Positions 1 to 40,150 of a DNA stretch of 40,150 nucleotides are shown here, in pieces. The translations under genes were made by a program, and so were the position numbers. The notes beneath the pieces were generated by a model. That model saw nothing but the letters and a program-made list of their open reading frames with translations. It had not been told where the DNA came from and did no database searches. The DNA is from Vezdaea acicularis (Eukaryota): NCBI GenBank assembly GCA_026025075.1, contig JAPEUI010000135.1, positions 1 to 40,150 on the forward strand, read 5' to 3'. Numbering within the stretch: position 1 is the stretch's first letter; every line of letters starts with the position of its first letter.

Positions 1-3000
1 TTTAGAGAGTATGCGCGACGTAGGAAAGGGTTTTCGGTGACGGTGGCGGTGCACCTGACTCAAATGTTTGAGACGGCGCACAGACGTGTGAAGAGCGGGC
101 ACCGCTTGATTGACTGGGAAGCGACGAGGAGCGATCCGGCAGCAACCGATCTGAGACGGATCAAGATGGGCAATTGTGACGGTGACGGTGAAATCGAAGA
201 AGACATGGCCAGTGACGCTTCCAGCCAACTGCTGTACCCCCAACCATCTACGATGAATGCAGCCATCTTATTTGTGCGACGGCCAAATAGAGTTGAAGTG
301 GCTCGGTGGAAAAGTCCGCTCGTGGGCAAGTAGAAACTCGGTCCGCGAACGCGACAGATGCCCGATGCAGCCGGTGCGACATGTAACCCTCCCCCCTAAA
401 AGTGGCGGCAGGCGCTTAGAGACACCAGTCACACGCGAGACGGAGCGGCGAGCAAGCCCGCGAACGATGTTGGTGACGAGAACGGCCCGCATTCGCTCCG
501 TTCCGCTGCTCGAAACCTTTCGCCGGCGACCTCTCGAGCGACGCCCACGGACGGGAGATGAGGCGATGGTGGTTGGACGCCACAGCCATGCTGATCTCTC
601 GCCGTGAAGGGCATTTACTGGATGGATGGCCCATGTAGAATGATGTGAAGTGAGAGCAAAAGGACTGGTGAGGCACGCATTCCAGTCAACCACTGACGAC
701 CGGAGAATACACGTCCACGGTTGTGGCGACGATGTGCGGGAATGCTACTTGATACTGAACAAGTGCAGCTCGGTCGCCGCTTCCGTCGAGCTGCCCTGCA
801 CGAGAAAAGAAGGTTCGACGCTCGCCTGCTATCACTTCAGCCGGACGGGGTCGGGCAATGCATGTCTCGGGGAACCGTTGCAGTGGGAACGCTTATTCTA
901 GAGGATTCGCGGCGAGGGGGTGGCTCGCTCAACTCTAATTGCGATAACCCTCGAGGCCGCAAGCATGAATCCGCCGGACAGGCAGACTTCGCGTAACAGA
1001 TCCGAGAAGGGGTGGGGGCAACGGGGGGGGCAACCCGAGGGGGGAAGGGGGAGGAGGAGGACGATTACCTGGAGAGAAGGATGGGGGGGTCGCTCTTTCG
1101 CCCCAGGTCGAGCGTGCTGCCCGACGGCGGTTCCATGGCCTCGCGGTCTTGCTTTTTGATAGATACCATCCCACGGTCTCGGGGACGGGCTTGCACCAGG
1201 CGACCAGGACCGCGATCCTTCGCCTCCATCCGAAGAAGGATCGCTCTCGATGGGCGGGGGCCGGAAGCTGGACGAGCGTTTGACTACTTTCTCGTCCGCG
1301 TTCTCGTCGGACCCAGCAAATCACGACGGCGAGGAGGCCGCATAATGGCGACCGCGGCCGAGAGGAAAGCGATTGGCTCGTCTGCAATGCAACGACGGGC
1401 AACCTGCGACCTTTCCGCCCGCGGTGCCGTCGTCTTTCTGCAGTGCCGGTGCAACTGCTTTGTGCATTTTGTGCCCAGCTGCATGACGCACGCTACAGCT
1501 CGCCAAAGCTCGCCTGAGCTCGTCTGGGTACGGAACCAGTCCCTTGAACCACGCATTGACCGCGAGGCTGCAGTACCACCGACCCGGTCGCGCCGTTGCC
1601 CGTACCAGTGGATCGAGGATATTGTCGTGCTTCCGAACTTGCATCGACAGTTTCGCCGTTTGCGACATGCGGCGTGAGACGTGAGACGCAGGTTTCTCGC
1701 CCGCGAGCTTTCTCGTGGTGTTTCCTCTCTCAGAGCGCGAGGTGCACACCCTCCCTTGCGCCTCGTTCTCAGTTGTGAGATGAGGGGCCTGCAACTCAAC
1801 CCCGGCCCCATCACATCGCTAGCGTCGGCTTCATGCGCGTTTGCCGTTGCCCCTGGTCGGCGGGAGCTCCTCATTGGATCGCCGGCCGCGCCGTCGAGTG
1901 ATGGTGATCCGCATTTTTCTTCCGAGCCGGCTCATCCACCAATCATAAAATCGCGCCGTCAAAAACCAAAAAGGAGATTTTCCCTTTGGCTCTTCCTCGC
2001 TACTCTTTTCTTCCTCTCATGCTCCACGTTCTATCTATCTATCAAGCCACTGACCTTCTGCCACTCGACTGGGCCCCTCGTCTCATTTGCTGAACGCCGA
2101 GGTCCGACGCAAGTCATATCACGAGAGAGCCACAAAGCCTAGGCGGGATGCTCCACGCGGTGGATTTGAAGGCCATTCGATACATTGAATGGCCGTCACT
2201 TCCGTCTATCCCGACATGGTGGACCGTCGTGCCAAGCCCACACGGAAAACTTCCCGACGGCCGATAGCAGGGTCCCCTAGGGAAAGAGCAAGGGAGAGAG
2301 GACTGGGCTAGCGGTCTCAAGCTAGCTTCCGACCAGGGCCAAGGAGCCTGCCGAGATTGATCGTGGCCGGCGTCCCAGGCGGCGTCCAGTCAACGAGGAA
2401 CCGTCTGATTGGAACCGACCTTTTCGTCTGTCGCGCGGTCTGGCTGGTGGAAGGCGACATGGCGACCTCGTATTCCTCCTCCACCTCATGGCAGGCTGGC
2501 GGGACGGAACGGCCTTTGCCTTCAGATTGCCGTCCCGTGCAAGAGAGATCCCCCTTTCACGATACGGATACTGACGGCGATGGCGTTTTTCGATAAGAGT
2601 CGATTCGTCAAATCGGCCTCCCATGTGGGCTGAGGGTTGCTAGAGCAGTAGGGATTGCCGAAGCAGGGCCCGGCATTCACATCGAGTGCCATACTGGGCC
2701 ATAACACTCGAGTAAACATGCTGGGACGATGGTTGGGGAGTTGACTGCGATCAGCAGCCATCCATCTCGGCGCTTGATCGTCAGCACGAGAACAATCTGT
2801 GGATCAGATGAACGACGAATCTGAGTTTTGATGCCATCGATAGCACCAGCGCGGGCGCGCCTGGCCGAAGTGCGCCTCGTATGATGGAGATTCAATGGCG
2901 ACGGTGACGAGCAGGAATCCCCACGAATGAGGATGAGGGGGAAAAAGAGAGAGCATGAGAGCGAGAGAGGGGAGCGATAGCAGTAGAGCAGTCAGCAGTG

Positions 3001-6000
3001 GAGGAGTGGACGAGCGCTCAATGGCGAGAAACGTGATTGCTCCTGCATGCGAGTGGCAGGGACAGGGGTGATGGCCGTGGTGCGCAGGGGTCAGGTCGAA
3101 TGCGGGAGCTGCTCTGGGCACAGCTTTCCCTTTCCTGTAGGTGCCTGATCGACTCGCTTCGAGGCCCCGACTCGGCTAAGCCAGCCCTCGCCCCCCACTC
3201 GCACCCCTCCCGTTTCCATCCTCTCAAGCTCTTGGTCGCCCATCCCTAATCTACTCATTACATAGTCATAACTGCCATTAACGGTGTAATGCGACCCTAA
3301 GCCCCATCGGCCATATTAGGGTTGAGTGGATGCGCCATTTGGGTCGTTGTCATTCTTTGGCTTTCCTTCGGCTTCGTCGTTGCCCTTCTCAACGCCTATC
3401 CGCTAGGCGCTGATCCCGAAGCTATTGATCTTCCGCTGTCAGATCGGGTTGCGATGGCCAAATGCAGAAGCAAGGTCGTCCGTCTGCCCCTCGGTGTCTT
3501 CGAAACGTGCGGCAAGCTCACTGGCGACAACCTCGTCGACCGCCACGAATCGATCTTCCTCTGCTCAATCGGTCGTGAAGCAGCAGCCACGACCATCCGT
3601 TTCGGGAAAACGGGACATGACAATAATTCTCCGAGGACGCTCCGGGAGAATGCCGCAGTGCTGCTTCCCACTTAGGAAAGTGAAAGAGGCGCGAGGGCGG
3701 AAGCAGACGCAGACACACCGGGCACACTCGCTGGAGCAGATGCAGACGCGCTTCTACCGTTCGGCATCGGACACTCTTCTGACGTGACGCGAATGCCACC
3801 AAACCGTTCGAACGCCTCCTCGGCAGATTCGATACTCGTTTCTCATCATGTAGATCGTCGGGGCGAGTGACAGGTAGGCAAAAGAAGGCGAGGGGCGCAC
3901 ACGAGTGAGCGATGGTACCACTGCGGCGGGTCGGATGAGCCCTCGAGCTTAAGTTTGGGGCGAGGTCTTCGCTGGCCCAGAAGCAGGGCGCCCGAGGAAG
4001 ATGCTCCCACGGCGATGCCAGCCGGGGTGAAAGTGCGGAGAAGCGGAGGGAGAACAGCGGAGATCTGGACGCAGCTACGTGATAACACTAGCCATTCGCT
4101 CTTTCTCCATTCACTCTCCCACATCGCCCTAGTGCGCAATGGCGGAAGAAGTGGCCGAATCGCGCGACCTTTCCCCTCCTGATAGTAGATAGCATGCACC
4201 TCGAACCAGATTCTGCGAAGAGGGGGTTCGTTCTGGGGAGCTCTACGAACGTGTCCTGAACGAGAGAACCGAAGGTCGCTGCTCAAGATGGAGCAGCACC
4301 GATGGCGTGACTGATTGGTGACGCGAACTCAAATACTGGCATTCCTGATTCCCAACCTGGGCGTTGACAGGTTCTCCGCTCGGCTTCGTGAGCTCTCTTT
4401 GAAATGTGCCTTGAACCGCATGTTTGTGTAGGAGTACGTGGAAGCCCCGCGCAGGAGCACAGCGGGAATCGTCTTGCGCGGTCCTCGACAAGCAGATGCA
4501 TCGGCATCGCCTTCGGCTTCGCTCACCGAATGATGCTTTCGAGATTCGCGAGATGCAAGCCGACGTCAGAAAGCCATGGCCGCGCGAAGGATGAAAAAGA
4601 ACGATGAAAGCTAAAGGCAGGCCGACGAGCAATGGCGCTGAAAGCGCGCCGAAGGATTCCCGCCAATCTGCCCACGGCCGTTGCATGTGCGTGCGTCTGC
4701 GCCTGCGCCGGAGCCCTTCGCACCGATCTTCCCGAGGGCGCGAGATGTCCGTGCAAGATCCCGCGAGCGCGGAACCCGTCCAATTCTCTGGCAAAGGCCG
4801 CAGTCGCATCACGGCATCCTTGCCAGGCGCCAATCGAGTCGCGGCAACGCTCTCCGCCAGCTGTGTTTCAATATATTCGTTTCATTTGCAGTCGTGACCG
4901 TCGCGGTGGAGGGCGTCCCGAAGTGGAAATCAGATGGCCATCAGGCTCCGCGAGTGGCACGAACAGACGCGGCGGGAGCACCACGGTCGCGGCCGCCCGA
5001 TCGCCGTCGTTGGCTCCGGCCGCGTGTGTCTCGTGTGTGCTTCATCTCCAGAGCTGAGCGGACCTGATTCGAGGAGGGGGGGGGAAAGGCACACGCCGCA
5101 CGAATCACGTCGGCGTAAACCTTATCCACGAAGTTATCCTCCGATGTCAAATGGTCGAATGGTGGCAAGCGTGCTGCCGGAAGCATCGCCTTTTTTCCGC
5201 TCTTGGCGGTGTTGGTCAGCCACCTTGGCCCTCTCTTCTCCATGCTCCGCCGTCTGTCCTGTGAAAGGGCACTGTTCGCGGTGGGAGCTCGTTATTAGCG
5301 GTTGCCGTGATGATCGCCGCCCCTGATGTTGCCTGAGTGCCAAGCCCTAATCGGTCGCCGCCGTCCCTCGCTCTTGCTCTCCTCGGCCTCTCTGTCGCTC
5401 CTCCCTTGTGCAGCGTCACACCCGGCCGCGGTGCTGCCCGTACTCATGGCGGCTGACAGCGACACCGTGATCTCGCAACGGCTGGTAGTCATCACGCCCT
5501 CGTCCCGACGGCGGTGCGACCGTCGTCGGTATCGCTACACATCGTGCACGCTCCGTTCTCGTGGAGAGGGCGCGGCGGTGCCATGAGAAAGGCAAAGCCA
5601 CGATCAACCGCGGTCGTCGCGAGAACGGATGCAGGGCAGGGGGGCTTCCTGGGGGGCGTCCCCTCTGCCGTCGCCAGAGACGGGTTCGCCTAGGCCAGTT
5701 CGAGACCGGGGGCCCTAGCTCCGTTCCCCCCTGCCTCTCGCCCCTTGCCCCTTGCCCCATTGCCCGCGAACCAGATTTCGGGGAGGGAAATGGCTGTCAA
5801 GCGAATTGCACCGTGCGCAGCGTCGCCCGCAGTAGCCTCCTCGCTAGCGCGCCTCTAGCGACGACGCCTCTCCGATCTCCCTCGACGCCGTCTCGGCCGT
5901 CGGGCCGTCACCAACTCGTGAGGGAGAGATAGACGCGACCATGGCCACGGCCACGCAACGTCGACAGAGCGGCGCGAGAGACGGTGAAGTCAGTGAAGAT

Positions 6001-6260
6001 GTGTATGTGTGTATGGGGGTGTGGGGGTTGTGTGCGCTGCGGATGAGGTTGCCCACCTACGGCAGACGTCGAAAAAGGTGGCGCCCTCAAGCGACGCGAC
6101 CCCCTCCCCCTCCGTGCCCGCCGGAGAAACGCCATTGGGACGTTAGCTGACTTTCTGGGGAATCGCGGCAGATCGCACCTTTTCAGCGCGGCCGAGCGAG
6201 CCTCCAGAGCTCGACAGCTCTCTGGGAGACCGGCCGCTGCACCGACGCTGACTGGGCCTG

Positions 6261-6308
6261 GCACACGCTTGCCCACGCTTGCCCACGCTTGCCCACGCTT
6301 GCCCACGC
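6261..6308. repeat. 10-bp tandem repeat (GCCCACGCTT) x ~4.8
   Basis: gcacacgctt gcccacgctt gcccacgctt gcccacgctt gcccacgc read directly; lies just upstream of the CT-rich tract. Confidence 0.95.
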
Positions 6309-6344
6309 CGGTCCGCGCCACGGTTCTTGCCTACCCCGGCTCCG

Positions 6345-6625
6345 ATAATTGACCCTCGCCCTCTCCCTCACCCTCGCCTCGGCCCTTGCCCTGTCCTCCC
6401 CTCTCTCCAACATGCCCGACGCTCTACTCACATCTCTCTCCCTCGCTCACACCCTCTCGCGCGCCATCTTTCCTCGACCCATCTTCCTCTACATCCTCCC
6501 CGTGTCCCCCCCCTCCCTCCATCCAGAACTTTCCTCTCCACTCTCAACCTCACCTTCAACTCTCCTCCGCCGCTCTCCTCCTCTCCACATCCTACAGACT
6601 CTCTTCTCTTTTCTTCTACTAGACC
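6345..6625 (+). promoter_or_regulatory. Pyrimidine (CT)-rich tract, probable core promoter/TSS region of the RasGEF gene
   Basis: ~280 nt strongly C/T-biased. CT boxes typically precede transcription starts in filamentous fungi. It lies ~0.8 kb upstream of ATG 7402. Confidence 0.55.
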
Positions 6626-7098
6626 CCTCTGGCCGTAGACCGTGCCGGGCCTAGGATCAAAGAGCATTCTTTCTCTGTTGTGATATCCGAAAACGTCCTG
6701 CCTTTTTTTCCCCTTCGCTTCGAAAAGTGCCGCCCTTGCTTGCAACTTGCAGCATCGGCCACCTACGTTCGTTAACGACCCCGAACCTGCAGCGGAGATC
6801 TCGCACATCCATTCTGACCTGTGCGTCGATTCTCTCGAAAGCTCAGTCCGAGGCCAATTGCAAGGAGACACAACGTTAGGGTAGCACAGAGCACAGGACC
6901 TGGACAGGACCATTATCACTTCACACGGACATTTCAACTTCCACGACAACCTTCATTATCGGCGTGTCTAGATCAAAGAAGCGCCTCGACTGACCAATAT
7001 CTCGTACCTGCTGCTCCGATTGGCGCTTCAGGCTTTCTGGGAACCGCCCACCTGCGTTCCGGATAACGAGTCCGCGAGGGGTGTGAATCTTGAAACAG

Positions 7099-7221
7099 GT
7101 ATGCAGCTTTCCGGGTGGAAGATGGCATTCCCGAGTCCCCCTCCCTTCGACGAGCCACATTCTTATCCTCTTGCCACAACAAAAATAACGAGGAAGAAAC
7201 ACTGACAATGCGTCCGCGTAG
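7099..7221 (+). other. Probable 5' UTR intron of the RasGEF gene
   Basis: Donor CAG|GTATGC at 7099, branch ACTGAC at 7201-7206, acceptor TAG ending 7221. The downstream exon has an in-frame TGA before ATG 7402, so the intron is in the untranslated leader. Confidence 0.6.
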
Positions 7222-7401
7222 AATCCCACCTTCAAACAACAAAAGATCACGTATAGGCAAACGTTCATTGCCGTGAGCTTGAATTGATGGTTGGAACGCC
7301 CTCTTAAACACCCTCAAGACGTGATCGTCACTACTCATAACCTTACCAAACTTCCTGAGGTCTCTCACGAGGAGACGCTCGGTCAAAGGATCAAAATCAA
7401 C

Positions 7402-10400
7402 ATGTCTGCTCACTCCAGTATATATGTCGCGCCACTACAGTTTGGATCTGTCAGATCGGGAGCAACGAGTAGTGCATCGACGTATTCTCGACCATCCTCT
7501 TCCAAGGGCAACGCGCTCTATCCAGTTCAGGCACATACGCAGATGACTCCTCCCGCGACACCCCACGGATCTCAAGAGGATTTACTTCCTCAGCCCGAAG
7601 CTCCAGAGCCAGTCTTCCACAGCTACCTCAGAGCCTTCTGCCAGTTTCATCCCAGTTACGCCGGAACCTCGTCAACGGTGACTCTACCATTGGCTCAAGG
7701 AGACGTCATTCTCGTGCATTCGATACATACAAACGGATGGGCCGACGGGACGTTATTGATATCTGGTGCTCGGGGCTGGCTACCGACCAACTACTGCGAG
7801 GCATACGATCATGACCATATCAGAAACCTGTTAAAGGCCCTCTTAAACTTCTGGGACCTGCTTCGAGGACGCACGAGCACTCAGTTGGATGTCTTCCGAG
7901 GTCAGGAGTATATTCGAGGCCTCATCGCAGGCGTTCGGTTCTTATTGGTAAGGCTTTAACGCTATCCGAGCACGTTTGCCTGTTCTGACATGAAGCAGGA
8001 AAAATCAAACTGTCTGACCCGAGAGTCACCAATTGTGCGGAGTCGTGACGGCCTACGGCGGAACCGAAAGGTTTTGCTCTCGGATCTTTCGTCACTTGTG
8101 AAGTGTGCGAAGCGACTTTCAGATGTTGCAAACGGACTCGAAGTGTCAGACAACATTGAGGATATGGTCGATGAGATGATCATGAAGGCGTTCAAGATTG
8201 TGACTCGGGGCGTCAAGTTCCTCGACATATGGAACGAGGATGCAGCTCCTAGAGTTCCTTCTATGATCTCGATGGAAATGGCTCCTGCAACTTATGGTGT
8301 GCCGCCAACGCCGCCTGCCGAATCGATCTCGTTTGGGCAATCCACAGCCTCACAAACGGAAGCCGAGTCAAGTTCGCCCTCCATGGCCACAGCGGCTGTT
8401 CAAACCACCAATTCGACGAGCGATGGGCAATCTATCGACCAGGGCCAGGACCGCGTTAACCAAAATCGATGCTCTCAATCTCAATTTGCTGGGTCCCGAC
8501 CCGCCACATCACACTCCAACAAGATCTCGTCTCGGCCAAATTCTCTTCAAGTCAAACGGCAGTCAATCTCGCACCGTATCTCTCACTCGGGGCAAACGAT
8601 GAGCTCGCAAAGCTCTAATCTCGCATCCGAGCGGCTAAAAGCTACCCATGATGCCTTCTTGACCTCCCAAGCTTCGTTCGTTGGCCGGCTGCATCTCCAA
8701 TCTCGATCATCGTCAGAGCTCCTACTGACTACCCAACAATCCGTCAAAGCTTGCCAGGACCTCCTCGCCGTTGTCGATGCTGTGTGGGATCGTGACTTGC
8801 AACGCTCGGAATCGCTTCAAGACGCTAAAGACGCCATGTGCCGTCGCATCACCGACTTGATGCGTGTCACTCGCGATACCTTCACACCAACCGATGCTTA
8901 CGATGATGATGAAGCCGTTCTGCCAGATCAGGGCTGGGCTCTCATGACAGCCGCTACTAACTGCGTGAAGGCAGCTGGAGAGTGTGTTGCTAAGACAAAG
9001 TTTGTCCTTGAGAGAATCGGGGATTTTGAGTTTGAGCCAGTCGGACTTGGAATATCAACCCCAGACGAGGACATCCATCCAACAGAGTATCAGCGTGACG
9101 ATCAGCTGCATGTTCAAGAACGCCAAATGAGTGAGGACACCATCATGCCTCCACCGCCACAACCGATCCAACGTCCTCCACCTCCGCCTGAGCCAAGGCA
9201 CAGTGCGCAAGCTCTCACAATCGATATCGCCTCGGAAGTATCCTCATTGAGTGTGGCCTCCCCAAGTACTCTCGAATTCCCTTCACCTGACCGAGCTTCG
9301 CGACGCTCTCTTCTACCACCTCTTCCAAGCATGGCCAGCCCGCTCATTTCCGAGTTCAGTTCGGCCGACTCTGATGGGCACCTACAATTGTCGTCGCAGC
9401 CTTTCGATAATTCGGACTTGACAATAAATGGTGATACAACCGCAGGGATATCGAGCGACGGAACAAACAGTACCAACCTCGTGGGAAACCGAAATTCCGA
9501 CCCTAGCATTAAGTCTCAGACATCTACTCGAGCGACCACTCCTGACCATGCTGGCCATGGGAGATCAATTTCTCCTTTCAGAGACGCAAGCCAGAGCATG
9601 ACAAGCAGCCAAACTACCCTTGCCGAAGAATTTGAAGAGACCGAAGCGACGATGCTTGAGAAGACCTTCGCTCATGAGCTCATCCACAACAAAGATGGTC
9701 AGATAACCGGCGGTACTCTTCCAGCGCTTATCGAACGCCTTACCACTCACGACTCAACACCAGACTCAACTTTTGTTTCAACGTTCTATCTGACCTTCAG
9801 GCTGTTCACCACTCCTGTGAAGTTTGCAGAGGCGCTGGTTCATAGATTTGATTACGTTGCTGAGAGCCCTCACGTGGCCAAGACGGTGCGACTACGGGTT
9901 TATAACGTCTTCAAGGGATGGATCGAATCCCATTGGCGAAGTGACTTTGATCGCGAGGCACTCGATATCATCTATACTTTCGCCATCCAGAAGCTCAGCG
10001 TCATCATTCCTAGCGCTGGCAAACGCCTTATCGATCTGGCTGACAAAGTAGCGGCCGCCGATGCACCACTAGTGCCTCGCCTTGTCTCATCCATCGGCAA
10101 GACGAACACTTCCATCTCCCAATACGTTTCTCCCGATACCCCGCTGCCACAGCCAATTATTACCAAGAGTCAGCTCAACAGCCTTAAGAATTGGAAGCTT
10201 ACTGGACATCCTCTAAGTATCATGGATTTCGATCCGCTTGAGTTGGCTCGTCAATTTACTCTAAAGGAATCTAGGATCTTCTGTTCAATCTTACCCGAAG
10301 AGCTACTAGGCACGGAGTGGATGAAGAAGTCTGGTTCTAATGCCCCGAACGTTCGGGCCATGTCGACTCTTTCCACAGACTTGGCCACCTTGGTTGCCGA

Positions 10401-11121
10401 CACGATCCTCGCACCTGAGGATCTGAAGAAACGTGCGGCAATAATCAAGCAATGGGTAAAGATAGCAAAGAAGTGCTTAGGCCTCAACAACTACGACTCC
10501 GTAATGGCCATCATCTGCTCCCTTAACTCTTCTACCATCTCACGTCTGAAGAGGACCTGGGAAGTGGTATCGCAAAAGACCAAGGCCACTCTGGAGAACC
10601 TGAAGAGTATTGTTGATGTTTCAAAGAACTACCTCGTACTCCGGCAGAGACTACAGGGTCACGTCCCTCCCTGCTTGCCATTTGTGGGCATATACTTGAC
10701 AGATCTGACCTTTGTTGACGTCGGCAACCAGACTACACGACAATTGCCTAGTGATGGTGTCAATGGCGGCATGTCAGTGATCAATTTCGGCAAGCATATG
10801 CAGACTGCCAAAATCATTGGAGAGCTACAGCGATTCCAAATACCTTACCGACTCACCGATGTTCCGGAGCTGCAGGAATGGATGGATGCACAGATCCTCC
10901 GCGTTCAAACTTCGGACGAGGCGAACATACAGAATTATTATCGCAGGTCTCTCCGCCTTGAGCCGCGAGAGCAAGCACCGTCACGCCCGTCACCTCCGGA
11001 GCCCTCAAATTCTAGTTTCACCAACATCATTAGTGAGAAGCAAAAGTTCGACTTCCTTCCATCATGGACGCATTCTTCAAGAGATAAATCCATCGCAGCA
11101 GCGCAGACAGCGACACAGTGA
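7402..11121 (+). CDS. Ras guanine-nucleotide exchange factor with N-terminal SH3, RasGEF_N (REM) and CDC25 catalytic domains, ~1222 aa; exons 7402-7947, 7999-11121
   Basis: SH3-like segment (RAFCQF...LPLAQGDVILVHSIHTNGWADG...RGWLPTNYC). REM (GGTLPALIERLT...FYLTFRLF...RLRVYNVFKGW). CDC25 domain (DPLELARQFTL, NNYDSVMAIICSL, PCLPFVGIYLTDLTFVDVGN). A phase-0 intron 7948-7998 (GTAAGG...CTGAC...CAG) joins ORFs 7291..7959 and 7990..11121. Confidence 0.95.
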
Positions 11122-11253
11122 TCTTACATGCCCCGCATCGTACCATCATCTCCTTGCCTCACCACCTTGCATTATGCATAGCGTTCTTGCATCTCTACAA
11201 ATTTCCGCCTCCAGGCTTTCGGCGCACGAGATTTTTCCTTTTTTTTTTTTTCG

Positions 11254-11295
11254 GGATGGGACGGGACAGGACTGGACAGGACAGGACAGACGGGA
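11254..11295. repeat. Degenerate GGAC(A/G/T) pentamer microsatellite following a poly-T run, in the RasGEF 3' UTR
   Basis: gggatgggacgggacaggactggacaggacaggacagacggga; T-run at about 11238-11251. Confidence 0.8.
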
Positions 11296-12147
11296 TAAGT
11301 CTGGGGGTTATGGAGCTGACAGGTTGTTTTCCGGTTGATTTTCCGCTTACGATCCCAAGAGCATGACGGCCCCTGATGCCTTGCGGTTGCAGCTTTGTAT
11401 TCACTATTTGTTCTTGCTGTTTCACATACACGTGGTTCTGGGAAAAGATGGCCTCGAAAAAAGGAAAAAGACGGGTGCGTAAGACTGGGTCATCAGAGCT
11501 CGCGCTCATATGTATGGTTATGGGGGTCTAGGTGCTCGCTATCATAGCTGAGCTGGCTCACCGGATGGGGAAAAGTCTACGTGTAGATGCATCAGTTGAG
11601 ATTAAGTACTTGTGCTCTTGCCTCTCGATTGTAAGGAAAATGATTTCGTGATGCAGTTGTAGTGACTTCAAACATCTCTTCAGAAAACCAGGTTCCAAAC
11701 TAAGTAGAACTGTTGCCCCTGGTAATCCGACTGGCTACACTTCTTTCAACAGACCTAAGTATTCTAGTTGGTTGACCGGAGTGGTCAGAATGGGCTAGGG
11801 TTCGGGCTTTCTTTTACCGGGCCAAGTTTCAAACGCGCAAGTAAACAACCGACGCTGATTGGCGCATTCGCCATTTCCTCTATCGAATAATCACATGCCA
11901 TTTTTTGCCTTGATGGCGAACAGCAAACATGACGCGTGAAAGCTGGCCACCCTCAACAGAAAGATGCCACCAACCGCGTCGACGAGTGACTTGGCACACT
12001 TCGAGGTCGAGATACCCATGACATCCGTTTCACGCCATTATCGTCTCTTGATGGCGTGGTTCACAGCGTTTTCATGGATTCGATAACAGCAGCTTCCAAG
12101 ACTTACCTACCTTCTCGCCGCCACTGCATATACTTGCACCTTACAAC

Positions 12148-15100
12148 ATGGCGGAATCTACAAACGAAACTACTCCCACCGAGCCTCAACATCTAACTAC
12201 GACGGTGAATGAGCAGCTACAATCCGCGCCTTCGAGCTCGACCCTCCTTCCCAGCCCTGTCGCCTCGCTCATCAGCCTCGTAACGACTTCTTCCTCGGTC
12301 TACCTGCGCGTTGGAACCTTCATAGGGGCCTTGGCTATTGATGGGGCAAGAATTGGCACTCTGACTGGGCTCGAGCTTGGGCGGGCTGTGGTCGAGCAAA
12401 TTCTACTCAAGGCCGGGGGAGATGTTGTAGGGAGGAGTTCTGGGGAGGTAGGACGGAGGGAGGCAGAGGGAGTGCTGGAGAGGAGCATCTCAATGTTGCA
12501 CTCAACTCTTACGCATGCATCATTCCTTGCATCCACAGGTTTTCATATTGGATCTGCAGCTCTAGAGTCTACCTCCATGCTATCACAACACTTGCTTTCT
12601 GCGTTGGACGCCATACTAGGCTCGACGGAGTCATCCAGAGCTATTGCCGCTATCGTCACTCTGATCAGGAGGGAGTTCAAGAACCCGGAGACAGGAGATA
12701 GGGGGGAGCGAGTGGGTGTCATGGACCTGTTGGTTGGGATGTGCGGACTCGCCTTGCTCCAACAATGGGCCTACCGACGTGTCGAGCTTGACGCACGGGA
12801 GAAAGGGGCGGAGGAAGCAGTCTGGGATGTTGTAATACTTAATGATGGAACAAGGGCAGATGTTGTCGAAGTAAGAAGGGATGAGACTCCGAATGACAAG
12901 CGTATAGAGCCATCTAGGTCCGATAATGCGCATAGTACTCCAAGAAAGACACAGAGGCCTTCCTCTTTTATATCCACCCAAGGTTCGCCAGACGTGTTTG
13001 AGGTGGTGAAGAGGGGGGATTTGACCTTGGCGGGGGGAGGACAGGACATGGAAACGACGTGGTCAGAAGCCGAGCTGCGACATCGAATTATGGAGCAGCT
13101 ACCACCGAGTGCAGACATCTCAATCACTACGGAAACTGTGATGACGAAGACCATCACAGTGGAGATCACGGGTGCGGATCCGCCTGAGATCTTACCGCCG
13201 CCAGGACTTACAATTCTTGAAGAGAATGCCCATCACCATACCCTTGACGAAGACAATCATACTGCCGAAGGATTCCCGAGGTATCGGGTCGTATTCCAGA
13301 GCACCAATAATCAAGCCGAAGAACACGCACCTCGCCGTAAAGAGGGTAACTCCCTGCCTTCGACCGGGCTCCAAAGCCCCGAACATACAACCTCATCAGA
13401 TTTGACACCACTTGCTTCTTCTCCAGTTGTTTCCCAATTTCAAGTGTCCCCTATAACATCTCCAGACTTGGACGAGCTTCCTGACGCGCACCTTGCCGAG
13501 TCTTCGGACGAGGCGGAGACAACGCCCGAGCGAGTACACTCGATGATACCAAGAATGCAGACACCACCACCAATGATTCCAGCTGCAAATCAGAAGAAGC
13601 AGAGGCAACCGCCGTCGTTGCTCCCACCAATGGCCTCTACAGCAGATATGCCAAGCCAATCGAGTCGAAAGAGACCTCCTCCAAAGATTACTCAGTATAA
13701 CAGCTCCGGATCTGAAAAGGCCGAGAAGAAGGGCTCGCTGCGGCGTGCTTTCAAGAAGGGCGCAGCGTCTGGTACAAATTTAGCCAACCTCTGGAATAAG
13801 GAGAATGCGCACACGCAGCAGCCTCCCAAATCGAAGTCACAAAGGCCGCCGTGGGGTTCTAATAAGGCAACAACAGGGAAAAGCAATTCCTACTTGCCGG
13901 TGCCGGCGCGTGGATCCAACGTCATTACCAACAAAGATCTTCCGCAGGCTCCTCAAAGAGGCAATCCCAATTACTTTTCGTCTAAAGATCTTGGCACAAT
14001 GGAAATCCCTCGCAGTTCATCAAGAGCTAGCTTTTACTCCATCCATGAGAGAAAGACATCTACGACGGATACCTATTCCCTCCACTCTGTAGAACAAAAT
14101 CGGCCTAGATCTCCAATTGAAGCTCGCTCGAAACTGAGGGCTAATCCTCTCACCAGAACCAAGCCAGACCTTGATATTACGGATGATTCAGCTCACTTTC
14201 AAATGCTAAAGAAACATGGCCGATCGAAATCTGCGGTCCCAAGTATCTATACACTTCGCACAAACAACTCAGAGACATCGCTCGTACTAGCACAGCCCCT
14301 TGTGAAGAGCGCGCTCGAGGATCCCATGGCCGTCATGACCCTCAATCGGACAGGTGTTGTCACAGGAATATTTCCTAGGGCACATTTTGTTCACAACATT
14401 ACTCGATTTGTCCGTTTCTCATCAGCTTCGTATGGCTCTAGTTTCCTAAAGGTGATGGGCATCGCCGCGAAAGAGCACCAGCAAAATATTCGCAGGGAGA
14501 TTATCCACCATCAGGAGCATCATTCCTTCTCGAAGCATACAGGGTTGCCGCCCTCCGCAATATTGCTCTCATCTTTCATTGACCCGCAAGGCGGGACCAA
14601 TGCCGCCGGGGAAACTGATACTGGTGTACCGCTGATCCATTTCGTAGCCTTGGATCATCAATCAAAAGCAGTTGTGCTGACCTGCAGAGGGACATTGGGC
14701 TTTGAAGACGTCTTGACGGACCTTACCTGCGACTACGATGATCTTGTCTGGCGCGGAAAGACCTACAAAGTCCACAAAGGTATGCATGCCTCGGCCCGCA
14801 GACTACTCGAGGGTTCCGGCGGAAAACTCATGGCAACGATCCGAGCTGCTCTCGAAGAATATCCCGACTACGGACTCGTTATGTGCGGCCACTCCCTTGG
14901 CGGCGGTGTCACTTCCATCCTCGCTCTCTTGATATCCGAGCCATCTTTCGACAATCCCTCAAACCCTACCTTCATCACCGTCACATCTTCTCCGAAAACG
15001 CCTTTCCTTCTGACCTCCGGTCAAACTGGCTCGGTGCCGCCCACACCGATCGGGCTCCCCTCGGGCCGCCCCATCCACGTCTACGCTTACGGTCCACCCG

Positions 15101-15657
15101 CCACCATCTCCCCTTCTCTCCGGCGCGCCTCCCGTGGCCTGATTACCACCGTCATCAACGGCCAAGACCTCGTCCCTTTCCTCTCCCTCGGCGTCATACG
15201 CGATCTACAAGCCATCGCCCTCGCCTTCAAGACCGATACGTCTGGCGCCAAGAAAGAGGTCCGCAAGCGCATATGGGACGGGCTGACGAGCGGTCTCGGC
15301 AGCTCCCGCTCGACCCCCACCGGCGGCATCATTAACGAGGAAGAAGACTTCTGGGCCTACGCCGCGCTCAAAAACTTGCGTGCCAGCATGCTCGCCCCTA
15401 AGCTGATGCCTCCCGGCGAGGTCTTTGTCGTTGAGACCATGCCTGTTTTACAACGGGATGCGTTTACCACAGGCGAGAACAGCGAGCTGGGCGGTGCGAA
15501 GCTGGGCAGGCCGGCGACGAGGGTTGTGCTCAAGTATGTGAGAGATGTAGAGGGGCGGTTTGGGGAGGTTAGGTTTGGTGCTAGTATGCTGGGCGATCAT
15601 AGTCCCGGTAGGTATGAGCTTGGGCTTGCGGCGCTGGCGAGGGGAGTTTTGGACTAG
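12148..15657 (+). CDS. Class 3 lipase family protein (diacylglycerol-lipase-like), 1169 aa, single exon
   Basis: Uninterrupted ORF. The C-terminal Lipase_3 domain has VVLTCRGT..EDVLTD, VHKGM, nucleophile elbow GHSLGGG, YAYGPP, NGQDLVP and DHSPGRY. The middle region is long and low-complexity. Confidence 0.92.
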   Translation: MAESTNETTPTEPQHLTTTVNEQLQSAPSSSTLLPSPVASLISLVTTSSSVYLRVGTFIGALAIDGARIGTLTGLELGRAVVEQILLKAGGDVVGRSSGEVGRREAEGVLERSISMLHSTLTHASFLASTGFHIGSAALESTSMLSQHLLSALDAILGSTESSRAIAAIVTLIRREFKNPETGDRGERVGVMDLLVGMCGLALLQQWAYRRVELDAREKGAEEAVWDVVILNDGTRADVVEVRRDETPNDKRIEPSRSDNAHSTPRKTQRPSSFISTQGSPDVFEVVKRGDLTLAGGGQDMETTWSEAELRHRIMEQLPPSADISITTETVMTKTITVEITGADPPEILPPPGLTILEENAHHHTLDEDNHTAEGFPRYRVVFQSTNNQAEEHAPRRKEGNSLPSTGLQSPEHTTSSDLTPLASSPVVSQFQVSPITSPDLDELPDAHLAESSDEAETTPERVHSMIPRMQTPPPMIPAANQKKQRQPPSLLPPMASTADMPSQSSRKRPPPKITQYNSSGSEKAEKKGSLRRAFKKGAASGTNLANLWNKENAHTQQPPKSKSQRPPWGSNKATTGKSNSYLPVPARGSNVITNKDLPQAPQRGNPNYFSSKDLGTMEIPRSSSRASFYSIHERKTSTTDTYSLHSVEQNRPRSPIEARSKLRANPLTRTKPDLDITDDSAHFQMLKKHGRSKSAVPSIYTLRTNNSETSLVLAQPLVKSALEDPMAVMTLNRTGVVTGIFPRAHFVHNITRFVRFSSASYGSSFLKVMGIAAKEHQQNIRREIIHHQEHHSFSKHTGLPPSAILLSSFIDPQGGTNAAGETDTGVPLIHFVALDHQSKAVVLTCRGTLGFEDVLTDLTCDYDDLVWRGKTYKVHKGMHASARRLLEGSGGKLMATIRAALEEYPDYGLVMCGHSLGGGVTSILALLISEPSFDNPSNPTFITVTSSPKTPFLLTSGQTGSVPPTPIGLPSGRPIHVYAYGPPATISPSLRRASRGLITTVINGQDLVPFLSLGVIRDLQAIALAFKTDTSGAKKEVRKRIWDGLTSGLGSSRSTPTGGIINEEEDFWAYAALKNLRASMLAPKLMPPGEVFVVETMPVLQRDAFTTGENSELGGAKLGRPATRVVLKYVRDVEGRFGEVRFGASMLGDHSPGRYELGLAALARGVLD

Positions 15658-16035
15658 GGAGGTCTGGGTTCTAGGGTATGGGTCATAAGGGAAGGTATAA
15701 GGGACGGTGTTGGGGTAGTTGTTTGTTGTTTGCGAGGTATGGTCTATGAGGCCCATGGACCATTTGAATATTCATCGCATGGCGTGGCTTGGCATTGGTA
15801 CGTAGCATAGCATAGCGATACGTCCCTCGCGATGCAGGCAGAAGACTATCACTAAAATGTAAGTTTTGGGTTGTGGTTTCGATATACCAATGTGGTTTGA
15901 AGTCTTTGAATAGCGCCCTTCGCCTGTGATTGGCTACCGTAGCTAGAGTTTCTTTTCATGCACCCACCGCTCGCACGGCGTAACCCGAGTCAATTCTCCG
16001 CAAACCAGTTGTCTTGGGAGAGACAGAGCATCAGA

Positions 16036-18590
16036 ATGAAGTCGCTGCGACTTCAATGCTGCGCTCAAGTAGCATGGAAGGTAACAGAAATTTCATTCCC
16101 CAGTCTTGCCCCCCAATTTAACTCATCGGAGGATCTTTGAATTTCGCGTTAATCAAATTTATGGAAAGCAGACGAGACCAACACTTCGACCTCACCGCCG
16201 CTCTCTTGCGAGTGTCGCCTCGACGACACAGTCACAACCTGAGTTATCTTCTCGCACACCCCCTTACCCGAAGCTGCTGAGGAAGTTGAATGAAGTGAGG
16301 CGGATCCTGGGAGCTTCACATCGACTCACTCTTGCGGAAAAGATCCTCTACTCTCACCTCGACAACCCTGAGGAGTCTCTCCTCACCAATACGCAGGATG
16401 GCTCCAATATCCGGGGTTCTGCGACCCTTAAGCTCAAGCCGGATAGGGTGGCTATGCAGGATGCGTCGGCCCAGATGGCGTTGTTACAATTCATGACCTG
16501 CCAACTGCCTTCGACGGCTGTACCGGCTAGTATACATTGTGATCATATGATCGTCGGGCAGAGGGGCGCAGACACCGATCTTCCCGCTTCTATCAAAGGC
16601 AATAAAGAGGTGTTTGACTTCCTCGAGTCAGCGGCGAAGAAGTACGGTATTGAGTTTTGGCCGCCCGGCGCTGGCATCATCCATCAGACCGTACTGGAGA
16701 ACTATGCAGCACCAGGGCTCATGATGCTGGGTACAGACAGCCACACGCCAAATGCTGGTGGTCTGGCTGCGATTGCAATTGGTGTTGGTGGAGCGGATGC
16801 GGTCGATGCGCTTGTAGATGCGCCGTGGGAGTTGAAGGCCCCAAAAGTGCTTGGCGTCAAGTTAGAAGGCGCTCTGAGCGGCTGGGCCGCCCCGAAGGAT
16901 GTCATTTTGAAGCTCGCTGGTGAATTGACGGTGCGAGGAGGAACTGGCTTCATCATCGAGTATTATGGCGAAGGCATCGAAACGCTTAGCTGTACCGGAA
17001 TGGCGACCATTTGTAATATGGGAGCGTGAGTATTTCCTGCTCAACCGAGCTCTATGTGTAGACTGACTGTTTTACAGAGAGGTTGGTGCAACGACTTCCC
17101 TTTTCCCATTCTCACAGCGTATGATACCCTATCTTGAGTCCACACATCGAGCTTCGATAGCTCTTGCCGCATCCACGATCGCTTCATCACCCGGTCCCCA
17201 CAACCTTCTCAAGGCTGATGAAGGTGCCGAGTACGACTCGCATATTACCATTGACCTCTCCACGCTCGAGCCACATATCAACGGGCCTTTTACGCCCGAC
17301 TTGTCGACGCCGTTATCTCGATTCGCGGAAGTCGTTAAAGAGAACCAATGGCCCGAGAGATTTGGTGCCGGCCTGATTGGAAGCTGTACCAATAGCTCCT
17401 ACCAAGATATGACGCGCGCCGAAGACCTAGTCAAACAGGCTTCTGCTGCTGGTCTGAAACCAAAAGCTGATTTCTTTGTCACTCCCGGCAGCGAACAGAT
17501 TCGGGCTACTCTCGAGCGAGATGAGACCCTGGAGACTTTCTCATCAGCTGGTGGAATCGTTCTTGCAAATGCCTGCGGCCCTTGTATTGGGCAATGGAAG
17601 AGAACAGATGGTGTAGAACGTGGCGACAGCAACGCTATTCTATCATCTTATAATCGCAATTTCCGTGGGCGGAATGATGGTAATCCAGAAACAATGAATT
17701 TTCTAGCCTCGCCTGAAATAGTTACAGCAATGTCGTACGCAGGCTCGACGACCTTTAACCCCCTGACTGATACTATCACAACCCCTTCCGGATCCCCTTT
17801 CCAATTTTCGGCTCCCCGTGGGTCCGAACTACCTTCCCTGGGTTTTGCGGAAGGCGATCCACGCTTTCTACCTAGTACAGGCTCTCCAGACCCGAACGTC
17901 TCTGTCAACATCGACCCAAACTCGGACCGCCTGGCTCTTCTCGAACCCTTTGCCCCGTTCCCAGATGGTGACCTCCAAAGCCTTAGAGTCCTCTATAAAG
18001 TCAAAGGGAAATGCACGACCGATACCATATCTGCTGCTGGCCCTTGGCTAAAGTACAAAGGACATCTCCCCAATATAAGTGAGAACACGCTGATCGGTGC
18101 TATGAACGCTGCTACGGATGAAATAAACGTCGCCTACGATACGGACGGCTCTACGACTTCGATCCCGGAACTCGCAGCTAGGTGGAGAGACCAAGGGGTT
18201 GAATGGCTTGTTGTTGCCGAGCATAACTATGGTGAAGGTAGCGCACGAGAGCATGCCGCCCTCCAGCCACGCTACTTAGGTGGACGGATCATCTTGGCCA
18301 AGAGCTTTGCACGAATCCATGAGACTAATCTGAAGAAGCAAGGTGTCGTACCGCTGTGTTTTGTTGATGAAGGGGACTATGACAAGATCGACGCTTGTGA
18401 TGAGCTTACTACCGTAGGGCTTCATGACATGCTGAAAGCTGGCGGGAAAGGAGTAGTGAAAATAGCCGTAAAGAAAAAGGATGGGAGTAAGCTGGAGGTT
18501 GTCACTAAGCACACCCTAAGTCAAGATCAGTGTGGCTTCATCCTCGCGGGGAGCGCCCTGAATTTACTTGCCAAGCGCAAAAGCTCGTAG
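16036..18590 (+). CDS. ACO2: Mitochondrial aconitase-family protein, Aco2/AcoB (homocitrate dehydratase-like) subtype, ~803 aa; exons 16036-16080, 16172-17025, 17078-18590
   Basis: Motifs [46 protein letters not shown] and [17 protein letters not shown] and KYKGHL are Aco2-type variants. Introns are 16081-16171 (donor could alternatively be 16069) and 17026-17077, which restores NMGAEVGATTS. The N-terminus is Arg/Ser-rich, like a mitochondrial presequence. Confidence 0.92.
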
Positions 18591-19378
18591 ATCAATACAG
18601 AGGCGTGGTAAGCTGCTCTCTTATCTGCTCAGCAACCAAATGACTTGTCATCGTATTGCAAGATTTCGGGATCTCTTGCTATTCTCTTTGTTCCATATGT
18701 GGTCTTCCCTCGTATAGCCTAGCGCCTCTGCTGAAAGCATGAAGTAACAATGGGCACTTTCCGGACGGTTTTGCTCACCAGTGGTACCCACAAAGGCCTG
18801 CCAGGATTCCAATTTCTATGGCCATCAAAGTCTACCCCTTCGATTGAGCCACAAAGGGACCATCTACCTGCTCTGCACGCCTAGCTATGACGCCACGCAT
18901 TCTCGCTTGAGCAAGGCTGAGCACAAACAAGCGGGAAGTGTTCTCAGGGGCTTACCCTACTCCTACGGCACGCACGGCACACAAACGACAGAAAGACTTG
19001 AGAAGGCCGAGCACGTGTACACTGCCACATATGTGTTATTTTCGGGTGTAATCTCCCACTTTCTTTCATATAGTCACAACGGTCGGAGAGGATCATTGCT
19101 TCAGTTGCAACCACAACTCTTTTTCCTATGTAAAGCAGCTTGAACGCAACTCTTTTCCTCAGCCCTTGTAGCCGCGTTGGCCTTCAAGTCCATCTCGTCT
19201 TTTGTATCGGAGGACATAGCTTTTCCGTCGATTCGAAGCCAGCTTCGATAAGGGCCAAGCGAAAGATTCCCGCACGTCAACAAAGCAGATTCTGCTCGCA
19301 CTTTTGCACCTTGTCTCCTGTACACAGCGTCAAAGAACACGACAAAAGAGGCATCGGATAAAGACTCTATCGCGTCTC

Positions 19379-22300
19379 ATGATGGATTCTCTAGCCATGG
19401 AAACAAAGGAAGAGGAAAAGATGAGAATTATGCGCGCAATTATGGAGGTAAGGACATCATTGATGTTATGACCTCAGTGGTCTGAATCACTGTTCAACAT
19501 TAGCCACTTCACTACCTTCAACGATTCGCTAGAAGCATCTAGCTCTGTTCTTCCAATAAGATGATGTATCTTAGAATCCTTATACTTAAGATCAAGCTCA
19601 TTGATCTTGTTTTTTCTTTCCCGTTTTTGATCGTCCACATTTTCAAAATTCCTAGCCCACTCCTTTACGCCCAATGATACTCCAACGTGCCATTGTGTAG
19701 AAAAAACCTCTCACTGTCCCCCTACTCTCATCATTCGTGACGCATATCGCCAGATCGTCTTGCGGGAAGTGACTTATCGTTTTTCAGGATGACCTAGGTA
19801 TAAATCGACGTGCAAACCTAGTCTTGGAGGGTGACGACAACCGGCGAGATGTAGATCTGAAAAAGCTCGATAGTTCCAGGAAAGCCAATGACCCTAGATC
19901 AGAAGAGGGAAGATTAGCTAAAAAGAATGAGGCTGGTATCAACGCGTGGACGAGTTAGTATCACCCACCTTGAAAAGGGTCAGCTTGAAGATTGACAGAC
20001 CAGTAGATTTTCACTTAACCCAGGACGATGCCGAGAGAGATAAGGAAGCAGAGGCAATGCCCCTAGAAAGTGACATGGGATTTGGCCAGTCCTATAGAAC
20101 ACAAATGCAGGAAAACCTGCGTGTCCGCATGGAGTATGAAAAACGCAAGTCAGGCTCGTCTCGCGGTGGAAGTAGTAGGAGAGGTGGTCGTGGCGGCGTT
20201 GCCATCGTACGCCAGGCAGCCAGGACAACTCCCTATTCTAGGTATGCCATCAGATATTCCTGTAAAATATGGTCATGATGGGCTTGAATAACTTGTATAA
20301 CAGATCTGAAGAAAGGGAGAATCATCAGGCAACTTCTTCAAGTTCTCACCGTGGTGATGATGTGTTCAATGACTTCACCACTCCTATGAACGACCTTTGT
20401 CTTGGCTCATCAGGACTCTCAAAGGAGAGGATATCCACTTCTGGTTCCCGCTCGGGTGATGAGAAACCTACAAAGTTCAACCCCTGGGCCTTTGGTATAC
20501 GTCCTGTTTCTGAGATGTATTTTGACAGTCGATCCCCTCGCCCTAGTGGTCCAAGGACAACCCCCTTTATAGGCCAGAATCAGAATCCTGTCCAGATAGA
20601 TGGCCATATACCGTTCATACTGCCTCCTCGACCTGGCGGCCCAAAGAAAGTCTCCACCGTAGGCCTGATAAAAGCTCACATCCAGAAAAATGACTACCCC
20701 TCATTCAATATGCCTCCTCGGCCCGGCGGTCCAAAGACAAACTCCGTTGTAGGCCAGAAAAAGGCTCCTGTCCAAATAGATGGCCATATACCGTTCATAA
20801 TGCCTCCTCGACCTGGCGGCCCTAAGAAATTCTCCACAATAGGCCAGAACCATAGTCAGGGGGTTGAAGAGAGAAAGGATCCTGATGTCAAGAGCAACCC
20901 TAAGGAAACAAGAAGCCATCTCGACCTCGCCCAGTCCTGGGACCGTGGACAAGACCCTCGAGATAAGCCAGCCTCTCGTAGCATTTACCATGATGAGGAG
21001 GCAGCTCATGGCAATAACGTTGAGGCTGAGATCCGATCGACCAGTCGCAAGGGAGAAAATTCTTCTAGAACTTCTTCTTCCTCTGATCGTATTGGTAAGG
21101 TTGATGCGACACCATCACGTCATCATTGGCCCATGAGTACAGACCCGTAAGTCATTATCTTTCCTATGTTGGCTCAACGTGCTTACTCTCCTAGGGCTTT
21201 CTTAGCTAGGCTCGACGATACGACTGCATGGGAAGCAAATGCAACGCAAAACTTGAAAGTGTTCGGAGCGAGCTACGTACAAGCTACTGCTACTCCGCAA
21301 GTCTTTACTGGCCTTCCGCCTTCCGTGTCCGCCATCATTGCTGGTGACCAAAGCCGCGTCTATGACATTGAGTTCTTACTTCACCTGAAGAGTGAAGTAG
21401 AAAGATCTAAAGGATCGAAAGAGAAAGACAGCTCTGCTCTGAGCCCTGTCGGCATGTTGATTGACTTGAAAGAAGAAACGAAAGGAGTCGGCTGGTTGAT
21501 TGACTTGACAGATGAAAAAGAAGTTGGCCTGTTGATTGACATGACAGAAGAAAACAAAAATGTCGGCTTGTTGACTGACTTCACAGAAGAAAGAAACAAA
21601 GTCGGCGTGTTGATTGACTTGACGGAGGAGAAAGAAGTACCAAAGACTTCACCAAATATTGACGCGTCCGCTCTCTATTCCGAATTAGCCGAGATTTTCG
21701 CCCTTCAAGCGGAAGAGGACGCAAAACTCAAACTGAAGCTACCCCCGAGTGAGGACGCCACAGTTGAGGCTTCCACTATTCAATCTCAACCTGGTCCTGA
21801 CAATATGGATCCCGACAACATGGAAGACGAATTCATTGAAGACGTGCATAAGCTCTTCACGGAAAAGTCTCGATACAGAAAACGACTCAATTCCTTTGAG
21901 GAGCTATGGGCCAGGTATCCCGACGCGGTAACCAAATACGACCTCGAATGTGAACTGTCAAGAGAAATAGGATGGCTGAACGGAATCTTGCAGCAGGTCA
22001 GAATTAACAGATTTGCTACGACAGACGAGAACAACTATATTGTCGAAAGGTCTGAATTCTTGAGGGTTGCCGGCAGACACATCAGGTCCGATACTGAAAT
22101 GCGAGAGTTCCTGTTAAAGCCCAAAAGCCCTCCCGCCAAACCCATCAACAAGGCAGACGAAGTTAGTCCTGAGTTGAGGTATTTCCTTAAACACGGACTC
22201 ACAACTTGGCCTCCTGAGGGTCCCGAGTTTGAGGCTTACATGGCTGCTGTAAGACTTGAGGCTCAACAGAAATCTGCTGGAGAAACGGGCGCAGCTAAGA

Positions 22301-22880
22301 CAGACATTGAGAAGGGTAAGCCGATCCCGCAGAGTCGAGTCGGGAGCACTGTTCAAACTGTTACCCCTCTAGACAAGGACGTTCAAGTTCCGGCGAATCT
22401 GGAGCATCAAGTTGATCCACCTAATGCAGCAACTGCAGGTGAGGCACGGGCTTCGTCATCCGAATCTTCCGTTCAGTAAGTTTATCTCACTGTTCTCTTC
22501 ATCTCACTGTTCTCTTCGTCTCACTGTTCTCTTCACCCCACTGTTCTCTTCACCCCACTGTTCTCTTCGTCTCACTGTTCTCTTCACCTCACTGTCCTCT
22601 TCACCTCACTATTCTTGGTGGCCTAACTAATGAAACCCTTAGACCTAATCAAGTTCAACAAGCTGGAAACGTGGTGCCCACGAGTGTTTCCACCGAGCAG
22701 GAGTATGTGAGCCCGGTGGCGCAACTTCTTCGTATGGCAAAGATGGAAGATGCTCAGAAAGCGGATACTTCAATCACGGGTGAAGATGACGCAGTCGCAG
22801 CGGGGAAGGGAGAGCCAACGGTTAGACCGAACTCCGAGAAGAATTTGAGCTTGATCGCAGAGCTGCTCAGGCAGAAATAG
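19379..22880 (+). CDS. Hypothetical, largely low-complexity protein, ~943 aa; exons 19379-19447, 19788-19953, 20007-20241, 20304-21146, 21195-22475, 22643-22880
   Basis: Five GT-AG introns (donors GTAAGG, GTTAGT, GTATGC, GTAAGT, GTAAGT) join ORFs 19946, 20269, 21166 and 22671 into one frame. The total of 2832 nt is divisible by 3. Exon 1 and intron 1 are the least certain parts. Confidence 0.75.
20535..20850 (+). repeat. Coding 90-nt (30-aa) tandem repeat, ~3.5 copies, encoding PPRPGGPK units
   Basis: Units begin AGGCC at 20571, 20661, 20751 and 20841. Units 1 and 3 are nearly identical (PVQIDGHIPF.(L/M)PPRPGGPKK). Confidence 0.92.
21448..21636 (+). repeat. Coding 36-39-nt tandem repeat x5 encoding VGxL(I/T)D(L/M/F)xEE
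   Basis: gtyggc-nnn-ttga(t/c)tgac recurs five times: VGMLIDLKEE, VGWLIDLTDE, VGLLIDMTEE, VGLLTDFTEE, VGVLIDLTEE. Confidence 0.92.
22484..22616. repeat. Intronic 17-bp minisatellite x ~8 (consensus RYCYCACTGTTCTCTTC)
   Basis: Units start at 22484, 22501, 22518, 22535, 22552, 22569, 22586 and 22603, inside intron 22476-22642. Confidence 0.95.
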
Positions 22881-23123
22881 GGCACTGGGTCTCACTTCAC
22901 ATGTTCTGGAAATGCTTTGGCCGACTTTTTCTTGAAGGAGGATGCTATATGCATTGGAATCAAGCTCAACCCTTTGTTTCTGAACTAGGTAGATGATACG
23001 GCTTCCCGCCACTACAGTATTACTCTGGATGTCTCCATCTGGAAATACAACACACTCGTTTAAACCCGACTAATCTATGAGGCCACCAAAGATCCAAGCT
23101 CAGCATGAATCCCCGCTATGCAT

Positions 23124-24349
23124 CTAACAACCACGCTTTCGCTTTCGATTCGCACTTCCAGTTGCTTTCTCTGTTGTAGAAGATGGCTCCTTAGCCGTCA
23201 TGCTTCTCGTTACTCTCCTTGTTGTAGATGATGGCTTCTTAGCCTGCGAACTTCTCTGCTTCCTTGGTTTCTTCCCGCTCGGCGCAGCACGCGTCTCATC
23301 CCCTCCTCTGCTCCCTGGCTTGACTTCCTCTTTTGGCTTCTTCAGTGCATCCGCAAGCTCTTCAGCATACTGATCAGTCATCCCTTTAGTTTTTACGTAT
23401 CGAACACTGCTGATCTGTTTTAGTGGCTCAAGAATCCGCTCGTCCTGCTCCATATACTTATCTCCGAAAGTAGCTCTGGTGTATCACAGTCGTCAGTATT
23501 AGATGGTCCCAGTCCCCCAACCGTTTGCCTTCATAGAAGGCCAGTGATTATATACTGACCTTGGATAGCTTGGTTCCGGCCATTCGACCCACCTCGTCGC
23601 ATCATACAACAACTTCAACTCGACTTGCCGCAGATTACATTCCTCTAACGTCTTGCCCATCTTCTCCAGGGCTACAATCAGTGCAGGTCGTTGACGCACA
23701 TAAATAGTCTTGTCATCTTCCCAGCGTTCGAAGGCAACACTAATCACTACGCTTCTCAAGAGCGGTAGCACCTTCGGCTGGATATTGTCAAGACCTGATA
23801 CGACGGGCGGAGCGCGAACAGCAGGCCAGGCAACGGCGTCGACGCGTAACAGGAAGCGGTTGATATTGTAGAAGCAAATGGAGGCTTCGTAGCTTACCTG
23901 ACGACTGACCAGGAAAATAGGGAGTTCAAACTTATTGGACAGGAACGAGCGCTCGTGGGAGGTGAAATTCTTGAAAGTCTCGAAACCGGCCATGTTGAAG
24001 GGCCGATGCGGCCACTTATCACGCACCCTCTGGGCGGCTGTGACCCTGTTGTACCGCTTTGGCCTGGCAAATAGGAGACCTGGTTTCCAGACCAGGTACT
24101 CCAGTATTTGAGAGCGGATTTCATACGGTAGGTCCATGAAACGAAAAGGTGGCTTTCGCGTCTCAGCGTCACTCAACTCATGTGGGGAGGGTTGCACCTT
24201 ACAGGCTTGGTATCATCTTTCTTAGGCTTTCTATGGTGTCGAAGACGGGAGCCTGAACCGCGTTGATTCTCTTTCTTCCGACGACGACGGGAGTGGACAG
24301 CCGTCGTGGACTGAGCCAATGCAATACTTTCGGGTGCCACTTTAGGCAT
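23124..24349 (-). CDS. Hypothetical protein with F-box-like motif, ~363 aa; exons 24349-24203, 24152-23560, 23475-23124
   Basis: PFRFMDLPYEIRSQILEYL F-box-like start and IFLVSRQVSYEASICFY..NRF, a pattern common in uncharacterised fungal proteins. Introns 24202-24153 (GTAAGG..AAG) and 23559-23476 (GTCAGT..CAG) keep the frame. An alternative in-frame ATG is at 24370. Both termini are basic. Confidence 0.75.
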
Positions 24350-25232
24350 GTGTCTATGTCCTTGAGCCATGGTTCCTTTCACAACATGGAGCCAGGAAGA
24401 GCCAAGGTAGAAGAGATTTGAGCAAATTGAGGAGAGGAAAAGATTACGGCAATTTAGGGCAATGCAGCAGCATGCAAGAAATCGAACCAATCGATAGACC
24501 TATCGCTAAGTCCCGAACGCGACCTGGATTTGCACAGCAACCGCTCCAAGGTGTGAAGAAAGAGGAAGCAAGATCAAAGCAATGTGGATACTCTATTTCA
24601 GAACGTAGAGCTTAAGGCGCAAGGGTTTGAGTTTTTAGGATGAGGGTGGGAAGACAGGAGTTTATAAGCACTCACAAAGGCCAATAATTTGGCAGCACAT
24701 TCGAGAACAATAACCCAACTATCGCGGGAAGGAAAAGGGAGTCAATGTGAAACGACTATTGTATTGCTACAATAGAAAGCTTAGATCCGACTATTGTTAG
24801 TCTACCTTTTTGCAGCCTGAATAAGCTTCATGCCTTGCATGGGCGCTGCGAAACGGCGCGGACACCTGCCTGATTGGCTCGCTAAGCCCTACAAAGCTCC
24901 ACTTTGACCAGCCACCAGCGAAACGTTTCATATTGTCAATAGCTTCACGTCGATAGACTTGAAACAACCATGAAAGGTGCAAGCATCCACCCCTAAACGT
25001 GGACGAGTCGCCACAGAGCAATTCAATGCAATAGGACGTGCTTCGGTTGGAGTAAAAGTCATGGTTGTCTTCAAAGCGTAAACTTACAGTGTTGGGTTAT
25101 GATTTGATTGAGGTCGAAATCATGATCAACTCCTTTTATCCATCATGCACGATCAAGTTGTCCCGTGAAAACCCGCCTGTTTCCGCAAACTCCATCCAAT
25201 GCAGTGATACCTTCTGATGCCCATCCAAACCC

Positions 25233-26394
25233 TCACCTTACAATTAGAGCAGCATTCGGAACAAGTCCAGCCTCCTTTAATGTTAGGCCAAAGTCGACAC
25301 CAGCCGTGTAAACCTTTTTAGGAAAATTCAACATGAAGCTTGAGACCTGCATGCCATTCTCCCCTTCAATAGCTGCTGCGACCTCAAATAATGTCGTATC
25401 AACCGGGAAGGACTTTTGGATATTGCCATCCGGTGTACGCAGCCTCAAGGTTGACTCAGTGTATGTCGGGGCAGGTTTCGGAGCAGTGGGCGTGGAAGCT
25501 TTGGGAATTGGGGCTGCGACCGGGGCTGATGGGACCTCACGACCTTCCCGCTCTGCTTTTTCCTTCTCGGCCTTGAGACGGCGCTCTTCTTGATCTGCCT
25601 TGATCTTGGCGCGTATACGCTCCTTTGCCACAATAGCGTCTTGTTTCTCCTTGCGTTTAGCTGCAGCCTCTTTGAGCTGCTCTTTCTTCTTGAGGTCTTC
25701 CTTGATATCCTGAACTTCTTTGGTAGATTTTCTTCGAATGGCCTGTGGAACTATAGCGTTAGAATATACTGAGGATGACTCCAGAAGAGATACATGAGGT
25801 ACTGGCTTACGTCGTTCTTTCTCTTCTCTTCCTTCTCCACCTCGGACTGACCGGCTCGCTTAGCAATCAACTTTTGTCTCAATTCCTCAAGCCTTGCTTT
25901 CTTCTCCTCCTCTGTAAGCGGTGCAATCTCTTCCGTCGACTCTGAGAAGTTGATGTGCTCGCTAGAAGGTGATGGGAGTTAGTGATGGCCGGAACAAGAG
26001 TAATCCTGACAGCAAAGGTGATGAGACTAACGTTTTTGACGCGTGAAACTCAGCTTGCGCCTGACTGCGAAACTTCTTGCCACAATCATTGCACTTAAGG
26101 CTTTGAGCAACTTCCCCCGCCTTCAATGCTGGCGGCTCAGCATTAGGATTATCTTCATCGTGAGAGCCTGTAGGAGCTTTGATCTCGTCCAGAGACTTTT
26201 CTTGGTTTGCCTCTAACCACTCAAGAGCTCCTTGCACTGTCAACCATGATAGTTAGTTGACCAAAGACTCGTGGGAGTTCCGCTCCGAGAACCTGAGAGA
26301 ATGACCTACAGCCGCCGGTCTTTTTCACTGCAAGCTCCGCGCGCTCTTTCTCAAACCCCATATCCAACAGAACTGTCAGGTCTGAAGACGCCAT
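25233..26394 (-). CDS. UBA - C2H2 zinc finger - coiled coil - UBX domain protein (UBXN1-like Cdc48/p97 cofactor), ~316 aa; exons 26394-26310, 26236-26032, 25961-25811, 25742-25233
   Basis: UBA-like LLDMGFEKERAELA...QGALEWL. Zinc finger CNDCGKKF...AEFHASKTEH. UBX with LRLRTPDG, NFPKK and LKEAGLVPNAALIV. Three canonical introns give an intact frame. Confidence 0.92.
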
Positions 26395-27054
26395 GTCGTG
26401 AAAATTTTGTAACAGGGGGGTGATACGAGTAAATGTCTCCTTATAAGCACGCTTATTAGTGAGGATTAGAAAGTTTGCGAATGATGATCTGACTTATTTT
26501 GTAATCGACAGCCTCTCTAGGATGACCGCCGTCGGCCTAGTTCGCCGGAATGCCCTGTGCAATGCTAAGGCACGCGAAGACAAGTCAGGCAAGGTTGCAG
26601 TAAGATGTCTAGTTGCTAACATGTACTTCAAATCAGAACTTATGGTAATGTTGTCCGGCATGGCAAGCACGGCCAGTTACGTAGGAAGTCCTCCACGTCT
26701 CGCTTAGATCACCTCATTGGTGTTGGTGGGCCTTCACTCACATAAGCCACAGGCCACGGCAACGAGTCAACCTACACCTGGGGACTTGGGATGTGCGGTT
26801 GTCTGCATTCTTGAAAGTTGACATCATCGTTGTATATCGCAAAATCCTCCTATTGAGTCGCAAGTTGGATTTAGCACATATATGAAAGCTTTTACCTGCG
26901 AATTCAACTAGACTAACCTCACTCTCATCATCGCCTTACCAATTGGAACTGCGGACGCTTCGTGGGCTGCCGAAGTCACCTCAATAAACACATTCAACTC
27001 TGATTTGCATGCGTTGAGACAAATTTGGAACATACAAAACTTGAGACCATCAGA

Positions 27055-28267
27055 ATGTCTGTCGAACTAATTCCCCAGGATCTTGGCTTTCGCCGTAAGT
27101 CTTCTTTCTGGTAATGCTTCTGAATACGGTAGATGCTTAAGGACACGCGACCTAGGCCCCTTCACGAGTGAAGTATCACAGACCTTACGACTGAAGAACC
27201 CCACCAATGATCCTGTCGCCTTTAAAGTATGTGAAAAGACATGCTACACCTTCCATATGTCGTTACTGCTGACTTTTTGATCTTGAGGTCAAAACAACAG
27301 CACCAAAACAGTAGGGACCCCACTGCCTTACGATGAGCTTAACGATTTTGGGTTTGACTTTTTGCAACCTAGATACTGCGTCCGTCCTAATTCGGGTCGT
27401 ATCGAGGCAGGGAAAGAAGTTGAAGTACAGGGTGAGCTCGAGGCTCTATCAGACCAGCTTGCGACTGCTCACGCTGTTTACAGTACTTTTACAAGCTATG
27501 AAGGAAGATCCACCTCTAGACACCAAATGTCGAGATAAATTTCTAGTACAGACTGTAGCTGTCACAGCCGATAAGGAGTTTTCCAATGTTGCGCAGATCG
27601 TAGGTGGTCAAGCAGTGCCAGGCATCTATGTTGCAATCCTAAGCCTAACTTCCATACAGTGGCAACATGTAGAAGCAACATCCAGGCAAGCTATTAAGGA
27701 GCAAAAGATTCGGGTTGTCTTTCTACCGGCAACTAGCAGTACGCCAACAACGAATCATGTAGGCAACGGCCCTGTAAGCTTTTTTATGCCTTCGAGCTCC
27801 TCATATGCTGACACCTATAGTACGCCGATCACGAAGCACATGGAGCCACTAGCGAGCCACCTGCCTACAATTCCTCGCCGCAATACAATACTCCCGCTCG
27901 GAGTGTTCCATCTGGTCCCGTCTCGAAGCCTGAATCTCGCCCCTCTGAGAGCAAGAGTCTTGGTCAAATCAAAGATTCTGCCACGAACCCTGCTACAGGG
28001 TCTAGTGGCAGTGGTATTGCCATTCCGACGACATTGGAAGAATACAAAGCAGAAGTTGCACGTCTTAAAGAACAGATCTTGGGTTTGACTAAAAAGGCAG
28101 ATGAAGGCCTTAGGCAAAGAGTGAAGTCGGAACCCCAGGGAATCGATCCAAGTGAACCTAACACTAGTACAACCGCTAGTGCGCAGCTTCCAACAGAGGG
28201 TGTGCCTCTACAAATAACAGCGGCTCTATGCTTGTTGAGTTTTCTGCTAGCGTATCTGTTTTTTTAA
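27055..28267 (+). CDS. SCS2: VAMP-associated protein (VAP/Scs2; MSP domain plus C-terminal TM anchor), ~289 aa; exons 27055-27094, 27156-27226, 27288-27310, 27373-27431, 27484-27599, 27660-27773, 27821-28267
   Basis: The spliced product restores the VAP signature FKVKTTAPKQYCVRPNSG and CRDKFLVQ. C-terminal tail anchor VPLQITAALCLLSFLLAYLFF. Confidence 0.93.
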
Positions 28268-28924
28268 AATGACATTTGACGAGTTAAGACTGAACAACGA
28301 TTTGTGACCAGAATATTTTAGCTCTTCGTTGGTCATCAGATGAGAGACCGCTATAGTCATTGCTTGAGACATGGTTAGGATCTTTCCCGGCTCTGGCTTT
28401 GTATCACCCCCATTGAATCTGTCATCCCCTGTCTCTTGTATTCGTTACTGGGTGGGGGACATAGACATGCTACTTACTGTACTCCTCAAAATCTGCTTCA
28501 AGTCTGGATAATCTGTCTCATGAATTCACTACAATCGGGTCTCGACTCTACCTTGATATTCTGAAAGAGGCCGGGCCTGAAGCGCCTACGTGCACCTTCA
28601 CCCTATCCCTGGAATTACGACGCCTAATCAATTCCGCAAGCCTTGAGCATTGTATAGACCGGTATTGCTGGAAGTAACGCTATCTTCCATCTTCTTGTAA
28701 TGAAACAACTACTTGCTGCACCTATCTTATGCTGTTTTCAGGAATGTGCAAGGACAGACCCCTTTCAGCGTAAGGAATGGAGAGCCACGTATACATTTCT
28801 CAAGTCGAAAAAGTCAAAAAAAAGTTTAATTATTCCTCTGGGTCTGCCTAGGGGTTATTCACAGTGGTCTAATCTAAGGTGCTAAGAATGTAATGCCACA
28901 CAAGAGGTTCTTAGGAGATACGTT

Positions 28925-30187
28925 TCACCTCCTTTGATGGATGATTGTACCCCCTCCTTCATCGACCCCCAGCTCTTCCTCCTTCCACCTAGTCCCACCA
29001 CCCACATTTCTACCAACCTGAGCGCGCTTGACCCGACACCAGAGCCCGACCTCTTCATCCCATATGAATTGCCAAATGACCATCACCCAGCTGTTATGAT
29101 GTGGTAGCTCTAAATAGAACTCCTTTGCAATCTTATGCAATGTGGGCAGACGGGACCAGGGGATAGCTGGAAAGTCGTGATGTTCATTGTGTAGCCCGAC
29201 ATTGTAAGTTAATGCATTAAGAGGGCCGTAGTAGGAGTATGTCTCTGGCACAGGTATAAGCGCCGTTGGATCTTTTGCAGATGCAGGTTGTTTATCGAAC
29301 ACATAATGTTCAGCGATGAAGTGGCCTGCGCAAGGGTGGAGCGAGCCTGCCAGAAAAGAGCTCAAAATCAGATATGCTAATGCCTTGCTGCCAGCAAACT
29401 TAACGATAGCAGAGTTAAAGGCTATCTGTACGATTACGTTGAGCAGATGAATCTTAGTGAGAGGAAGCTGGTAAACCATCATTGGTCGTAGAGCGTAGAA
29501 AAGGATTTGAAAGGTGCAGAAGAATGCCTTGCCGAGCACGGAGTCGAGGAAAAAGGCTTCAAATGCGGTAGGAAGGTCGGTATCGAGGCCGTCAACGCCA
29601 AGGGACTTGTGATGTGTGAGGTGGTAGGGCTAATAGACTTCAATCAGCTCATACATTGGAAAGTATGACGGTGTAATTCTGACCCTGAAAGAAGCACTAT
29701 AGGGAATGCCAATTGGTAGGTTGGCAAATATCGCGAAGAGCCTGTTTGCCAGCGGGTTTCTGAACGCTAAGTTGTGCGATATCTCATGAATAGCAAGGAA
29801 CAAGTTCTGGTTTGCTGTTGCACCGACGACGTAGGCGGTAAGGCAGAATTGCCATGACATTATTGGGGACTGTGCCAGAAGGTATGCGCAGGATATTTGT
29901 AGAGCTACAACAATCACAACCAGATACTTTGTTAGGGGTTCAGGACCACATAATTTGGTGACCTGAGTTTTGATTGTAAGCACATGTCTATTGATAATAT
30001 ATTACGGGAGGGGCTTGGTGACGCGTACCTCTGGATGTGCCTTAATGATTGCCTGCCGTCGTGTTCTGTGAGGTTCTTCAGTGTAGGACCAGAAGAATTG
30101 GTCATTCCCGTGAGTGCTCTCGTCTTTGGGGCCTCTGGCACTACTGATGGATTGATTGTCTTGCATGGCTCTCTTCGATATTGTCAT
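28925..30187 (-). CDS. DES1: Sphingolipid delta(4)-desaturase / dihydroceramide desaturase, ~380 aa; exons 30187-30029, 29962-29684, 29629-28925
   Basis: N-terminal FFWSYTEEPHRTRRQAIIKAHPEV and three His boxes: HEISH, HLTHH, HNEHHDFP. Confidence 0.95.
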
Positions 30188-30777
30188 ATCTCCCTTGGAG
30201 GCAATTCCCGAACAGGTAAGGTGCGCTGATTATGAAAGCTGGCTCAATATGGAGGAGCCAAGCTTGGAGGAAGTTTCTGATTTTGTTGGATCAATTTCAT
30301 TTTTGCTCGATATCAATCACGCTCAGGGATTTGCAGGAACCATTTGAGTATGCCTTAAGGTTTAGGTACATGTACGCGACGATCCACGGGCTTCGAGTTA
30401 AACGATTTCCGACTCAAGTAGAACCGTTAAGTTCATCGGGCGTTCGTCCAAGTAGCTAAATTGCCCCAACTTGAGTTTTTGGCCCTAAGCATAAAGACGA
30501 TTTGGATGTATGTATATGATGCTGGGGTGTCTTAGTAAATGTGATTCACTCTCAAGACACTTGGCGATTTTTTTAAAGCAACCAGGCATGCGGACTGCTC
30601 AGCTTCATAGTGTTGCTACGCCCAACTTTCCCAGGTCATTTCACCTAGAACATCTACTAGGTTAATTATTCGGTCTCCAAACGTGCTCATTGTGATCAAG
30701 CTATACAGAACGAAGCTATAGTCGAAAGAGGTTACATTCGTACTGCGTTCATCAAAGGTCTCGAGTGATTACGCAAT

Positions 30778-31818
30778 ATGCCTAGTTCAAGGGTCCTTGT
30801 GGTTCCTGCGGTCAAAAAGCATACTGCCACTGTAATCATGGCTCATGGGCTCGGTGATAGGTTGGTCTCAACAGAAGCAAGATGGCCCAAAGCTGACAAT
30901 GAAATAGTGGTGCGGGGTGGTATTTCACCCTTCTTAGATTCCCAAGAAACATAAGGCTCATCATGTCAGGGTGGACTTAGCCAAGAACTGGCGTCGCCGT
31001 TCTAAGTTCGAAGAGGTAGCTTTTATATTTCCGAGTGCTCCAAGTATTCCGATCACCGTGGTGAGTGATGCGATTTGGCTTATTGCTACGAATGCTGACT
31101 CCGGCTAGAATATGGGCATGATGATGCCAGGATGGTACGACATAGTAAGATCTCGAAGTGGTGACCCTCATATCGTTCGTTGCTCTGCAGGACAGGCTTG
31201 CGCTATGATCCATGTGCTCTAGCTGCCGTGTGTCCATGATAACTTATGCTAAATCTTTCTCCCCCTCAGGCTACCTTCGCTGATGTACGAGAAGCTGAAG
31301 ACGAACCGGGAATCATTCGCTCCCAAAAATACTTCCATGAATTGATTCAGAAGGAGCAGGATGAAAAACATATACCTTCTTCGCGAATAGTGCTCGGAGG
31401 TTTCTCTCAAGGTGGATCTATTGCTATTGTTAGCGGCATCACTTGCCCTCAAAAGCTAGGTGGCATATTTGGGCTCTCCAGCTACATACTCTTGAGAGAT
31501 AAGCTCCGGAGCATGATTCCTGAAGGAAATCCGAACCAGGGCACGCCAATCTTTATGGGCCACGGTGATGCGGACGCTGTTGTCAAATACGAATGGGGTG
31601 TGCTAACATCGGAATGGCTGAGGAAGGAGGGCTGGCCAGTAGAGTTCAAGACATACACGTGAACAAAGATCGTATCCATGAATAAGTAAATGGAGACTGA
31701 CTTTATCTTCAGGGATTTGGCCCATTCAGCAGACATTGCAGAAATCGACGATCTTGAAAAATATCTTAAGGAGAGGCTGCCTCCTCTGGAAGAGATCGAA
31801 ACTTCAGCGAGGCAGTAA
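30778..31818 (+). CDS. APT1: Acyl-protein thioesterase 1 (phospholipase/carboxylesterase family), ~238 aa; exons 30778-30860, 30908-30919, 30970-31060, 31109-31144, 31270-31658, 31713-31818
   Basis: HTATVIMAHGLGDSGAGW, FPSAPSIPITVNMGMMMPGWYDI, and the catalytic triad GFSQG / HGDADAVV / LAHS after splicing five introns. Confidence 0.93.
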
Positions 31819-32995
31819 GTACTTGGCACGTAGAATATAGATAGTACTTAGGTGGTGGACTCGAGCACGTTTGCATTGGCGTTATATACACTATGCTACC
31901 TCTCAGGAGCAAGCCTCAAATCCCGCCAAAAGAAGCTAAGAAAGATTATCAACCTTATATCATGACAATAAATCACTAGCTTGTTGACAAGACGTCTTTG
32001 CCGTTGTGCCAAGTCTCCCTACATACACAAGGCAGGTTTTCTAAGTTGCTCTATGAAGCTTGTTCATCAGATACCATAACGCAAATCGTGGTCGTCAAAA
32101 GAGCACTCCGAAGAGGCCACTCAGTGCTTGACTCTATGATCGTTATATCATCACTTGAACTTCAGAGTCTGACCTGTCTGACCAGGCTTCCTGGCACGCC
32201 CCTTACTTGTCATAGGAAGAGCATCGATGCCCGCTTTGCATATAAGCTACAGACCCAGCATTGTAAATGGCTCCTCGCATCAAGAATAAGCCCCATCGAG
32301 TTACCCATAGCGCCCCCCATAAAGGGACCCAAGAGCAATCGCATAACTATCAACCGTGACGAAAGGTCCTCACTTCCAATAGCCCTTCAACAAGCCTCCC
32401 TCGACCAACCCCGACCTCCAGCTATATCGATCCCATGCCTAGGTAGATCGATGGACAGAACAGAGCTCGGACTCGTCTCCTCATCCAAAGGGGCTCTTTT
32501 CTTCATCGAAACCTGGACTAGGGCGCGACACAGATGTACAAACGGCTTGAGTGGCAAGGAAAGGGAAGTAAAGGTTGGACAAGGCCGCTTTGCTTTAATG
32601 GCGGGGTGTTTCCACAAGCCTCATTTAAGAGGATGTCCGGGGACTTTCTCCCAAAGTGCTATGTGCAATGACAAATAGATGAGAGGTACGAAACGTCTCT
32701 GTTTGTGAACTTTGACTGCGATTCTTTGAGCGAGGAGTGACGAGGAAAATCTTGAAGCGCAGCCAAAAATTTCTCTTATGGACCATAGTGCACCAGCGTT
32801 AGTGAAAAAAGCTTGGCGCGTTCTAGCGAGGTGCAACAGCGCGTTCGAACTTCAACAGGCATCCCCGATTATCCACAGCGCAGACCGTCTGATTTTCCCA
32901 TGTTTCTTGAGATTTTCCTCCTTGCCAACCTACTCAAGAACAGCGGTTGATCTAGGTAGTATTCCGACACCCAGCGCCTTACCTATATCCCTAGA

Positions 32996-34149
32996 ATGTC
33001 GGGCATTTTTGGCGGCACAGCTTCAGGCTCGACAGCTGCCAATGCCACTCAAGGCGACACCTCAAAGGATGTGGCCCTGACAAATCCTCCAGAAGACAGC
33101 ATCTCGGATCTTTGCTTTTCTCCGCAGGCAAATCATCTTGCCGTATCATCATGGGACAAGAAGGTCCGCATATACGAAGTCCAGGACGGAGGACAAACTA
33201 TGGGCAAGGCGTTATACGAACATGAAGGGCCAGTACTGAGCTGTCACTGGTCTAAAGTAAGTCCTCAGCCTTTTAAGCGTGCTATATCGGTTGAGATGAA
33301 TGTTGAAAATTGCTAAACTTTGCTTAGGACGGCAGTAAGGTGGCTAGCGGAGGTGCTGACAAGGCTGGTCGTGTCATAGACCTAGGCAGTGGCAGTACTC
33401 AACAAGTAGCTGCACACGACGAACCTATCAAGTGCATACGCTGGGTAGATGTCCCTAATTCTGCACAGCAAATGCTTGTCACAGGTTCTTGGGATAAGAC
33501 TATCAAATACTGGGACCTTCGAGCACAACAGCCTGTCGCCTCAGTACAATGCCAAGATAGAGTCTACGCACTTGATGTCAAAGACAAACTCTTGGTCGTG
33601 GGGACTGCTGATCGATATATCAATATAATTAGCCTGAGTGATCCGGCTAAATTTTACAAGACGATGCAATCCCCACTGAAGTGGCAAACCAGGGTTGTGT
33701 CATGTGTGATAGATGCGTCTGGATTCGCTGTTGGTTCCATCGAGGGACGATGCGCTTTTCAGTATGTCGAGGAAAAGGACGCCTCCTCAAACTTCAGTTT
33801 CAAATGTCATCGCGAAACACCTCCCAATGCACGAGACATCTCAAACGTTTATTCAGTTAATGCTATATCCTTTCATCCTGTTCATGGGACATTCAGCACA
33901 GCGGGTAGCGACGGTACATTTCATTTTTGGGACAAGGATGCTAAACATCGCCTGAAAGGTTACCCAAACGTGGGTGGCACAATTAGTGCAACAAATTTCA
34001 ACAGGGACGGAAATATCTTTGCGTACGCCGTGAGCTATGATTGGAGCAAAGGCTTCAGTGCGAATAACCAGAATTACCCAAATAAGGTCATGTTGCATCC
34101 TGTAGCGCCGGACGAGTGTAAACCAAGGCAACCGCCGAAGAAGAGATAG
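32996..34149 (+). CDS. RAE1: Poly(A)+ RNA export factor Rae1/Gle2 (WD40), ~360 aa; exons 32996-33256, 33328-34149
   Basis: PPEDSISDLCFSP, SWDKKVRIY, SPLKWQTR, GSIEGRCA, FSFKCHR, WDKDAKHRLK and YAVSYDWSKG. Intron 33257-33327. Confidence 0.96.
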
Positions 34150-34595
34150 TGCAGTGCACGGCGGTGCTTTGGATTATGGGTCAGGACCAAGAATGGAGCA
34201 AGACGGAACTTGAAAGATATATTGCATTTGAATGTTGGCTACAAGGGACACAGGGGGCCTGGTCGGTGCACTGTCATCGGTTGTCACATAGCAAGACGGC
34301 CATAAGCATGGCGTTATGATGGCTGCAAATTAGCGTTTATTCTAAAAAAGAATAGAAAACACATATCCAAATACCCAGTTTGCCATGTCTTCTACTTTTC
34401 ATCATAGACGAACATGCGATAGCTTAGAAATCCGAGAAAACAATCCCGTCGTTGAAGATGAAGATACCTTAATGCTAATAAAACACCCCTGATGTGTCAG
34501 AAAAGGAGCGACGCCATTGTATATATATATACACCCGCACCATAAACACTCCTCCAGGGTAACATACTGGTCCATTCTCAGCATTAATCATGATC

Positions 34596-37474
34596 TCATT
34601 CCCTGCCGATCTTCTGGGCGATAGAGTCATACCACTCGCCATGAGCGTCTCGGTCAACAGATCCTACTCTACCTAATTCATCAACCAGCCCTCCAACCCT
34701 ATTCACAAATTCTGGAAGTCCACTGCTTGCGAGAGATTCACTCGCGTTGCTTGCGAGTCTGACTCTATCACTTGCACTTGTTGCACTCAATCGTAAGAAA
34801 ATATGACTCTTAAGCCTTTGGAATAGTAGCCGCATCACTGGATCAGTGACGATCTTAGAGTGGACCTGTGTTGCAACGCGCAGCACCATTGCTGAAAGCG
34901 TAGGCGCTAGATTTGGAGGTATTGTTTGAGCTGAGGCAAGTATACTCAGTATGCGATTTACACAATCCTCTATTGATGAATCGTGTACTTCGATGAGAAT
35001 GCTAGCAACAGCGGCTGCTGCCGCTTTCCATTGCGTACGGACATCCCGCTTTAGTAGGTTCTTCGCCGTAAGTAAAATTGCGCCCACACCAACCATCTGA
35101 AGTGTGTCCGCACGCATACGTTTGATACGCTTCTCATCAAGCGACAAGGTCTCAGGAAGTTCCGTAGCTACAAGATCCACGGTTGAAATCGCAAGATCCG
35201 TAAGTCCCTGCATATAAATCTTTTCTAAAGTCAATCGGTTTCCTGGATGATTAACATCTTCGGGATTCCGTCGACTTGCTTCAGCCGCAACCTTTTCTTT
35301 CGCAGTTCGCCACCAAGTTTCGGTTCTCTCAAGAGATATTATGCCCTTGTCCAGGTCGGATGCAAAACGCCGACGTTCATAGCCACTAGCTTCCTTGATC
35401 AGAACTGGCGCCGACGATGCGATGCTGAAGTTCGTGTGATCAACTGTCATGAGATCAATAATGTGCATCAGCCTAGCCATACGGCTCACGTAGTCAGCGC
35501 TTTCATCGTCCGCCAATGCCTTAACTTCTGCATCGCGTGCTGGTGAGCACATTTGGGGTAGAACCGCATTAATGAAAGAGAAAAAGCGCTCATAAGAAAA
35601 GCTGCCATGTTCAAGCTCCCTCTTTATAAGGGTTTCGTCAAGTGTCTCAAGTATTGGAGTTCGAAGGGGACTCTTTGATGAGAGATGTAGTGTTAATTTC
35701 GTACGGATAGTATTTGCCATAAGCAATGTCCATTGGCTTCCATTTCCGTCCTCAATGTCTGCCTTCATAGTGTCAAACATAGAGCGAACAATCGCTCGAC
35801 GGTTACCTGCTTCGATTGTTTCCGAAGGATCGATACGATATCTTTTGTCAATCGCTAATTCGTGGACCAAAACCCGATTGTCTGGCAATAATGATGGGGG
35901 TTTGGTAATGGAAGAAACTCGATCGGCATGTTTCATATGGAGGGACGTGTCATTTGAGCTGAACGCTTCTAGCTTCTCTTCGATAGCAGCAGGAAATTCT
36001 GACGATGGCACAGCTGGTGAGTGTGAGGTTGAGACCGCGGTTCGTGGCCTAATATCACCCAAGGGCTTTTTCGCACTTGCTCTGAAAGCTACCCGGACAG
36101 CTTGAGCGATCATATTTTTAGCCTTCTCTGGCCCCGCAAGTCTTCTGATCTTCGCGAAAATGTTGATTTGATTATCGCGTATACCTTTTCGATACTCTTC
36201 TTTGACGACCTCCTCTGATTCTTCCTTGATCTTTCGCCAGATCATTTCCAACTCAACATACTGCGCGACCATGGTAGAAACCATGATCGTCGAATCACGG
36301 GCGGTCCAAGCAGATAAAGCCGATACGAAGGAGCGATACGTATCTGATAGTACTTGCTTCAATGATTGAGAAGGTTTGTATTGATTCGAGGGCCCCAAGT
36401 TTGACACTATGCGCTCAAAAGATACAAGTAAATCTTTAGACTTTGTCATCACGTCCTATCATACAGCTCAGCGTCACGCACGTAGAGTATTGTAAAGTTT
36501 GACATTACCTGCTCTTGATCGCCATTGTTGCTAAACACATGCGCTGGGTGCCCCAGTATCAAGAAGGCACTCAAGAATTTGCGTACCGTACTTGTATCTC
36601 CAATGGTGCCGTCATCACAAATGGGTACACCACATAATCGAAGTATTTTGGAAGCAGAGTTGAGAACTCTCTCTTGCGATAATAGAGCAGTCACACTTTC
36701 GAATGTCGTATCACGAACGCCTTCGACAGAAAGACCAAGTTGAAGAAACTCTTGTACATGAAGCCTTCGCTGTCGTATCCGCCAGATGGTTTGAATATAC
36801 CGCACAGACTTCTCATAGCTAGGAGCTGAAGCTTTTGGAGTGAGGGGATCTAGGCGAGGAGTGCTCATAGTTCTCGGTTTCTTCCCATTCCTCTGATATT
36901 CTGCTCTTCTTCTCTCGGCTTCTGCCAACTTCTCCTCCATGTCCTCTTCCCTCTTCCTTAAATCAGCCTCCCTTTTCTCTTTCATCTCACCCGCGATCTT
37001 CTTCGCTCGCCTAACTTCTTCAGCGCAGGAAGCTGCAACTTGTGCTAGATACTTGTCTCGAGCTTGTTGAGCCGCTAGGGCTCGTCCTTCCGAGTTCGAA
37101 GCTCTGGGAGCAGCCTTTACTGCTGCTGCGCGTAAGCGTACTTGTTCTGCGTGGATTGCCCGGTCAGCAAGCCTAGCCTTTCGGCTTTCGATGATAGAGG
37201 CTCGGCGCAGGTGCTGTGCAATGTGATTACTTTGAGGTCCATGATAGGAACGATGAGACCTCTGCGAATGGTGTGATTGCGTCGAGGAGAGTGAATTCCG
37301 TCTCGAGGAAGCGGCGGAAGAGCGCCGTCGCAGACCTGAAGGGCGCGAAAATCGAGCCGCAATATGTGGGGGTGGCGTGAAGACTTGACCAGAGTCATCA
37401 GAAGACATGATGTAGTCGTTGTCCTCTGGAATGTCAGCATGAGATGTAGATGCACGATCATTAGAATGAGCCAT
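34596..37474 (-). CDS. T-complex 11 (Tcp11)/Sok1-like protein with an IQ-like motif, ~941 aa; exons 37474-36509, 36455-34596
   Basis: Ser/Arg-rich and coiled-coil N-terminus, IQTIWR (IQ-like), VRKFLSAFLILGHP, CSPARDAEV, YERRRF and LPETLSLD typical of Tcp11-domain proteins. Phase-0 intron 36508-36456. Confidence 0.85.
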
Positions 37475-37971
37475 GGCGATAGCTTGGAAGAGATTGTTAC
37501 TGGGTCGGCTTCAATAAGATCCTCGAGACAAAGCGTGCTTTATTGAAGCTGAGGGCAGGGCCTAGTCGAATGATATAAAAGGCGGCAGGAAAGCATGAAT
37601 CCAAAAGGACAACACGGAGTCGTCATAAGTTGTGGAACGAGCAGTAAGAAAAGAAATAAATCAGTGGGGAGAAGAAAAGAGAAGGACTTGCGATGAAAAG
37701 TGTTTGGGATGGCGAGTTGCCTCGAAGAGCAAGTATGACGAATCTGATTATGGCCCGCATGTGTCAGCATCCGGTGGCTGGTGCACCAAAAATCTTGGAC
37801 TCGGGCCTTGTAAGAACCTCATGTGATTCGCCGACCTGTTTTCATGCCCTACAACCCGCACGCGGGTAACAAAAAGACCCGCAAACCAAGGCTTTAGCGA
37901 GGTACCCAGCGACCAAAATTGTGTGGAGCAGTACTTTGCTTTCTAGGCGAAACCTGCCTCTTTGGCCCATA

Positions 37972-38215
37972 CAGTGGATGGCTGAAAGTTTGCACACCCC
38001 TTCAAAAATTTGAAGTCCCGACAATCAGTTAATTCTGACAATTAAGCTGCTACAACGCACTTTTAAGAGAGTTTTAAGGCGTCACTTGCACTGCTGTGGG
38101 ACATGCTTTAGAAATTAAATTGATAAAATACTAATTCTATTGTGTTGCTGCCATCGTATTGGTGCATGCAGCGTTTATTTTTGCGAGGGGTGTGCAAATT
38201 TTCTGCCACCCAATG
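37972..38215. mobile_element. 244-bp MITE of the Tc1/mariner superfamily (mimp/impala-like termini) with TA target duplication
   Basis: Left TIR CAGTGGATGGCTGAAAGTTTGCACACCCCT versus right TIR (reverse complement) CATTGGGTGGCAGAAAATTTGCACACCCCT, 26/30 identical. TA at 37970-37971 and 38216-38217. AT-rich non-coding interior. Confidence 0.88.
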
Positions 38216-38439
38216 TACGCTGTGTGGGTTTTTTTGTCAACTGCCGTGTAATGACTGTATTAGCCCCTAGCTTCTATCAAGTCTTTTGGGATGAATAAAG
38301 GGTAAGGAGGCTAGCTTTGCTTCAGCTTTGCTTCTGCTTCGCCTAGCTCCCTAGCATCTAGCATAAGGCCAGGTAGTTTTTAGATCATTTGACATAGACA
38401 AGCGTAGCTATTAGAGCTGCCGCTTCCCTTAGGATAGCT

Positions 38440-38890
38440 CTTCAGCAATCAACTCATCTATTCATCTGAATAACTAGTAGGAAAGCATCCTCGCTTTGCT
38501 TTGTTTGATCTTTCTCCTATCTTGCTTTGCCTCGTCTTGCCTCGCCCCAGTTACTATCACTGCACCTAGTCTTTGTCTGCAAATTCTTGAGTCTTTGAGA
38601 GTTAGCTCATACGCCTACAGACCCTTGCTCCCTGACTAAGCACTGGCTTGTCCTTACACCGCTGCTCTGAAAACAACTTTTTAGCAATCAACTCATCAAT
38701 CCATCTGAACAAACTAATAGAAAAGCATACTTGCTTTGTCTTGCTCAAGCTCTGGCTTTTTTTGTCTTGCCTTGATCTAGCTACTATCCTTGCATCTAGT
38801 CATTACCTGCAAGTCTTTCAGCTTTTGCAAGTTGATCAAACGCCCACAGATCATTGCTCTTTGATGAAGCACTAGTATGTCCTTATCTCA
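38440..38890. repeat. Degenerate direct tandem duplication, period ~230-240 bp
   Basis: AGCAATCAACTCATC at 38444 and 38683. AAGCACT(G/A)G..TGTCCTTA at 38638 and 38867. Colinear similarity in between. Confidence 0.85.
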
Positions 38891-39019
38891 AGCAATAGAA
38901 GACACATATTGGCTAATAACTTTGTGCATATAAAGGAATCAATATCCTTTCACTTTGCTTCTCACTCCTGATACCTCTTGTTCTCTGCTTTACCTTAAGC
39001 CTGCTCTTGAAAAGTAATC

Positions 39020-39900
39020 ATGGAGTACGCATTTGAAGCTTTATCAATCTCGTCTGCTCCTAATGAAAACATTCCCCTAACGGCAATATTTCTGCCGCCA
39101 ACAATGGAACCCGGTAAGAAAAACTATGACAGATCATCTGCATAGAGTAATCTAACAGCTTTTAGATGTCCTAGCCATCTCTCTACCTCTGCTTGAACAA
39201 ATCAATCAAGATATCGCCAATCAAACTCTCTATAACTGCTTATGTGCATGTTAGCTGCAGTTAACCAGTGAGATTCATGAAATGAAGGTTCCAGAGGAAT
39301 TTGCCTTTCACCATTCGCCTATAAGAAAAATCATCATCTATGGACGTCTTCTGGTGCTGACTTGGAATGAGGAATTGAGAAGGGAGTCGGCAGTAATTGG
39401 CAGCATGAATTCACCTTTGGTTTTTAGCATCAAGCTCTCATTGGCAATGCTCTATACTTTAGCGCAACAAAGACTGATTGAGTCTGCAGAAGGATAATAT
39501 AGAAATCTTAAAGCGTTATTTTGATCTCCTCATCAATTGCTAAGATCTCACATAACCATCTGCTACTATTGGCTTGATGTTAAAAACTACCGCTAAGACC
39601 TTAATAGAGTAGACCAATGAAAGACATATCAATTCACACAGAATACAGCCAATATCTTTGCTTCTATTCACCTGCAGCACATTCATCAAATCATTGATCA
39701 GATGTCTGATCCTGTCATCAGCTCTTTTGCGTTAATAGCACATGATATAACTGAAGATACAATTGCTTGTAGCAAAGCTAATGGTCATATTTGAAAGAGG
39801 ATTAGTAGTGAAACGCACTTGAAAGATGATTAGCAGTAGAACAAACAGGGTATAAAGCATTCCGCCACTTTAGAGACAAAACACCTAATGTAACTGACAA
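39020..39900 (+). pseudogene. Intron-containing pseudogene with multiple in-frame stops
   Basis: ATG at 39020 and an intact intron 39114-39165 (GTAAGA..CTAAC..TAG). One protein-like frame continues through stops at 39252, 39495, 39522, 39594, 39618, 39792 and later. The 3' end is approximate. Confidence 0.6.
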
Positions 39901-39968
39901 ACAATTAAGCTGAATATACAAATGGGCCATCAAGGATGTCAAATCCAGATCCATCAACTGCATTTCCA

Positions 39969-40150
39969 ATGACAACATCACAACAGCAGAATTTAGTCTA
40001 TCAGCAAGGTAGGCTTGATCTGGCTGTTCCAGCATATCAGCAGGGTCACTTGAGGAATTATCGCACAGCTGCAAAGGCGTTTGATGTCTTTCGGACAACC
40101 CTAAAGCAATAGATCTTAGGACGGGCATCCAGACGCGACGCTGTCCCAAA
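39969..40150 (+). mobile_element. Pogo/Fot1-family DNA transposase N-terminus (HTH_psq-like), with premature stop; runs off the window end
   Basis: MTTSQQQNLVYQQGRLDLAVPAYQQGHLRNYRTAAKAFDVFRTTLKQ*ILGRASRRDAVP matches the GR..LA..A...G.....R.AA..FDVPRSTL..R..GR pattern of fungal Fot1/Pot transposases. TAG at 40110-40112. Confidence 0.82.

Follow-up and report, generated by a model that had tools for sequence, protein, structure and literature searches.

A stripped-down member of an undescribed fungal protein family in Vezdaea acicularis: a candidate mRNP scaffold with an eIF4E-type motif

The window analysed here is a stretch of 40,150 nucleotides from Vezdaea acicularis (contig JAPEUI010000135.1 of assembly GCA_026025075.1), and it contains a predicted six-exon gene on the + strand at 19379-22880, whose spliced product comprises 943 aa plus the stop (Table 1). 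All five predicted introns are GT..AG, with lengths of 340, 53, 62, 48 and 167 nt, and in every one of the six exons the proposed frame had the top coding score against the five other frames under a codon model built from six neighbouring ORFs. The introns, the open frame and the coding scores bear out an earlier sequence-only reading in which six exons were joined into one protein of ~943 aa, and the motifs listed in that reading (an RGG patch, PPRPGGP repeats, RVYDIEFLLHLK and five LIDL-like units) lie where it placed them. By FoldIndex the protein is largely disordered (68% of it at values <0), cysteine accounts for 0.2% of its residues, and Pfam returned no family for exons 2-6, in agreement with the earlier view that it holds no recognised globular domain. 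Neither exon 5 nor exon 3 had a match in word-based protein searches, an exon-2 alignment recovered one fragment among 3814 candidates, none of 144 stretches was confirmed when exon 5 was scanned against metagenomes, and in the ESM Atlas all matches to exon 3 and to residues 205-362 of exon 5 stayed below 0.9. No relative was detected for the possibly helical region of exon 5 (about aa 650-795), and the relatives lend no support to exon 6.

Table 1. Features of the predicted gene, in positions of the window
Feature	Position	Strand	Basis or remark
Exon 1, 23 codons	19379..19447	+	ends ...RAIME, matching the family's ...HAAMM before a phase-0 intron
Exon 2, family motif A (DDLG..R..L.LE) plus conserved W	19788..19953	+	tblastn, family profile
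Exon 3, family motif B and RGG patch	20007..20241	+	alignment with relatives
Family motif B (D...A...L......GQ.YR)	about 20027-20098	+	alignment with relatives
RGG patch, three RGG	20162..20197	+	3 seen against 0.28 expected
Exon 4, disordered, S/P/R-rich	20304..21146	+	splice model, coding score
90-nt tandem repeat, 3.5 copies, three PPRPGGP units	20536..20849	+	lineage-specific
Exon 5: eIF4E-type motif, LIDL array, acidic stretch, possibly helical region	21195..22475	+	
RVYDIEFLLHLK, canonical YxxxxL-phi, basic residue (K) at +9	21355..21390	+	family matrix, complex prediction
39-nt tandem repeat, 4.9 copies, five VG.L[IT]D[LMF][TK][ED]E units	21448..21636	+	
17-nt minisatellite, 7.6 copies, inside intron 5	22486..22615	.	
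Exon 6 including the stop codon	22643..22880	+	splice model, coding score

The gene had been regarded as an orphan, and this no longer holds, since 7 of 80 loci have a relative adjoining the same aconitase gene. The relatives lie upstream of it in head-to-head orientation; the window copy lies downstream of it on the same strand. Exon 2 matched two of these loci (L003 and L004) by tblastn, with 45% and 43% identity over 55 and 58 aa and E about 1e-5. Introns 1-3 agree with those of relatives in position and phase (junctions read by eye), and the position of intron 1, likewise read by eye, was matched in six of them (L004, L005, L006, L007, L011 and L071). An N-terminal family module (MMEELG..R.D.L.L, W, D...LD.IA.GQL.R) is present in the target, where a profile of 14 full-length family members scored 13.9 bits against 7.4 for the best of 1000 shuffles. 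This module, the shared introns and the neighbourhood place the gene in an undescribed fungal family, of which it is a reduced copy.

A profile made from the relatives retrieved 66 proteins at E<=0.001, and the family is present in, among others, Glarea, Botrytis, Sclerotinia and powdery mildews; its named members, such as GLAREA_08958 and PAC_09561, are uncharacterised Leotiomycete proteins without Pfam domains. Pfam gave nothing at cut-off for 22 family proteins, with one sub-threshold DUF only at E<=0.1, and nothing at cut-off for five ORFs of relatives. The family is marked by an extended eIF4E-type motif and RGG boxes, by two domains, one PH-like and one helical, and in some members by a PAM2-like motif; at least one RGG occurs within the first 250 aa of 13 of the 14 full-length members, the PAM2-like motif (ELM pattern) in 7 of 66 members against 1.5 expected, and GLxxS[RK][WFY]A motifs, repeated in typical members, in 58 of 66. 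No second copy was found in the V. acicularis genome with five single-protein queries, three of them family proteins, which does not prove its absence.

The intron comparison also bears on the gene model. The TAA at 21148-21150 could mark the end of exons 1-4, with exon 5 in a separate gene or the model mis-spliced, as nothing in the relatives read corresponds to introns 4 and 5 (in L006 and in L071 a single long exon takes their place) and intron 4 is short at 48 nt. However, introns 4 and 5 both begin with consensus GTAAGT donors, fewer than 20 nt separate the TAA from the next ATG, which is too little for two fungal genes, and family features flank intron 4 on both sides, as they do in the single proteins of relatives. 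We thus regard a split into two genes as hardly credible and continue with a single six-exon gene.

The folded core of the relatives comprises a PH-like beta domain and a helical domain. In the relative L006 the beta domain was modelled at pLDDT about 65-85 and resembled the RanBDs of RanBP3 (Z 8.9, rmsd 2.6, 89 aligned) and Nup2 (Z 8.8, rmsd 2.6, 85 aligned), the EVH1 domain of ENAH (Z 8.2, rmsd 2.6, 86 aligned) and Dcp1a (Z 8.0, rmsd 2.7, 82 aligned); these matches are tied, with 5-14% identity, and therefore the domain cannot be placed in any one PH-like family. The helical domain was modelled at pLDDT 92-98 over about residues 21-120 and had no Foldseek match at E<=0.001 (best Z 5.3), which is not proof of a new fold; a PDB sequence search with its alignment gave no matches, and a reading of the protein as an Rpn13-like Pru plus DEUBAD protein, suggested by a top Foldseek row, was without support in the follow-up searches of the helical domain. 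This core was undetected in the target, where a profile of 66 cores scored below shuffles and hhalign gave a probability of 0.3%; a candidate remnant, VFTGLPPS, was noticed post hoc and was equalled by 26 of 1000 shuffles. The GLxxS[RK]WA and PAM2-like motifs are also absent. By these comparisons the target copy has lost the core and the motifs, or carries them changed beyond detection, and has kept the N-terminus, the RGG and a diverged Y motif.

A canonical YxxxxL-phi occurs in 42 of 66 family members against 15.8 expected, and among 52 aligned family sites Y is found in 51, L at +5 in 44 and R/K at +9 in 51, so that the sites agree at Y, +5 and +9 with the extended 4E-BP consensus YX(R/K)X2L-phi-X2R/K at +9 (PMC6061780). 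Column identity is 0.96, 0.72 and 0.85 at Y, +5 and +9 against about 0.08 upstream, values that are partly circular as the sites were picked by pattern; outside the selection pattern, identity reaches 0.43 for R at -3, 0.55 for S at +1 and 0.68 for A at +12. The 14 members without a site in this set include several fragments and three with F or I for Y. Alignment of the family shows the eIF4E-type motif to be a conserved island inside disordered sequence. The sequence-only reading had asked whether its motifs would be such islands in relatives, and this is so for RGG and the eIF4E-type motif and not for the strict clathrin motif, which occurs at 1 of 61 family sites.

In the target, RVYDIEFLLHLK is the diverged counterpart of the extended family motif RxxYSxxELLxLR. 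On a matrix of the 52 family sites, built after removal of three off-position pattern matches, it is the best site of the protein (score 4.2, P=0.029); the first extended-motif pattern had been framed after seeing matches, and its shuffle values were not used. The target has the basic residue of the extended consensus at +9 (K) and none at +2, and the acidic residue that pairs with a basic +2 is described as absent from fungal eIF4Es (PMC6061780). Where the family has S at +1, E/D at +4 and A at +12, the target has D, F and V. 4E-BPs also use a non-canonical hydrophobic motif that comes after a linker; 69-77% of family sites show a hydrophobic patch at +15/+19/+20, which is missing from the target. 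Two further segments, near aa 721 and 739, looked by eye like degenerate Y motifs but fell far below zero on the family matrix and were set aside, and a PDB sequence search with the Y-motif peptide gave one chance match (E 1.6).

Complex modelling with eIF4E, suggested in the sequence-only reading, gave a weak positive. The target peptide with the genome's own eIF4E, a 142-aa single-exon piece of the class-II-like one among three paralogues and not the canonical eIF4E, scored 0.44 against 0.02 for the best of three controls, with partner pLDDT of 57-58 and runs sharing at least 90% of contacts. In a calibration that contained no peptides, 51 of 78 solved pairs attained the mark applied, as did 2 of 108 mismatched ones; with scores up to 0.60, the number of passing solved complexes was 5 of 78, and this range took in all 4 of the mismatches that passed. 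As eIF4E-peptide structures are already solved, the predicted pass, weak in itself, may reproduce those structures. Across the family a putative eIF4E docking motif is the best-kept feature, which makes the target gene a plausible translation regulator.

The five LIDL units and the three PPRPGGP units are not independent motifs, because each set is one DNA tandem repeat and thus reflects one duplication event. Among 66 family members PPRPG occurs in one. When the target was scored with a matrix of 61 family sites, the LIDL units took the first five places (best P=0.008), and from this comparison the array is a lineage-specific amplification of the family's single L-I-[SD]-[FL]-acidic motif. 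Of the 61 family sequences at the homologous site, 26 have S and 22 have D in third place, and the commonest fourth residue is F (32 of 61). In the family LI[SD]F precedes Y; in the target this order is reversed, and the first LIDL lies at +32 from the Y motif; a LIDL-type motif 10-100 aa after Y occurs in 1 of 46 members.

The sequence-only reading had proposed a scaffold from eIF4E to clathrin, of which the disordered character and the conserved RGG and eIF4E-type motifs stand, while the clathrin half is weakly supported by the sequence comparisons. On that model five clathrin boxes would tie eIF4E-bound mRNA to coats. The yeast motif for comparison is [TSNV]L[IL]D[ILMFW] (PMC11543927); its core L[IL]D[ILMFW] fits four of the five units and its strict form one, and every unit carries an acid at +5/+6. 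In the family the core pattern occurs in more proteins than expected (23 of 66 against 4.6) and at 17 of 61 sites, the ELM clathrin box fits 21 of 61 sites, and the PH-like fold of the relatives is also known in some trafficking adaptors. However, the ELM box fits none of the target units, whose fifth residue is K or T, and S replaces D in 26 of the 61 family sites; since the strict yeast box is found in one of 61 members, clathrin binding is not a conserved trait. The target has no NPF or DP[FW] endocytic motif and, by Pfam on exons 2-6, no ENTH/ANTH lipid-binding domain, and neither motif is enriched in the family (8 NPF against 6.8 expected and 5 DP[FW] against 8.4). Yeast adaptors are reported to have one unique clathrin motif each, and non-acidic residues after the motif lower its affinity (PMC11543927); the five copies of the target stem from a single duplication event. 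A clathrin adaptor is therefore very unlikely in our judgement.

SUMO binding fits the LIDL array, as a sequence, about as well as clathrin does. The gene might thus encode a poly-SUMO reader in which a tandem SUMO-interacting array is joined to an RNA/eIF4E module. In a parallel SIM, acidic residues come after a hydrophobic core (PMC12751080), and Uls1, a SUMO-targeted ligase, turned up in a yeast search for clathrin motifs (PMC11543927), so the two motif types overlap. Three of the five units fit the ELM parallel-SIM core, which, however, occurs 2.4 times per shuffle of the target protein by chance, and two fit the xIDLT class, for which 0.013 are expected. In the family, where F is the commonest fourth residue of the homologous site, xIDLT occurs in none and the SIM core in 15 of 61 sequences, and the target has no RING domain (few cysteines; no Pfam match in exons 2-6). 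We consider this reading quite unlikely.

The explanation that we favour, and hold to be somewhat probable, is that the product is an mRNP scaffold, disordered for the most part, from an undescribed fungal family. Its YxxxxL-phi helix would bind the dorsal surface of an eIF4E, competing with eIF4G, and its RGG patch would contact RNA or other mRNP factors. Capped mRNAs would in this way be repressed, stored or sorted, as by Eap1/p20 and 4E-T/Cup-type proteins. Two short motifs would have been amplified in the target by DNA tandem duplication, and the LIDL array may raise avidity for whatever partner the family's single motif binds. In a bolder version, which we think distinctly improbable, the family is a new class of eIF4E-binding regulators of filamentous fungi that engage the cap through the Y motif and the tail through the PAM2-like motif, and this lineage swapped the folded core for a five-fold array tethering eIF4E-bound mRNPs to clathrin coats or SUMO chains.

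Alternatively, the family may bind eIF4E while the target is a decaying or repurposed copy that lost its core under relaxed selection, in which the Y motif is vestigial or due to chance and the repeats are neutral slippage. The undetected core domains and three family motifs, the reversed order of Y and LIDL, the three tandem repeats (one of them intronic), the low family-matrix score of the Y motif and the occurrence of a bare YxxxxL-phi in 21% of shuffles of the target protein are all compatible with decay; however, 943 codons are open with coding-like codon use in all exons, the two motifs kept are the family's two best linear motifs, and the three family queries revealed no second copy. 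Decay is on balance unlikely, though it deserves to be taken seriously.

Several known systems resemble the proposed scaffold. The yeast 4E-BPs Eap1 and p20/Caf20 also carry a canonical YX4L-phi motif in disordered sequence, with competition with eIF4G as the presumed mechanism (PMC6061780); the p20 motif is N-terminal (PMC6061780), whereas that of the target is mid-protein, and the family is set apart by its RGG boxes and PH-like and helical domains. Yeast Ent1/2, Ent5 and Yap1801/2 share LID[LM] tetrapeptides with nearby acids (PMC11543927), but the target differs from them in lacking ENTH/ANTH and NPF and in having the strict motif in one unit of five. eIF4G is similar in combining an eIF4E motif with RGG/RNA-binding patches, and some family members have a poly(A)-binding-protein-type motif; in contrast to eIF4G, neither the target nor the family has a MIF4G domain by Pfam, so eIF4A recruitment is unlikely, and a role as repressor or sorter would be more likely than one as activator. 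Metazoan 4E-T/Cup, Mextli and GIGYF-type scaffolds are long and disordered, with a canonical eIF4E motif, a basic +9 and further mRNP motifs. The target and its family have the same general layout, but show no detectable homology to these scaffolds (no Pfam match), have other domain content and are fungal. The PH-like superfamily (RanBD, EVH1, Dcp1, Rpn13 Pru) resembles the domain of the relatives, which is undetected in the target.

Open-access text gave no account of a 4E-BP-type protein with the family's architecture in filamentous fungi, and a review of unicellular eIF4E partners omits Pezizomycotina (PMC7139794). A link from mRNA to clathrin would be the more striking claim and has little support. 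A family with a strongly kept eIF4E motif is a testable candidate for cap-dependent translational control in its fungi, and the target copy, as a natural deletion variant, points to the parts that are kept last.

A proposal that separate ORF fragments splice into one protein is borne out by the predicted model in this fungal assembly of 18.9 Mb: six exons encode 943 aa, and all five introns are GT..AG. The proposed frame had the best coding score in 6/6 exons, and with three forward frames tested, the coding score was negative in introns 1 and 5 and in the upstream DNA. The motifs lie where the sequence-only reading placed them, and the ordered series that it described is present, but two parts of that series are tandem DNA repeats, the PPRPGGP units being a 90-nt repeat in 3.5 copies and the LIDL units a 39-nt repeat in 4.9 copies. 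In a protein of this composition, chance alone gives a bare YxxxxL-phi in 21% of cases, and conservation is therefore the decisive test.

Coordinates of the gene, its motifs and neighbouring features, in the window unless a metagenome locus is named
Feature	Position	Strand	Remark
Six-exon gene model	19379-22880	+	
Y motif (eIF4E-type YxxxxL-phi)	21355-21390		
LIDL array	21448-21636		five units
Helical-looking stretch (aa 650-795)	about 21830-22265		judged by eye; no relative detected in any search
Minisatellite	22486-22615		17 nt in 7.6 copies, occupying most of intron 5
Downstream ORF	23499-24212	-	sub-threshold 2EXR match, E 0.018
Gle2/Rae1-like WD40 gene	33328-34149		putative name, read from sequence
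GC-rich region (57-65%)	1-7000		upstream of RasGEF-like gene; several short tandem repeats; no convincing long ORF found
Family helical domain	L011:117-701	-	
GLxxS[RK][WFY]A examples	L006:1512-6173; L011:1310-2242		

The gene had been called an orphan, and direct searches with exons 3 and 5 in protein and metagenome collections found no relatives; the label nevertheless falls, as relatives adjoin aconitase in metagenome loci and extend by profile to 66 proteins. Retrieval by the neighbouring exon, which Pfam assigns to aconitase, gave 80 metagenome loci. Residues 24-141 match two of them (L003 and L004, E about 1e-5), and small profiles added L005, L006, L007, L011 and L071, making 7/80, with at least 2 kb upstream of aconitase present in only 48 loci. 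In these seven the gene lies head-to-head with and upstream of aconitase; the window copy lies downstream on the same strand, and a desaturase-like gene is common to the window and L006. With junctions read by eye, the positions of intron 1 (phase 0) and intron 2 (phase 1, after a conserved W) are each shared by six relative loci, and four share that of intron 3 (phase 2, following the RGG block); introns 4 and 5 lack this support. That the model joins two genes instead of one is extremely improbable.

Searching 1.84 billion proteins with a profile built from the central region of three relative loci (alignment A3) retrieved 66 at E<=0.001; because the seed was narrow, this range is a lower bound. 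Organism names for 10 of 30 members looked up from the 66 were Glarea, Cudoniella, Sclerotinia, Venustampulla, Podosphaera, Golovinomyces, Drepanopeziza, Rhynchosporium, Phialocephala and Botrytis, which we take to be Leotiomycetes; all are uncharacterised or hypothetical, and Pfam at cut-off gave no family in 22 members scanned. Typical members run from an N-terminal module (in fourteen full-length members) through RGG, GLxxS[RK]WA, a beta domain and a single L-I-[SD]-[FL]-acidic motif to a helical domain and the Y motif; then comes a long disordered tail, followed in some members by a PAM2-like motif, and last a helix-like motif at the C-terminus. The beta domain is modelled as PH-like, with RanBD, EVH1, Dcp1 and Pru folds tied at Z 8-9. 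The helical domain, roughly 110 aa, has a confident model (pLDDT 92-98) and matches neither solved structures in the PDB (best Z 5.3) nor a Pfam family. GLxxS[RK][WFY]A occurs in 58/66 members (1.4 expected), often in two to five copies.

The canonical YxxxxL-phi pattern of the Y motif is found in 42/66 members against 15.8 expected, and a relaxed one in 53/66. As had been suggested for checking, the motif is a conserved island in the relatives, its flanking columns having about 8% identity. A matrix of 52 sites (three off-position hits dropped) gives the consensus R-x-x-Y-S-x-[DE]-[ED]-L-L-x-L-R-x-x-A, in which -3 R, +1 S and +12 A are kept though outside the search pattern. Position +9 is R/K in 51/52 sites, as in the extended eIF4E-binding consensus given in PMC6061780. 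The window protein's best site for this matrix is RVYDIEFLLHLK (P=0.029), which departs from the family at +1, +4 and +12 and lacks the downstream hydrophobic patch; it stands before the LI[SD]F-type motif, the opposite of the family order.

Three eIF4E genes are present in the same genome (L083; L084/L086; L085/L087; on contigs C4, C285 and C86), and a 4E-binding protein could therefore be paralogue-specific. Complex prediction with a 40-aa peptide and a 142-aa single-exon piece of one paralogue, class-II-like as judged from its sequence, gave 0.44 against 0.02 for the best of three controls, weak support for the proposed eIF4E contact; partner pLDDT was 57-58, and runs shared at least 90% of contacts. 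The pass mark was reached by 51/78 solved and 2/108 mismatched pairs, and passing scores at or below 0.60 comprised only 5 solved pairs but all 4 passing mismatches. The method is not calibrated for peptides, and as structures of such complexes already exist, memory of them may explain the pass.

We lean towards a disordered scaffold whose Y motif would dock on an eIF4E and whose RGG patch would contact RNA or mRNP factors. Such a scaffold might act as a repressor or sorter, because no MIF4G domain is present. It would work like a 4E-BP scaffold, a putative class membership suggested by its motifs. Open-access text, at the level of listings and abstract openings together with PMC7139794, yielded nothing relevant on such a protein.

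A decaying copy of the family gene is rather unlikely. Several family parts were not detected in the window protein. A profile of the 66 family cores scores it below its own shuffles, hhalign of the core gives no match, and GLxxS[RK]WA is absent, as is the PAM2-like motif (in the family, 7/66 by the ELM pattern and 13/66 by a looser post hoc one). A profile of the fourteen full-length members alone gives the window protein 13.9 bits, against 7.4 for the best of 1000 shuffles, and three family queries found no second copy in the genome.

The LIDL array is an amplified form of the family's single motif, because a matrix of that motif (61/66 members aligned) picks as its top hits exactly the five repeats (best P=0.008). 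The sequence-only reading had taken them for clathrin-binding sites. The yeast motif, as defined in PMC11543927, is [TSNV]L[IL]D[ILMFW], often with an acid at +5/+6; the units fit it strictly in 1/5, in the core in 4/5 and for the acid in 5/5. The core fit stands in favour, but only 1/61 family sites are strict (core 17/61, S replacing D 26/61), Pfam finds no ENTH/ANTH domain in the protein, and NPF and DP[FW] are not enriched in the family. The ELM clathrin box matches 0/5 units and 21/61 family sites, and a clathrin adaptor is quite improbable. A SUMO-chain reader, a reading that draws on PMC12751080, is also improbable: a chance-prone pattern matches 3/5 units and 15/61 family sites. By sequence, neither partner appears to be a conserved family trait. 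The family model places L-I-[SD]-[FL] adjacent to the helical domain but not in it, at lower confidence (pLDDT about 62), and a third partner may thus recognise it as a linear motif.

Among the neighbours, the downstream ORF has no match in the 80 aconitase loci. The Gle2/Rae1-like gene lies about 15 kb from aconitase in the window and about 3.5 kb or less downstream of it in 12/80 loci (L032-L064).
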